A stretch of 63,942 nt of DNA, counting the filler, from an uncultured Acidimicrobiia bacterium (lineage in GTDB: Bacteria > Actinomycetota > Acidimicrobiia > Spongiisociales > JAOTWH01): NCBI GenBank assembly GCA_964347285.1. It is 5 parts of 5 records of this genome, joined end to end, with 100 filler letters (N's around TTAATTAATTAA, not from the genome) between each part and the next. Parts side by side here need not be neighbours in the genome. Positions count along the whole stretch, not along the records: positions 1 to 16,333 come from CAYFYE010000059.1; 4 more parts are not named here. One strand, given 5' to 3'. Under the pieces are notes generated by a model. It saw only the letters and a list, made by a program, of their open reading frames with translations. It was not told where the DNA came from and did not search any database. Numbering within the stretch: the stretch's first letter is position 1; each line of letters begins with the position of its first letter. Positions 1-63,942 of this stretch are shown here, in pieces. The position numbers and the translations under genes were made by a program.

Positions 1-86
1 AGGACGATCGCATACAGCAAGATGGGCGACCGGGGACCCATCCGGATCTCTTTGCGCATGATCCGCCAGGCTCTGGTGGGATTCAC
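1..86 (-). CDS. ABC-2 transporter permease, N-terminal fragment (runs off window)
   Basis: GTG at 86 overlaps the stop of the upstream permease; reads MNPTRAWRIMRKEIRMGPRSPILLYAIV, a typical ABC-2 permease start. Confidence 0.7.
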   Translation of the reverse strand, partial: MNPTRAWRIMRKEIRMGPRSPILLYAIV

Positions 87-1183
87 AGCGTCTCGACCCT
101 CCTCTTGAGGATGAGCAGGCCGGCCGCATAGGCGGCGATCACCCATCCGGCCGTCAGCACCAGGTCGGGCAGAGTGTCCGACCATCCCTCCCCGTAGGAG
201 GTCACGCCGACGATCGCCTCCACGACCCCGTAGGTCGGGATCACTTTCACCCACGCCGAAGCACTGCCCGGGAAGAGTGCTCCGAAGGCGGGGATGGCCA
301 ACGGAACCAGGAACAGCATGCTCCAGAACACCACGGTGATGAAGTCGCGGCCCCTCGAACCGGCGATCAGTCCGAAGGCGGTCACCAGCAGCGCACCAAG
401 CAGCAGGGCCACCAGGAGAAGAGCGGTGCCCCGAGACAGCGAGCGGATGGCGAGCATCAGCAGGACCGCTTGCGAGAAGGCCAGCAGAGTCCCCACGATG
501 ACCTTGGCGGTCAGAAAATCGGACAGGCGGGCCGGCGTGGTCAGCAGGGCGGTGACCGTGCGTTCCTGGATCTCGGCGGCGATGAGCGTGGCCAGGGCGA
601 ACATCTCTACGAGAAGGACCAGGAAGGCCAGTAACGGCCGCATCTTGTCACGCAACGGCACCTGGTCGCCGGCACGATCGACCCCGAGGATCACCTCGTC
701 CTGGGCCAGGACCGTGACCGGAGGTTGATCGCCGGAGGCAACGAATGCGATCTCCCTGACGAAGCCGTCCATGGCGGCGCGCAGCTCGTTCGGGATTCCG
801 GCGGTCACCACCACCCGGACCGTGGTGGTTTGTCCGGCGGCCATCGTCGCCAGGAAATCTTCGGGGAACGACAGGCCCACGGCCACCCCTTCCGTGCCTT
901 CGTCGACCGCGGCCACCAACGCATCGTCGGAGTCGAACGGCACGATCTCGAGGCCGGTGCCTTCCGCCTCGGCGGCGAGATCGACCAGGCCCTCGATTCC
1001 CGGACCGTGCACCCCGAGCGTGATGGTCTCGTCTACCGAGTCGGGAAGCAGCCAGAACACCAGCACATAGAAGACCAGGCCCATGATCGAAACGACCAGA
1101 TAGAAGCGGTCCCGGGCGAACGCCATCAGATCCTTGCGGACGATCGCCGCCACGATGCCGGACCGAGAGACGTTCCCGTTCAC
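83..1183 (-). CDS. ABC-2 type transporter permease
   Basis: IVRKDL N-terminus, EIQERTVTALLTTP motif, multiple TM helices, coupled to ATPase gene. Confidence 0.9.
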   Translation of the reverse strand: MNGNVSRSGIVAAIVRKDLMAFARDRFYLVVSIMGLVFYVLVFWLLPDSVDETITLGVHGPGIEGLVDLAAEAEGTGLEIVPFDSDDALVAAVDEGTEGVAVGLSFPEDFLATMAAGQTTTVRVVVTAGIPNELRAAMDGFVREIAFVASGDQPPVTVLAQDEVILGVDRAGDQVPLRDKMRPLLAFLVLLVEMFALATLIAAEIQERTVTALLTTPARLSDFLTAKVIVGTLLAFSQAVLLMLAIRSLSRGTALLLVALLLGALLVTAFGLIAGSRGRDFITVVFWSMLFLVPLAIPAFGALFPGSASAWVKVIPTYGVVEAIVGVTSYGEGWSDTLPDLVLTAGWVIAAYAAGLLILKRRVETL

Positions 1184-2043
1184 TCGTCCAGCCCCCGGCC
1201 GGCGACCTTGATGAAGATGTCCTCCAACGTGGCTTCCTCGGTGTGAATGGTCATCAGGCCGGTGACGGCCACGGCCTCCTTGATGCGGTCGCCGGCCCGG
1301 GCGTCGTCGAGGGGTATCACCGCCTCTTTGATGTCGTCGCCGTCCCGGGCCCGCACCCGCACCGCCCGCTGTCCGTGGGCAAGTTTGAGGTTCTCAGGGG
1401 TGTCGATCGCCAGGATCTTGCCCTCGTTGATGAAGGCGACCCGATCGGACAACTTGTCGGCCTCCATCATGTCGTGGGTGGTGAGGAGCACTGCCACGCC
1501 GTGCTTGGCCTGATCGGCGATGACGGCGCGGATCGATTGTGCCGATACCGGATCGAGCCCGTCGGTGGGCTCGTCGAGGAAGAGGACCTCAGGGTCGTTG
1601 ACGAGGGTGCGGGCCACCATCAACCGCTGCCGCATGCCCTTGGAGAAACTCGACACCCGATCGTCGGCCCGGTCGATCAAGCCCACCCGGCGCAGCAGCG
1701 GACCGGCGTCGATCCTCTTGATGCCGAACAGCCGGGCGAAGAAGTCGAGATTCTCGCGGGCCGTCATGTTCTCGTAGAGGTTCTTCTCCTCGAAGCACAC
1801 GCCGATCCGGGCCTGGATGTCGGTGGTCCTCTCTCCGATGGGCAGGTCGAGAACCTGGACCGTCCCCGACTGAGGGGTGAGCTGGCCGGTGAGCATCTTG
1901 ATCGTCGTCGATTTGCCGGCGCCGTTGGGCCCCAGGAAACCGAGGATTTCCCCCCGGTGGACGGTGAAGCTGATGTCGTCGACGGCGAGCACGCCGTCGT
2001 AGGCGAAGCTGATGCCGCGCACGTCGATGGCGATATCGGTCAT
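1180..2043 (-). CDS. ABC transporter ATP-binding protein
   Basis: Walker A GPNGAGKST, signature FSKGMRQ, Walker B LFLDEPT, H-loop TTH. Confidence 0.95.
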   Translation of the reverse strand: MTDIAIDVRGISFAYDGVLAVDDISFTVHRGEILGFLGPNGAGKSTTIKMLTGQLTPQSGTVQVLDLPIGERTTDIQARIGVCFEEKNLYENMTARENLDFFARLFGIKRIDAGPLLRRVGLIDRADDRVSSFSKGMRQRLMVARTLVNDPEVLFLDEPTDGLDPVSAQSIRAVIADQAKHGVAVLLTTHDMMEADKLSDRVAFINEGKILAIDTPENLKLAHGQRAVRVRARDGDDIKEAVIPLDDARAGDRIKEAVAVTGLMTIHTEEATLEDIFIKVAGRGLDE

Positions 2044-2504
2044 CGGGGCTCCTTTCGGGCATGCCAGCGGGCCACGAGCTCCGGATATTCGGATTCCATG
2101 AAATCGAGCAGCTCGGCGAGATCGCTCAGCCTCCTCTGCCGGGCCGTGGGGGCGCCTCTCAGCAAGGCGATGCCGTCATCGGCCATCCGGCGGAAGCGGC
2201 GAATCCGCTCCAGGGTCTCGTCGAGGATCAGCTCCCACGCCTTGGGAGCGATCCTGAAGTAGGTGGAGCGGTCACGCGGAAATGTGATCCGCTCCACCAT
2301 CCCCAACTGCTCCAGCAGCCGGGTGTTAGTCGACACCGCCCCCGCACTCATGTGCAGCGCTTCGTGGAGCTGCTGCGACGACTGATGTGGGGGATCGCAG
2401 ACGAGCAGCCAGCCCAGGATCTTGCCCTGACCTCGGTTGCCTCCGCTCGACTCCCAGAAGCGGCCGAAGCCCTCGGCGTACTCGAGCGCCCCTTTGGGAT
2501 TCAT
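2040..2504 (-). CDS. GbsR/MarR-family transcriptional regulator
   Basis: GKILGWLLVCDPP...LHMSAGAVSTNTRLLEQLGMVER wHTH; ATG at 2504 chosen over ORF-track 2534. Confidence 0.85.
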   Translation of the reverse strand: MNPKGALEYAEGFGRFWESSGGNRGQGKILGWLLVCDPPHQSSQQLHEALHMSAGAVSTNTRLLEQLGMVERITFPRDRSTYFRIAPKAWELILDETLERIRRFRRMADDGIALLRGAPTARQRRLSDLAELLDFMESEYPELVARWHARKEPR

Positions 2505-2508
2505 TTTC

Positions 2509-2524
2509 TTCTGATCATACTGAA
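2509..2524 (-). promoter_or_regulatory. Putative -10 box (TATGAT) inside an imperfect inverted repeat, possible autoregulatory operator
   Basis: TTCAGTATGATCAGAA just upstream of the regulator ATG. Confidence 0.4.
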
Positions 2525-2603
2525 AGAACCGCACCGAACCGACGCAGTGACGAAAACCGTGGTTAGCCTGGTAGTGGTTGGCACGGGAGAGGGAGGTAAC
2601 CCC

Positions 2604-3029
2604 ATGAAACGTTCTTCACTTGCTCGACACCATCGTCACGTTGCCTGGGCGGCCGTGGTGGTGGCGATGGTGCTGATCGCCGCGGCGTGCGGCGACACTG
2701 CAGAGACCACCGAGGCGCCCGAGGCAACGGAGGCACCGGCGGCTACTGAAGCACCGGCGGCTACTGAAGCACCGGCCGAGACGGAAGCACCGGCCGAGAC
2801 GGAAGCACCGGCCGAGACGGAAGCACCGGCTACCACGGCGGCGCCGGCCACCGAAGCGCCGGCCGCCGGTCCGCCGGCGATCCCGGCCGATCACGCCGGT
2901 CGCACCGAATGCCTGGTGTGCCACGCCGGCGGAGTGGGCGGCGCACCGATGCCGCCCAGCGAGCCGGATCACTCCGGCTTCGAGGACAACCGCCAGACCT
3001 GCACGGGGTGTCACCAAGAGGCATCCTGA
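2604..3029 (+). CDS. Lipoprotein with Pro/Ala/Thr/Glu spacer and small diheme cytochrome c domain (NapB-like)
   Basis: RBS GGAGG, lipobox IAAAC, TEAPA repeats, CLVCH and CTGCH heme motifs each preceded by a His (PADH, PDH). Confidence 0.8.
   Translation: MKRSSLARHHRHVAWAAVVVAMVLIAAACGDTAETTEAPEATEAPAATEAPAATEAPAETEAPAETEAPAETEAPATTAAPATEAPAAGPPAIPADHAGRTECLVCHAGGVGGAPMPPSEPDHSGFEDNRQTCTGCHQEAS
2709..2862 (+). repeat. In-frame 18-bp tandem repeat encoding TEAPA(A/E)
   Basis: gaagcaccggccgagacg x3 and gcaccggcggctactgaa x2 plus degenerate copies. Confidence 0.9.
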
Positions 3030-3074
3030 CCAGACGGGAGCGCTAGAACACCGTCATGGGGCGGTATGCCCTTG

Positions 3075-3350
3075 CTAGAGGTGGCCGTTCCGTTCCAGCC
3101 AACGCGGAGAGAAGAAACCCGGGAACGGCGGCACGAAGAACGAGGCCGGGCGATAGGTCACGGTCACCGCGAACGCGGTGTTCTGGTCGACTCCGGCTCC
3201 CACCAGCCCGGCGGTGAGGACTGCCGCCGAGACGCCCACCCCGCCCGGAGTCGGAGCGGCTCCCGACAGAAGGGCGTTGCCCACGACGATCACCAGGGCC
3301 GTGGTCAGTGATATGCGAGAGCCGAACGCAAGCACCCCGTAAGAGGTGTC
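3075..3350 (-). pseudogene. C-terminal remnant of lysylphosphatidylglycerol-synthase-like (UPF0104) membrane protein
   Basis: APTPGGVGV..A.LTAGL..AG...A.AVTVTYR..SFF.P..PG motif; N-terminal part missing. Confidence 0.6.
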
Positions 3351-3442
3351 CGGGGAGGAGGTCGCCGCAGCGCGCACCTTGACTAGCTGCCCGGCCGCCG
3401 TAGAGTGCGCCACTCGGCCATCGGAGCTCTCAAGGGGGATCC

Positions 3443-5725
3443 ATGAGGCTCACCCCGGAAACTCTGGCCCGCGCTTCGAGTCGCCATCCGTGGCGCACCC
3501 TCGCCGTCTGGGTCATTGCTCTGGCGCTGGCCGGCGTCTCGGCGGCCGCCTTCCTGGGCGGGGTGCTCACCACCGAGTTCGACTTCACCGACGCCCCCGA
3601 GTCGAAACGGGCTCTCCAGCTGGTCGAGGAGAATCTGGGAGAGGAGCTGTTCACCGAGATCGTGATACTGACCTCGGAGGACCTCACCTTCGACGACCCC
3701 GCCTACCAGCGATACGTCGGCGAGGTGGCGGCGGCGATCTCCTCGCTGGGGCCGGACCGGGTTCTCTTCGGCGGGGGCGGCCCGGGCCAGACCCCGCCGG
3801 TGTCTGAGGACGGCCACACCACGCTGCTGCCGGTCACGATGGCCAACCCCGACCTCGACGATGCCTCGCGCGACGCCGTCCTGGTCAGAGAGACGGTGAG
3901 CGCTGTGCCCACCCCCGACGGTTTCGAAGTGCTCCTTGCGGGCCAGGGGACGCTCAACAACGACTTCCAGGAGCTCTCCGAGGAGACGCTGCGGAGGGGC
4001 GAGGCCTTCGGCGTCACCATCGCTCTCATCGTGCTGCTGGTAGTGATCGGAACGGTGGTCGCCGCCGTGCTCCCGATCCTCCTCGCCGCAGGCGCCATCA
4101 CTGCGGCCATGGGAACGGCCGCCGTCATCGGCCTCACCTTCGACCTGTCCTTCTTCGTCACCAACATGATCACGATGATCGGTCTGGCGGTGGGGATCGA
4201 CTACTCGCTCTTCATCGTGGCCCGCTATCGCGAGGAGCGGGTGCGCGGCCACGACAAGCTGGAGGCCATCGGCCGGTCCGGGGCCACGGCCAACCGGGCG
4301 GTCTTCTTCTCGGGGATGACCGTTGTGCTGGCCTTGCTGGGGATGCTCTTCGTGCCCAATACGCTCTTCCGCAGCCTGGCCGTCGGGGCCATCGTCGTCG
4401 TCATCTACTCGGTGGCCGCCTCGATGACGCTGCTTCCTGCCGTTGTGTCGCTGCTCGGCGACCGGATCAACAAGCTGCGGGTTCGTCGCCGCGAGTCCCT
4501 GGAAAACGTGGACAAAGTGGGCGGCTTCTGGGACAAGATGACCAACGCGGTCATGGCTCGCCCGCTCGTATGGCTGGCAGGCGGCGCCGGACTGATGGTG
4601 GTCCTGGCCTTGTCTTTCTTCAGCATCGAGACCGGGTTTGCCGGGGTGACCACCCTGCCCGGCGACATGGAGTCGAGCAAGGCCTTCGCCGTTCTGGATG
4701 CGGAATTTGCGGGTGGTCTCACCGAACCGGTGGACGTCGTGGTCAACTCGCCGGTCACCCCTCGAGTGGAGGCGGCCCTGGCCGACCTGCAGGCGTCGGT
4801 GGCAGCCGATGACCGCTTCGGCGCCTTCAACCCGGTCCGGTGCGCCCCCGGCGAGCAGCCCGGCCAGACCTGCTCGGTGCAGGTCAGCAGCGGAGGTGAC
4901 CTGGCGCTGTTCTCGTTCCCGCTGGCCGGCGACTTCCAGACCGATGAGGCCTACCGCGCCGTCGAGGACCTGCGCGCCGACCTGGTGCCGGCCGCTTTTG
5001 CCGGGGTGGATGCCGAGGTCGTCGTGGGCGGCTTCACCGCGTTCACCGTCGACTTCTTCGAGGATGTCGACGTCTTCACTCCGATCGTCTTCGTGTTCGT
5101 CCTCGGGTTGAGCTTCCTGCTGCTGACCGTCGTGTTCCGTTCGCTGGTGGTTCCGGTGAAAGCGATCATCCTCAACCTGCTTTCGGTCGGGGCCGCCTAC
5201 GGGATGGTGGTCCTCTACTTCCAGGATGGAGTGGGGCCGGCCTTCGTGAAGGACATCGCCGACTTCTTGGGATTCATCCAGGTCGAGGCCATCGAGGCTT
5301 GGCTGCCGCTGTTCCTGTTCTCGGTGCTGTTCGGCCTATCGATGGACTACCACGTGTTCCTGCTGACCCGGATACGGGAGCACTTCGACCGTTCCGGCGA
5401 CAACGCCGAGGCGGTGGCCCACGGGCTGCGCACCACCGGATCGATCATCACGGGGGCCGCCCTCATCATGGTGGCGGTGTTCGCCGGGTTTGCCGCCGGT
5501 GATCTGGTGCCGCTGCAGCAGATGGGCTTCGGACTGGCCGTGGCCGTGTTCTTGGACGCCACCGTGGTCCGCTCGATTCTGGTGCCCTCGACGATGCGCC
5601 TGCTGGGCAATCTCAACTGGTATCTGCCCAGATGGCTCGATTGGTTGCCGGAGCTCGACGTCGAGGGCCACGAAGCCGCCGCCCAGGCCCACGCCCGGGA
5701 GGCGGTCGGGGCGGCCCGGGACTGA
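3443..5725 (+). CDS. MMPL (RND) family transporter
   Basis: GLAVGIDYSLF and FGLSMDYHVF motifs, two repeated TM bundles. Confidence 0.95.
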   Translation: MRLTPETLARASSRHPWRTLAVWVIALALAGVSAAAFLGGVLTTEFDFTDAPESKRALQLVEENLGEELFTEIVILTSEDLTFDDPAYQRYVGEVAAAISSLGPDRVLFGGGGPGQTPPVSEDGHTTLLPVTMANPDLDDASRDAVLVRETVSAVPTPDGFEVLLAGQGTLNNDFQELSEETLRRGEAFGVTIALIVLLVVIGTVVAAVLPILLAAGAITAAMGTAAVIGLTFDLSFFVTNMITMIGLAVGIDYSLFIVARYREERVRGHDKLEAIGRSGATANRAVFFSGMTVVLALLGMLFVPNTLFRSLAVGAIVVVIYSVAASMTLLPAVVSLLGDRINKLRVRRRESLENVDKVGGFWDKMTNAVMARPLVWLAGGAGLMVVLALSFFSIETGFAGVTTLPGDMESSKAFAVLDAEFAGGLTEPVDVVVNSPVTPRVEAALADLQASVAADDRFGAFNPVRCAPGEQPGQTCSVQVSSGGDLALFSFPLAGDFQTDEAYRAVEDLRADLVPAAFAGVDAEVVVGGFTAFTVDFFEDVDVFTPIVFVFVLGLSFLLLTVVFRSLVVPVKAIILNLLSVGAAYGMVVLYFQDGVGPAFVKDIADFLGFIQVEAIEAWLPLFLFSVLFGLSMDYHVFLLTRIREHFDRSGDNAEAVAHGLRTTGSIITGAALIMVAVFAGFAAGDLVPLQQMGFGLAVAVFLDATVVRSILVPSTMRLLGNLNWYLPRWLDWLPELDVEGHEAAAQAHAREAVGAARD

Positions 5726-5741
5726 ACGCCTGCCGGTCGGC

Positions 5742-6332
5742 TCAGGCCGATTCATCCCGGCCGCGGGGCGCCATCCAACCCGCCATGGCCACCCCGGCCA
5801 GAGCACCAAAGAGATGGCCCTCCCAGGAGATCCCGGGCCGGGGAAGCAGCCCGATCAGCAACCCTCCTCCGTACAGGGCGAGCACTGCGACGGCAACCGC
5901 AATGGCCCGCAGGCTGCGCTCGAACCACGCCGCGCCGATCAAGTAGCCCACGTAGCCGAACACGACCCCGCTGGCCCCGATGTGATTGGCATTGCGGGCC
6001 AGCAGCCACGTCGCCAGTCCGCCGCCGACCACGATGCCCGCCGTCACCAGTGCCCAGGTGCGAAATCCCTGCAGCAGCACTAGACCTCCCAGCACGATCA
6101 GCGGCAGCGTGTTGGCCAGGAGATGGCGAAACCCGTCGTGGAGGAACGGGGCCCACAGCACTCCGTCCAATCCGTCCCAGGTGCGGGGGCGAATGCCCTG
6201 GCCCTCGAGGCGATCGTCGAGGACGACGACGTCGATGAGCTCGACGAGCCACAGGATCACAACGATGGCGGCCAGCAGCCATACAGCACGCTCCAGAGCG
6301 CGCCGCGGAGAGGGGGAGTCCTCGAGCGTCAT
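5742..6332 (-). CDS. Rhomboid family intramembrane serine protease
   Basis: PFLH..F.HL.ANT, HIGASG catalytic Ser, ISWEGHLFG catalytic His. Confidence 0.92.
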   Translation of the reverse strand: MTLEDSPSPRRALERAVWLLAAIVVILWLVELIDVVVLDDRLEGQGIRPRTWDGLDGVLWAPFLHDGFRHLLANTLPLIVLGGLVLLQGFRTWALVTAGIVVGGGLATWLLARNANHIGASGVVFGYVGYLIGAAWFERSLRAIAVAVAVLALYGGGLLIGLLPRPGISWEGHLFGALAGVAMAGWMAPRGRDESA

Positions 6333-6380
6333 CTCAGGAGGTTACGAGTCGAGCGCCGCGGGGCGCAGGAAAGAGCCTCG

Positions 6381-9074
6381 TCAGCGCACCTTGGGATCGG
6401 CCAGCTCGGGGTCGATCTGGTAGCGGTCGATGGCATCGGACACGACGTACGGCTCGACCCGGCCCAGCTCGGCGAGGCCGGAGAGCACCGCCACCACCAC
6501 GTGGGGTGCGTCGACCTCGAAGAAGCGACGAAGCTCTTCCCTGGTGCCGGAGCGGCCGAAGCCGTCGGTCCCCAGCGGGATGAACGGCTGGGGCACCCAA
6601 CGGGCCACTTGGTCGGGCACCATCTTCATGTAATCGGTCACCGCTACCACCGGTCCATCGTTGCGGGCCAACGTCCTGGTGACGAGCGGTACCCGCTTGC
6701 TCTCACCGGGGTGGAGGCGATTCCAGCGCTCGGTCGCCAGGGCCTCCTCGCGCAGTGCCTTGTAGCTGGTGGCGCTCCACAGCTCTGCTCCCACGCCGTA
6801 ATGCTCGGCCAGGTCGTCCCGGGCCCGCCGGGCGGCGTCGTGGGCCGTTCCCGAGAAGAGGACGGCGGCCGAGTGGTTCATGCCTTCGGGTGCCGGAGCC
6901 CAGCGATAGAGGCCTTCACAGATCCCGTCGTCGACCCCCTCGGGCTTGGGGGGCTGGGTGTAGTTCTCGTTGTAGAGGGTGAGGTAGTAGAAGACGTCCT
7001 CGCCGTCCTCGTACATGTGGCGGATGCCATGGTCGATGATCGCCGCGGCCTCGTAGGCGAAGGCGGGGTCGTAAGCCCGGCACACGGGCACGGTCGAGGC
7101 GAGCACGTGACTGTGCCCGTCCTGGTGCTGCAATCCCTCGCCGAGCAGGGTGGTGCGCCCGGCGGTGGCGCCGAGGAGGAAGCCGCGGGCCCGGGCGTCG
7201 GCCGCCGACCAGATGAGATCCCCCACCCGCTGGAATCCGAACATCGAATAGAAGATGTAGAAGGGGACCATCGGCACGCCCCTCGTGCTGTAGCTGGTGG
7301 CGGCGGCGATCCAGCCGGCGGTGGCCCCCGCCTCGGTGATCCCCTCCTCGAGGATCTGGCCGTCCTTGGCCTCCTGGTACGAGAGCAGGAGCTTGGCGTC
7401 GACCGGTTCGTACAGCTGACCCTCGGGAGCGTAGATCTTCAGCTCTTTGAAGAGGGCGTCCCACCCAAAGGTGCGCCCCTCATCGGGGATGATCGGCACG
7501 ACTCGCTCGCCGAAGTCGGGATCCCGGGCCAGGCCCCGCACCAGGCGGGTGAAGGCCATGGTGGTAGAGGCGGCTTGCTGACCGGAGCCGACGTACAGCT
7601 CTTCGAAGGCCTCCCGCCCCGGCATGGCCAGGGGAGCCCGCTCGGTGGTGGTTCTCCTGGGGAGGAACCCGTTGAGGGCCTTGCGCCGCTCGATGAGGTA
7701 CTGGTATTCGGGAGAATCCACCGGAGGCCGGTAGTAGGGAGGGTCTTCCCCGCCCAGCAGAGCCTCGTCGGGGATCTCGTTGCCGAGGTGAAGCCGGTCG
7801 CGCAATTGCATCAACTGCTCGTTGCTGAGCTTCTTGATCTGGTGGGTGGCGTTGCGGCCCTCGACGTCGGGTCCGAGCGTCCAGCCCTTGATGGTCTTGG
7901 CGAGGACGACGGTGGGGGCGCCTTCGAGCTCGGTGGCCGCCTTGTAGGCGGCGTAGATCTTGTGGGGGTCGAGGCCGCCGCGCCGTAACGCCCAGATCTC
8001 CTCGTCACTCATGTCGGCCACCAGGCCCTGGAGTCGGGGATCGGGCCCAAAGAAGTGCTCTCGCACGTAGGCGCCGTCTTCGGCCTTGTAGCGCTGGTAC
8101 TCGCCGTCGACCGTGCGGTTCATCTTGTCGACCAGCACGCCCTCGGTGTCGCGGGCCAGAAGCGGATCCCAGTTGGATCCCCAGATGACTTTGATGACGT
8201 TCCAGCCGGCTCCCCGGAACATTGCCTCGAGCTCCTGGATGATCTTGCCATTGCCCCGCACCGGTCCGTCCAGGCGCTGCAGGTTGCAGTTGACCACCCA
8301 GGTGAGGTTGTCGAGCCGCTCCCGGCCTGCCAGAGAGATCGATCCCAGCGTCTCCGGCTCGTCGCACTCGCCGTCTCCGAGAAAGCACCACACCCGGGAC
8401 TCGGAGGTGTCGTCGATGCCCCGGTTATGAAGGTACTTGTTGAACCGGGCCTGATAGATGGAATTGATGGGTCCCAGGCCCATCGACACGGTGGGGTACT
8501 CCCAAAAGCCCGGCATGAGCCGGGGGTGCGGGTAGCTGCTCAGACCGCCGCCGATCTCGCGCCGGAAGCGATCGAGGTCGGACTCGTCGAGTCGGCGCTC
8601 CAGAAAGGCCCGCGCATAGATGCCGGGAGAGGCGTGCCCCTGGAAGTACACGGCGTCGCCCGGCGTCCCGTCGTCCTTGCCGCGAAAGAAGTGGTTGAAC
8701 CCCACTTCGTAGAGCAGCGCCGAGGAGGCAAACGTGGAGAGGTGGCCGCCGATCGCATCTGCTTTGTGGTTGGCCTTGATGACCATCACCGCTGCGTTCC
8801 AGCGAATGAAGCGCCGGATGCGCTTCTCCAGGAACTGGTCGCCCGGGTAGTACGGCTCGGCCTCGGGGGGGATGGTGTTGATGTACGGGGTGGAGACGGT
8901 GACCGGAATACCAACGTCGCGTTCCTGACTCCGCTCCAGAAGCTTGGACATCAGGAACTTGGCCCGCTGCTTGCTGTCGAGGTCGATGACGCCGTCGAGG
9001 GAGTCCAGCCATTCCTGGGTCTCTTCGGGGTCGGGGTCGTGCAGCTGGTGGGTGTAACCGTCGCCGATCAGCAC
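6381..9074 (-). CDS. aceE: Pyruvate dehydrogenase E1 component, homodimeric type
   Basis: DPEETQEWLDSL, YFQGHASPG, PTVSMGLGP, GDGE..EPE TPP motif, GEGLQHQDG. Confidence 0.97.
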   Translation of the reverse strand: MLIGDGYTHQLHDPDPEETQEWLDSLDGVIDLDSKQRAKFLMSKLLERSQERDVGIPVTVSTPYINTIPPEAEPYYPGDQFLEKRIRRFIRWNAAVMVIKANHKADAIGGHLSTFASSALLYEVGFNHFFRGKDDGTPGDAVYFQGHASPGIYARAFLERRLDESDLDRFRREIGGGLSSYPHPRLMPGFWEYPTVSMGLGPINSIYQARFNKYLHNRGIDDTSESRVWCFLGDGECDEPETLGSISLAGRERLDNLTWVVNCNLQRLDGPVRGNGKIIQELEAMFRGAGWNVIKVIWGSNWDPLLARDTEGVLVDKMNRTVDGEYQRYKAEDGAYVREHFFGPDPRLQGLVADMSDEEIWALRRGGLDPHKIYAAYKAATELEGAPTVVLAKTIKGWTLGPDVEGRNATHQIKKLSNEQLMQLRDRLHLGNEIPDEALLGGEDPPYYRPPVDSPEYQYLIERRKALNGFLPRRTTTERAPLAMPGREAFEELYVGSGQQAASTTMAFTRLVRGLARDPDFGERVVPIIPDEGRTFGWDALFKELKIYAPEGQLYEPVDAKLLLSYQEAKDGQILEEGITEAGATAGWIAAATSYSTRGVPMVPFYIFYSMFGFQRVGDLIWSAADARARGFLLGATAGRTTLLGEGLQHQDGHSHVLASTVPVCRAYDPAFAYEAAAIIDHGIRHMYEDGEDVFYYLTLYNENYTQPPKPEGVDDGICEGLYRWAPAPEGMNHSAAVLFSGTAHDAARRARDDLAEHYGVGAELWSATSYKALREEALATERWNRLHPGESKRVPLVTRTLARNDGPVVAVTDYMKMVPDQVARWVPQPFIPLGTDGFGRSGTREELRRFFEVDAPHVVVAVLSGLAELGRVEPYVVSDAIDRYQIDPELADPKVR

Positions 9075-9149
9075 CGTGGGGCCTCCATTGCAGATGCCGA
9101 GCCTACCGGAGACGGTGTGATGTCCAAGAGGCTGGCCGGCACCGGCCGG

Positions 9150-9986
9150 TCAGGCGGCTCGTACCCGCCGAGCCACCGCAACGGCGCCGGCACCAAGGAA
9201 TGCCGCCCACAGCGGCCCCATAGCCCCGATACCGAACTGGCCGGCGGCGGCATATCCGAGGGCGATGGCCAGGCCGAGGAGGCGGGCGGCTCGCAGCCGG
9301 CTGCGGTGCAACCGTCGGCGGGTGTGGTCCCCCACCGACATCGGTGCCGGTGTCGCGACGACCAGGAAGGCGGCGCTCACCACACCCGCCGAACCGATCA
9401 GGAGACCACCGAGATCCGGGGCCTCGAACTCCGCCCATTGGCCGGCGAAGCCGAAGGCGAGCCCGCCGACGGCGAGCACGGCCGGAACCACCCAGCGGTG
9501 CCAGGTCGGGCCGGGGTCGGACAGCGCAGTATCCAGCGCCGCAGCCGCTGCCAGCGCCGCCACCGCCACCAGGCCGGTGGGCCGTGTGGCCATGTAGGCG
9601 GACGCCCCGACCAGCACGGCCAGATCGAGGGGTCGGGACGGAACGCCGGTGGGTCGAAGCGTGACTCGCATGGCAATGAGCGCCGCCACTACTGCGGCCA
9701 GCGCCGGGCGGCCCACCAAGAGCGCGAGCAACGCCAGCGGTGCTCCCAAGGCTGCAGAGCGCGGGTCGTCGGGATCAATTTCTCGGCCGAGCGCCCAGGC
9801 CAGGAAGACCGCCAGGCCGGCCCGCACCCCTCCGCCGAAGGCATCGGACAGCTCACCGGTGATGGCCGCCGCGATCCCTCCAACGACGGCGGCGATGGTC
9901 GAGACGGCAACCGCGTACCGATTCGAGGCGTGACGGAAATCGAGCAGCCGGGCCAGGCTGCTGATGCGGGCGATGGGATGAGGCAC
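9150..9986 (-). CDS. Hypothetical integral membrane protein
   Basis: Multi-TM ORF with FLAWALGREIDPD motif; start uncertain (GTG 9986). Confidence 0.7.
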   Translation of the reverse strand: MPHPIARISSLARLLDFRHASNRYAVAVSTIAAVVGGIAAAITGELSDAFGGGVRAGLAVFLAWALGREIDPDDPRSAALGAPLALLALLVGRPALAAVVAALIAMRVTLRPTGVPSRPLDLAVLVGASAYMATRPTGLVAVAALAAAAALDTALSDPGPTWHRWVVPAVLAVGGLAFGFAGQWAEFEAPDLGGLLIGSAGVVSAAFLVVATPAPMSVGDHTRRRLHRSRLRAARLLGLAIALGYAAAGQFGIGAMGPLWAAFLGAGAVAVARRVRAA

Positions 9987-10107
9987 CGGGGGACCGTACC
10001 GTGCCCGTCGCCGCTGTGGGCGCTCCGGCGCGGTGCAGGGGCCGTCTGTTCGCGCCCCGGGTGACCCGCCGCTACCGGCTGTGGTCCGGTGGCCGCAAAG
10101 CCGGGAC

Positions 10108-10200
10108 GTGACCACGTTCTTCATCGCCCTCGGAGTCCTCGAGGACTCCGGCTATCTGCCCCGCGTTGCCGTGTTCACCAACCGGGTGTTCCGGATGGTG
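10108..10200 (+). pseudogene. feoB: Short internal fragment of ferrous iron transporter FeoB
   Basis: FFIALGVLEDSGYLPRVAVFTNRVFR matches the conserved FeoB LEDSGY..R motif; no GTPase domain or rest of the gene. Confidence 0.65.
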
Positions 10201-10545
10201 GTAAAGCTCAAAGTTCGGCATCTTTCCGCCGGCTTCGGAAAACCCCGGCCCCGTGGGAATTGGCCCTTCCCACAAAGTTGGATGCCGGGAAGGGAAGCCC
10301 AGGTCACCGGCGACGTGTCGCGTGACATCCGCGTGACATAGATCAGCCCCCGGTGCCGGGTTGGGGGGACGACAGCACCGAGGGCTGGGGGGTGTCCGTT
10401 GAGGCCGCATCGGTGAAAGCTCAGCTAGGTAGGCCCCCTCCTCAGCCCAGGAGTCCTTCGGCCTTTCTCACGGAGTCGTTGCGAACCTAGTCCCCTCTGT
10501 GGCCAGTCGGTGCCGGACCAACCGGCTTTGCTCTCGTTCCGTCAT

Positions 10546-10920
10546 TCAGCCATCCTGACTCGGGGTCGTCGGGTTGCACGCGATCCCTTGGACTCCAGGG
10601 AACACCCCCAACCAGCCCCATTCTTCGGGATTCTCCCTAACGATGATCATTATCTGTCCACCTGATTGCACTCTCCCACCGGCGGGGGAAAGAGCCCATA
10701 GCTCGTCATCCGCAAAGAAATCTTCGGGCATTTCGCCCTCAGGATTCGAGTCGGGGTGATAGTCAGGCTGATCCAACCCGTTCTTGGCACATTCGGACTG
10801 AGCGTTGTACTTGGCGGGCAGGTCACCCTTGTTCTTATTCCACTCCCCCGCGAACGCCACCTGTCCAAATGCGGCCAGGTAGAGAAGAGCTACCGAAAGA
10901 ACGATGAGTAGTCGCTTCAT
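10546..10920 (-). CDS. Small secreted hypothetical protein (2 Cys)
   Basis: ATG 10920 with GAGG RBS, signal peptide MKRLLIVLSVALLYLAAFGQVAFA; visibly more AT-rich than flanks. Confidence 0.7.
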   Translation of the reverse strand: MKRLLIVLSVALLYLAAFGQVAFAGEWNKNKGDLPAKYNAQSECAKNGLDQPDYHPDSNPEGEMPEDFFADDELWALSPAGGRVQSGGQIMIIVRENPEEWGWLGVFPGVQGIACNPTTPSQDG

Positions 10921-11064
10921 GTGTTGCCTCTTTGCTGGTTCCTTAGGAGCCGCTGGCTCCGACAAGGATGCGGCTCGGTGCAAGTCTCGGACGTTGTTCA
11001 CGTCCTTTCCCGATTCCTGGCAGGGACTGCTTGGACCGCTCTGATCTCACGAACCGAGCCTGGG

Positions 11065-11181
11065 TCAGTCGCTGAGACCTTTGAAGTCCCAGGATGGGGG
11101 CAAGGCCCCCAAAGTGGCCTTCGTAGGTGTGATCGGCGATCGAAGCCCGAAATCACGAATCTCCGGCTTCTCGTATTCCAT
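11065..11181 (-). CDS. RiPP-precursor-like peptide, copy 1 (probably frameshifted)
   Basis: GGGAGG RBS, MEYEKPEIRDFG; removing 2 nt near 11144 gives SIADHTYEGHFGG, matching copy 2. Confidence 0.65.
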   Translation of the reverse strand: MEYEKPEIRDFGLRSPITPTKATLGALPPSWDFKGLSD

Positions 11182-11227
11182 TGACCTCCCAGCCACAGTT
11201 GCCCGTTGCACGATGCCGTGCGGTGCG

Positions 11228-11257
11228 AAGGTATCACGCGGCCACGCTACGTGTCAA
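11228..11257 (-). promoter_or_regulatory. Housekeeping-sigma-type promoter for precursor copy 1
   Basis: TTGACA-N18-TACCTT with extended -10 TG, about 47 nt upstream of ATG 11181. Confidence 0.55.
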
Positions 11258-11289
11258 TGCACAGAATCGGCGAGGAGCGCCGTTGCCGC

Positions 11290-11312
11290 AAGACGGCGTC
11301 CGGTGCCGTCTT
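11290..11312. terminator. Hairpin between the two precursor-like genes
   Basis: aagacggc-gtccggt-gccgtctt, 8-bp stem. Confidence 0.35.
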
Positions 11313-11420
11313 CCAGACCGCGCAAGTTCCCGGATTGCACGAGGTGTAGCGGACGCGACGACGGCCCATGAGGGCAGACTGGCTGGACCTCATGGACCGT
11401 CGGATAGTGCGTTGGATCGG

Positions 11421-11540
11421 CTAGAGGTCGATCTCGTCCACGATCACGAGGGAGATTCCCCCGAAGTGCTGGTCGCAGGTGTGCTCGGCGATCGAGCCGA
11501 AGTCGATTACTTCCGGCTTCTCAAGGGAGGGAGGAATCAT
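11421..11540 (-). CDS. RiPP-precursor-like peptide, copy 2 (N-terminus probably replaced)
   Basis: MIPPSLEKPEVIDFGSIAEHTCDQHFGGISLVIVDEIDL*; paralogous to copy 1 at DNA and protein level from EKPE onward. Confidence 0.65.
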   Translation of the reverse strand: MIPPSLEKPEVIDFGSIAEHTCDQHFGGISLVIVDEIDL

Positions 11541-11697
11541 GAGGCGGCTACTTCTGGTCTTGGTGGTGGTGGCGCTGGTGATGGGCGTGAGCCTCTAGCC
11601 AGGTTCGAATTGTGCTTCGTGAACTGCTTGGATTCCGAGCAGCCGAGGCGGGCCGTGGCTATGGTCGCCGGGGTTACCGGCCCCAGCGGGAGGGATC

Positions 11698-12182
11698 ATG
11701 GCGAAGCGGACCTATCGCACCGACCAGATCGTCGTCCACTGGGACTCGGAGCGCTGTGTTCACAGCGGGATCTGTCTGGGGACCCTCCCCGCCGTGTTCG
11801 ACGTCGAGCGCCGGCCGTGTGGGTGACCGTCGACGGTGCCGGCGCCGACGAGATCGCCGCCGCCGTCTCGAAGTGCCCGTCCAGTGCGCTGCATTTCGAG
11901 CGGCTCGACGGGGCAGCGCAGGAGGAGCCCGCCCCCTACACCACCGTCTTTCCGTCGCCCGACGGGCCCCTCTACGTAAGGGGCGATGTGGTCGTGATCG
12001 ACCGGTCGGGAGAGGTCATTCGGCGCGACACCCGGGTGGCCCTGTGCCGGTGTGGCGCCAGCAACAACCAGCCGTTCTGCGACATGAGTCATCGGGACAT
12101 CGGCTTTCGGGACAAGCCGCCGGAGATCACCGAGCATCGAGACCAGGCGGAGTCGCCGCCCGAAGTGGCCCCCGAGTCCTAG
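11698..12182 (+). pseudogene. Fer4_19 (divergent 4Fe-4S) + CDGSH iron-sulfur protein, frameshifted
   Basis: MAKRTY...RCVHSGIC...PAVFD..RRP then 2-nt insertion at ~11818 before WV...KCPSSAL...GPLYVRG...ALCRCGASNNQPFCDMSH. Confidence 0.85.
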
Positions 12183-12186
12183 TGGC

Positions 12187-13431
12187 TCAGGCCAGCACCG
12201 CTTTTTCCTCGAGGGGGTGGGGCTCCCGGTCGATGGAGAAGAACGCCATGTCGGCGTCGGTGTCGTAGGACATGCTCTCGCCGGTGAGCCACTGGGCCAC
12301 CATCGACCCCACCGACGGCGCCTCCTTGAAGCCGTGGCCGCTGAAGCCGTTGGCGACCACGAACCCCTCGATGGCCGTCGGACCGATGATCGGATACACG
12401 TCCTCGACGTTCACCGTGTACAGGCCGGCGATGCCGGTCATGCCCCCCCGGTAAGGGAGGGACGGGATGCGGTGATGGAGGCTGTAGATCTTGGTGTCGC
12501 GAAACGCAGCATCGATGTTGGTGTTGAAGTGGTCCGGGTCGGGCACCTCTTCCTGCTCGTCCTCTTCCCGGATCGAGCCGACCAGGATCTGCTGGCCGGC
12601 GGCCTCGGGTCGGAAATAGATGCCGCCCGAGGAGTCGGCCACCACCGGGATGGGACCGGGCACCTCGTCGGGCCATTCCCGATAGAGGACCTGGGCCCGT
12701 ATGGGACGCAGCGTCCAGCCCAGCTCCAGGCCGGCCATGGCGGCCAGGCGGACGGCCCACGGACCGGCCGCGTTGACGACGATCGGGGCGTCGATCCGGC
12801 TGCCGTCGGCCAGGTCGACCCCGTCGACCCGGTCGCCCGAGGTGTGGACTCCGGTGACCTCGGAGCGAAAACGAACCTCGGCGCCGTCCCGCCGCACCGC
12901 CTCGCACAGATCCTGGGCGGCACTGACCGGATCGAAGTAGCCGGGCTCGGGTTCGTAGAGGAAGTCGTCGTGGTCGATGCAGTTGTGCTCGGTTGCACCG
13001 GTGAGGTCGAACGGCTCGTTGCACAGCGAGAGGGCGGGGAAGTGCTCCCGCACCGCCTCCCCGTCGAAATGCTCGACGGCGATGCCCAGCCCCGACATCA
13101 TCTCCTGGGCCTGCTCCACCTGGGCGGCGGTCTCGTTCATCATCCACAGCACGCCGGTGTGATGGAAGCGGGCCCGCGGCTCGGCCAGGCCGGTGAAGTC
13201 GGCCCAGCTCCGGTAGGCCCGGAGCCCGTCACGGGCCACCTTGATCGACTCCGGGTAGGTGTAGCGCTGGCGAAGGATGGCGCAGGAGGCTCCGGTCGAG
13301 CCCTCGGCCACGTTCGGGGCCTTCTCGAGAACCACGATCCGCAGGTCGGAGCGACGGATCGTCTGGTAGGCGATCGACAACCCCATGATTCCCGCTCCGA
13401 CGACCACAACGTCGGCGGTTTCCCGACTCAC
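12187..13431 (-). CDS. FAD-dependent oxidoreductase, DAO/sarcosine oxidase beta-like
   Basis: VVVGAGIMG Rossmann fold, VNAAGPWA, GFSGHGFKEAP. Confidence 0.92.
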   Translation of the reverse strand: MSRETADVVVVGAGIMGLSIAYQTIRRSDLRIVVLEKAPNVAEGSTGASCAILRQRYTYPESIKVARDGLRAYRSWADFTGLAEPRARFHHTGVLWMMNETAAQVEQAQEMMSGLGIAVEHFDGEAVREHFPALSLCNEPFDLTGATEHNCIDHDDFLYEPEPGYFDPVSAAQDLCEAVRRDGAEVRFRSEVTGVHTSGDRVDGVDLADGSRIDAPIVVNAAGPWAVRLAAMAGLELGWTLRPIRAQVLYREWPDEVPGPIPVVADSSGGIYFRPEAAGQQILVGSIREEDEQEEVPDPDHFNTNIDAAFRDTKIYSLHHRIPSLPYRGGMTGIAGLYTVNVEDVYPIIGPTAIEGFVVANGFSGHGFKEAPSVGSMVAQWLTGESMSYDTDADMAFFSIDREPHPLEEKAVLA

Positions 13432-13458
13432 CGCTCCCTCCTCTGTCGGGCCCACATG

Positions 13459-14709
13459 CTACGCCGCCGTCGGCGGCAGTCCCCGATGCTCGGCCCCGTC
13501 GAGCGCTTCCCAATAGAGCTCGACCGGATGGGCGATGCGGTAGTCCCGCCCGAGATGAGACCGGAGCTGGATCTCACAGCCCGGGTTGGCGGACGCCACC
13601 ACCGTCGTGCCGGCGGCCTGCACCTGGGCCGCCTTTTGGCGGCCCAATTCGGCAGAGGCCTGGGGATGGAGGAGGCCGTAGATTCCGGCGGCCCCGCAAC
13701 ACAGCCCGTCGGGATCGATCTCGATCACCTCGTACCCCGCCCCGGCCAGCACCCGCCGGGGAGCGTCGGTGATGCGCTGGGCATGGCGCAGGTGACAAGG
13801 ATCCTGCACGGCGACCCGGGAGCCGGTGGCCGCCACGGTCGGCAGGCGCCCTTCGGCGAGACCGTCGGCCACCAGCTCGGTCACGTCGCGTACCCGTGTC
13901 GCCACGTCCCCGCCCCTAGGGGCCCAGTGGTGATAGTCCTTGAGGTGGGCGCCGCAGCCGGCGGCGTCGGCCACCACGATGTCGCCACGGCCCAGGGCGG
14001 CCAGATTGAGGGCGGCCAGCCGGCGGGCCTCGCCTGCTGCGCCGTCGTGGGCGGCCAAGGCGCCACAGCAGCGCTGGTCGGGGGGAACGGTGACCCGGTA
14101 GCCGGCCCGGCGCAACACCTCGATGGTGGCGTGGTGGACGGCGCCAAACCACGGCTCCATCACGCAACCGGCCAGCAGGGCGGCGGTGCCCACCTGCTCG
14201 CCGACCGGCGGGTACTCGGCTCCCCGGACGCTCGGCATCCTCAAGGGCAAGGGACGCAGCCCGTCGAGCCCCGATCTCAACCGGCCCGGAGCCAGCCCGG
14301 TGAGCCGGCCCCGTTGCGCCAGTGCCAGCAGGTAGGTCCCGATTGCCATCAGCCGGGGGGCAGCCAGAGCTCGACCGAGCACGGTGTGACGGAGCCGGCG
14401 CCGGCGGGTGGGGCGCTGGGCGGTCAGCTCGGCCCGGGCCCCCTCCATCGCCCGCCCGAACGGCACCAGCGACGGGCACACCGCCTCGCAGGCCCGGCAC
14501 TGGAGACAGAATCCCATGATCTCCTCGAAGGTGGCGTCCACCGGAGCTATGCCGGCGGCGACGGCCGACATCGCCATCAGCCGACCGCGTGGAGAGGCGG
14601 TCTCCTTGCCGGTGAGACGGAAGGTGGGGCAGTAGGGCAGGCACAGGCCGCACTGCACGCAGGCGCTCAGCTCGGCTGTGGTGGGGGCATCGGCGGTGGT
14701 CCAGCCCAT
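13459..14709 (-). CDS. glcF: GlcF-like Fe-S subunit (2x4Fe-4S + CCG domains)
   Basis: CVQCGLCLPYCP, CLQCRACEAVCP, CCGA, DPCHL, SANPGC; ATG overlaps upstream stop. Confidence 0.88.
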   Translation of the reverse strand: MGWTTADAPTTAELSACVQCGLCLPYCPTFRLTGKETASPRGRLMAMSAVAAGIAPVDATFEEIMGFCLQCRACEAVCPSLVPFGRAMEGARAELTAQRPTRRRRLRHTVLGRALAAPRLMAIGTYLLALAQRGRLTGLAPGRLRSGLDGLRPLPLRMPSVRGAEYPPVGEQVGTAALLAGCVMEPWFGAVHHATIEVLRRAGYRVTVPPDQRCCGALAAHDGAAGEARRLAALNLAALGRGDIVVADAAGCGAHLKDYHHWAPRGGDVATRVRDVTELVADGLAEGRLPTVAATGSRVAVQDPCHLRHAQRITDAPRRVLAGAGYEVIEIDPDGLCCGAAGIYGLLHPQASAELGRQKAAQVQAAGTTVVASANPGCEIQLRSHLGRDYRIAHPVELYWEALDGAEHRGLPPTAA

Positions 14710-15830
14710 CACAGACCGCCGGGCAGCCGGCCCGGATTGACGACCCGCACCGGATCGAAGCGGGCCACCAACCTCCGCTGCACGTCCAGGGTCGCCGGAG
14801 GGGTGCCCCACGGGTCGAAGAGGGCATAGCTGGGGGCGGGGGCGGCCTCGACGACCAGTGCCCCTCCGTGCCCCTCGGCCCAGTCCCGGAGATCGGACGC
14901 CCCGGCGGTATCGAACGAGGGGGCCCCGACTCGGATCTCTCCCACGCCGAAGGCCGCCTGGTAGTGCCATTCCGAGGGAAGGCGGGCGATGGCTTCGCCG
15001 ACGAGCCGGGGCGGCACACGCAGGGAGAATCGAACCGGCTGGTTGATCGGGGCGGGCCAGTGCAGTCCCTCGCGTCCGTCGCCGTCCAGGTCCCGGATCT
15101 GGACCTCGACCTCGCTGGGGGCGCCTCCCAGGTAGGCACGGGCCGTGCCGTCGTCTTCGATGACGGCCAGGGGCCGGTAGGCGCGTCGGAGTGCCTCGGC
15201 GGCATCGGGCACCGTGACGGTGGCGCTGGCGACCGGGGCCGGCCACAGTTTGAGGGCCACGCGCCCGATCAGTCCCAGCGAACCCAGCGAGCCGGTGGCG
15301 AGGCGGGGGAGGTCGTAGCCGGTGACGTTCTTCACGACCCGACCCCCACCGGTGACGATGCGGCCGTCGCCGGCCACCAGAGCCACCTCCAGCACCCGGT
15401 CCCGGGTGGGCCCGTAGCGCAAGCGGCGCCATCCGGAAGACGCCGAGGCGACCACGCCGCCCACGGTGGCCCGACCGGGAAGTTCCGGAAGCACCGCCGA
15501 CTGGTTGCGGGAAGCGAGGACTTGTTCCAGATCGGCCACCCGCACTCCCGCCTCGGCGACCACCGTCAGGTCATCGGGCCGCCAATCGACGATCTTGTCG
15601 AGGCGGTGGGTGGACAGCACGATGTCGGGGTGGGGCCGGGCTCCCAGGCCCTGGTGGGTGCCTCCTCCCCAGACCAGGACCTCGGCTCGGCGCTCGCTGG
15701 CCAGGTCGAGTACCCGGGCCGCCTCCTCCAGAGTCTGCGGTGCCACGGTGGCGTCGGCCGGGGGTGCGTCCTCCAGGTCTTCAACGAGGAGATCTGCTCC
15801 CAGCCGGGCCAGATCTCCCTCGAGCGTCAC
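14709..15830 (-). CDS. glcE: GlcE-like FAD-binding subunit
   Basis: ATVGG, GGRVVKNVTGYDLPRL..GSLGSLG, FDP..VVNPGR. Confidence 0.85.
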   Translation of the reverse strand: MTLEGDLARLGADLLVEDLEDAPPADATVAPQTLEEAARVLDLASERRAEVLVWGGGTHQGLGARPHPDIVLSTHRLDKIVDWRPDDLTVVAEAGVRVADLEQVLASRNQSAVLPELPGRATVGGVVASASSGWRRLRYGPTRDRVLEVALVAGDGRIVTGGGRVVKNVTGYDLPRLATGSLGSLGLIGRVALKLWPAPVASATVTVPDAAEALRRAYRPLAVIEDDGTARAYLGGAPSEVEVQIRDLDGDGREGLHWPAPINQPVRFSLRVPPRLVGEAIARLPSEWHYQAAFGVGEIRVGAPSFDTAGASDLRDWAEGHGGALVVEAAPAPSYALFDPWGTPPATLDVQRRLVARFDPVRVVNPGRLPGGL

Positions 15831-16333
15831 ACCCATGCCCCTTCCGGCACGGGCCGTCCGAAGTCGAAGCAGCGGGAGCCGGTGGGGAGGATCTTGTCCG
15901 GGTTGAGCACTCCGTCGGGGTCGAAGGCCTCCCGGATACGCGCCTGGGCGTCGAGGTCGTACTCGTCGAACATCAGCGGCATCAGGTCTCGCTTCTCGAG
16001 GCCGACCCCGTGCTCGCCGGACAGCACCCCGCCGGCCCTGACGCACACCTCGGCGAGTTCATTCGCTGCCGTGGTGACCCGTTCCAGCACCCCCGGCTCG
16101 GCGGCGTCGAAAGGCATGAGGGGGTGGAGGTTGCCGTCGCCGGCGTGGAACACGTTCATCATGTCCAGTTGATGGCGCTCGGCGATGCGATAGACCTCGC
16201 GCAGCACTTCCACCAGCTTGGTGCGGGGTACCACGGTGTCGTGCAGGTAGTAGTCCGGGGCCTGCTGGGCGACGGCGCCGAACGCCGACTTGCGCCCCTT
16301 CCACAGCAGGGCCCGCTCCGCCTCGTCCCGGGC
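15827..16333 (-). CDS. glcD: GlcD-like FAD-linked oxidase, C-terminal part (contig-truncated)
   Basis: NVFHAGDGNLHP, SGEHGVGLEK, LNPDKI. Confidence 0.88.
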   Translation of the reverse strand, partial: ARDEAERALLWKGRKSAFGAVAQQAPDYYLHDTVVPRTKLVEVLREVYRIAERHQLDMMNVFHAGDGNLHPLMPFDAAEPGVLERVTTAANELAEVCVRAGGVLSGEHGVGLEKRDLMPLMFDEYDLDAQARIREAFDPDGVLNPDKILPTGSRCFDFGRPVPEGAWV

Positions 16334-16433
16334 NNNNNNNNNNNNNNNNNNNNNNNNNNNNNNNNNNNNNNNNNNNNTTAATTAATTAANNNNNNNNNNN
16401 NNNNNNNNNNNNNNNNNNNNNNNNNNNNNNNNN
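16334..16433. other. Artificial contig linker
   Basis: N run + TTAATTAATTAA + N run, 100 bp. Confidence 0.98.
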
Positions 16434-17033
16434 CTCCACCCGGTGAAGGTGAAGCGTCACGGGGTGCGCCTGTCCTACACGTTGTGTCTCGGGGGCATGA
16501 GCTTCTTCCTCTTCATCCTCCTGACCATCACCGGCATCTTCTTGATGTTCTACTACCGGCCCACCTCCCCCCAGGCCTACCTGGACATCCAGCAGCTGGA
16601 GACGGGGGTGGCCTTCGGGCAGCTGGTGCGCAACATGCACCGCTGGGGAGCCCACCTCATGGTGCTGACCGTCTTCCTCCACATGGCCCGGGTCTTCTAC
16701 CACGGCGCCTACAAGCCGCCCCGGGAGTTCAACTGGGTGGTCGGGGTGGTGTTGCTGTTCCTCACCCTGCTGCTGTCGTTCACCGGCTATCTGCTTCCCT
16801 GGGACCAGCTGGCCATCTGGGCGGTGACGGTGGGAAGCAACATGGCCGCCTATACCCCGGTCTTCGGGGACCAGGTGAGCTTCACCCTGCTCGGGGACTT
16901 ACGGGTGACGGCCGACACCCTTCTCCGCTGGTACGTGCTCCACGTGCTGGCGCTCCCCTTCATCCTGACGATCTTCCTCGCCGTCCACTTCTGGCGAGTC
17001 CGCAAGGACGGCGGCATCTCCGGACCGCTCTGA
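16434..17033 (+). CDS. Cytochrome b6-type N-terminal cytochrome b (5' truncated)
   Basis: TLCLGG, HRWGAH...[13 protein letters not shown]-x14-H, C-terminal GISGPL. Confidence 0.93.
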
Positions 17034-17905
17034 TGGCCGAGATACCCGAGCACCTGCTGCGGCGCTCAGCCGAGGCAAAGGCCAAGGCCACCGGGCGCCC
17101 GGTCGAGGAGGTCCTCGCCGAGATGAAGGGGGAGCCTCCCCCGGCGGCCGAGGCGCCGGCCGAGGCACCGGCGGCGGCTGCACCGGAGCCGACGCCTGCG
17201 GCGGCGGAAGGAACCGGGGGCGTGCCCGAGCACCTGCTCCGTCGCTCCGCCGAGGCCAAGGCCAAGGCCACCGGGCGCTCGGTCGAGGAGGTCCTCGCCG
17301 AAATGAGGGGGGAGGCTCCCCCGGCGGCCGAGGCGCTTGCCGAGGCACCGGCGGCGGCGGCACCGGCTGCCGCTGCGGCTCCCAAAGCGGCTCCGGCGGT
17401 GCCCGAAGGGATCCGCACCCAGCGTTTGCTGACGGTGGTCAAGGCCGGTGCCATCCAACAGGTCAAGGCCGAACCGACCGACAAGGTCAACGTCTGGCCC
17501 CATCTCGTAGCGGCCGAGTTCGTGGCGCTGTTGGTGGTCACGGCCCTCGTCACGATCTTCTCGGTGTTCGTCGACGCCCCGTTGCTGGAGCTGGCCAATT
17601 TCAACGAACAGCCCAATCCCTCCAAAGCGCCCTGGTACTTCCTCGGGCTCCAGGAGCTGCTGTCGTATTTCGACCCCCAGGTGGCCGGGGTACTGATGCC
17701 CGGGCTGGGTCTGGCGGGCCTGGCCGCCATCCCCTACATCGACCGCAACCCGTCCACCCGTCCCGCCGATCGCAAGCTGGCCATCATGATCTTCACGTTC
17801 TTCTTGATGGCATCGGCCGTTCTCACGATCTTCGGGTCCTTCTTCCGGGGCCCCGGGTTCAACTTCACGTTCCCGTGGAACGACGGCCTCTTCTTCGACT
17901 TCTGA
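17033..17905 (+). CDS. Cytochrome b C-terminal subunit (subunit IV/PetD-like) with duplicated N-terminal extension
   Basis: VWPHL..E, NPSKAPWYFLGLQELL (PEWY-equivalent), PYIDRNP; TGATG coupling. Confidence 0.9.
   Translation: MAEIPEHLLRRSAEAKAKATGRPVEEVLAEMKGEPPPAAEAPAEAPAAAAPEPTPAAAEGTGGVPEHLLRRSAEAKAKATGRSVEEVLAEMRGEAPPAAEALAEAPAAAAPAAAAAPKAAPAVPEGIRTQRLLTVVKAGAIQQVKAEPTDKVNVWPHLVAAEFVALLVVTALVTIFSVFVDAPLLELANFNEQPNPSKAPWYFLGLQELLSYFDPQVAGVLMPGLGLAGLAAIPYIDRNPSTRPADRKLAIMIFTFFLMASAVLTIFGSFFRGPGFNFTFPWNDGLFFDF
17045..17360 (+). repeat. Two diverged copies (period ~180 nt) encoding PEHLLRRSAEAKAKATGR.VEEVLAEM.GE
   Basis: Direct repeat at ~17045 and ~17225 with mostly synonymous differences. 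Confidence 0.9.
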
Positions 17906-18753
17906 TGAGCGGCGGACAGATCTTTGCGCTGGCGATAGCAGCAGTGGCCGTGGTGGCGGCCATCTCCATCTTCGCGGTCGCCTTCCGTCGTGGGCCCGCC
18001 CCACCTCCCACTGGAAAGCTCGATCGCAGGGCGCTGGCCGCCGAGCGACGCCGGGAGGAGGAGCGCCGCCCGGCCGCAGTCGCCGCCGCACCGGCCGAAG
18101 AGGCACCCCGGCTCGAAGAGGCCGCGGCCCTCCCGGAACCCGAATCGGTCCCCGATCCGCTCCAGGCCCGCCCCGAGATCAGCGAGGAGGAGTACGGCGT
18201 CACCCGGCGCATGTTTTTCACCCGGTCCATCCTCATCATCTTCGGCGTCTTCCTGCTCCAGTTTGCGCTGGGCTCGCTGGCGTTCATGTGGCCCCGCCTG
18301 CGGGCCGGCGCCTTCGGATCGGCAATCGACGCCGGGAACATCGACGAGATCCGGGACCAGCTCTTCAACGCCGACGGGTCGGTGACGCCGTTCTTCGTAC
18401 CGGCCGCCCAGGCCTACGTCCTCCCCTTCCAGACCGACGTCACCACCAGTCAGTTCGAGGGGACCGGCGTGGTGGTCGACGACGTCATGGCGCTCTGGCA
18501 GCGCTGCGTTCACTTGGGCTGCCGGGTCCCGTGGTGCCAGCCCTCTCAGGGCTTCGAGTGCCCGTGTCACGGCTCGAAGTACAACTCCCACGGGGAGTAC
18601 GAAGCGGGACCGGCCCCGCGCAACATGGACCGGTTCGTCGTCACGGTCGACGACTCCAACAATCTCGTCATCGACACCGGCGCGGTCATCCAAACCGCCC
18701 GGGCCAAGGACAAGACGGTCGAATACCCGCAGGGGCCGTCGTGCCTGGCGTAG
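17905..18753 (+). CDS. Rieske 2Fe-2S subunit
   Basis: CVHLGC and CPCHGSKY, GPAPR; N-terminal TM then internal twin-Arg TRRMFF before a second TM. Confidence 0.95.
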   Translation: MSGGQIFALAIAAVAVVAAISIFAVAFRRGPAPPPTGKLDRRALAAERRREEERRPAAVAAAPAEEAPRLEEAAALPEPESVPDPLQARPEISEEEYGVTRRMFFTRSILIIFGVFLLQFALGSLAFMWPRLRAGAFGSAIDAGNIDEIRDQLFNADGSVTPFFVPAAQAYVLPFQTDVTTSQFEGTGVVVDDVMALWQRCVHLGCRVPWCQPSQGFECPCHGSKYNSHGEYEAGPAPRNMDRFVVTVDDSNNLVIDTGAVIQTARAKDKTVEYPQGPSCLA

Positions 18754-18788
18754 CCGCGCCGACCACCCGGGCAAGGAGGCCTCGCTAG

Positions 18789-20276
18789 ATGGGTCTCGGT
18801 GCCGTCGTGGTCGGCATCGCCGTCCTGGCCATGCTGGTGTGGGCGGGATACATCATCAACAGTCGGCGTCCCCGCCCCACCGCAGTCGAGGGGGCTCCCC
18901 AGAATCTCGCTCCCTACCTCACCGACGACGAGCTGGAGAACAAGAGGGTCAGCAAAGCGCTGGTGGGTGCACTGGTTTCGGCGGGGGTGCTGGCGCTGGT
19001 GATCCCGGTCTACTACTTGGGCGAGTCGAGCCGCCAGGCCGAAGCAGCCGAGGCGCAGCTGGAGAGGGACATCGAGGAAGGCGAGCACTGGTTCGAGGAG
19101 TTCCAGTGCCTGCTGTGCCACGGTGCGGCGGGAACCGGGGGCGGGGCGACGTTCATCGAGCCCCGCAGCGGCCTCGAGACCACGTGGGCGGCTCCGTCTC
19201 TCAACGACGTCTTCTACCGCTATTCCGAAGAGGACGTGCGGTTCTGGATCACCTTCGGCCGCCGGGGAACGCCCATGCCGCCTGCCGGCCTGGAGGGAGG
19301 CGGATCGATGACGAGCCAGCAGATCGATCAGGTGATCGCCTACATTCACTCGATTCAGATTCCGCAGGAAGAAGCGGTCGCGCAGGTCGATACCAGGGTG
19401 AGCCTCGCATTGGACCGACTCGACCGCGCCGATGAGTCGATCGGTACCGCGCTCGCCGATCAGGAGCGGCGAATTGCGGAGATCGAGTCGGTGCCGGCCG
19501 TCTTCGAGCGAGTGGAGAGGATCCCCGACGAGATAGCCGACGTCCTGGCCGGCGCCGGCACGTGCACCGACCATTCGGCCCGACTGGCCGAACGGCCCTG
19601 TGAGAGCGAAGGGTCCGACGGTGACCGCGACGACATCACCGACGCCGCCGAGGTCGAGCTCACCCGGTTGTTGGGCCGGTTCGCCACCGAGACCGGATTG
19701 GAGCAATTCGACGTCCGGTTCGATCCGGTCAACGGCTTTTCGACGACCGACTCGGCCGGTGATCCCATCGCCGACTTCGACTTGCTAGCCGAGCTGCTCA
19801 CCGACCTCGAGGTCGAGTTCATCAATCTCCGGGTGACCGCCCAGAACAACGAGACCTTCCTCGAGGGAGCCAGGGTCGGAGCCGAGTTTCTCGAAGAATC
19901 TGGGGCCGCCCGACGCTACGCCGTGGACGTCCCGGCTCTGGCCGACGAAGCATTTCAGGGCGACGAGGAGGCCGCCCGGCGAGCCGTCGGCCTCTTCAAC
20001 GCGTATTGCGCCCGCTGCCACACCGCCGGATACGCGGCGGGGGTCGCCTTCGAGCGCGAGGCCGGATCGGGAGCGTGGGGTCCCTCGCTTCTCGGCGGCA
20101 AGGCGGTGCGCCAGTTCCCCGATCCCGAGGAGCATTCCGACTTCATCGTCAAAGGCTCCGAATCCGGCCAGAACTACGGCGTCAACGGCCTCGGTAACGG
20201 CTACATGCCGGCCTTCGGGTTCATCCTCGGTTCAGAGGACATCGAGCTCATCGTTGCATACGAGAGGGCAATGTGA
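18789..20276 (+). CDS. Membrane-anchored diheme cytochrome c
   Basis: Two TMs, CLLCH with TPMP, CARCH with YMPAF. Confidence 0.9.
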   Translation: MGLGAVVVGIAVLAMLVWAGYIINSRRPRPTAVEGAPQNLAPYLTDDELENKRVSKALVGALVSAGVLALVIPVYYLGESSRQAEAAEAQLERDIEEGEHWFEEFQCLLCHGAAGTGGGATFIEPRSGLETTWAAPSLNDVFYRYSEEDVRFWITFGRRGTPMPPAGLEGGGSMTSQQIDQVIAYIHSIQIPQEEAVAQVDTRVSLALDRLDRADESIGTALADQERRIAEIESVPAVFERVERIPDEIADVLAGAGTCTDHSARLAERPCESEGSDGDRDDITDAAEVELTRLLGRFATETGLEQFDVRFDPVNGFSTTDSAGDPIADFDLLAELLTDLEVEFINLRVTAQNNETFLEGARVGAEFLEESGAARRYAVDVPALADEAFQGDEEAARRAVGLFNAYCARCHTAGYAAGVAFEREAGSGAWGPSLLGGKAVRQFPDPEEHSDFIVKGSESGQNYGVNGLGNGYMPAFGFILGSEDIELIVAYERAM

Positions 20277-20743
20277 TGAGGACCGGTCTTCGCGACGAAT
20301 CCGGGCTCACCAAGCTGGAGTGGCTGGGGGTGGCCCTCATCGTGGTGTCCATCCTCGCGTTCGTCCCGGCCATCAGAGGGTGGGTCGGTGAGCTCTACGA
20401 CCGCTACATCTGGTCGAACACGTTCTGGTCGGGGGTGTTCATCGTGTTGGTGGCGGTGGCCGCCTTCGTCGGCACCTCCTACCTCTTGCTCTACACCAAT
20501 ATGGGCAAGCGGCTGGCATTCCTGGTCACCGGTGCGGCCCTGTTCGGCTGGGGGGCCATCAACGGATTCCTGTTCGTCCTCACCGTGCCCCGTGGCCCTC
20601 GCCCGGCCGAGTTCGAAGGCCTCAACGCTTTTCAGCTCCGGGTCATGTCACTGGCGATGATGCTGGGCTCCCTGGTCCTCTTCGCCATGTTCCTCACCGC
20701 GCTCAACCGTTTGGAGTCCGCCGACGAGGAAGAGGGCGAGTAG
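20276..20743 (+). CDS. Small membrane protein at end of cytochrome operon
   Basis: 4 hydrophobic segments, LLYTNMGKRLAFLV; translationally coupled. Confidence 0.75.
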   Translation: MRTGLRDESGLTKLEWLGVALIVVSILAFVPAIRGWVGELYDRYIWSNTFWSGVFIVLVAVAAFVGTSYLLLYTNMGKRLAFLVTGAALFGWGAINGFLFVLTVPRGPRPAEFEGLNAFQLRVMSLAMMLGSLVLFAMFLTALNRLESADEEEGE

Positions 20744-20746
20744 CGG

Positions 20747-21406
20747 CTACTCCGCCTGGTTGAGGTAGTAGCTGAGAATCTGCAGCTCGGTCGACAGGTC
20801 GACCCGCCGCACCTGGACGCCCGGAGGCACCTCGAGCACAGCCGGGGCGAAGTTGAGAATGGACCGCACCCCGGCGGCCCCGAGGCTGTCGGCCACATCC
20901 TGGGCCACCTGCGGCGGAGTGGTGATGATGCCGATGTTGACCCCTCGCTCGACGACCGCTCGGCGCAGGCCGCTGAGATGCTCGATCGGCATGCCGTTCA
21001 CCCGGCGGCCGATCTTGTCCGGGTCGGTGTCGAAGATGGCGGCGATCCGAAACCCCCGTTCCTCGAAGCCCTCGTAGCCGGCTAGCGCCTCGCCGAGATT
21101 ACCGGCGCCCACGATCGCCACCGCGCACGGCTCGGTGCGGCCCAGGCGGCGGGCGATGAGCACCCGCAACTCCTCCGTGTCGTAGCCCACCCCCCGGGTG
21201 CCGAACGAGCCCAGATAAGAGAGGTCCTTGCGCACCTTGGCCGAGTTGACCCCGGCCATTCTCGCCAGCTGCTGGGAGGATATGATGCGCTGCGAGGCCG
21301 GCACCTCTTCCAGGCACTGCAGGTATAGGGGCAGGCGAGCCACCGTGGCCTTGGGGAGGTTTGCCTTCACAGTCCGCCACGCTACTGCCTGCGCTCGTGA
21401 TTTCAC
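20747..21406 (-). CDS. rex: Redox-sensing repressor Rex (start may be GTG 21370 or 21382)
   Basis: ATVARLPLY, KVRKDLSYLGSFGTRGVGY, VGAGNLG, ILNFAP. Confidence 0.96.
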   Translation of the reverse strand: MKSRAQAVAWRTVKANLPKATVARLPLYLQCLEEVPASQRIISSQQLARMAGVNSAKVRKDLSYLGSFGTRGVGYDTEELRVLIARRLGRTEPCAVAIVGAGNLGEALAGYEGFEERGFRIAAIFDTDPDKIGRRVNGMPIEHLSGLRRAVVERGVNIGIITTPPQVAQDVADSLGAAGVRSILNFAPAVLEVPPGVQVRRVDLSTELQILSYYLNQAE

Positions 21407-21433
21407 AATCGCGCAAGACTGCCCGACGCCTTC

Positions 21434-22261
21434 CTACCGCTCGACGAGAGCCCGTTCCTCGATCCTCTCGGTCCGTAGATAGGCGTAGAACGCCGCCACC
21501 GAGCCCGCCGTCACCAGGTGCCACAATCCGTGGCCTTGGAGGAGGGAATCTGCATCGCACAGTGGCGCTCCGGTGCGGGAGGCCAGCCACACCAGATTGG
21601 CCCCGACGTAGGAGCCGAGCCCTACCCAGAACCACGGCCGGCGCCGGGCGATGAACGGGTCCAGGGCGATCCGCCATTCTGTCCCCACGGTGATGATGAT
21701 CAGGGCCCCGAAGACGAACTTGCCGAGGCCTTCCTCGAGGGGCCACTGCACCAGGGCCAGGACGGCGACCAGGATCCCGTAGCCGGCCGCGAAGGACTTT
21801 CGGTTCCAGGACCGCAAGGCGCCGACGTTGTAGGCGAAGAGGAACGAGATGTAGGCGTACATCGACACCAGGTCGAACCAGCCGCCCCAGTCGGTCATGG
21901 TGCCGTGGAACAGGGCGGAGCCCACGCCCAGACCGATCGCGGCCGAGCCGTACAGAACCGGGTACAGCTCATCGTCCCTCATGCGGTTGGGCCGCCCGGC
22001 CCGGGAGCCGTTTCGGGCCCGTCCCACCTGTGCGAGGACGGCCAACCCCACCAACACGAAGCCGGCGTTGGTGAGGGTATTCACCGGCTGGACGGCCGCT
22101 CCCCGGTCCCTGAATGCTTCGCAATAGCAGTCGTCGTGGACGAGACAGCCGGACGGGTCGCCGGGCCAGCCGGCCGCACCGGTCACCGACATGGCGGCCG
22201 CCAGTCCTCCCACCAGCACAACTGCGATCACGAATTCTCGGTAGCGGCCGGTCCCGCCCAT
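21434..22261 (-). CDS. Ceramidase-like (CREST superfamily) membrane hydrolase
   Basis: YCE, QPVNTLTN, GSALFHGT, QGHGLWH; 7 TM. Confidence 0.8.
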   Translation of the reverse strand: MGGTGRYREFVIAVVLVGGLAAAMSVTGAAGWPGDPSGCLVHDDCYCEAFRDRGAAVQPVNTLTNAGFVLVGLAVLAQVGRARNGSRAGRPNRMRDDELYPVLYGSAAIGLGVGSALFHGTMTDWGGWFDLVSMYAYISFLFAYNVGALRSWNRKSFAAGYGILVAVLALVQWPLEEGLGKFVFGALIIITVGTEWRIALDPFIARRRPWFWVGLGSYVGANLVWLASRTGAPLCDADSLLQGHGLWHLVTAGSVAAFYAYLRTERIEERALVER

Positions 22262-22280
22262 CCCGTCACCGTAGCCCGAA

Positions 22281-22667
22281 GTGTCGCCAAGTAGCTTGGC
22301 GGATATGCTGCCGGTCCGGCGCCGGACGCTCATCGCCCTCGCCGTATCCACTGCGGGGGTTTGCAGAGATCTGGTTGTCGCCGGGGGCCAGGCGTTCGCC
22401 GCACCGGGGACTCCGCCCTTCTTCACCTATAGCCACAGCCCCCCCGGTGCCCTGCCCACCGAGGAAGGCATCGGCCTGGGATCCACCGACACCGATCCGC
22501 AGGCCGCCTACGACGACCGGCACGTGCTCGAAGACGAGCTGGGCTTCCCGTTCTTGGGTGTCGACCAGGACTTCGATACCCCCGAAGCTCTCTCAGGAGG
22601 AACGACCGGCCCGGCCCTCGATGACCGCGCCAGCCTTATCCTGAGGGGTCCGGGTTGCCGGGAATGA
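22281..22667 (+). CDS. Hypothetical protein or gene remnant
   Basis: Fills the gap before polX with coding-like codon usage; no recognised motif. Confidence 0.3.
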   Translation: MSPSSLADMLPVRRRTLIALAVSTAGVCRDLVVAGGQAFAAPGTPPFFTYSHSPPGALPTEEGIGLGSTDTDPQAAYDDRHVLEDELGFPFLGVDQDFDTPEALSGGTTGPALDDRASLILRGPGCRE

Positions 22668-22687
22668 CGGTCCGGTAGATTCCAATC

Positions 22688-24430
22688 ATGGCGGGACCCA
22701 ACGCAGACGTGGCCCGCGCCTTCCGAGAGTTGGCCCTCCTCACCCAGCTCGCCGAAGGGAGCCCGCAGGCGTTTCGAGTACGCGCCTACGAGAACGCCGC
22801 CCACGCCGTCGAGGAGTTGGCAACCGACGTCTCGGACCTCACCGAGGCCGAGCTGGTGGCCATGAAAGGAATCGGTCGGAGCTCGGCCCGCAAGATCCGA
22901 GAGTTCCTCGAGACCGGCACCTTGGCCCGGTTGGAGAAGCTGCGGGCCGACTTCCCGCCGGCCTTCGTCGAGCTGACCCGCATTCCCGGTGTGGGGCCCA
23001 AGACGGCGATTCTCCTCCGCGATCGCCTCGGCGTCGAGAACGTCGACGACCTGCGCCGGGCCATCGACGCGCAGGCGCTGCGTGATCTGCCCGGTCTCGG
23101 GGCCAAGAGCGAGGAGAAGCTGCGTGCCGCCATCGAGCGCCTGGGTCTACACGGCAAGGAGCGGCGAACTCCGATCGCCGACGCCCTGCCTCTGGCCGAA
23201 GAGATCGTGGCCGTGCTGGAAGCTCTGGGCGAAGTGCAGGCGATCAAATGCTGCGGCAGCCTGCGGCGGTTCAACGAGACCATCGGCGACATCGACGTGC
23301 TGGCAGCCTCGCGACACCCGGTGCCGGTCATGGAGGCGTTCGTCGGCATGCGCCTGGTGGAGCGGGTGCTCGGTCGAGGCGACACCAAGTCGTCGGTGGT
23401 CACCAGGGAAGGACTTCAGATCGACCTGCGAGTGGTCGAGCCGCACAGCTTCGGAGCCGCCGTTCTGTACTTCACCGGCTCGAAGGCGCACAACATCGCC
23501 CTCCGCCAGGTCGCTCTAGAGCGGGGATGGACCCTCAACGAGTACGCCCTATCCGATGCCGAGAGCGAGGAAGTCGTTGCGTCTCGGACCGAAAAGGCCA
23601 TCTACCGGGCCCTGGGCCTCCAGTTCATTCCGCCGCCGATGCGAGAGGATGCTGGCGAGATCGAGGCGGCCGCCGCCGGCAAGTTGCCCCGGGTGGTCGA
23701 CCACGAGGACCTCCGGGGCGACACCCACGTGCACACGTCGCTCTCCGGTGACGGCCGGGCCTCCCTCGAGAAGATGGTGGCGGCCGCCGCCGAGCGCGGA
23801 CTCGACTACGTAGCGATCACCGACCATGGCGAGAACCTGGCCATCAATGGGGTGTCCCGTGACAAGATGCTCCGGCAGCGTAGGCGCATCGCCGGCCTCC
23901 GGGAGGAGTATCCCGATATGGCGCTGCTGCACGGTTGCGAGCTCAACATCGGCGCCGACGGCGATCTCGACTACGACGACGATTTTCTCATGGGCTTCGA
24001 CTGGTGCGTCGCTAGCGTCCACTCCCACTTCGACCTGGAAGAGGCTCGCCAGACCAAGCGGATCCTGGCCGCCATGGAGCATCCGGCCGTCAACGCAATT
24101 GGGCATCTCACCGGCCGTATGATCGGCAGACGGCCCGGCATAGACCTCAACGTCGAAGCCGTCCTCGAAGCTGCAGCGGGAACGGGAACGGCTCTCGAGA
24201 TCAACGGGGCCCTCGACCGCCTCGACGCTCCCGCAACCGTCATCCGACGGGGCGCCGAGCTGGGAGTCCGCTTCCTCATCGCCACCGACTCCCACCACCC
24301 CTCCGAGTTCCGTAGAGCGCGCTGGGGCGTGCTCTACGCCCAGCGGGGCTGGCTGGAACGCAAGCACGTGGCCAACACCTGGCCCAAGGCACGCTTCCTG
24401 CGATGGGTCGCTTCCCGCCGCAAGGACTAG
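22688..24430 (+). CDS. polX: DNA polymerase X with PHP domain
   Basis: Hh[31 protein letters not shown] motifs DTHVHT, ITDH, TDSH. Confidence 0.96.
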
Positions 24431-24449
24431 TCACTCGCAAAACCAGGGT

Positions 24450-24476
24450 TCAATCTCATGCCGCTCCTGCCGATAG
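24450..24476 (+). promoter_or_regulatory. Sigma-28 (FliA/WhiG)-type promoter
   Basis: TCAAT-N14-GCCGATAG, 6 nt before GTG 24483. Confidence 0.65.
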
Positions 24477-24482
24477 AAGTGC

Positions 24483-26549
24483 GTGTCGTTTTCGGGAACG
24501 GTGGACCAGGGCATGCGCGCCGGTGGCGGATCGACCCGTCGCAAGAGGGCCGAAGGCGGCGCCCCCCACTCCACGATCCGCAACCTCACCATGCCCTACA
24601 TCACCGGCTTGGCCGCGATAGCCCTTCTGGCCCTCGCCAGCACTGCAGTCATGTGGGCCGCCATGTCTCGCCAACAGGAGGATGCCCGAGTCGCCGACTT
24701 GGCCTTCGGTCAGGTCGTAGCCAGCTACCAAGTGGTCCAGGGAGCCGTCCAGGCGTCCCAACTGGACGTCCCGGGCCCGGCCGAGGTGGAGTTCGTCGAG
24801 TCCACAGTGGAACGCCTCAATCGAGTCCACGGAGCTCTCATCCATGGGGACGAGAGCCTGGGCGTCAGCGCCGGCAACAGCGCCGTCGTGCAACAAATGT
24901 ACGGCTCGATCCAGGGAGCCCTGGAAGCCATTTCCGAGGGGGCAGCGGCGATGCGCAGCGCTCTGCTCGCCGGTGAGGCGATCGAGGCTGGCGAGATCGA
25001 AAGGCTGCTCCTCCAGGTGGACATGTACCGCCTGGGCATGGAGAACATCGCGTCGCAGTACTCGCTCGAGGCCGACGCCCGTGCCGAAGACTTGCGCAAG
25101 ATCCAGCTCGGACTGCTGGGCGGAACACTGCTGTTGCTCGTACTGGAAGGCTTGTTTCTCTTCCGTCCTGCCACCAAGCGGATCCGGGCCGACATCGAGG
25201 AGCGGCGGCGGCTTCACGAGGAGGATCAAGACCGCCTCGATTACCTCAACGAATTCGATCCACTGACCGGTCTCGCCAACCGGGCCCTTCTCAACGATCG
25301 CTTGCAGCGGGCCCTCATCAGGGCGCGTCGCGACGGCGGGCTGGTGACGATGATGCTGGCCAACCTCGATGACTTCAAGGCCGTCAACGACCAGTACGGC
25401 ACCGAAGTGGGGGATGCTCTGCTGATCGAGGTGGGCCGGCGAATCAAGGACGTAGTCCGAGAGAGCGACACGGTCGGCCGCCTGAGCGGAGACGAGTTTG
25501 CGGTCATTCTCGAAGGCGGCCATCGGGCCGAAGACGCCGGGCGGATCGCCGACAAGATCCTCAATGGCCTCACGGCCGCCCACACTGTTCAGGGCAACGA
25601 CGTGTTCGTGAGTGCCAGCATCGGCATCGCCATCTACCCACTCGACGGCGACAGCGTGGAGGGTCTCTTCCGCGACGCCGGAATCGCGCTGGAGACCGTC
25701 AAGTCGACCGGCCGTAACACCTACCAGTTTTTCACCCAGGAGCTGCGCCAGCGGACTTCAGAGCGCCTCAGCCTCATCGACGGCCTACGCAGGGCCTTGG
25801 ACAAGACCGACGAACTGCGGCTCGTCTACCAGCCCAAGGTGGATCTCCGCACCGGCGAAGTCATCGGAGTCGAGGCTCTGATTCGGTGGGAACACCCCGA
25901 CCTGGGCATGATCCTGCCGGGCCGCTTCATCCCCCTCGCCGAGGAAACCGACCTCATCATTCCGCTGGGAAGGTGGGTCCTCAATCGGGCATGTGCCCAA
26001 GCGCGGGAGTGGGCTCAGGCAGGGAAGGACGCGATGGCGGTGTCGATCAATGTGTCGTCTCGTCAGTTCCGGCAAGGTGACCTGGTGGAAACCGTGGCCG
26101 ATGCCCTGGACACGTTCGACCTCGACCCGCAGTTCCTGGAAGTCGAGTTGACGGAGGGAACACTGATCGAAGACGTGGAGTTGGCCCGTGAGACCCTACG
26201 CAGGCTCAAGGAGATGGGCGTTAGGGTGTCCATCGACGACTTCGGAACGGGCTACTCCTCGCTCAGCTACCTCAAGCGCTTCCCGATCGACACGTTGAAG
26301 ATCGACCAGTCGTTCATCGACGAGATCACTGAAGATCCCGATGATGCTGCCATCTCCGAAGCAATCGTGGGCCTCGCCCAGAGCCTCCGCCTCCAGGTGG
26401 TAGCCGAAGGCGTCGAGACGGACGAACAGCTCGAGTACCTGCGAGCCCTCGGCTGCGACGCCGTCCAAGGCTTCATCTTCAGCCGACCGCTGCCCCCCGA
26501 ATCCGTGGAGGCCTTCGTCGCCGGAATGGAACGTTCGCCGACCGGCTAG
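24483..26549 (+). CDS. Membrane-bound GGDEF-EAL protein with PilJ/NarX-like extracellular domain
   Basis: 2 TM, DPLTGLANR, RLSGDEF, EALIRW, DDFGTGYSSL, KIDQSF, EGVE. Confidence 0.95.
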   Translation: MSFSGTVDQGMRAGGGSTRRKRAEGGAPHSTIRNLTMPYITGLAAIALLALASTAVMWAAMSRQQEDARVADLAFGQVVASYQVVQGAVQASQLDVPGPAEVEFVESTVERLNRVHGALIHGDESLGVSAGNSAVVQQMYGSIQGALEAISEGAAAMRSALLAGEAIEAGEIERLLLQVDMYRLGMENIASQYSLEADARAEDLRKIQLGLLGGTLLLLVLEGLFLFRPATKRIRADIEERRRLHEEDQDRLDYLNEFDPLTGLANRALLNDRLQRALIRARRDGGLVTMMLANLDDFKAVNDQYGTEVGDALLIEVGRRIKDVVRESDTVGRLSGDEFAVILEGGHRAEDAGRIADKILNGLTAAHTVQGNDVFVSASIGIAIYPLDGDSVEGLFRDAGIALETVKSTGRNTYQFFTQELRQRTSERLSLIDGLRRALDKTDELRLVYQPKVDLRTGEVIGVEALIRWEHPDLGMILPGRFIPLAEETDLIIPLGRWVLNRACAQAREWAQAGKDAMAVSINVSSRQFRQGDLVETVADALDTFDLDPQFLEVELTEGTLIEDVELARETLRRLKEMGVRVSIDDFGTGYSSLSYLKRFPIDTLKIDQSFIDEITEDPDDAAISEAIVGLAQSLRLQVVAEGVETDEQLEYLRALGCDAVQGFIFSRPLPPESVEAFVAGMERSPTG

Positions 26550-26552
26550 CGC

Positions 26553-26571
26553 TGCCGTCGAGGGGACGGCA
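26553..26571. terminator. Hairpin between convergent genes
   Basis: tgccgtc-gaggg-gacggca. Confidence 0.4.
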
Positions 26572-26661
26572 ACACGACGGATGGCTGCTCTACGACCCCC
26601 CCGGACAACCGGATTATGAGTCCTCGCTCCGGCCGTTCGCCCTCGGCGTTGCCGCCGGTGA

Positions 26662-27102
26662 TCAGAAGCTGGGTCCGAAGCCGACTGCCTCGGCCTCGGC
26701 GGCGATCGGACAGGAATCGGGACGTTGCTGGAATCGGCCGTAAAGAGTGGTTTCGGCGTTCTCCCAAATGCCGAAGACGGTGCCTGAAGCGGCCTCGCTC
26801 CACAAGCACACTGCCCCGTCCTCAGAACGCTCCAGAGCGACGCCCGCCACTTCCGCCTCTCGACCGGGCGCCGATCCCGAGAGGCCGACCAGGGCCTCCT
26901 CGATGGAGGAGAACTCATCACCGGCGATCACGCCCACCTTGGCGGGTACTGCGGCATTGCGGACCTCGAGAGCGGCCCGGGCCTCGTCGACGCGCTCGAA
27001 TACGGTGTTCAACACCGGAATGACCGCCGCGGCCAAGACACCGACGAGGAGCAGGCCGACGCCGAGCTCGGTGGGCTTGACGCCCCGATCGTCGCGGTTC
27101 AT
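26662..27102 (-). CDS. Pilin-like protein with degenerate prepilin signal
   Basis: MNRDDRG|VKPTELGVGLLLVGVLAAAVIP resembles G|FTLIEL with Glu+5; C-terminal Cys pair. Confidence 0.6.
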   Translation of the reverse strand: MNRDDRGVKPTELGVGLLLVGVLAAAVIPVLNTVFERVDEARAALEVRNAAVPAKVGVIAGDEFSSIEEALVGLSGSAPGREAEVAGVALERSEDGAVCLWSEAASGTVFGIWENAETTLYGRFQQRPDSCPIAAEAEAVGFGPSF

Positions 27103-27110
27103 GCCGCTCC

Positions 27111-27137
27111 CTATCGGCAGCCGGACGACTCCCTTGA
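27111..27137 (-). promoter_or_regulatory. Sigma-28 (FliA/WhiG)-type promoter
   Basis: TCAAG-N14-GCCGATAG, 8 nt before ATG 27102. Confidence 0.7.
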
Positions 27138-27257
27138 TGCCTACTGCTCTCGGTATGTTTTACACACGCAGCGTGATGACATCCCCTCCGGTGCCGGGAA
27201 GAGATTCGTCCTGCTCCGGCCGGTGCCTATCCTCACCCGGGACGTAGTGACCGCGCC

Positions 27258-27740
27258 ATGACCGAACCGACGACCCCGCCCGACGATTCCGAAGCCGACG
27301 CCCTCGAACCCGAGGTCGTCGCCCAAGAGGCCGCTCCCCAAGAGGCCCAGGAAACGATCAGCAAGCCCTCGCTGATCATCCGCATCGCATCGATGACCCG
27401 GGCGATGCTGGAAGAGGTACGCCAGGCCCCCCTCGACGAGGCGGGCCGACGCCGCCTCCTGGCCGTTCACGACCGCTCGCTGGAAGAGCTCTCGGAGGTG
27501 CTCTCCGAAGACCTGCGCGAGGAGTTCGAGGAGATCTTCGTGCCCCTCCAGGGCACGCCTTCCCAGTCCGAGCTGCGCATTGCCCAGGCCCAGCTGGTCG
27601 GTTGGCTGGAAGGCCTGTTCCACGGCATCCAGGCCAGCCTGTTCAGCCAGCAAGTAGCGGCGGCTGCCCAGCTCGAAGAGATGCGGCGGAGGAAAGCGCT
27701 CGATCGGGGCCAGCAGGAGCAGCCTGGGCTCTATCTCTGA
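27258..27740 (+). CDS. bpa: Bacterial proteasome activator Bpa/PafE
   Basis: IRIASM..AMLEEVRQAPLDEAGR, ELRIAQAQLVGWLEGLFHGIQ, C-terminal HbYX GLYL. Confidence 0.93.
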   Translation: MTEPTTPPDDSEADALEPEVVAQEAAPQEAQETISKPSLIIRIASMTRAMLEEVRQAPLDEAGRRRLLAVHDRSLEELSEVLSEDLREEFEEIFVPLQGTPSQSELRIAQAQLVGWLEGLFHGIQASLFSQQVAAAAQLEEMRRRKALDRGQQEQPGLYL

Positions 27741-27813
27741 GCCATCGCCGACGGCCGCCACGGCCCGGCGCGCGACACCGCGCTGAGAAGGACCGACGCG
27801 CCGATGCGTCCTC

Positions 27814-29304
27814 TCACGAAGCGGCCAGGGGCCGTCCCTGAGCCTCGGTGCGGGCTTCGGCGGAGCGGGCGATACGTCGGGCCATTCGTCCGAAGATCGC
27901 GATGTGGAAAGGAAACAGGGCATACCAGTAGAGGCGGCCCAAGAGGCCCCGCGGTTCGAAACGGGCCTCCTGGTGGAGGTGCGTCCCCCCGGTGTCCTCG
28001 ACGGCAACAAAGGAAAGCCAAGCGGTTCCCGGCAGCTTCATCTCGGCTCGCAATACCAGCCTCCGCCCCGGTTCGACGGCGGCGACCCGCCAGAAGTCGA
28101 GCGCTTCGCCGGGACGCAGGTCGGTGGGATGACGCCGGCCTCGCCGCAGGCCCACCCCACCCGAGGCCGAATCGAGCCAGCCCCTCAGGCGCCAGGCCCA
28201 ATTCATCGCGTAGTAACCGACCGAGCCTCCCAATCGGGAGAATGCCCAGAACAGATCATCGGGAGTGGCGCGCGCCGGCACCTCCCGGCGGTCGATGAAC
28301 ACAGTTCCTCCCGACCAGGAGGGATCGCTGGGCTGGGGAGCGGCCGGGAGCTCGGAGGCATCCGACCATCTGGTGGTCACCTCGAGTTCTCGGGTGTGCT
28401 GCAGCGCCAGGCGTACAGCCGTCCGATACGGGGTGGGCTCATAGGGGATCACCTCGGCTATCGAATCGTCACGGACGACCACCTCGTTGCGCAGGCTGTC
28501 CACCAGAGGCCGGGCCACGCCGACCGGTAGAGGCGTCACCAGGCCGATCCACAGAGAGGACAGCCGTGGGCTGAGCACGGGTACGGGAATGATCCGCCGA
28601 CGGGGCAGTCCGGCTTCCTGGGCGTAGATCTGCATCATCTCCTCATAGCTGAGGATGTCCGGGCCTCCAATCTCGAAGATTCGGTCGGTCCCGCCCGGGT
28701 CGCCGAGCGCTTCGGCCAGGATCTCCAATACATCGCCGATGGCGATCGGCTGACACCGGGTCCGCACCCATTTGGGGGTGGTCATCACCGGAAGGACCTC
28801 GGTGAGGTAGCGCAGCATCTCGAAGGAGACGGAGCCCGAACCGATGATGACGGCGGCCCGCATCTCGGTCACCGGAGTCTTCCCGGCCGCCAGCACCCGG
28901 CCCACCTCCTGGCGACTGTCGAGATGGTGAGAGAGGGCGTCCTTCTCATCGCCCAGCCCACCCAGGTAGACGATCCTGCGCAAACCGGCCCGATCGGCTG
29001 CCTCACGGAAGTTCTTGGCCGCGACCGCATCTCGAGATCTGAAATCCCCCGACCCGTCCATCGAATGGATGAGGTAGTAGGCGAACTCGCACCCGGCCAT
29101 TGCCGATTTCAGCGTGGAAGGCTCCAGCGCATCGGCGCGCACGATCTCCACGTCGTCACGCCACGGGTGAAGGCCGAGCTTGGCCGGAGAACGCGTCATG
29201 CATCGAACCCGGTAGCCGGCTGTCAGAAGGTGCGGCACCAGTCGCCCACCGATGTAGCCGGTCGCTCCGGTGACCAAGACGATGGGTTGGGACGCAGCTT
29301 TCAC
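27814..29304 (-). CDS. Atypical SDR NAD(P)-binding protein + DUF2867 (YbjT-like)
   Basis: VTGATGYIGG, YYLIHSM, RAAVIIGSGSVSFE, LDFWRV, LRAEMKLPG. Confidence 0.9.
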   Translation of the reverse strand: MKAASQPIVLVTGATGYIGGRLVPHLLTAGYRVRCMTRSPAKLGLHPWRDDVEIVRADALEPSTLKSAMAGCEFAYYLIHSMDGSGDFRSRDAVAAKNFREAADRAGLRRIVYLGGLGDEKDALSHHLDSRQEVGRVLAAGKTPVTEMRAAVIIGSGSVSFEMLRYLTEVLPVMTTPKWVRTRCQPIAIGDVLEILAEALGDPGGTDRIFEIGGPDILSYEEMMQIYAQEAGLPRRRIIPVPVLSPRLSSLWIGLVTPLPVGVARPLVDSLRNEVVVRDDSIAEVIPYEPTPYRTAVRLALQHTRELEVTTRWSDASELPAAPQPSDPSWSGGTVFIDRREVPARATPDDLFWAFSRLGGSVGYYAMNWAWRLRGWLDSASGGVGLRRGRRHPTDLRPGEALDFWRVAAVEPGRRLVLRAEMKLPGTAWLSFVAVEDTGGTHLHQEARFEPRGLLGRLYWYALFPFHIAIFGRMARRIARSAEARTEAQGRPLAAS

Positions 29305-29329
29305 AAGAAACCTGTTGTGCTCAGATGAC

Positions 29330-29341
29330 TTTAGTACTAAA
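29330..29341. promoter_or_regulatory. Perfect AT-rich palindrome in divergent intergenic region
   Basis: TTTAGTACTAAA. Confidence 0.45.
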
Positions 29342-29426
29342 TTGCCCCCACAGGCAAGGCCAGCCCCATGAAAGCACTGCATACCGGCCCCGTGCCGTCC
29401 TCCGGCAGCCCGGAGAGGAAGAGGCA

Positions 29427-29618
29427 ATGAGCGAAAGCTTGAGCGCGCACCGAGTCGGCCATGGACCGCGCCGTCGGCCTCAATCCCTGGACGAGCGCCG
29501 TTACTGCAAAGAACCCGACTGCACGACGATCATCTCTCGCTACAACACCGCCGACTACTGCTACCGGCACGCCCCGGTGCGATTTCCCAGAATGCGTGGC
29601 GTCGTGACGGAGTCGTGA
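29427..29618 (+). CDS. Small putative Zn-binding protein (63 aa)
   Basis: RBS GAGG; C-x4-C...SRYN...C-x2-H. Confidence 0.7.
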   Translation: MSESLSAHRVGHGPRRRPQSLDERRYCKEPDCTTIISRYNTADYCYRHAPVRFPRMRGVVTES

Positions 29619-29653
29619 AGGCTCCGACCCGGCTCCAGCACTAACGTCCGAAC

Positions 29654-30487
29654 ATGGCTTCCTGGACATCGCTGACCCTCAAGGACGCCGCCGATGAGCT
29701 CGGCGTCCACTACATGACGGCCTATCGATACGTCCGGCTCGGCCTGCTTCCCGCCCGCAAGGAAGGGTCTGTCTGGCAAATCGAGAGGTCAGACTTGGAT
29801 CGTCTCGCGGCGGGCCGGCCCAAGCCGAGCAAGGCCCCGGTCCGGGCCGACTGGGCCCGGCGCCTGACCTCCCGGCTGATAGCCGGCGACGAGGCCGGGG
29901 CATGGCAGATCGTCGAGGCGGCCATGACGTCGGGCAAGGATGCGGCCCACATCCATCTCGAGGTGCTGTCTCCGGCAATGCGATCGATCGGATCCGCCTG
30001 GGCCCGAGGTCGACTCGACATCGCCGATGAACACCGTGCCACGGCCATCGCCCAGCGCATCATCGGCCGTCTCGGCCCTCACTTCGCACGGCGCGGCCGG
30101 TCGCGAGGAACGGTCGTGATCGGGACTCCGGCCGGCGAGCTTCACGCCCTTCCGACGGCCATGGTCGCCGACCTGCTCAGGGGTGCCGGCTTCGCGGTCC
30201 TCGATCTGGGTTCCGACCTGCCGCCAGAGTCGTTTGTGGTCGCAGCACAGGACGCAACGCGCCTCGTTGCCGCAGCGGTGAGCGTGACGTCGCCGGGGTC
30301 CTTGCGCCCCGCCAAGAAGCTCATAGCCCTTCTGCACGAGAGCCTCGACGACGTTCCTGTGCTGGTCGGTGGGAACGCCGTGACCAGCCCCGAACAGGCC
30401 CAATCCTTGGGGGCCGACGGCTGGGCCGCCGACGCCGCCGGCGCCGTTGCAGCCGTCGAATCGCTGCTCTCTCCCACACCGAGCTGA
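29654..30487 (+). CDS. HTH + cobalamin-binding regulator (CarH/LitR-like)
   Basis: Excisionase-type HTH LKDAADELGVHYMTAYRYVR, W-x9-EH, GELH, DLG.DLP. Confidence 0.85.
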   Translation: MASWTSLTLKDAADELGVHYMTAYRYVRLGLLPARKEGSVWQIERSDLDRLAAGRPKPSKAPVRADWARRLTSRLIAGDEAGAWQIVEAAMTSGKDAAHIHLEVLSPAMRSIGSAWARGRLDIADEHRATAIAQRIIGRLGPHFARRGRSRGTVVIGTPAGELHALPTAMVADLLRGAGFAVLDLGSDLPPESFVVAAQDATRLVAAAVSVTSPGSLRPAKKLIALLHESLDDVPVLVGGNAVTSPEQAQSLGADGWAADAAGAVAAVESLLSPTPS

Positions 30488-30491
30488 TTCG

Positions 30492-31094
30492 ATGGATCCG
30501 GCTCGCCTCGCCGCCACCCAGCTAGCCCGCATGCGGGCGATGACCGGCTACTACCACCGCCGCTTCTTTGCCGACGTCCGCTTCACCCTGGTAATCATCC
30601 TCGGCTTGTTCGGTGCCGGGCAATTCGGCGCCGATCGCCTCTACCTCGGCGTAGCCCCGGTTGCCCTGCTGGGAGCCGCCCAGACCGCCTTTGACGCCTC
30701 GTATCTGATCTTCGCCCGTCAGTATGCGGCTCGGCTCGAGGCGTACCTCAATCGGCGCGGGGGCGACGAGGTGCTGGTGGCGGCCCGGCTCGAGAACGCC
30801 TACCTGTTCCCGCTCGACCGCCGCAAAGTGGTGACGTTCGCCTTTGGTGCGGGGTTCTCCTGGTTCGGATTCATGACTGCGCTGTACACCGCCGCCGGCA
30901 TCGGGGCATACGGCGCCGGACTGGCCGCATCGTGGGCCGTGCTCGAGGAGCTCGGCGGCGCATGGGCAGCGACCTATCTCGTCTTGCTGGGCATCGCCAC
31001 CGCGGCCAGCCTGGCCACGGGCCTGTGGTGGTTCGTCGGGGGCGAAGGGGAGCGCCGGCTCAAGGCAATCCTCGACGAGGCTTTCGGCGGGTAA
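30492..31094 (+). CDS. Hypothetical membrane protein
   Basis: 4 TM, 4 nt downstream of the regulator, good codon bias. Confidence 0.7.
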   Translation: MDPARLAATQLARMRAMTGYYHRRFFADVRFTLVIILGLFGAGQFGADRLYLGVAPVALLGAAQTAFDASYLIFARQYAARLEAYLNRRGGDEVLVAARLENAYLFPLDRRKVVTFAFGAGFSWFGFMTALYTAAGIGAYGAGLAASWAVLEELGGAWAATYLVLLGIATAASLATGLWWFVGGEGERRLKAILDEAFGG

Positions 31095-31180
31095 GTCGAC
31101 CCCGCCTCCCCCACTTCGACGCACCTGTCCCCCCAATCCACTCGGCCCGCCCGGTTCCGGCCGTGGGACAATGTTGGTCG

Positions 31181-32439
31181 ATGACAGAAGTCGGCAAACG
31201 CATTCCCACTTTCATCGTTGTCATTGCCCTCTTGGTCGTTGCCTGTGATGGTGGAGACGGGAGCGCGCCGACTACCACGTCGAGTACCGGACCCACCGCG
31301 GCTCCGTCCCCCACGACCACCATCGCCCCCCTCGCCCCGCCCATCACCCCACCTTCGCCGACCACCGTCACGACAACCCTCTTCCGCCCCGAGCTGGGTA
31401 CGCCACAGGTCGTCTACTTCCTCATGGAGGGGCCGGCCGACGCCCTCGGGCCCCACCTCGTACCGGTGTGGAGGGATGCCACCGCTTCACAAGGGCTGGC
31501 GGGCGCCATCGAAACCCTCCTCGCCGGTCCCACCCCGGCGGAGCGAGGGAGCACGATCTCGACGGGAATCCCTCCGACCACCAGCCTCATTGGGGTCGAG
31601 GTCGACGAAAGCGGCCTGGCCTCGATCGATCTCAGCGGCGACTTCGAGGCCGGTGGCGGCACCTTCTCCATGCAGGCCCGGCTTGCCCAAATGGTCTTTA
31701 CGGCCACGAGATATCCGGGAGTCGAGGCAGTCAGCCTGCTCATCGACGGCGAGCTGGTCCGGGTCTTCTCCGCAGAAGGCATCGTCATCCAGTCGCCGCT
31801 CACCCGTACGGCATTCATCGACCTGCTGCCTCCGATCTTCGTCGATGATCCCCCGTGGGGCGGCCCGATCGACCACCCGGCTCGCCTGCGAGGCGAGGCC
31901 CAGGTGACCGACGCCGAGTTCATCACGGTCCTCTCCGACGCCGACGGCGAGATCATCGCCGAGTTCCCGGTCTCCACCAGCCCTCCGGCCTTCAATGTGG
32001 CCCTCCGCTATTCGGTCGAGGTCGACCAAAGTGGAACGCTGTTGGTCTTCACGAGGGGGCCCGGGGGCCCGGAGAACGCCCGTGCCTATCCGGTGCTCTT
32101 ACAGCTCCCGCAAAGCGGTGCCCTCTGCTCGGCGGCCGGCTTGTCTGCCGAACCCGTACCTCAGGTACTCCCCGAAGCGGTGGCCGCCACCCGAGCCGCC
32201 GTCATCGAGGCGGCCGTGGCGTGCGATTTCCAGCTCTTGGCGGCCATCGCCGAGCAGAACCCGTTCTTCACACTCAGCTTCGGAGCCGATGAAGACCCGG
32301 CCGAGTTCTGGAGGAGCGAGGAGGCGGCCGGCTTCCCGGTAACTCGTCTCATGGTGCAGTTGCTCAACACGCCTCCCGTGCTGGACGCCGATTTCCCCGA
32401 ACCCACCTACTTCTGGCCCTCGGCGTTCCGGGCAACGCC
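31181..32439 (+). CDS. GerMN/Gmad2-domain lipoprotein (3' truncated)
   Basis: Lipobox LVVAC, Thr/Pro linker, LLAGPT..E...STGIP, AQMVFTAT, PPIFVDDP. Confidence 0.85.
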
Positions 32440-32539
32440 NNNNNNNNNNNNNNNNNNNNNNNNNNNNNNNNNNNNNNNNNNNNTTAATTAATTAANNNNN
32501 NNNNNNNNNNNNNNNNNNNNNNNNNNNNNNNNNNNNNNN
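32440..32539. other. Artificial contig linker
   Basis: N run + TTAATTAATTAA + N run. Confidence 0.98.
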
Positions 32540-32558
32540 CGGTCCCGATACAACCGCA

Positions 32559-33762
32559 ATGGGTAGGGTGCTGGTCCTCGCATCCGTTCTGGCATTTCCC
32601 CTCTGTCGGCCGGCGGGACCGCCGAGGCGGTCGAGCTCGATCCGCCTGATCAGTTGCTCGGCTTGATCAACGTCCAACGAACCAGTTTCGGTCTGGCTCC
32701 TCTCGAGACCTATTGGGACCTCGCCGACGACGCCGAGGCTCATTACTTGGCGATGATGAGCCGGGGCACTCGCTACCACAACGCCGACCTGGCCTCGGCC
32801 ACCACCATCGGGTATGTCTTCGCCGAGAACGTGGGGGTCGGACCTAGTATCGAAGCGATCCACGCCTCGTTCATGTCGTCTCCGACACATCGGGGAGTGG
32901 TATTGGGCGACTTCAACTACGTCGGCATCGGGGTAGTACGGGAGAGCCCACTCAAGCTGTGGGTGACGGTGGTGTTCATGCAAGGTCCCCCCGGCCTGGT
33001 CGGCGCAGCCCCGATGACTTCCGAGCAACCGGTGGACGTACCCCCTCCGGCCGGAGGCGGCATCGTCGCCCTGACCGATCCGAGCACGGGCATCTGGTAC
33101 CTGCGGCAGCCCGACGGCATCGCTTACAGCTTCTACTACGGCAATCCGGGGGACTACCCGGTGTTCGGCGACTGGGACTGTGACCGGGAGGAGACTCCCG
33201 GCCTCTTCCGGCGCCCCGACGGGTATGCCTACCTGCGTAACTCGAACACGCCGGGATTGGCCGACGTCGGCTTCTACTTCGGAGACACCGGCGACATCCC
33301 TCTCGGCGGCGATTTGCACGGGGATGGCTTGGCTGTGACACCTTGGCGGTCTACCGACCCGGCGAAGGGCGGACGTACGTGATCAACCGGCTCGGGTCCA
33401 ATGATCGTGGCCTGGGCCGAGCCGATTTCACCCTGGTGTTGGGGGGCGCAGGGAGCCAGGTGGTGGCCGGCGACTTCGATGGGGACGGCGTCGATACCCT
33501 GCTCGCCGTACCCGGAGCAGGCTGGGTGGCCGGCGAGTGGGACGGCGATGGGCGCGAACAGCTCGGGCGGTTCGACGCCGGCCGAGCCCGGTTCGAGCTG
33601 TTCGCCTCCGCGGCGGTCCGCTGGCATCGTTCTTCTTCGGAAACCCCGGCTGGCAGCCGGTCGGAACCCAACTCCGCTAGCGACCCGGCGACCGTCGGAG
33701 GGTACGGCCAAAGCCGGACGACCGCCGAACGCATAGGATGCCTCTATCGAGCCCACCCCTGA
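32559..33762 (+). pseudogene. Secreted CAP (SCP) domain + FG-GAP-like repeat protein, multiple frameshifts
   Basis: LIN..R...GL.PL, AENVG, FMSSPTHR, YVGIG; GDWDCD/GDFDGDG repeats; frame changes near 32600, 33335 and 33620. Confidence 0.75.
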
Positions 33763-33772
33763 GGAGGCGACT

Positions 33773-35716
33773 GTGAGTGAGGCGATCGAGAACCTCTTTC
33801 AAGAAACCCGTACGTTCCCCCCTTCGGCGGAGTTCGCGGCTCAGGCCAACGCCGGGCCCGACATCTACGAGGGCGCCGCTGCCGACCCGCTCGGTTTCTG
33901 GCTCGGCCAGGCCAAGTCGCGCCTTTCTTGGTTCAAGGAGCCGACCGAGACCTTGGACGAGTCCGAGGCGCCGTTCTTCAAGTGGTTCGCCGACGGAGAG
34001 CTCAACCTCGTCTACAACTGCCTCGACCGCCACCTCGATGAACGAGGCGATCAAGTCGCCTATCACTGGGTCGGAGAGCCGGGCGATAGCCGCACGATCA
34101 CCTTCCGCCAACTCCACGACGAAGTAGGACGCCTCGCCAACGCCCTCAAGGCCCTGGGAGTGAGCCGGGGCGACCGGGTGGCCGTGTACCTGGGCATGAT
34201 CCCCGAGCTGGCGGTGGCGATGCTGGCGTGTGCCCGCATCGGCGCAGTCCACTCGGTCGTGTTCGGCGGTTTCTCGGCGGGAGCCCTGGCCGATCGCATC
34301 ATCGATGCCGAAGCCAAGGCTGTCATCACCGCCGATGGTGCATGGCGGCGGGGATCGGCGGTGCCCCTCAAGGCCAACAGCGACGAGGCGCTGGCCCGGT
34401 GCCCCACGATCGAGCATGTGATCGTCGTGCGCAGGTGCGGTAACGACGTCGAGATGGCCGAGGGCCGCGATCACTGGTACCACGAGCTCGTCGCCGACCA
34501 ACCCGCCCAGTGCGAGCCGGAGTCCATGAACGCCGAAGACATGTTGTTCATCCTCTACACGTCGGGCACCACGGCCAAGCCCAAGGGAGTGGTCCATACC
34601 CAGGGCGGCTACTTGACTGGAGCCGCCACGACCCACCACTACGTGTTCGACATCAAGCCGGACGATGTGTACTGGTGTGCGGCCGACATCGGGTGGATCA
34701 CCGGCCACTCCTACATCGTCTACGGGCCGCTGGCGAACGGCGTCACCAGCGTCATGTACGAGGGAGCCCCCGACTTCCCGGACAAGGACCGGCTCTGGCA
34801 CATCGTCGAGGACTACGGGGTCACCAAGTTCTACACCGCCCCCACGGCCATCCGGGCCTTCATGAAGTGGGGGACGCAGTTCCCCGAGGCCCACGACTTG
34901 ACGTCGCTGCGCCTGCTGGGGACCGTCGGCGAGCCCATCAACCCGGAGGCGTGGATGTGGTACCACACCCACATCGGCGGCGGCCGGGTGCCGATCGTCG
35001 ACACCTGGTGGCAGACCGAAACCGGCTGCATCGCCATCACCCCTCTACCGGGGGCGGTCACCACCAAACCCGGCTCGGCCACCAGACCCTTTCCTGGAAT
35101 CGAGGCCGACGTGGTCAACGACGACGGCGTATCCGTTCCACCCGGGGGCGGCGGCTATCTCGTCATCAACCAGCCGTGGCCGGCGATGCTGCGAACGATC
35201 TTCGGCGATCCCGATCGCTACGTCAAGACCTACTGGTCCCGCTTCCCCGGCCTGTACTTCGCCGGCGACGGATGCAAGCGGGACGAGGACGGCTACTTCT
35301 GGCTCCTGGGCCGGGTCGATGACGTCATGAGCGTTGCCGGTCACCGCATCAGCACCGCCGAGGTGGAATCGGCGCTGGTGGACCATGCCGCCGTGGCGGA
35401 ATCGGCCGTGGTGGGCCGATCCGACGAGCTCACCGGCGAAGCGATTGCTGCTTTCGTGACGCTCCGCTCCGGCGTCGAAGGCAGCCCGGAGCTCGTCGAC
35501 GAACTGCGTGAGCACGTCGCCGCCAAGATCGGACCGATTGCCCGGCCCAAGAGCATCATCTTCACCGAGGACCTGCCCAAGACGAGGTCGGGCAAAATCA
35601 TGCGCCGGCTACTCAAGGACATCGCCGAAGAACGCCACCTCGGCGATGTGACCACGCTGGCCAACGAGGACGTCGTGCGCGAGATCGCCGCCAAGGCACA
35701 GTCCAGCGAGGTTTGA
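33773..35716 (+). CDS. acs: Acetyl-CoA synthetase
   Basis: [49 protein letters not shown]. Confidence 0.97.
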
Positions 35717-35729
35717 GCGACGGGGCGGG

Positions 35730-36698
35730 TCAACCGCCCCGGGCCAGGAGATCCACGAAGCGCTCCACACCGATGTTTCCACCCGACAGGGTCACCCCGA
35801 CCCGTTGACCGGTGACGTCGATGCGGTTGGCCAGCAGGACGGCCAGGCCGCAGGCCCCGGAAGGCTCGAGAACCACCTTCATGCGCTCGAAGGCGAACGC
35901 CATCGCGTCGAGAATCTCCTGATCGGTGACCACAACGACCTCGTCCACTCGCTCTCGCATCACCGCGAACGTGCGCTCCCCGGGTGAGGTGGTCTGCTGC
36001 CCATCGGCAATTGTTCGCGGAGTGGGGATGGTGACGATACGGCCGGCGGCCAGCGATCGACGGACGTCGTCACCGGCGGCCGGCTCCACCCCTATCACCC
36101 GGACGGGCGGATCCTGCGCCTTGGCCACCGTGGCGCACCCCGAGATGAGACCTCCGCCCCCGACGCACACCACGAGCGTGTCGAGATCGCCGACGTCGGC
36201 GAACAGCTCGAGGGCGGCCGTGCCCTGGCCGGCGATGATGTCCCAATGATCGAACGGCGGAATCATCGCCAAACCCCGTTCGGCAGCGAGCGCGTCCCCC
36301 AGCGAGGTGCGCTCTTCGGCATATCGGTCGTACGAGACGATCTCGGCCCCGTAGCCGCGGGTGGCGGCCACCTTGGTGGCCGGAGCGTCGAGGGGCATGA
36401 GGATGGTCGCCGGCACATCGTGCAGAGCCGCTGCCAGCGCCACCGCCTGGGCGTGGTTGCCCGATGAGTAGGCGGCTACACCCCGGGCCCGCTCGACGGG
36501 GTCGAGCCGGCTGATGGTGTAGTAGGCCCCCCGGAACTTGAACGACCCCGTGCGCTGAAAGCACTCCGCCTTGCAGAAAACCTGCGCCTCGAGCCCCTCG
36601 TCGAGACTGCGGCTGGTGAGCACCGGAGTGCGCTGAGCGCGGCCGCCCAGCACCCGGGCGGCTTTCTCGACGTCGTCCAGGTCGATGAGGCGTCCCAC
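35730..36698 (-). CDS. PLP-dependent serine/threonine dehydratase family (hydroxyaspartate ammonia-lyase-like)
   Basis: QRTGSFKFRGA, SSGNHAQA, GGGGL, EPSGA, SGGN; no ACT domain. Confidence 0.92.
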   Translation of the reverse strand: MGRLIDLDDVEKAARVLGGRAQRTPVLTSRSLDEGLEAQVFCKAECFQRTGSFKFRGAYYTISRLDPVERARGVAAYSSGNHAQAVALAAALHDVPATILMPLDAPATKVAATRGYGAEIVSYDRYAEERTSLGDALAAERGLAMIPPFDHWDIIAGQGTAALELFADVGDLDTLVVCVGGGGLISGCATVAKAQDPPVRVIGVEPAAGDDVRRSLAAGRIVTIPTPRTIADGQQTTSPGERTFAVMRERVDEVVVVTDQEILDAMAFAFERMKVVLEPSGACGLAVLLANRIDVTGQRVGVTLSGGNIGVERFVDLLARGG

Positions 36699-36884
36699 AC
36701 CCGGCGAGGCTAGACGCGGGCTCGGCCGGGTTTGCGGGTCCGCCGGTTCGCTCTGGATTTCCAAGCAGCCAACCGCGTGTGGTCCGGCGCCCGGCCGTCT
36801 TGGGCCGATCGGCCCTGGCCCCCGATTGAGACTTCACGATGATGGAGATGCGGCAGAATTGGAATGACGAACGGGGGTTCCAGG

Positions 36885-37949
36885 ATGGATCGGTGGACGG
36901 TTCCTCCCCTTCGGGTGGCCATCCTGCTGCTGGCAACGGCCGTGGCAGCGGCCGGCTGCGGGGACTCCGCATCACCGGCAGACACAGAGGATGGGGTGCC
37001 TTCGGGAACCGTGGTGCTCTACACCTCGATGCCCCTGCCGATCGTGGAAAGGCTCGAGGGCGTCTTCGAGGGAGCCTTCCCCGACATCGAGGGCGATCTG
37101 TGGATTGCGCCGGGTGCCGCCGAGGCGGGAGGTATAGACCTCGAGATCGTGCGCGGTCGCACCGGCGACATCCAGGAGCGGATCGCCGACGAGCTGGCTT
37201 CGGGCGGTATCGGGGCCGACGTCATCTGGCTCGCCGAGCCCTCTCCGTACGAGGAGTATGCGGCCGACGGACTTCTCGCCCCCTACAGCCCTCCGACCGA
37301 AGCGCCGATCCCCGAGGCTCTGATCGACCGGGAGGGGTTCTATGTGGCCGGCCGCATCATCAACATGGTGGTCGCCTGGAACACCGATCTCCGTCCCGAG
37401 GGACTCCGGGACTGGACCCAATTGCTGGAGGCCCAGAACGCCGTGTTCCCCGGGCCGGGATCGGGGGCGGCCCGGGCCGCCATCAAAGCGCTCTCAGAAG
37501 CTTTCGGGGACGATTTCTTCGCCCGCTTCGTTGCGGCCGGGGGCTCCCAGGTGGACGACAACGGCACAGCCCGAGATCGTCTGGTCGAGGGCAGCCACGA
37601 TGCCGCCGGGGTGCTCGACTACATGATCCGACTCGCACGACAGGAAGGTTCCCACGTCGATCTCGCCTATCCGGAGAGCGGCACCGTGATCATCCCGAGT
37701 CCGATCGCCGTCACCGCCGCAGCGGCGAATCCGGCCGCCGCCCGAGTCTTCGTCGATTTCGTCCTGTCCCGACAGGGCCAGCAGATCGTTGTCGAAATCG
37801 GCAGCTTCTACCCGGTCCGCACAGATGTCGCTCCCCCGAGCGGGGCGCCGCCCCTGGACGAAATCACTGCTCTCGAAATCGACTGGAGCGAACTCGCCGC
37901 CGAGACCGAGAGCATCGACCAGATGTGGACCCAGCTGTTCGGGGAATAG
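36885..37949 (+). CDS. ABC substrate-binding lipoprotein (AfuA/SfuA-like)
   Basis: Lipobox AAAGC, LYTS, ADVIW, YPESGTV..PSP, FVLS..GQ. Confidence 0.85.
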   Translation: MDRWTVPPLRVAILLLATAVAAAGCGDSASPADTEDGVPSGTVVLYTSMPLPIVERLEGVFEGAFPDIEGDLWIAPGAAEAGGIDLEIVRGRTGDIQERIADELASGGIGADVIWLAEPSPYEEYAADGLLAPYSPPTEAPIPEALIDREGFYVAGRIINMVVAWNTDLRPEGLRDWTQLLEAQNAVFPGPGSGAARAAIKALSEAFGDDFFARFVAAGGSQVDDNGTARDRLVEGSHDAAGVLDYMIRLARQEGSHVDLAYPESGTVIIPSPIAVTAAAANPAAARVFVDFVLSRQGQQIVVEIGSFYPVRTDVAPPSGAPPLDEITALEIDWSELAAETESIDQMWTQLFGE

Positions 37950-37970
37950 GCCCCATCGACCGACAGGAGC

Positions 37971-39689
37971 ATGGTGCAAGAAGGAAGCGAGCGGACCCTC
38001 CCCGAGGTGGGCGAACCGCGCCGATTACGGCTCGGCTCGCTGACGATCACGGGACGGAGGCGCCGTCCATCGGGAGAACGACCGCCCGTACCCCGCACGC
38101 TTCGTATCAGCGGCTGGATGTGGGTCCTTTCCGGCCTCGCGGTCCTCCTCGCCTGGCTCTCGCTGTTTCTCTGGCCGCAGACCCAACGCCTGTGGTACCG
38201 GGTCGATCACGAGGTGACGTTCTGGCTGGCCGACCTGCGCACCGGCGCCGCCACCACCACGATGAAGGCGCTGCAGTTCCTCGGCTCGGAGTGGATGATC
38301 CTGATCCTCCGCTGGGGAGCGATCCTGGTCCTGGTGATCTTCAGGCGGTGGCGCCACCTTCTGGCGTTCGTGGTCGCCATCACCTTGCTCGAATCGTTCG
38401 TCAACGTCGTGAACCTGACCACCATCCGGGAGCGGCCCCTGGCCGTCGAGATCATCGGTGAGTGGTCCGGTTCCTCTCATCCCTCCCAGCCGGTGGCCTC
38501 CCTCGCCGTCACCCTGGTGGCCATGCGCTACTCGCTCCTCCCCACCAACTGGCGATGGAAGACGCGTTGGATCGTTGCGGCCCTCGTGGTGGGAATTCTC
38601 GGTGTGGCCCAGCTCTACCTCGGAGTGGATCATCCAACCGACGTGCTGTTTGCCGCCCTCATTGCCACAACCATCGGGGTACTGACCTTCCGGCTGCTGA
38701 CTCCCGCAACCGTCTTCCCGGTCAGCTACCAGCGGAGGAGACCGGCGCATCTCGAGCTCGGCACCGAGCGGCGCCGGGTCATCGGGCGGGCATTCAGGGA
38801 CCAGATGGGAATCGAGGTGCAGGACATCGAACCATTCGGGCTGGAAGGCTCGGCCGGATCGACTCCGCTGTGCATCAACGTTCGAGACGAATCCGGCGAA
38901 CGCTGCGTGTTCGCCAAGCTCTACGCCAGCACCCACCTCAGGTCGGATCGCTGGTACAAGCTGGCCCGCACGATCCTCTACGGGTATCTCGAAGACGAGG
39001 TGCACTTCAACTCGGTGACTCGGCTCGTGGAATACGAGGACTACATGCTGCGCCTCATGCAGGACGCCGGGCTACGGGCCCCTCAGCCATACGGCTTCGT
39101 GGAACTGATCCCCGAGGAGGAGTATCTGATCGTCACCGAGTTCATCGACGGGGGTCAGGAAATGGAAGTGGCCGAGGTCACCGACGTGATCATCGACAGC
39201 GCCCTGGGATTGGTCCGCCAGATGTGGGATGCCCGGCTGGCCCATCGTGACATCAAGCCGGCCAACGTTCTCGTGGTCGGCGAGGAGGTCTGGCTGATCG
39301 ATGTGGCGTTCGCTACCGCCCGGCCCACCCCATGGCGGCAAGCGGTCGACCTGGCCAACATGATGCTCATCCTCGCCCTCCACGCCCCGCCCCAGCGCGT
39401 TTACGAGCGAGCCCGGCAGTGGTTCACCCCGACGGACGTCGCCGAGGCGTTCGCCGCCACCCAGAGCGTCACGATGCCCACCCAGCTGCGCGCCAAGCTG
39501 CGGGAGCACCAGATGGTCGAGGGAGTCGATCTCGTCGCCGCATTTCGGGAGCTGGCGCCCCCCGCCGTTCCAATTGCCGTGCAGCGGTGGAGCATGCGCC
39601 GCCTGGCGCTCAGTGTCGCGGTACTGGCCGGCTTTTCCGGCCTCGCCCTGCTGGTGGCCTTCAACATTCGTCAGGCGGGGTTTCTGTGA
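37971..39689 (+). CDS. Degenerate PAP2 membrane domain fused to protein-kinase-like domain
   Basis: RERP, HPSQ, LYLGVDHPTD; FAKLY, HRDIKPANV, LIDVAF. Confidence 0.85.
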   Translation: MVQEGSERTLPEVGEPRRLRLGSLTITGRRRRPSGERPPVPRTLRISGWMWVLSGLAVLLAWLSLFLWPQTQRLWYRVDHEVTFWLADLRTGAATTTMKALQFLGSEWMILILRWGAILVLVIFRRWRHLLAFVVAITLLESFVNVVNLTTIRERPLAVEIIGEWSGSSHPSQPVASLAVTLVAMRYSLLPTNWRWKTRWIVAALVVGILGVAQLYLGVDHPTDVLFAALIATTIGVLTFRLLTPATVFPVSYQRRRPAHLELGTERRRVIGRAFRDQMGIEVQDIEPFGLEGSAGSTPLCINVRDESGERCVFAKLYASTHLRSDRWYKLARTILYGYLEDEVHFNSVTRLVEYEDYMLRLMQDAGLRAPQPYGFVELIPEEEYLIVTEFIDGGQEMEVAEVTDVIIDSALGLVRQMWDARLAHRDIKPANVLVVGEEVWLIDVAFATARPTPWRQAVDLANMMLILALHAPPQRVYERARQWFTPTDVAEAFAATQSVTMPTQLRAKLREHQMVEGVDLVAAFRELAPPAVPIAVQRWSMRRLALSVAVLAGFSGLALLVAFNIRQAGFL

Positions 39690-40231
39690 GGCGCCCTCTG
39701 TCTTTGCTGCTGGTTGCCGGGTTGGCCCTCTCTGCCTGCACATCTACCCAGCGGGCCAGGATCAGTCCCCGCTGCGACTTCGACAACGGGAGCGTCCTCC
39801 TGCTCATGGCCCAGTCCGTCCCGACGGCCCAGCTCATCCCCTGCATCGAGGCCCTGCCGATCGGCTGGGAGTTTCGGACCGTCCGGGTCAGGGAGGGTGA
39901 AGCCCGATTCCTCCTCGATTCGGACCGGTTCGGCAACGCGTTCCTGGAGGTCGGTTTGACCCCGGCGTGCGATCACGACTTCGTCGGCCAGCCGTACCTG
40001 GTACGGGGTGGATTCACCCGCCGATCGATCGAGGTGCAGGCGGCCCGAGGCCAATACCTGGGCAACTGGTACTTCAGCTTCGACGGGGGATGTGTGACCT
40101 ATCGGTTCGCGGCCCTGGGCCAGGAGATCCCGTTCATTCATACCGAGACGGAAGAGGCGTTGTCGTTCGTAACCCGTGGGGCGGTCGACCGCTTCGTCCG
40201 CGACGCAGTGGACATCCCGCTCGACCCCTGA
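39686..40231 (+). CDS. Cys-rich lipoprotein
   Basis: GTGA overlap with upstream gene, lipobox LSAC, LMAQSVPTAQLIPC, FDGGCVTY. Confidence 0.8.
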   Translation: MRRPLSLLLVAGLALSACTSTQRARISPRCDFDNGSVLLLMAQSVPTAQLIPCIEALPIGWEFRTVRVREGEARFLLDSDRFGNAFLEVGLTPACDHDFVGQPYLVRGGFTRRSIEVQAARGQYLGNWYFSFDGGCVTYRFAALGQEIPFIHTETEEALSFVTRGAVDRFVRDAVDIPLDP

Positions 40232-40252
40232 GCGAGGAGAGCCGGGCCCTCG

Positions 40253-42376
40253 TTACGGCGTCAGGAGTCGATAGACCCGGCCCCCGCCCTCCACGAGTAC
40301 GAGGTCGAGGCGATTGCTCCCCGGCCTCAGCCGATCCGGCGGCAAGAACGCGGTGAGGCTGGTGCGGGGCCCGGCGGTGTCGAACGAGCGGGTCACCGCC
40401 ACCACCTCTCCGTCCAATGCCACGGCCACCACGACGTCACCAGGGAAATCCCCAGAACCGGTGAGTTCTGCGGCAATGATCACCGGGAGCACCGGTGCCG
40501 ATGGGTCGACGTCGTCGAGGCTCGGTGTGGCTCGAACCTGGATGCCGCCAGCGTCCTCGAGCTGCATCGAATCGAGGGACCGGCCGAGCACGTCCCGGTA
40601 GCCGGGCGGGGCCAGCGAGAACGGATCGCCGGCTTCGAAGAAGCGGGCTTTGCGCTCGACCGTCTCCCACTTCTCCGATCCGTCGGCGCCGAAGGTGACG
40701 TCGCCTTCGGCCCCGGTGATCGTGGTCTCGGTACGCCGGGGGCGCTCATCGGCGAACAGCACCGTTCCATCGGTGTCCCAGGGCACTTCCACGTCGAGCA
40801 GGTCGGCGATAGTGGGGACCACGTCGGTCGTGACCGCCCGGTAGTCATCGGTTCCTCCGAAGGCCTGGAAGGGAGCCTTGATGAACAGGGGGATGGCGGC
40901 GACCTCGCCGACGGTGTCGGGCTTGGCGATCCGGCGGTGGACGACGTTGGTGCGAATGGTGATCCCGTGGTCGGACAACACCACCACGACCGCCTCGTCG
41001 TAGATCCCGGCCCTCTCGAGACGGGTGATCATGTCGCCGACCAACCGATCGGCGAACTGCACCTGGATGAGATGGCGCTGATAGGCCTGGGCAACCAGCC
41101 AGTCGTCGTCGCCCCATCCGGTGGTGACCGACCCGGGCGCCGGCCCCCCTTCGTACTCCTGGCCGGAGGGCAGGTACTGCCACGGGACGTGAGGCAGCAG
41201 CACATGGGTGAAATAGAACACCGGCTCATCCCCCTGCGGAGCGATCGAGTTCAAGAAGCGGGCGACCGGCCGGCGCCGATCCTCGCCCACCTCCTCGAGG
41301 AAGCGGTCGATGATGTTGAACTCTCCGGCGTCGTAGTCCTCGTCCGTCAGCTCGGGACGGTCGCCGAAATCGCCCCACGACTGGTCGATGGGAGGAAGAC
41401 TGCCAGTCAGCTCGGTGGGAAGCACCACATGGGCGGTGACGATGCTCAGATCGTCGGCCAGGGCCCGCCACCGCCGGACGACCGGAGCGGTCTGCCGTCC
41501 GGTGTTCTCGCAGGCGTACGTCGGGCACAGCTCGGTCACCGCCTCGAATGCCCGGATCTCGTGGGAGTCGCTGAGCAGGCTGAACAGGCTGGCCGGGTAG
41601 TCGGAGGCAAACGGGAGGCGACCCCTGGGACGGTTGGTGCCGGTCAGGATCGCCGGCAGTGATTCCTGGGTCTGCTGTTGGACCGTGATCGCGTTGCGAA
41701 ACCACGTCCCGTCCTCGGCGAGGCGGGCGAAGTTGGGAAAGACGTCGGCAGGGATAGAGCCGTCCTCGGCCATCAACGACGCCACCGGGAACTCGTCGAA
41801 AACCACCAGCACCACCGGAGCCGGGTTGCCCACCGTCACGCCTTCGGGACGGGCGATGCTCGAACGCAGCACCAGCCCCGAGGCCGATGAGGCGAACAGG
41901 AACACGAGGGCGAACACCAGCGGAGCGATCGAGGCAAAGCGCAACAGCGTGCGCATCGTCTCGAAGCGGGCGTAGGCCACGGCCACCAAGAACCCGGCCC
42001 CGGCGCTGATCAACAGCTGGGCCCAACCGGGGAGGACATCGGTCGGGCTCCGCTTGATCACACCAGCCACCAGGATCGCCCCCAGCAAGCCGAGGATCAC
42101 CAGATGGGTGATCCGACCGGCACGCCGATTCAGCCGACCGATACCGACGACCAGCGCCGCCAGCAGCCCGGGAATCACCAGGGCAAAGGCCACGGTCACC
42201 ACGATGATGTCGATGGGTGGGGCGGCCCGGGCCAGAAAGAACTCGGCGTTCCTTCCCAGCAGGTCGAAAAGAGGCTGGGCGACGGCGAAGGCGAACAGCG
42301 CAACGATCGACACCACCACGTCGAAGCTCCCCACCGGCCACGCTCGGCGCGCCGCTGAAGCGGAAGCCGAGGTCAT
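40253..42376 (-). CDS. Membrane-anchored sulfatase/LTA-synthase-like hydrolase/transferase
   Basis: 5 N-terminal TM, VVFDEF, T..SLPAILTG, LLPHVPW, LSDHG, IPLFIK. Confidence 0.88.
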   Translation of the reverse strand: MTSASASAARRAWPVGSFDVVVSIVALFAFAVAQPLFDLLGRNAEFFLARAAPPIDIIVVTVAFALVIPGLLAALVVGIGRLNRRAGRITHLVILGLLGAILVAGVIKRSPTDVLPGWAQLLISAGAGFLVAVAYARFETMRTLLRFASIAPLVFALVFLFASSASGLVLRSSIARPEGVTVGNPAPVVLVVFDEFPVASLMAEDGSIPADVFPNFARLAEDGTWFRNAITVQQQTQESLPAILTGTNRPRGRLPFASDYPASLFSLLSDSHEIRAFEAVTELCPTYACENTGRQTAPVVRRWRALADDLSIVTAHVVLPTELTGSLPPIDQSWGDFGDRPELTDEDYDAGEFNIIDRFLEEVGEDRRRPVARFLNSIAPQGDEPVFYFTHVLLPHVPWQYLPSGQEYEGGPAPGSVTTGWGDDDWLVAQAYQRHLIQVQFADRLVGDMITRLERAGIYDEAVVVVLSDHGITIRTNVVHRRIAKPDTVGEVAAIPLFIKAPFQAFGGTDDYRAVTTDVVPTIADLLDVEVPWDTDGTVLFADERPRRTETTITGAEGDVTFGADGSEKWETVERKARFFEAGDPFSLAPPGYRDVLGRSLDSMQLEDAGGIQVRATPSLDDVDPSAPVLPVIIAAELTGSGDFPGDVVVAVALDGEVVAVTRSFDTAGPRTSLTAFLPPDRLRPGSNRLDLVLVEGGGRVYRLLTP

Positions 42377-42378
42377 CG

Positions 42379-43818
42379 TCAGCGGCGGGGCCTGAGTGAC
42401 AGCAACGTGCGGGCTCCGCCCTCGAGCCCCATTTCGGCTTCGATCTCGAACGCCCGATCGAGATAGGCCCGCAGTGCAGGCTCCGTGTAGTCGGGATGAA
42501 TCTCATGACTTCGCTTGTTGGCCGTCAGCCGATCGACCATCGGATCGCCCGAGGACACCCACTCCAGGACCACCCTGGCGTCGAGATCCGCCAACCACTC
42601 GACCACTGCGCCCAGCGGAATGTTGGCCCCGATCACGAGGTGGTGAACGAGCGCCAGCAGGAGGACGAGATCGGGCCGACCCCGATCCTCGAGGGGGCGG
42701 CGCTCGCGGCCGCGCCACCCCAGACCCGGGGAAGGATTGGCCAGATCGCCCACGAGCGGTAGCACGTTGCCGACTCCATCTCGTTCGAGACCGCGGTACA
42801 TCCGGTCCACCACTAGCTCGTCGGCGTCCAGCGCCACCACCATGTCGGCCGATCGGGCGGCGAGGCGCGAGAAGTGCCCATCGTTGGCGCCCAGGTCCCA
42901 TACCAGGCCCGGGCGATGCTCAGCGACCACACCGGCCACGAAGGCAGACTTCGCATCCCGGTGGCGAGCCACGTGCTCGTATTCGGCGCTGTAGTGGGAC
43001 CAGGTCGATCGGTCCCGTCGCCGACTCAGCTTGTTGATCACCCTGGCGAGACGGGCCACGTTCGCCTCGATGAGCTCCTTGCGGAAGCCGGCCTCCTTCA
43101 GTTCGGCCCGCATGTCCCGACTGCTGGCGGCGTAGCGCCGCTCGGCACGAGCTTGAAGCGATACGTGCAGCAGTACGCCCCGCCGAAACAGATCCCGGAC
43201 CGACATGAGGCGGCGCATTTCCTCGGCGGTGATCCCCTCGGGATCCCCTCGCAGGCGAGGCTGGAACGGCACCCCTTTGTAGGCCGTCAACATCAACGGA
43301 TACAGGTACTGGCGACAGAACTGCCGGTAGGCGATCCAGGGCTCACCGGACCCGAGGCGCTCGAAGGAGCCGATGTCGATGAACACCGGCCGGCTCCCCA
43401 GCCACTGGACGTTGAAGGGGGTGGCGTCCTTGAGAATGAAGTCTTCGGCCAGGGCCGCGCCGAGCAATTCGAGCTGGAGCAGGGCGGCATCCTTGAGCAT
43501 CGAGAACGGCCATTCGTAGGGGTAGGAGACGAAGGGAATCCGCTCGTGGCGGAGCACTCCCGCCCACTTCTCGGCAACGTCGGCACCCGTCTCCTCCCGG
43601 GTGGCAACGATGCGTCCCGCCTCCATCTGAGCCGGGAAGAAACGGGTCGCCGCCAAGGCCCGCCAATCGCCCAGGGCCCGCTCGTTCAGGAAGCGATAGA
43701 CCTCACCATCGCGATAGACCACTCGACCGGCCGGATCGCGGAACGAGCCGGGCTCGTCGCCGGTGTGCGGACCGGTTGAGCCGACGGCATCGCCTCGGAA
43801 GGATTCTGCGTCAGGCAT
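42379..43818 (-). CDS. NoeA-like kinase-like + class I SAM methyltransferase fusion
   Basis: GSFRDPAG, SYPYEW, LKDATPFN, FIDIGSF, WDLGANDG, LALVHH; start uncertain. Confidence 0.85.
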   Translation of the reverse strand: MPDAESFRGDAVGSTGPHTGDEPGSFRDPAGRVVYRDGEVYRFLNERALGDWRALAATRFFPAQMEAGRIVATREETGADVAEKWAGVLRHERIPFVSYPYEWPFSMLKDAALLQLELLGAALAEDFILKDATPFNVQWLGSRPVFIDIGSFERLGSGEPWIAYRQFCRQYLYPLMLTAYKGVPFQPRLRGDPEGITAEEMRRLMSVRDLFRRGVLLHVSLQARAERRYAASSRDMRAELKEAGFRKELIEANVARLARVINKLSRRRDRSTWSHYSAEYEHVARHRDAKSAFVAGVVAEHRPGLVWDLGANDGHFSRLAARSADMVVALDADELVVDRMYRGLERDGVGNVLPLVGDLANPSPGLGWRGRERRPLEDRGRPDLVLLLALVHHLVIGANIPLGAVVEWLADLDARVVLEWVSSGDPMVDRLTANKRSHEIHPDYTEPALRAYLDRAFEIEAEMGLEGGARTLLSLRPRR

Positions 43819-43838
43819 CGTCGGCCTGGGCGTCGGGC

Positions 43839-44018
43839 TCAGGCGGATTCGTCGCCGGAGTGAGCGGACTCGTCCTCGGTCACCGGCTGCTCCTCGGACC
43901 GTTTGAAGAGGCGCCGACCGACGGTCTTGAAGAACACGGCTACTCCCACCACCCCACCGAGCACGGCCTGCAGGATGAGACTGCCACTCCCCGGGTCCAG
44001 ATAGCCGATGATCTTCAT
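43839..44018 (-). CDS. Small single-TM protein with YLDPGSGS motif (59 aa)
   Basis: RBS GAGG; MKIIGYLDPGSGSLILQAVLGGVVGVAVFFK then basic and acidic tail. Confidence 0.85.
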   Translation of the reverse strand: MKIIGYLDPGSGSLILQAVLGGVVGVAVFFKTVGRRLFKRSEEQPVTEDESAHSGDESA

Positions 44019-44325
44019 ACGGTTGCCTCTCCCATACGATGCAATGCCGTCCGGATCGCACCCCCAAGGTCGTCTGAGTGTAGCGGGACCATGAATGAAG
44101 GCCTCCGGGTCGGTCTGCGAAGCGTTTCGGGGCCCGAGACGGTTGCCTTGAGCCAATCGGTGCTGATTGTCCGAACCATTCGGCGTCGGCAAGCCTCCGG
44201 AGACAACGGTTCCGGCCACGGTATGAGCTCGCCCCGGCGGTCGGGCCCACAATCCGCCAGACTGGCTGCAGCGCTGCCGGAAAACCAGCAGGCCGGTGCC
44301 GAGGCCACCCAGGGCCCGATCTCAC

Positions 44326-45798
<1,473 letters not shown>

Positions 45799-45880
45799 GG
45801 GCCTACTCTTCCGGCCCCTGCAGGCCGCCGGCATGGAAGGCGAGTGCTGCACCGGCGCCGATCCCACCTCGCACCACCCC

Positions 45881-46945
45881 CTACGCTCTGGACGGCGCCG
45901 ATCCCGCCAGCTGCTCGGCATTACTTCTGGCATAGCGGAGGGCATCGCCGATGGTCATCGTCGCCCCCTCGCCCTCGGCCGCGGCGAACGCCTCCGCCCC
46001 CAGGCCGGCGCGGGCTTCCTCGAGGCATGCGTCGAGATGCCCGCGCCACCACGACCACATCGGCCAGCCGTGGGCCTCGGCCAGGGCTAACAGCCCTGCT
46101 TCCAGCCGAGCGGCCTCGGCCCACCGGTTGGCGGCGGCCAGTACCGACACGACGATGCCGAAAGCGAAGGCGTAACGCTCACCACCGCCCAGGCCGATCG
46201 CGCACCCGACGGCGGCGCCGGCTTTGTCGGCGGCGGCCGGAACCTCGCCCCGGTCGCGGTGCACCAGCGCCCGGCCCGCGTAGCCGTAGACCAGGGTGGG
46301 CCTGGTCTCCAGCTCCTCCCACAGTCCGACGCCGTGGTCGAAGCGCTTGGCGGCAGTGGCCAGGTCCGCCTGAAGCCACGCCACCACACCGAGCCCGAGA
46401 TCGGACCAGGCCTCGTGGTCGACGCCGGGCGCTGCCGCCTCCGACCGAGCCGCCTCGGTCTTCTCCTCGGCGTCGGCGAGGTCTCCCACCTCCAGCGCCA
46501 GCCAGCCGAGGTTGATGAGCAGCGGCACATCGCTGGTCCCCGCCCGGTGCTTGGTGTCCAGAGCCTCCTCGTAGAGACGGCGGGCCCCAGCTAGATCTTT
46601 CCGGCCGACGGCGAGGTTGCCCAAGTTGTTGAGGGTGTCGGCCGCCCGGTCCACTTCGCCGGCCCTTTGCAGGAGGCGGAGGCCCGCCTCGAGATATCGG
46701 CCGGCCTCGTCGAGATCGTTCTGATAGAGCCATCGACCCGGCCGCGTGGAGGGCCAGACCCAGCACCTCGTCCGGCCCCTCAGCCCCCGCTTCCAGAAGG
46801 CGGTTCAGCCATTCCCGGCCCTCGCTCCAGTCGCCGTGCCGGATCCAGTAACGGCCGAGGCCGGCCGCCAATCGCAGCCCGATCTCGGTGGCCCCGCTGC
46901 TCAGCGACCACCGCAGCGCCGCCCGCAGGTTGTCCTGCTGGGAGC
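45881..46945 (-). pseudogene. 5'-truncated, frameshifted TPR region of a STAND/NB-ARC-type regulator
   Basis: DNLRAAL.W...LRLA..LGRYW...EGR.WL; frameshift near 46729 into YQNDLDEA...TLNNLGNLA. Confidence 0.75.
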
Positions 46946-47014
46946 CCCACCTGCCCACCTGGCCACTCTTCTTTGGACCTGCCGGTTCTTTCGGTGATTA
47001 ACACGCAAAGCAGC

Positions 47015-47047
47015 AAAAAGCAGGGGCCGGGCACGAGGCCCGACCCC
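47015..47047 (-). terminator. Intrinsic terminator
   Basis: GGGGUCGGGC-CUCGU-GCCCGGCCCC followed by UGCUUUUU. Confidence 0.65.
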
Positions 47048-47133
47048 ATGATCTACCGCTGGCGGTAGTGATGGTAACTAGTACGGGACCGTCGACGAAT
47101 GGAGAGACATACCGGTTCCTGCGGGAACACGAG

Positions 47134-47162
47134 AAAGGCCGGGAGAGGTCTCCCGGCCTTTT
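47134..47162. terminator. Intrinsic terminator (possibly bidirectional)
   Basis: aaaggccgggag-aggt-ctcccggccttt, 12-bp perfect stem downstream of a minus-strand stop. Confidence 0.75.
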
Positions 47163-47184
47163 CCGGCAGTATCGGAACGGACCG

Positions 47185-47299
47185 CTATCGAATACCCATT
47201 GGGCCGGTGTCGATCGGCTCTGGTGGCTGCTCGATACCGAACGCGCCGGCGTCCCTGAGGGCCATCTCCACCTCGGCGAACGCGTTGAGCGGGGTGTAG
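47185..47299 (-). CDS. C-terminal end of unknown protein (contig-truncated)
   Basis: YTPLNAFAEVEMALRDAGAFGIEQPPEPIDTGPMGIR* followed by terminator. Confidence 0.5.
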
Positions 47300-47399
47300 N
47301 NNNNNNNNNNNNNNNNNNNNNNNNNNNNNNNNNNNNNNNNNNNTTAATTAATTAANNNNNNNNNNNNNNNNNNNNNNNNNNNNNNNNNNNNNNNNNNNN
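47300..47399. other. Artificial contig linker
   Basis: N run + TTAATTAATTAA + N run. Confidence 0.98.
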
Positions 47400-47488
47400 C
47401 GGCCGGCGAGGGGCCCGTCGATGGTCGCCACTGGTTGACTGCCGACGCCACCTAGCGGGCGGCCCAGCGGACGGCGTAGGCTGAGCCG

Positions 47489-48283
47489 ATGCCGATGGCA
47501 GCCGTGGGCGACGTCGACCTGTCTTACGACGAGCACGGCCAAGGTCCCCCTGTGGTCCTCATTCACGGCCTGGCGGGTGACCGCAGCGCCTGGCAGGCCC
47601 AGATCGAGCGACTGGCGCCGAATTACCGGGTGATCGCCTTCGACAATCGGGGTGCCGGGCGGAGCTCGGCGCCGGACTACCCGTATACGACGCGGCACTT
47701 CGCCGACGACACGGTCGGGCTGCTCGATGCACTCGGGATCACCGAGCCGGCCCATATCATCGGGCGCTCGATGGGTGGCGCCGTCGCCCAGGAGATCGCC
47801 CTGGGCTACCCGGACCGGCTGCGGAGCATGATCATCACGGCCTCGTTCGGGAAGCTTGACCGCTACGGCTACCAGATCCTCGAAAGCATCAACGAGGTAG
47901 TAAAGGCCCAGGGCTACGCCGCGGCCGCCAAGATCCAGTCACTGTTCTTCTTTCCCCCGGTCTACTTCAACGAGCACAGGGAGCAGATGGAGGCGTTCCA
48001 AGCCGCGCTCGCCGACACCGACCGGCCCATCCACGGCTACACGAACTCCACTCACGCCTGCCTTGCTCACGACGCGCTCGACCGGCTCCCCGAGGTGCGG
48101 GCTCCGACACTGGTGCTGGCCGGTGGCCAGGACGTGCTCTGCGCCGCCGATGCCTCACGACAGATCGCCGAGCTGGTTCCTGGGGCTGAGTTGAAGGTCT
48201 ACGAGGACGCCAGCCACTTCTTCCTCATCCAGCGCTTCGAGGAATCGATGCAGGACATCGAGGACTTCCTGGCCAGGCACTGA
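47489..48283 (+). CDS. Alpha/beta fold hydrolase
   Basis: LIHG, DNRGAGRS, GRSMGG nucleophile, G.QD, ASH. Confidence 0.93.
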   Translation: MPMAAVGDVDLSYDEHGQGPPVVLIHGLAGDRSAWQAQIERLAPNYRVIAFDNRGAGRSSAPDYPYTTRHFADDTVGLLDALGITEPAHIIGRSMGGAVAQEIALGYPDRLRSMIITASFGKLDRYGYQILESINEVVKAQGYAAAAKIQSLFFFPPVYFNEHREQMEAFQAALADTDRPIHGYTNSTHACLAHDALDRLPEVRAPTLVLAGGQDVLCAADASRQIAELVPGAELKVYEDASHFFLIQRFEESMQDIEDFLARH

Positions 48284-48525
48284 TGATGGCTCGCGTCAGC
48301 TCTTCAGCGATGCGGCCGCGGCGACGACATCGGCCGGCTCGGCCTGACCCTCTGATCGAGATCGACGAAGGTGTATCGGATCGCGCCGGCCCCGCGAGCC
48401 TCCAGCGCCTCTGCAAGCGTCATGGAGCCTTCCCGCTCTGCCCTGGCCTGCGACCGAAGGTCGCTGACGCTAACACCGCGCGACAGCGACGGTGAGGAGC
48501 CGAAGACGGCCGCGACGGTCGTAGG

Positions 48526-50256
48526 TCAGGCATCCTCGCGAGGAATGACCGGCAACAGCAGCCGGGCCGGGTGATCCGGTCCGGTGTGCAGGGTCACGAT
48601 GCCACCGAAGACACCGTGGGGTCGGTCGCCGGGGTCGTCGTGCAGGAACGGCCCGGACCCGCGGAGCTCGTTTTTGAACGTGGACAGGCGGGCAGGGGAC
48701 GCCTCGCCTTCGTATTCGTAGTCGCTGCCGCGGATCGTCAGCCCGATGGTGTATCCCGCCGGGATCACGATGGAGGTCGGCCAGATCTCTACGTCCACCG
48801 CGTAGACGGTCCCCGGGACGAGCGGCTGCTGCTCGTCGTGGGAGTGGTAGGGGCGGTACTCCGTGCTCAGCGTCTCGTCGAGCTTGCGATGCGAAGCCCG
48901 CAGCCATCCCTGGCCGATCGGGGTGTGCGGATCGATGGCACCCTGGAAGGTCACCTCGGCGCCCTCCGGGTCGAAGACGCGCAGCACCGCGAACAGATCG
49001 GCGTCGGAGGTCTCGGACGACACGAACAGCCTGACGGCCGAGGGTCCCGTGAGCTCGGTTTCCTCCGGGCACGGGCCGGCCAGGAACGTGACCCCGGGGC
49101 CCACAGGATCGTAGGAAGCCGTCGCTTCTTCCGGAGGCTCGGTCGAGTCGAGCACCGAGGTACCGGCGTCGAGGAACAACTCGGTCCACCTCGTCTCTGG
49201 AAGCGGCCACCCGGCGGTGGTCCGCTCCTCGAAGCCCTCGATCGCTCGCACCTGGAGCAGGACCGGGGGCCTGCGGTCCCAGCCGTTGTCCTCGCCCTTG
49301 AGGAAATGGCCGAAGAACTGTTTCTGCAGGCCAACGCCGTAGTCGGTGTAGAAGTGGGTCCAGTGTTCGAGGCCGTGCAGCTCGAGCCACTTCTGCGGAG
49401 AGGCCGCCCGCACAAATCCCTCGACGTTGCCTCGCAGGTGCAGGCCATTTCCGCCCCAGTTGCCCGCGCTGAGGAGCGGCACCTCGATGGCGTCCCAGTC
49501 GGGAGACCGCTCCCGGTGATAATCGTCGTCGAGCGGGTGGCTGGCGATGTCGGCACCGAGATCACATCGATTGGCGGCGAGCTCCGCGTCGTTGAGCGTT
49601 TCGTCTCCGCAGACCGGGAGATGGTTGAACGGGCTCACCGGGCCGTTTTTCCCCAGGCCGTACTGGACCGTCTTGACCTGCATGTCGTACCAGTTCGTCC
49701 AGAACGTGCTCAGGATCCCGCCGTGGTGGGTCATGTCGCGATACCAGTCGGCGGCTCCCTCCCAGACGCAGATGGCAGCAAGGTGCGGTGGCCGCAGCGA
49801 GGCAACATGCCATTGGTTTATTGCGTAGTACGAGATGCCGTTCAGCCCCACCTTGCCCGAGCTCCACTCCTGGACACCCGCCCACTCGATGCACGCGTAG
49901 AGGTCCCGGGTCTCTCGCCAAGAGAAGTGATCGATGTACCCCGGTGACCGTCCGCAGCCCCGGGAGTCGACCCGGAGGATGGCGTACCCGTCCGGAACCC
50001 ACTTCTCGGGATCGACGACCTCCCAGTTCTGGTACCGGTTCGTGGATCCCGCGGCGACGTCCGGGTGCTCCTCGGTCATGATGCGCCACTGGTCGGGATA
50101 GCCGTCCTGGAATCTGAGCCCCTTGGCGTATGGGCCATAGCTGAGGATCACCGGATACCGGCCGGTCTCGGCTGGGCTGAACCGGTCGGCGCGCAGCACG
50201 ATGCCGTCGTCCATCTCGATCGGCAGGTCCCACTCGACATACATGTTCTCCCTCAC
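48526..50256 (-). CDS. CocE/NonD family hydrolase
   Basis: DGIVLRAD, GPYAKG, DSRG.G.S, GISYY, GWLRASHR. Confidence 0.92.
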   Translation of the reverse strand: MRENMYVEWDLPIEMDDGIVLRADRFSPAETGRYPVILSYGPYAKGLRFQDGYPDQWRIMTEEHPDVAAGSTNRYQNWEVVDPEKWVPDGYAILRVDSRGCGRSPGYIDHFSWRETRDLYACIEWAGVQEWSSGKVGLNGISYYAINQWHVASLRPPHLAAICVWEGAADWYRDMTHHGGILSTFWTNWYDMQVKTVQYGLGKNGPVSPFNHLPVCGDETLNDAELAANRCDLGADIASHPLDDDYHRERSPDWDAIEVPLLSAGNWGGNGLHLRGNVEGFVRAASPQKWLELHGLEHWTHFYTDYGVGLQKQFFGHFLKGEDNGWDRRPPVLLQVRAIEGFEERTTAGWPLPETRWTELFLDAGTSVLDSTEPPEEATASYDPVGPGVTFLAGPCPEETELTGPSAVRLFVSSETSDADLFAVLRVFDPEGAEVTFQGAIDPHTPIGQGWLRASHRKLDETLSTEYRPYHSHDEQQPLVPGTVYAVDVEIWPTSIVIPAGYTIGLTIRGSDYEYEGEASPARLSTFKNELRGSGPFLHDDPGDRPHGVFGGIVTLHTGPDHPARLLLPVIPREDA

Positions 50257-50397
50257 CCCAGAGGCGGGCCGATCCTACGGCGTCGTGGGGCCGATTACAT
50301 CGAGTCCGCGTTCGGTGCCGCGATTCCTTCATACACCGCCGCGCCGTCGGTCACCGCAACCGTCCGAGGCGGCTGGAACCCGGACTCGGCGCAGCCT

Positions 50398-51399
50398 TCA
50401 GCCCACCTTCATCAGCACTTTGAGCGACGAGGAGTCGTGGACGAGGTCGAACGCTTCCCCTGCCTGCTCCAGGTCCAGCATGTGGGTCACCAACGGCTCC
50501 AGCTGCAGTGATCCGGCTGCGGCGAGTCGCACCCCATCGGCGTAGTCGCCGGGGAGCGCCGCCCTCGGGTTGTGCAGCGTCAACTCCTTGTAGTAGAGCT
50601 GGTAATAGGGCAGGCCCTCGCCGCCTTCGGTGATCGTGCCGAACACGAGCACCTCTCCTCCGATGGCGGCGAGGTCGATCGCCTGGCCGAGGGTGGCCTC
50701 GGTGCCGACCGCCTCCACGACGAGGTCGGGCCCCGACCCAGACGTGATGGCATCAACGATCTCCGCAGCGTGAGCCGGCTCGGCGGTGGCAGTTGCGCCG
50801 AGGGATTCCGCCAGCTCTCGTTTCCACGCGGAACGGGTGATCCCGACAACGGTGTAGCCCTGGAGGCGGAGCAGCTGGCTGATGAGCTGCCCGGCCACGC
50901 CGAGCCCGAGGACGGCCGCAACCCTCCCCGGAAGCGGGCGGAAGACCTTGACGGCATGGACGCAGGTTCCCAGCACCTGAAGGAGGCCGCCGGCCTTGTC
51001 GGAGATCGAGTCGGGGACGGCGATGAGTCGGTTGCCGGGGACGACGACGTACTCGGTGAACACACCGTCCACGTCCCGCCCGAGGAGGCCGCCGTTCCGG
51101 CAGATGTTGAGCCGCCCCGCCATGCAGAGGTCGCACCACCCGCACGAGACGCCGGGGTCGACGAGCACCCGATCGCCCTCGGAGTACGGGAAACCCTCTG
51201 CCGGCTGGACGACGGTGCCCAGCATCTCGTGGCCGGCCACGACCGGGCAGGAAACCGGGATCTTCCCCGCCAGGATCTTGACATCGGTGCCGCAGACCCC
51301 GACCTGGTCGACCTTGAGGATGGCGTCCTGCACTTCGTCGGGCTGAGGGATGTCGGTGACGACGACCGAGCCCGGAGCGGTCACCTGTACTGCCCTCAC
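50398..51399 (-). CDS. Zinc-dependent MDR alcohol dehydrogenase
   Basis: GVCGTD, GHE, CGWCDLC..C, GLGVAG. Confidence 0.92.
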   Translation of the reverse strand: MRAVQVTAPGSVVVTDIPQPDEVQDAILKVDQVGVCGTDVKILAGKIPVSCPVVAGHEMLGTVVQPAEGFPYSEGDRVLVDPGVSCGWCDLCMAGRLNICRNGGLLGRDVDGVFTEYVVVPGNRLIAVPDSISDKAGGLLQVLGTCVHAVKVFRPLPGRVAAVLGLGVAGQLISQLLRLQGYTVVGITRSAWKRELAESLGATATAEPAHAAEIVDAITSGSGPDLVVEAVGTEATLGQAIDLAAIGGEVLVFGTITEGGEGLPYYQLYYKELTLHNPRAALPGDYADGVRLAAAGSLQLEPLVTHMLDLEQAGEAFDLVHDSSSLKVLMKVG

Positions 51400-52397
51400 G
51401 AGGTCTCCTCGTCGGCTGAGGGAATGGTAGGTGAGCCCCTCGGAATGCCAGTGGCGTCCGGCCGGTCGGAGAGGAGGTTGATCGTCACCCCGACGATCAC
51501 GAGCACCAGCCCGATCATCAGCGGCGTCGTGATCGGCTCGTCGAGGAGCAGCGCCGAGGAGAGCACCCCAACGACGGGCACGGCCATCAGGGTCAGGTTC
51601 GTCGAGACGGCATCGAGGCTACGGAGCACGACGATCAGAGCCCAGAACGCGGTCCCGGTGGCCAGGGCACCCTGGTAGGCGACGATGGCGGCTAGCTGCG
51701 CGGTCCAGTCGATGTCCGGGATCCCGTCCCGGAGCAGCGCGATCGCCGTCATCGGGATCAGCGCACCGACGAGCTGCCAGGGCATGGCCTCCAGCGGGGT
51801 GATCGTCCAACGGTGCCCCCTGATGTGGACGGCGGTGGCTGCGTTGGTAATGGCGGCGAGCAGGAGCAGGGCATGGCCGACCGCGACCTCGGGCTCACGC
51901 CAGTCGAACTGCCAAGGCTGGAAGAGCACGACCACCCCGGCGATACCGGTGAGGAGCCCCACCCATTGCCGTCCGGTGATGTGCTCGCCGAGGAAGATCG
52001 CGGCGATCGGGACCGTCCACAGGCTCGTTGTCCACACGATGACAGAGGAACGTCCCGGCGGGATGATCTGCAAGGCGGTGAAGACCAGGAGGAACACCGC
52101 ACCGAGGCGAAACACCGCCATCGAGGCGATGATCGGCAGGTCCCGGCGCGGCGGGCGTCTCCGATTGCCGGTGGCGATCCCGATGGCAACGACGACGACG
52201 GCTGCTCCTGCCAGCCGAAACACCGCCATCCAGATCGGTGTGATCGACTCCAGGGCCACCGACATGAAGGGCCAGTTGAGCCCGAGCAGGAGGATCACCG
52301 TCGCCAGCAGGGCGTAGATGGCCGGCCTGGTGAGGTTCCGACCCCGCTCAGCGGCGGGGTCCGTCTCCCAGATGAGGCCGCGCCAAGAGCCGGTCAT
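51396..52397 (-). CDS. DMT/EamA family transporter (start uncertain)
   Basis: 10 TM, GLNWP, FLGEHI, PVVGV.S..LLLDE. Confidence 0.88.
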   Translation of the reverse strand: MTGSWRGLIWETDPAAERGRNLTRPAIYALLATVILLLGLNWPFMSVALESITPIWMAVFRLAGAAVVVVAIGIATGNRRRPPRRDLPIIASMAVFRLGAVFLLVFTALQIIPPGRSSVIVWTTSLWTVPIAAIFLGEHITGRQWVGLLTGIAGVVVLFQPWQFDWREPEVAVGHALLLLAAITNAATAVHIRGHRWTITPLEAMPWQLVGALIPMTAIALLRDGIPDIDWTAQLAAIVAYQGALATGTAFWALIVVLRSLDAVSTNLTLMAVPVVGVLSSALLLDEPITTPLMIGLVLVIVGVTINLLSDRPDATGIPRGSPTIPSADEETS

Positions 52398-52441
52398 CCC
52401 CCAGGAGCCCCGGCGCGGGCCGCCGCTAGGGTTGCGCCACC

Positions 52442-53440
52442 ATGACGACCGTCGACATCCATTGCCACCTGGCGACACCAGCGAGCCGGCCGCTGGTCGA
52501 ACCCCATCGCAGGCCCGAGTTCGAGCCGTACGACTACTACATGGGCGCCGACTCGAAGGAACACAACAGGGTCATGTTCCCCAGCATCAAAGACCAGCTG
52601 GTGGACCCCGATGCCCGTATCGAGCACATGGACCGGATGGGGATCGACGTGCAGGGCCTGGCCACCTTCGTCTCCGAATACTTCTACTGGGCCCCGGGCC
52701 CCGCCGGGGCGGAGTCGGCCAGGATCCAGAACGACAACCTGGCTGCTGCGGCCGCGGCAAACCCGCACCGATTCGTCGCCATGGGAGCCACTGTTCCGCT
52801 TCAGGACGTCGATCTCGCCATCGCCGAGCTGGACCGCGCCGTCGACGTGCTGGGCTTCAAGGGCCTCCAGATCGGCGGTACGGTCAACGGTAGGAATCTG
52901 GACGAGCCGCGGTTCCGTCCCTTCTGGGCGGCCGTCGAGGGTAAGGGGGTCCCCGTGATCCTCCATCCCAACGGTTACCCGGAGAGCGAGCGGTACTCTG
53001 ACTACTTCCTGGTCAACTGCATCGGCAACCCGTTGGAGACGATGGTGGCGGCAACCCGCATGATCTTCAGCGGGCTCTTCGAGGAGCACCCCGGCATCAA
53101 GCTGGTGCTGCTCCACGGCGGTGGCTACCTGCCCTTCTACAGCTCTCGCGCCGACCACACCTGGGAAGTTCGGCCCGAGACGCGGGTCGGCATCCCCGAC
53201 CATCCTCCGAGCCACTACATGAAGCGGCTCTACTACGACACGATGGTGTTCCAACCCCTCTATCTCACCCACCTGGTCGAGATCGTCGGTGTCGACCGGG
53301 TCATGCTCGGCACCGACTTCCCCTTCGACATGGGCGAAACCGACCCGATCGGGCTCATCGACGCCACCGAGTCGTTGAGTGACGCGGACCGTGTCGCCCT
53401 CTCCGGCGGCAACGCCGCCCGCATCTTCGGTCTGGCCTGA
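52442..53440 (+). CDS. Amidohydrolase_2 family (ACMSD-like decarboxylase/hydratase)
   Basis: DIHCH, ILHP, HGGGYLP, GTDFPF. Confidence 0.92.
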   Translation: MTTVDIHCHLATPASRPLVEPHRRPEFEPYDYYMGADSKEHNRVMFPSIKDQLVDPDARIEHMDRMGIDVQGLATFVSEYFYWAPGPAGAESARIQNDNLAAAAAANPHRFVAMGATVPLQDVDLAIAELDRAVDVLGFKGLQIGGTVNGRNLDEPRFRPFWAAVEGKGVPVILHPNGYPESERYSDYFLVNCIGNPLETMVAATRMIFSGLFEEHPGIKLVLLHGGGYLPFYSSRADHTWEVRPETRVGIPDHPPSHYMKRLYYDTMVFQPLYLTHLVEIVGVDRVMLGTDFPFDMGETDPIGLIDATESLSDADRVALSGGNAARIFGLA

Positions 53441-53454
53441 CGGCGCACCCTCGA

Positions 53455-54278
53455 TCACGATTCCACCCGCTCCTGCATCGTCTCGGCCACAGCCTTGGAG
53501 AGCACCACCGCCCCCGTGATTCCGATGGCGCCGACCGCGGCGGCAGCCGCGCCCATCGTCGCCACCGAGGCAACGGCGGCCACGATGAGCGGCCCTCCGG
53601 TAGAGCCGAGACCGCCGTTGCTCTTCCACAGCCTGAGGAACTTGCCCCGTCCCGCTGCCGGCGAGAGTTCGGACCCCGGCGTCACGTTGAGGCCGGAGCC
53701 CAGCCCCTTGGCGAACCCGATGATCAAGGCGCCGACGGCAAGGCCGGCCAGGCCGGCGGTGAGCGGGACGAGAACGATGCCGACCGAGAACATCACCAGA
53801 CACGGCACAGCCGTTCACTTCCTGCCGCGAGCGTCCATAACCCTTCCCGCCGGGTAGACCATGAGGATCTCCACGGCGGCCGCCGCCGCAAAGATCAGCG
53901 AGATCTGGCCGACGTCACCCCGATGTGGTCCCCACAGCGGGATGATCGCCTCGCGCGAGCTGCGCAACCCCTGAAGGGCGACGACGACGAGCCCGGCAGT
54001 GGCCAGGGTCCTGCGATGGTCACGGAGGACACCGGCGACCGAAGGACGCTCACGCTCGCCGTTCTGGCTCACCAGGCCGCCCTTGCCGGAATGTCGGACA
54101 CCAGCGTTCCCAGGCTCCGCAGGGCGACGATCACACCGGTCAGCGCCGGCGCGGCCCCTAGATCGAGCGCGGGGAGGGCAATCACCGGTGTCACCGCTCC
54201 CTGCCCAGCGGCGGAGAGAAAGCTCGGCAGGTAGACCGGGGACGCCAGCGAGCCGACCCTGAAATGGCCGTCAGGCAT
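53455..54278 (-). pseudogene. MFS transporter, fragmented
   Basis: Three pieces in different frames (VYLPSFL...DIPA; LRSSREAIIPLW...YPAGRVMD.RGRK*; GLGSG...SP...RGKFL) with internal deletion. Confidence 0.8.
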
Positions 54279-55785
54279 CGGACGAGAAGAGCGGTGTGGT
54301 CGCGACGATGCCGCGGCTCCCATCGACGGCGACCAGCTGGTCGTGCTTCCCATCCAGGTCGACGCCACAGACGGACGGCACCCCGAGCGCCCCGGCGGAG
54401 CGGAAGAGGTGGGCGGCGGGACTCCCGGACCGCGTGACGACACCGGCAGCGTCCCACAGCAGCGGAGCCGCAAACGGGAGTGGGTGCTCGGTCACCACGA
54501 CGTTTCGCGGCGCGAACCCCGTGTCCTCCTCCTCCGGCGACACGTGTGCCGCGACGCCCGCTCCAACTCCCGGTGCGGCCGGCGTGCCCCGATGACGATC
54601 ACCCACATCGAGAACCACCGCGGCGATCAGCGGCTCCCACCTCCCCCTTCCCACTCGGCTTGCCGGTCGCTGCGACCGGAGGCCGGCGACTGCGGCGAGG
54701 AGCCTCGTCGCTCGATCGGGGTCGGGCGATTCGAGCTGTTCGATTGCCGAAAGCGCGCCGGCGGGTTCCGGACCCTGCAGCCGGCGAAGACACTCGCCTG
54801 CCATCTTCGTCGCGACGGCCGGCTCCTCTCCCCACACCTCGGCGGTGAGCTCACGGCTCAGCCGCTGCGCATCCTCGAACGTCGCTTGGTGGATTGGTTC
54901 GGAAGCATCACCGGGGAGGCCGCCCAGCGCCCAGGGCAGGATCAGCTCCTCCCCGAGCGCGTCGGGGGCACGGGCCAGCGCCCTGACCACCTCGAGCCAC
55001 TTCGGGTCGATCTCGCTGCCAACCTCGACGGCGTCGACTTCGGCCTGGTCATCGTCGATGACGCCTAGTTGGAGGATCCACGGATCACCGTCGACGGCCC
55101 ACTCACAGTACGTGGCACCGAGCAGGTCGCGAGCCTCGAGCATGGCTTTCGACAACGTGTCGAGGTCTTCCGCACCGATCAGATCGGAGAGCTCGTCGTC
55201 GGGCAGTGCCGGGCTCCAGCCGGTCAGCAGCGGAGCGGGCGAGCCGGCAATCCCGTGTATGACCACCGACCCATCCGACGACACGATGGCGGTTCCGCCG
55301 GCTGCGGGTCGCAGTTCCGGCTGCACCAGCACAGCCATCGCAAACGAACCCGGGTCGATTCCCACGGCAGCTTGGCGGCCAAGGGCATCGACCGAGAAGG
55401 CCGACGCCCAGCAGCCGACCACCGCCTTCGGCAGATCAGACGGCGAGAGCTCGAGATACGAGGTGAAGGCGCCCGACCACTCCGGCCGCATCTCCAGTGT
55501 CGTCGAGCTGCGGGCCACGAGCCGGGCACCGAGATCTCGTCCGGCTTCCACCAGCGCGTCGCCGAACGCGATTGGTTCGCCGCCGACGACCAGCCGCGCA
55601 CCGCCTGAGCCGCGTTCGGGCAGGGTGCCGGCACCGAGCCGCATGTGGCCGAGCGACGCACTCGATTCGACCACGAACCCGGGGAGGACCGGAAGCCCGG
55701 CGTGGCGTGCCCGCGCCAGCCACGCCGCCTTGGCACCGGCCCGGCCCGGATCGCGGCTCGCCTCACTGTCGAGGTCGAGGATCAC
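54271..55785 (-). CDS. PEP/pyruvate-binding (PPDK N-like) + PEP-utilising mobile His domain protein
   Basis: GAKAA.L, LPVLPGF, ARSS...E...SGAF.S, MAVLVQ, EWA; G.PAAPG, GSPAAH...LGVP.V, VDG. Confidence 0.8.
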   Translation of the reverse strand: MILDLDSEASRDPGRAGAKAAWLARARHAGLPVLPGFVVESSASLGHMRLGAGTLPERGSGGARLVVGGEPIAFGDALVEAGRDLGARLVARSSTTLEMRPEWSGAFTSYLELSPSDLPKAVVGCWASAFSVDALGRQAAVGIDPGSFAMAVLVQPELRPAAGGTAIVSSDGSVVIHGIAGSPAPLLTGWSPALPDDELSDLIGAEDLDTLSKAMLEARDLLGATYCEWAVDGDPWILQLGVIDDDQAEVDAVEVGSEIDPKWLEVVRALARAPDALGEELILPWALGGLPGDASEPIHQATFEDAQRLSRELTAEVWGEEPAVATKMAGECLRRLQGPEPAGALSAIEQLESPDPDRATRLLAAVAGLRSQRPASRVGRGRWEPLIAAVVLDVGDRHRGTPAAPGVGAGVAAHVSPEEEDTGFAPRNVVVTEHPLPFAAPLLWDAAGVVTRSGSPAAHLFRSAGALGVPSVCGVDLDGKHDQLVAVDGSRGIVATTPLFSSDA

Positions 55786-55789
55786 GGAC

Positions 55790-57028
55790 TCACGTGACCG
55801 AGATGATCTCGTGCGATGCGTAGGTGGAGACGAGCTCGATGCCGGTATCGGTGACGTACAGCATCTCTTCGAGCCGGACCCCGTGGTCGTGCATCTTCCC
55901 GTGCTGGGTCTCCAGCGCGAACGTCATCCCCGGCTGGATCTCCACGGGATGATCCAGCGACCAGATCCGAGAGATCACTGGGGGGTCGTACTGGGCGAGG
56001 CCCAAGCCGTGACCCCAGTTGTTGGCCGCCGCCTGGTCTTCCTCCTCGTAGCCCCACGCCTCCTTGGCCGAGGGCCACTTCGCCGCCACGTCGGCCGTCG
56101 TGACCCCGGGCTTGGTGGCCTCGATCGAGTCCCACAACCACTTGTGCGCTTCGGCGTAGGTCTTCTTGTGCTCGTCGGTCGGCTCACCGCCCACGCAGTA
56201 GGTGCGGTACACACACGACTTGAAGCCGTTCCAGGTCAGGGCCGCCAGGTCGATGATCACCAGCTCCCCGGGCCGGATCATCCGGTCGGAGAAGTTCCTC
56301 CAGTTGGGCCACGCATTCGGACCGGATGAGACGATCACGTCCTCCACGTCCTCCATCCCCGGGATCGAGTACAGCTTCTCGAACCCGAAGGCGGCAACCT
56401 CGTTCTCGGTCAGCCCCGGTTTGATGAAGTTGGTGATCTCGTAGTGGACGTAGTCGCAGATGGCGCCAACGATCGAGAACGCCTTGATCTCGTCGGGGCT
56501 CTTGATCGCCCTGGCCTCCATCATCGGCGACATGCCGTCCGTCCACTTGATGCTGCGCTTCTCGAACTCCCTGATCAGGTTGATGTCGACGAAATCGACC
56601 CCGAGCGGCTCGTCCTTCACCCCGGCATCCTCGAGATCGGAGACGAGCGCGTTGACGAACTTGTTGACCTGCTGGTCGGCCGCCGGCCCGACCGCACCCT
56701 TGATCCAGGCATAGGAGTACCTGATGTTCTCCTTGGGGATCCAGGGGTTGTGCACCTCGAGGTGAAAGCCGATGTCGCCCTGCTCGTAGACGATGGGCTT
56801 CTTGCCTTTCGGCAGTACCACGTAGCGCAGCCCCGGCTTCAGCCGATTCCACCCCGGAGTGAGCGTCGACGAGACGTAGCGCATGTTCTCGTCGTAGAAG
56901 AGCAGCAGGGCGCCGAGGCCGTGCCGCTCCATCGCTTCATGCGCTCGCTTCAGCCGCCAGTCGCGGACCTTCTCCCAGTTGATCCCTTCCTTCCAATCGG
57001 TGCCCAGCGTGAAGAACGCTTCCCTCAT
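55790..57028 (-). CDS. M24 (Xaa-Pro peptidase/creatinase fold) protein
   Basis: NMRYV, ARAIKS.DEI, IID, GHGLG, ALET, RLEE. Confidence 0.88.
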   Translation of the reverse strand: MREAFFTLGTDWKEGINWEKVRDWRLKRAHEAMERHGLGALLLFYDENMRYVSSTLTPGWNRLKPGLRYVVLPKGKKPIVYEQGDIGFHLEVHNPWIPKENIRYSYAWIKGAVGPAADQQVNKFVNALVSDLEDAGVKDEPLGVDFVDINLIREFEKRSIKWTDGMSPMMEARAIKSPDEIKAFSIVGAICDYVHYEITNFIKPGLTENEVAAFGFEKLYSIPGMEDVEDVIVSSGPNAWPNWRNFSDRMIRPGELVIIDLAALTWNGFKSCVYRTYCVGGEPTDEHKKTYAEAHKWLWDSIEATKPGVTTADVAAKWPSAKEAWGYEEEDQAAANNWGHGLGLAQYDPPVISRIWSLDHPVEIQPGMTFALETQHGKMHDHGVRLEEMLYVTDTGIELVSTYASHEIISVT

Positions 57029-57037
57029 CGAGTCTCC

Positions 57038-58276
57038 TTAGTCGAATGCTTCCGGCAATTCCTCGCGGACCACATCGAGGAACTCGTCGTCGTCGAGCAG
57101 GCCCTTCTTGGCCAGCGATCGGCCCTTCACCTCGGCCAGGATCGCTTCCAACGCCTTGGTGTCGGCGCCGTGGATCCCGTGCTTCCCGAGCCAGATAGCG
57201 ATCGAGTCGAGCCCGGATCCCTTGCCGAGCACGATCACTGGAGGTGCCTGGCCCACGAGCTCCGGGCGGTACGGGAACGGCTCGAGGAGGTCGTCGCCGA
57301 CGTTCTTGACCCAGGTGGCGATGATTCCCGATTCGACGTTGTACAGCATCTCCCCGGTCACCGGCCGGTTCTTCGGCTGCGTCACGCCGGACATGTCAGC
57401 GACCATCCGGGCGATCTCGGTGAACTTCGTCGTGTCGATGCCGGTGTCCACCCCGTACATGGTGAGCAGGGCGAGCACCGTCTCCTCAGTCGGTGCGTTG
57501 CCTGCCCGCTCACCGAGGCCGCTCACCGTGGTGTGGATCACCGAGGCGCCTTCGGCTACGGCGATGATGCTGTTGGCCACCCCCATGCCGAAATCCATGT
57601 GGAAATGGGTCTCCAGGGGCACCGGGATCCGCTCCTTGACCCGCTGGGTGTAGTAGGCGATGGCGTGCGGTGAGCTCACCCCGAAGGTGTCGACGAGGGC
57701 GATATTGTCGACGTGACCGTCGGTGGCGACCGCCTCGAGGTCGTCGAGCAGTTCGGTCATCGTCGTGGCCCGCGTGGCGTCGATGGGGAAGAAGGTGACC
57801 TTGAGCCCGTTGTCGTGGGCGTACTTCGTGGCCTCGACCGAGGCCTCGATGGCCCGCTCCAGCGGCCACTGATAGGCCTTCTCGATCAGGTGGTGGCTGG
57901 AGGGGACCTCCATCACCACGCCGGTGACGCCGCACTCGAGGGCCAGCTCGACGTCGGGCACCATGCAGCGGCTGAACGCATAGATCTCGGTGGGGAGGCC
58001 TTCGGCGGTCATCCGCTTGATGGCCTCGGTGTCGGACGGCGACACGGCGGGGAGCCCCGCCTCGATCCGGTGAATTCCCGCCTCGGCCAGGGCGGTGGCG
58101 ATCGCCACCTTCTCGTCCGCGGTGAACTCGACACCCGCCTGCTGCTCACCGTCACGCAGGGTGACGTCGTGGATCTGCACCTCGTCGGGGATCTGAAACC
58201 CCTCGGTCACCTCCGGCAGGTAGTTCCACGGGCTGGAGAACCACTGGTCGGTCTTCCATGGTCCGGGCGATGCCAT
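57038..58276 (-). CDS. DRE-TIM metallolyase (homocitrate/isopropylmalate synthase-like, no regulatory domain)
   Basis: DVTLRDGEQ, HFHMDFG, GLGERAGN, LGKGSG. Confidence 0.88.
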   Translation of the reverse strand: MASPGPWKTDQWFSSPWNYLPEVTEGFQIPDEVQIHDVTLRDGEQQAGVEFTADEKVAIATALAEAGIHRIEAGLPAVSPSDTEAIKRMTAEGLPTEIYAFSRCMVPDVELALECGVTGVVMEVPSSHHLIEKAYQWPLERAIEASVEATKYAHDNGLKVTFFPIDATRATTMTELLDDLEAVATDGHVDNIALVDTFGVSSPHAIAYYTQRVKERIPVPLETHFHMDFGMGVANSIIAVAEGASVIHTTVSGLGERAGNAPTEETVLALLTMYGVDTGIDTTKFTEIARMVADMSGVTQPKNRPVTGEMLYNVESGIIATWVKNVGDDLLEPFPYRPELVGQAPPVIVLGKGSGLDSIAIWLGKHGIHGADTKALEAILAEVKGRSLAKKGLLDDDEFLDVVREELPEAFD

Positions 58277-58353
58277 AGCCACTCCTTCCGGGGTCGACAG
58301 GCCGATTCTGCATACTATCCGATCGGGTTTTGGGCGCCCCAACCGGGTGGAAC

Positions 58354-58547
58354 GACGAGTACGCAATCCGTGCCGGCTACCTCAACCAGCCCTGCCGGGT
58401 CGCAGAGCTGCGACCCCAGCTGGGACGGTTGCTGCCGGCACCCCTACATCCCCAACTCGTCGTACGGTTCGGCAAACTCGCCGCCGCCCCCGAGGCCAGC
58501 GCCGCCGGCCAATCGGAGCCGTTCTCTACACCAGCCACCGCAGCTGA
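58354..58547 (+). pseudogene. C-terminal remnant of Acg-like nitroreductase
   Basis: YLNQPC.V.ELR.QL...PQLVVRFG then shifted RRPIGAVL. Confidence 0.55.
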
Positions 58548-58809
58548 GCCGCCAACGCCGACACGGCTGGCGCCTTCCGGAGTCACGGTGGTCCACGCCG
58601 AGCCGCGACGGTCTTCAGCATGGTTCGGTGTCGTTCGAGCGGCGCCCGGCGGTCTGCAACAACGGCGGGACGGTCGGCGTTCGCGCCCGATGCCGGTATG
58701 CCCGAGGCGCACGATCCACCACCGTCTATAGCCGGTAGGCAGCCGGAGCCCTCCGCCGGTTACTCCCTCGATCGCAACCGCCCGGAGCCTCGGACCTAGC
58801 ATCGCCGCC

Positions 58810-59871
58810 ATGGGCATGCGACCCCCGAGTCCGGGGCCCTTGGTTCCGTTCATGCTGAGAGCCGACGTCCTCGACCGGATGCTCAACCTGGAAATCGCCG
58901 ACAACCCGTTCTACGCAGGCCTGGAGATCCAGGGACTCGACGACCCCCGGCACGGAACCGGGGTCGTGGTCTTCTTCGACCGCAAGCCGGATCGGAAGAT
59001 CGACGTCTACTACGAGAAGGGGCTGCAGCTCGAACCCGAACGGTACGCAATCGGCGGTGGCCTGGGTGAATGGGTCGAGACGGATTTCGAGGTCGCCCGC
59101 TTGTCCGTTGCTGCCGACGGGATCGACGCCGAAGCGCGGTTCACGGACGTCAAGGGTCGTCCCATAGAGCTCCGCATCGCCGACCGGCACAAACGCCGGC
59201 ATTGGGCCACTTTCCTCGCCCCGGGAGGCGCGGCCATCACCGACCCGAAGAGCCTGCCCCTTTGGTGGATGACCCGGTTCGACCTCCTGCGGCGCGGCCG
59301 AACTGCCCCGGTCATACGCATCGACGGCAGGGACGCCACCCCGGGACGCCTCCCGGCCGAGCGGCTGATGCGCCGCCGCCTCATCAAGGTCGCCGCCGAC
59401 CTCTGCCTCGTCGACCTCAATCCTGCCGGCGGGGACCCCAGCACGAGCGACAACCAGATCGTCGCCTCGTCGCGAGGAGTGGAGACGATCGCTACCGATG
59501 CCGGCGACCACTGGGTCACGGTGCGGTTCGACCCGCCGTTCCCCGACCTCGCCGAGGCACCGCACCCCGAGAGCGGTGCGTGGCGGCTCTCCATCGACTC
59601 TCAGCCCATCATCGGGGGGATGTGGACCGCAGCCCGTGACGGTGATGCCGTCCGCGTCGGGATCGACGTCACTCAGGGCTGGCGCCCACGGGAGCTGCCG
59701 ATGCTGATGAGCATTGTCACGAGGGTGCTGCCGGTGTTCCGCACCTGGCCGACGACGTACCGCTGGCGCGGCAGCGTACGACCGGGCGACACACCGACCG
59801 CGACGGGCGGTTGGGAACGCATCGGCGACGAGCGGGGGCAATCCTTCCGCACCGCCACCAAGTCCGCCTAG
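58810..59871 (+). CDS. Hypothetical protein
   Basis: 353-aa ORF with strong coding bias; no family recognised. Confidence 0.75.
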   Translation: MGMRPPSPGPLVPFMLRADVLDRMLNLEIADNPFYAGLEIQGLDDPRHGTGVVVFFDRKPDRKIDVYYEKGLQLEPERYAIGGGLGEWVETDFEVARLSVAADGIDAEARFTDVKGRPIELRIADRHKRRHWATFLAPGGAAITDPKSLPLWWMTRFDLLRRGRTAPVIRIDGRDATPGRLPAERLMRRRLIKVAADLCLVDLNPAGGDPSTSDNQIVASSRGVETIATDAGDHWVTVRFDPPFPDLAEAPHPESGAWRLSIDSQPIIGGMWTAARDGDAVRVGIDVTQGWRPRELPMLMSIVTRVLPVFRTWPTTYRWRGSVRPGDTPTATGGWERIGDERGQSFRTATKSA

Positions 59872-60213
59872 CTTCGCGGCATTGGCAGGGCAGGGGCGCG
59901 AAGCTTCGTCGCCTCTACGCCGCCTGGGCGGCCGACGCGCTAGCGACGCCTTTCGCGCAAGGGCATGTGCACTCCCTCTCATGCTCTTGGAGCGACAGGG
60001 GACTTCGTGGAGTCCCCCGGCATCACCTCCCCGGCCGCTATACGCGTAGCCGCCGCGGCGGACATCTGCTCTTGGGTGTGGTCAGTCTCGGCCGGTCCCG
60101 TGCCGTCAAAGCTGCCGATCGGCCACATCGCCCTGGGGTGGTCGATGGACCGGGTGGTGTCGGCCCTCCCGTTTTTGGGCGATCATTGAGGGAAGCGGGA
60201 GGAGGTCAATGTC

Positions 60214-61506
60214 GTGATGAGTTCTTCCGAGAATCCGCCGCTCACGTCGCCGGAACCGTTGCTGGATGAGGCGTTTGCCGCAGCGCTTGCAAGCTGGTCG
60301 GGGCTGGTGCGTTCTGGTCGCGATCTGGCATTCCCGCTCCCGGGTCGGTTCATAGCCCCGGGCGGGTTCTTCGATTGGTTCTTCTACTGGGATTCCTGTT
60401 TCACGGTGCTCGGGTTGACGGCATGTGGACGGTGGCAGCTCGCCAGGGAGCTGGTGGACGGCATGGTGGCCGAGGTTGAGGAGTTCGGCATGGTGCCGAA
60501 CTACAACTCGCAGAGAACGGTGTGCCGCTCCCGCTCCCAGCCGCCGCTCCTCACCGACGCGATTGTCGAGGTGTGGCCGTCCGTGATGGATCGAGCGTGG
60601 CTGGGACGCGCTGTGGCAGCGGCGACGATCGAGTACGAGGAGTATTGGACGAGGGAGCCGCATCTGACCGACCTCGGTCTATCTCGCTATGTCGATCTGA
60701 CCGGCGAAGGTTGCGGGACGGTGCCGGATACGCCACACCATCGCGCCATGGCCGAATCGGGGTGGGACAACACCAATCGATTCGGCAGCGACACTTCCAA
60801 TGTGGTTCCCATTGACCTCAACGCGCTGTTGTTCCGCTACGAGACCGAGCTTGGCCTTCTCTGCCAGCTGCTCGGTGACGATGACGGAGTCTCGGTGTGG
60901 GCGGCGCGGGCAGGGGAGCGGCGCAAGCGGATCACCGAACTCTGTTGGGCCGAGGACGCGGGTTGGTTCCACGACGTGAGCCTCGACACCGGTCGGTGGC
61001 TCGAAGGCACTCCGAGGTCCCTGGCCTCATTCGTTCCGCTGTGGGCCGGATTGGCAACCGACGAGCAGGCTGCGCAACTGGTCGACCATCTCCCGGTCTT
61101 CGAAGCAGCGCACGGCTTGACGGCGACCGAGCCGGGACCAGATAACGACACGGAACACAGCTGGCCAACCGGATGGGCGTACTCGCATTGGTTCGTCTGT
61201 GAGGGTCTCCGCCGATACGGCCACAACCAGCAGAGTCAGCGAATCGCCCTGAAATGGCTGCGGCGGGTCGCCGAGGTCTACGCCGAGACCGGCGAGTTCT
61301 TGGAGCGCTACAACGTGGTCGATCCCGCAGGACCGACCCCGGGCCGCTATCGGCCCCAACCCGGTTTCGCATGGACCAACGCCGTGTTCATCGCGCTCAT
61401 CGTCCGGGTGATCTTCGGACGGCAGCCCGACGGGCAGCAATCTGGTTCCCTGCCGGAGCGTTGGGTCCACCGGGCCGAGCTGAACCTCTCGGGCTTTCCG
61501 GGCTAG
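60214..61506 (+). CDS. Trehalase-family glycosidase (GH37)
   Basis: FYWDS, RSQPP, AESGWD, PIDLN, LERYNV, GFAWTN. Confidence 0.9.
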   Translation: MMSSSENPPLTSPEPLLDEAFAAALASWSGLVRSGRDLAFPLPGRFIAPGGFFDWFFYWDSCFTVLGLTACGRWQLARELVDGMVAEVEEFGMVPNYNSQRTVCRSRSQPPLLTDAIVEVWPSVMDRAWLGRAVAAATIEYEEYWTREPHLTDLGLSRYVDLTGEGCGTVPDTPHHRAMAESGWDNTNRFGSDTSNVVPIDLNALLFRYETELGLLCQLLGDDDGVSVWAARAGERRKRITELCWAEDAGWFHDVSLDTGRWLEGTPRSLASFVPLWAGLATDEQAAQLVDHLPVFEAAHGLTATEPGPDNDTEHSWPTGWAYSHWFVCEGLRRYGHNQQSQRIALKWLRRVAEVYAETGEFLERYNVVDPAGPTPGRYRPQPGFAWTNAVFIALIVRVIFGRQPDGQQSGSLPERWVHRAELNLSGFPG

Positions 61507-61515
61507 TCGGTTCCG

Positions 61516-61615
61516 NNNNNNNNNNNNNNNNNNNNNNNNNNNNNNNNNNNNNNNNNNNNTTAATTAATTAANNNNNNNNNNNNNNNNNNNNNNNNNNNNN
61601 NNNNNNNNNNNNNNN
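61516..61615. other. Artificial contig linker
   Basis: N run + TTAATTAATTAA + N run. Confidence 0.98.
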
Positions 61616-61616
61616 C

Positions 61617-62297
61617 CCCACCGACGGCTACGCCACCCCTGAGGCCGTCGCCCAGGGCTATGCCCGGGCCGCTTCGGCCATGGGCGCCGGCATCGTCCAG
61701 GGCTGCCCGGTGGAGGAGATCCTGGTGGACGGCCGACGAGTGCGCGGGGTCGCCACACCACGGGGCACGGTGGCCGCCGACCGGGTGGTATGCGCCGCCG
61801 GAGTGTGGTCGGTGGAGCTGGCGGGTGCGGTCGAAGTGCACCTCCCGGTACGAGCCGAGCGGCGCAACGTGTTCCTGACCGGCCCCGGCGACCTGCTCCC
61901 CCGGGAACTCCCGTTGACGATCGACTTCGCCACAGGCTTCTACTTCCAACGCGAAGGGAACGGCCTGCTCTTCGGAGGCCCTCACCCCTCGCTCGAGGAG
62001 CTCGCCCCGGATGCCACCCGGCGCCTTCCGGCGCTCACCGACCTGGAGATCCGACCGGGATGGTGGGGCTACTACGCCATGAGCCCCGATCACAACGCCA
62101 TCGTCGGCGCCGCCCGATCGCCCGACGGCCTCTTGTATGCCAGCGGCTTCTCAGGTCACGGCTTCCAGCAGAGTCCGGTCGTCGGCGAGTACCTGGCCGA
62201 CCTGGCGCTCGACCGGGAACCCGCGTTCGACCTGAGCGCCTTCGCCCTGGAGCGATTCGAAGCCGACGATCTGCGGCCGGAGGCACACGTCGTCTGA
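61617..62297 (+). CDS. FAD-dependent oxidoreductase (sarcosine oxidase beta-like), 5' truncated
   Basis: DGYATP, VCAAGVWS, SPDHNAIVG, GFSGHGFQQSP. Confidence 0.9.
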   Translation, partial: PTDGYATPEAVAQGYARAASAMGAGIVQGCPVEEILVDGRRVRGVATPRGTVAADRVVCAAGVWSVELAGAVEVHLPVRAERRNVFLTGPGDLLPRELPLTIDFATGFYFQREGNGLLFGGPHPSLEELAPDATRRLPALTDLEIRPGWWGYYAMSPDHNAIVGAARSPDGLLYASGFSGHGFQQSPVVGEYLADLALDREPAFDLSAFALERFEADDLRPEAHVV

Positions 62298-62298
62298 C

Positions 62299-62844
62299 TC
62301 AGTTGAGCCGCGGGTCGGGCGGGTAATCGGCGAAGAAGGCCAGCTCGTTGCGCTGCCGCCGCAGCACTCGTCGCCACAGGCCGTCGGGGGCGTTGCTGAA
62401 CGGATCGTCGGGAGCGGCCTCGACGACGAACCAGTCGCCGACCGCTATTTCCATGTCGAGCTGGCCCGCCGACCAACCGGCGTAGCCGCTGAACACCCGC
62501 AGATCCTCGACACCGGCTACGTCCCCCGGCGGAGCGGAGAGGTCCACCAGGCCGGTGTCCTCGCCTACGGGCGACCAACCGTCGATGGCCTCGGGCGGAC
62601 CGTGCCGGCCCAGGCCCACTGCCGTTTCGGGCTGTACCGGACCGCCTACGAAGACCACCTCAGGATCGACGAGGCGGGACACCCAATCGGGCAGGTACTC
62701 CCCCACCGCCACGTCGGTGGGCCGGTTCAACACCAGCCCGAGGGATCCTTCGTCGTTGTCCTCACACACGAACACCACGGTTCTGTAAAAGTTGGGATCG
62801 ACCAGCGACGGCGAGGCGACCAGCAGCTTCCCCTGAACGGTCAT
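62299..62844 (-). CDS. YqgE/AlgH family protein
   Basis: GKLLVASP.LVDPNF.RTV, GLVLNRP, GGPV, GYAGW..GQL..E. Confidence 0.93.
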   Translation of the reverse strand: MTVQGKLLVASPSLVDPNFYRTVVFVCEDNDEGSLGLVLNRPTDVAVGEYLPDWVSRLVDPEVVFVGGPVQPETAVGLGRHGPPEAIDGWSPVGEDTGLVDLSAPPGDVAGVEDLRVFSGYAGWSAGQLDMEIAVGDWFVVEAAPDDPFSNAPDGLWRRVLRRQRNELAFFADYPPDPRLN

Positions 62845-62898
62845 GACCCCATCTTGCCAGCTCGACTCGCAAGGAGGATCGTCGCTACAGTCGCGGCC

Positions 62899-63285
62899 AT
62901 GACGGCGCTGGATGGAGTCGTGAGAGAGCTGGCCGAGGTGGCCCTCGAGCTCGACCGGCTTCCCTCGGAGGATTCCCGGCGGCCCGACCTGGAAGAGCGC
63001 CGGCGGGAGTTGAAGGACGAAGCCGCCCGACTGTCCGGCGGCACTCTGGTGGCCGAGCTCCGCCGTGAGCTGGCGACGCTCGAGGCGCAGCGGGAACAGC
63101 TGGAAGGGCGCCACGTCGACATGTCGGGGGGCGGATTCCTGGGGGGCGACGCCGGCTTCAGCTCCGACGCCCAGCGCCTCAACCGCCGGATCGACGAGGC
63201 CGCCGGCCGGGAGGCCTTGGAAGCGCGGATCACCGAGCTGCACAGCCGTCTGGAGCGACTGAAAGCGAGGAACGCCTGTGAGTGA
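62899..63285 (+). CDS. Hypothetical coiled-coil protein
   Basis: Heptad-rich ORF divergent from yqgE. Confidence 0.65.
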   Translation: MTALDGVVRELAEVALELDRLPSEDSRRPDLEERRRELKDEAARLSGGTLVAELRRELATLEAQREQLEGRHVDMSGGGFLGGDAGFSSDAQRLNRRIDEAAGREALEARITELHSRLERLKARNACE

Positions 63286-63400
63286 GCACGGAGACGCCGA
63301 GCGCCGACGGAGCGACCGTCGCTCCCAACAGGATCGGCGCCGGGGGGAACGCCGCCGGGAAGACCGCCCCGTCGACGAGGATCGGCGCAGTGGCGAAGAT

Positions 63401-63441
63401 CGCCGCGGCGGCCGGGACCGCCGCGGCGGCCGGGACCGCCG
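63401..63441. repeat. Short 18-bp tandem duplication
   Basis: cgccgcggcggccgggac x2. Confidence 0.8.
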
Positions 63442-63450
63442 CCAGTCGGA

Positions 63451-63942
63451 CTAACCCAGCTCTCGAAGACGCTCCACCAACAATCCGAAGTAGCCCTCGT
63501 CGTCCACATATCGCATGACCATGCAGTTGGACTCGAGCCCACTCAGTCCCCACCAGTCGACGACGGTCATGCCCATCGTCAGCTCCGACCAGGTTTCGAT
63601 GCGAACGTTGCAGTCCCGCCCGCTGAACAGGTCGGGAGCGAGCAGGTAGGCGATCACGCAGGGGTCGTGGAGCGGAGCCCCACCGGTCCCGTACTTGGCC
63701 GTGTCGTAACGCTCGAAGAACTCCAGCATCCCGTGCACGGCCTCCCCCACCGGGGTCCCCAGCTCGCGAAATCGAGCATTGCGCTCCGGAGACGTCAGCG
63801 CCCGGTGGGTGACGTCCAGAGGAAACATCGCCAGCGGCACCCCGGAGGTGAACACGATATCGGCGGCGTGTGGATCGACGTAGATGTTGAACTCGGCCGC
63901 CGGAGTGGTGTTGCCCCCTTCGAAGAACCCTCCCCCCATGAG
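63451..63942 (-). CDS. Nucleoside hydrolase (IUNH), 5' part outside window
   Basis: MGG...GN.TPAAEFNIYVDPHAA, PLDVTH, PLHDP, GMTVVD. Confidence 0.95.
   Translation of the reverse strand, partial: LMGGGFFEGGNTTPAAEFNIYVDPHAADIVFTSGVPLAMFPLDVTHRALTSPERNARFRELGTPVGEAVHGMLEFFERYDTAKYGTGGAPLHDPCVIAYLLAPDLFSGRDCNVRIETWSELTMGMTVVDWWGLSGLESNCMVMRYVDDEGYFGLLVERLRELG

Follow-up and report, generated by a model that had tools for sequence, protein, structure and literature searches.

Two short minus-strand open reading frames in the window (the whole 63,942-nucleotide stretch of DNA analysed here) resemble precursors of ribosomally synthesized peptides, and they raise the question of which peptide family they belong to and whether they still serve it in this uncultured Acidimicrobiia bacterium. 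An earlier note had described them as paralogous, and both readings were reproduced (Table 1). Copy 1 begins MEYEKPEIRDFG, with SIADHTYEGHFGGL as its continuation in a shifted frame; as it stands, copy 1 remains open over 38 aa down to a TGA at 11065. The claim that the ORF track had missed the pair has to be amended for copy 2, whose exact protein is already present, without a name, on three contigs of an NCBI-derived protein collection; likewise, the HFGG stretch is common to both window copies but is not a motif of the family. Neither peptide matched Pfam or NCBIfam. Against 1.84 billion representatives, phmmer recovered nothing beyond the peptide itself and a pair of long proteins matched over several stretches, which are probably unrelated.

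Table 1. Positions and strands of the features at the locus.
Feature	Position in the window	Strand	Remarks
Copy 1 precursor gene	11065..11181	-	Start and YxxP leader intact; frameshift follows codon 12; 38-aa frame stays open, core scrambled
-35 box TTGACA of the copy 1 cassette	11252..11257	-	In register in 17/24 homologous cassettes
Extended -10 box TG-n-TACCTT of copy 1	11228..11236	-	TACCTT itself at 11228-11233
5'-UTR hairpin of copy 1 (predicted)	11207..11221	-	Shorter than in homologues
RBS GGGAGG of copy 1	11185..11190	-	
Two extra bases giving the frameshift of copy 1	11143..11146	-	Second X1 contig lacks the bases at 11144 and 11146
Copy 2, 39-aa ORF	11421..11540	-	Family homology only in 11421-11522
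RBS and 19-codon signal-peptide-like remnant	11526..11598	+	Reverse complement gives the ATG and first residues of copy 2
124-aa acidic protein, signal-peptide-like N-terminus	10546..10920	-	Downstream of copy 1

To place the peptides, we searched species-representative genomes with a degenerate DNA pattern for PxIxDFGSIxxHT, which yielded 77 loci, 74 of which were retained once a chance match, a match within a long protein and a duplicate (one each) had been left out. At the 74 loci the match lies close to the start of an apparent short stand-alone ORF of about 35–65 aa, a few of these ORFs having no clear start codon or being cut by a contig end, and the hosts are mostly Actinomycetota, with some Chloroflexota, Gemmatimonadota and others. 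Neighbouring genes were clustered into families, and representatives of each were labeled with Pfam and NCBIfam; for the counts we used profiles derived from the same loci, many of which run into a contig edge. Within 10 kb we found an RRE at 68 loci, an HprK-like kinase at 66 and both at 63, together with a B2 protease (58), an asparagine-synthase-like gene (58, fragments counted), a nucleotidyltransferase (51) and an ABC permease (51); no SpI-type (SipW-like) peptidase occurs among the recurring neighbour families labeled by Pfam. The loci fall into three layouts: full lasso-like clusters, cyclase-less clusters, and tandem precursors accompanied only by an RRE and a kinase beside leuS (L044, L048, L069, L077 and L093). 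Two of the cyclase-less clusters (L053:8807-8902 and L054:9992-10099) encode short, extremely Arg/Lys-rich cores unlike those of the rest of the family. A scan of viral contigs gave a single match, antisense within a long phage ORF that we take to be portal-like, and it was rejected as chance.

These counts bear out the proposal of an uncharacterised RRE-linked family, since the homologues are short ORFs that stand alone beside RRE genes rather than pieces of larger proteins. The leader, which had been assigned to the lasso-type RRE-binding motif, appears to keep that register across the family. We did not find the leader family described in the papers searched.

The closest relatives of the window peptides form a subtype of their own. 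A profile made from 13 leuS-layout precursors plus copy 2 matches 23 of 401 genomes of the order, this genome included, and a search of the whole class gave no match beyond the order (7/401 genomes). The strong matches lie in g49, a genus of another Acidimicrobiia family, where 8 of 10 genomes carry one to six copies each; these genomes are kin rather than independent samples, and the cassette subtype rests on this one genus. The copies are dispersed in the genome, and nearly all share the same 5' unit, consisting of TTGACA, a spacer of 17–18 nt, TG-n-TAnnnT (17 of 24 in a scripted count), a hairpin and then GGGAGGTGCAATG, followed by a leader with the consensus YxxPxVxDFGSIxxHT and a variable core. 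The hairpin has z < -1.5 in 15 of 24 UTRs, with arms that vary.

The enzymes of g49 are distributed over separate loci. An RRE and a kinase occur at leuS in five genomes, and a B2 protease, an RRE and usually a nucleotidyltransferase lie in a sugar-gene region in four, where no precursor motif was found. L157, L158, L159 and L160 combine B2 and RRE genes, with a nucleotidyltransferase in at least three of them, in nucleotide-sugar gene regions where a nearby precursor motif was likewise not found. A short asparagine-synthase-like gene accompanies variant precursors in four g49 genomes; the genes at L139:6959-8101, L144:5374-6528, L145:7799-8914 and L146:6116-7195 encode proteins of about 370 aa with no N-terminal domain and sit directly upstream of variant precursors, the leaders of which are of the GDIAxHT type. 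The main locus of the cassette subtype contains neither cyclase nor B2. In two g49 genomes, 94% and 90% complete, we found only the RRE and the kinase, with no cyclase or B2 over cut-off anywhere. In a quick kinase tree of 48 rows, the four cassette-subtype kinases grouped at 100%.

Copy 1 belongs to this cassette type. Its DNA matches the cassette profile of g49 with an E value of 2.5e-29, and the GGGAGG RBS and the TTGACA-N18-TACCTT promoter were both located as previously reported. The 18-nt spacing places it among the 18 occurrences of TTGACR-N17/18-TAnnnT on both strands of the whole genome; a consensus promoter scanner with a stricter -10 rule did not report it. Promoter-region identity is 0.69 between copy 1 and its homologues and 0.75 among the homologues. 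The hairpin has a z-score of -1.05, versus a median of -2.2 over 24 UTRs, for a region picked after inspection; RNAalifold did not recover the UTR hairpin, and single-sequence folds of the UTR were no better than shuffles.

Copy 2 is a 5'-truncated member of the family. It matches the cassette-subtype profile with an E value of 4e-13, although this profile was itself built with copy 2, and retains F-G-G-I-S; it has no promoter and no RBS, so that the 5' cassette typical of g49 is present in copy 1 and missing in copy 2. Family homology ends at EKP, the N-terminus is replaced, and Leu stands in place of the leader Tyr of YxxP. Upstream identity to homologous cassettes is 0.42 and 0.37, compared to 0.75 and 0.79 among homologues. 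Read as its reverse complement, the start MIPPSL corresponds to the RBS and beginning of another gene. Across 57 nt, the plus-strand remnant shares 84% identity with the RBS and start of a gene on contig C63 whose product has a signal-peptide-like N-terminus. The copy 2 sequence is identical in L166. Neither window copy combines an intact leader and an aromatic-x-G-x-S core in a single frame.

The genome around the two copies offers them no detectable partners. The assembly comprises 187 contigs and 2.63 Mb at 67% GC and is 90.5% complete, and Pfam, TIGRFAM and family-built profiles detected no RRE, HprK-like kinase, B2 protease, cyclase or nucleotidyltransferase over cut-off, which extends to the whole assembly the observation that this part of the contig lacks an RRE, protease and cyclase. 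An initial nucleotidyltransferase profile (NT2) had been built from a mixed cluster, and the rebuilt profile gave no match in the genome. The leuS site is contiguous here, without the RRE and kinase that occupy it in g49. A six-frame motif scan of all 187 contigs revealed no third copy, and a profile search of seven other genomes of the bacterium's own family (70–89% complete) found no precursors. One own-family genome (G005) carries a separate cluster of RRE, B2, cyclase, nucleotidyltransferase and kinase genes with a different leader (L164:7734), which is closer to an ordinary phosphorylated lasso system.

Several observations concern the flanking DNA. The 124-aa protein has no Pfam match, an NCBIfam match only below cut-off and no homologue that we could find; in run X1, a diverged copy of its gene lies next to the second cassette contig. 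This gene is possibly part of the acquired unit and may move together with the precursor cassette. On the other flank, an iron-sulfur gene (Fer4_19 and zf-CDGSH, 11698-12182, plus strand) is interrupted by what looks like a 2-nt slip around 11815-11826; L166 and an X1 contig have identical letters there. The non-coding segment at 10130-10500 is lower in GC and without an Rfam match; several X1 and X2 contigs agree with it in part before diverging, with loose ends at 10107, 10163, 10193 and 10502, and it is possibly a repeat or insertion boundary. Rfam gave no match over 9900-12300, and local GC is 58–63% versus 67% genome-wide.

The cores of the family are hypervariable but have a serine motif in common, the predicted site of modification. 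Aromatic-x-G-x-S is present in 23 of 28 cassette-type cores (shuffled mean 1.8, maximum 7) and aromatic-x-E-x-S in 46 of 54 cores of the cyclase-linked subtype (shuffled 1.3); both motifs were first noticed by eye in the very set of related sequences on which the counts were made, and the counts are descriptive. Asp or Glu at core positions 7–9, by contrast with shuffled expectation, is not enriched in any of three subtypes (11/28 versus 11.3, 13/54 versus 18.8 and 0/10 versus 2.3) and is absent in both window copies, which accordingly lack the lasso combination of a small first residue and Asp/Glu at 7–9; this agrees with the earlier view that the cores are not canonical lasso cores. Among the full-cluster cores, only 2 of 54 combine a small first residue with an acceptor, 48 of 54 have a Ser among the last three residues, and a Lys usually lies upstream of aromatic-x-E-x-S, as judged by eye. 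These approximately 54 full lasso-like clusters, in the range L034-L110 (e.g., L042:9992-10123 and L050:9992-10126), have cores of the form Lys...D-K-F-G-E-x-S that mostly end near Ser, and many of them sit among polysaccharide genes; their peptides are candidate non-lasso macrolactams.

The kinase-like proteins retain the His, the Walker A sequence GKTT and a pair of acidic residues, which is DD in the cassette lineage, and they match solved HPr kinase structures (E 5e-5). By analogy with LppK and PadeK, they may carry out an RRE-guided (poly)phosphorylation of the internal motif Ser, and the product of the cassette subtype would be linear. We consider this family mechanism, a phosphorylated RRE-dependent peptide, plausible and, on balance, rather probable.

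The best-matching known system is that of the linear polyphosphorylated peptides (LPP), which in Paenibacillus alginolyticus are encoded by lppA-K-B-S-D-N (Popov et al. 2026, PMC13381572). LPP employs an RRE together with an HprK-like kinase, an NTP transferase and an SpI peptidase, polyphosphorylates Ser3, and is called Bacillota-restricted. Like LPP, the present family has a discrete RRE and an HprK-like kinase (linked to the precursor at 63 of the 74 relatives' loci and not detected in this genome), often a nucleotidyltransferase and a transporter, and no need of a cyclase. In both, the YxxP leader carries its Thr at the matching position (P+12), a conserved leader is joined to a variable core, an internal Ser is the likely target, and polysaccharide loci are a frequent location. 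They differ in that the LPP leader, YxxPxVLxHQxIxFETxxS, shares the P/V/I/T register but has HQxIxFET where the present family has DFGSIxxHT. Moreover, LPP modifies Ser3 right after ET, whereas the Ser of aromatic-x-G/E-x-S lies 5–20 residues into the core; LPP uses an SpI peptidase, whereas the present family appears to have B2 or no linked protease; and LPP is described as restricted to Bacillota, whereas the present hosts are mostly Actinomycetota and Chloroflexota. Dispersed precursors with their own promoters, as in g49, also set the family apart.

The fuller clusters share their gene set (RRE, B2, asparagine-synthase-like protein, HprK-like kinase, nucleotidyltransferase and ABC transporter) with phosphorylated lasso peptides of the paeninodin/pseudomycoidin type (PadeK, ThcoK), for which we used the lasso core rules and C-terminal Ser phosphorylation as given in PMC9266682. 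Unlike those peptides, the present cores conserve the internal aromatic-x-E-x-S in place of Asp/Glu at 7–9, and the main cassette locus dispenses with the cyclase and B2. The part of PMC7470986 considered does not mention kinases. The HPr-rel-A system (TIGR04352 kinase, TIGR04353 PqqD-family chaperone) likewise pairs a kinase-like protein with a discrete PqqD-family protein, but scores here are far under cut-off (about 50 versus 200 bits, and 17–22 versus 35 bits). Thus, the cassette peptides most likely work like LPP and not like lasso peptides, and the family as a whole would work like LPP but is filed neither as LPP nor as lasso.

As the earlier note had proposed, alignment of the two copies requires a 2-nt gap at about 11144. 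Were the extra bases an assembly error, copy 1 would be an intact precursor, and a second X1 contig (depth 3.5) indeed lacks them. However, this contig has two more deletions and 13 substitutions, with net indels of -4 and its own substitutions in leader and core, differences that at depth 3.5 may partly be errors, and a promoter-bearing X1 contig, whose depth is similar, ceases to match upstream of 11278. Because of the 13 further differing letters and the other upstream context, the second contig appears to be another decaying copy rather than a corrected copy 1. An X1 contig of twice the depth (7.6) reproduces 11056-11245 with 0 differences, the extra 2 nt included, L166 is identical to the window across the site (the three assemblies sharing the frameshift may have reads in common), and frameshift-like splits occur at 0 of 61 conserved places in the genome, which argues against general indel noise. 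The frameshift therefore looks real at the level of assembled sequence, and the chance of an assembly error is very slight. The shifted frame could also be alive, if compensating frameshifts had renewed its core and the intact promoter now drove a new 38-aa peptide: none of promoter, RBS and start is damaged, the frame still fits YxxPxIxxxGxxxxxT, and its stop falls near that of copy 2. Yet partner enzymes were not found in the assembly, the different indels and substitutions of the second X1 contig are what drift would give, and no intact homologue has a core derived by frameshift; we regard a renewed core as improbable. In the shifted frame of copy 1, Ala occupies the position of the motif Ser.

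Ordinary lasso precursors separated from their own cluster would explain the lasso register of the leader with its Gly and Thr, the B2 and asparagine-synthase-like genes at family loci, and a weak match to the lasso precursor model NF033521, seen for nine of the 14 precursors aligned (best E value 0.0022; 14–16 bits, among the matches listed, against a cut-off of 19). Against this stand the acidic residues at 7–9, unenriched in every subtype, and the g49 genomes without cyclase or B2; NF033521 gave no match for either window ORF, and such an origin is highly improbable. A better case can be made for expression of one or both copies with modification in trans by an RRE and a kinase in unassembled DNA. 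Machinery could have escaped assembly, since the genome is 90.5% complete in 187 contigs, and action in trans would be normal in the family, since the g49 machinery is split over separate loci and precursors without adjoining enzymes are common there; copy 2, moreover, has an intact frame with the Ser motif. On the other hand, copy 2 has lost its expression signals and the Tyr of YxxP, a motif reported as essential for RRE binding in LPP (PMC13381572), the core of copy 1 is scrambled, the leuS site is devoid of the enzymes, and all searches of the assembly were negative. Modification in trans is therefore unlikely, and of the two fates offered earlier, in trans or relic, the absence of detectable machinery from the whole genome favors the latter.

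We conclude that both ORFs are, with fair probability, damaged cassette copies of a predicted phosphopeptide family and likely relics here, as no RRE or kinase was found in the genome. That the locus is a relic is quite probable, although copy 1 keeps a near-consensus promoter, an RBS and an open frame; the frameshift in the neighbouring Fer4_19/CDGSH gene speaks for decay. The relic is most likely that of a probably acquired cassette, an undescribed variant of the LPP type. The ancestral unit would have been a self-contained cassette of promoter, hairpin, RBS, YxxPxVxDFGSIxxHT leader and variable core. A discrete RRE would bind the leader, an HprK-like kinase would phosphorylate the Ser of the internal aromatic-x-G-x-S in the manner of LppK and PadeK, and the product would remain linear in the cassette subtype. 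The cassette would have been acquired from a lineage carrying it and then have decayed; the sequences are most simply read as the outcome of horizontal acquisition and later decay. The earlier interpretation is thus supported in part, with the HprK-like kinase partner, the internal Ser motif and the truncation of copy 2 having gone unnoticed in it.

A broader picture may be offered tentatively. In it, a minimal two-protein system of RRE and HprK-like kinase would serve a genome-wide library of mobile cassettes, each with its own promoter and with a hypervariable core that undergoes (poly)phosphorylation at an internal aromatic-x-G-x-Ser. In some genomes a dedicated protease is missing altogether, so that uncleaved regulatory phosphopeptides are possible; the asparagine-synthase-like enzyme of sister clusters, acting on cores that depart from the lasso ring rule, would create a new macrolactam topology, and the window would hold a cassette that jumped between families without its enzymes. 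The locus itself is probably inert, and its value lies in the family to which it leads, with roughly 90 different precursors encoded by uncultured Actinomycetota, Chloroflexota and Gemmatimonadota and ranging from full lasso-like clusters through cyclase-less clusters to the two-enzyme form. This family would add to the phosphorylated-peptide systems that were reported from Bacillota in 2026. Precursor, RRE and kinase form a compact set that lends itself to direct tests, its target residue being predicted, and the cyclase-containing subtype provides a test case for lasso-type cyclases that close rings other than that from residue 1 to residues 7–9.
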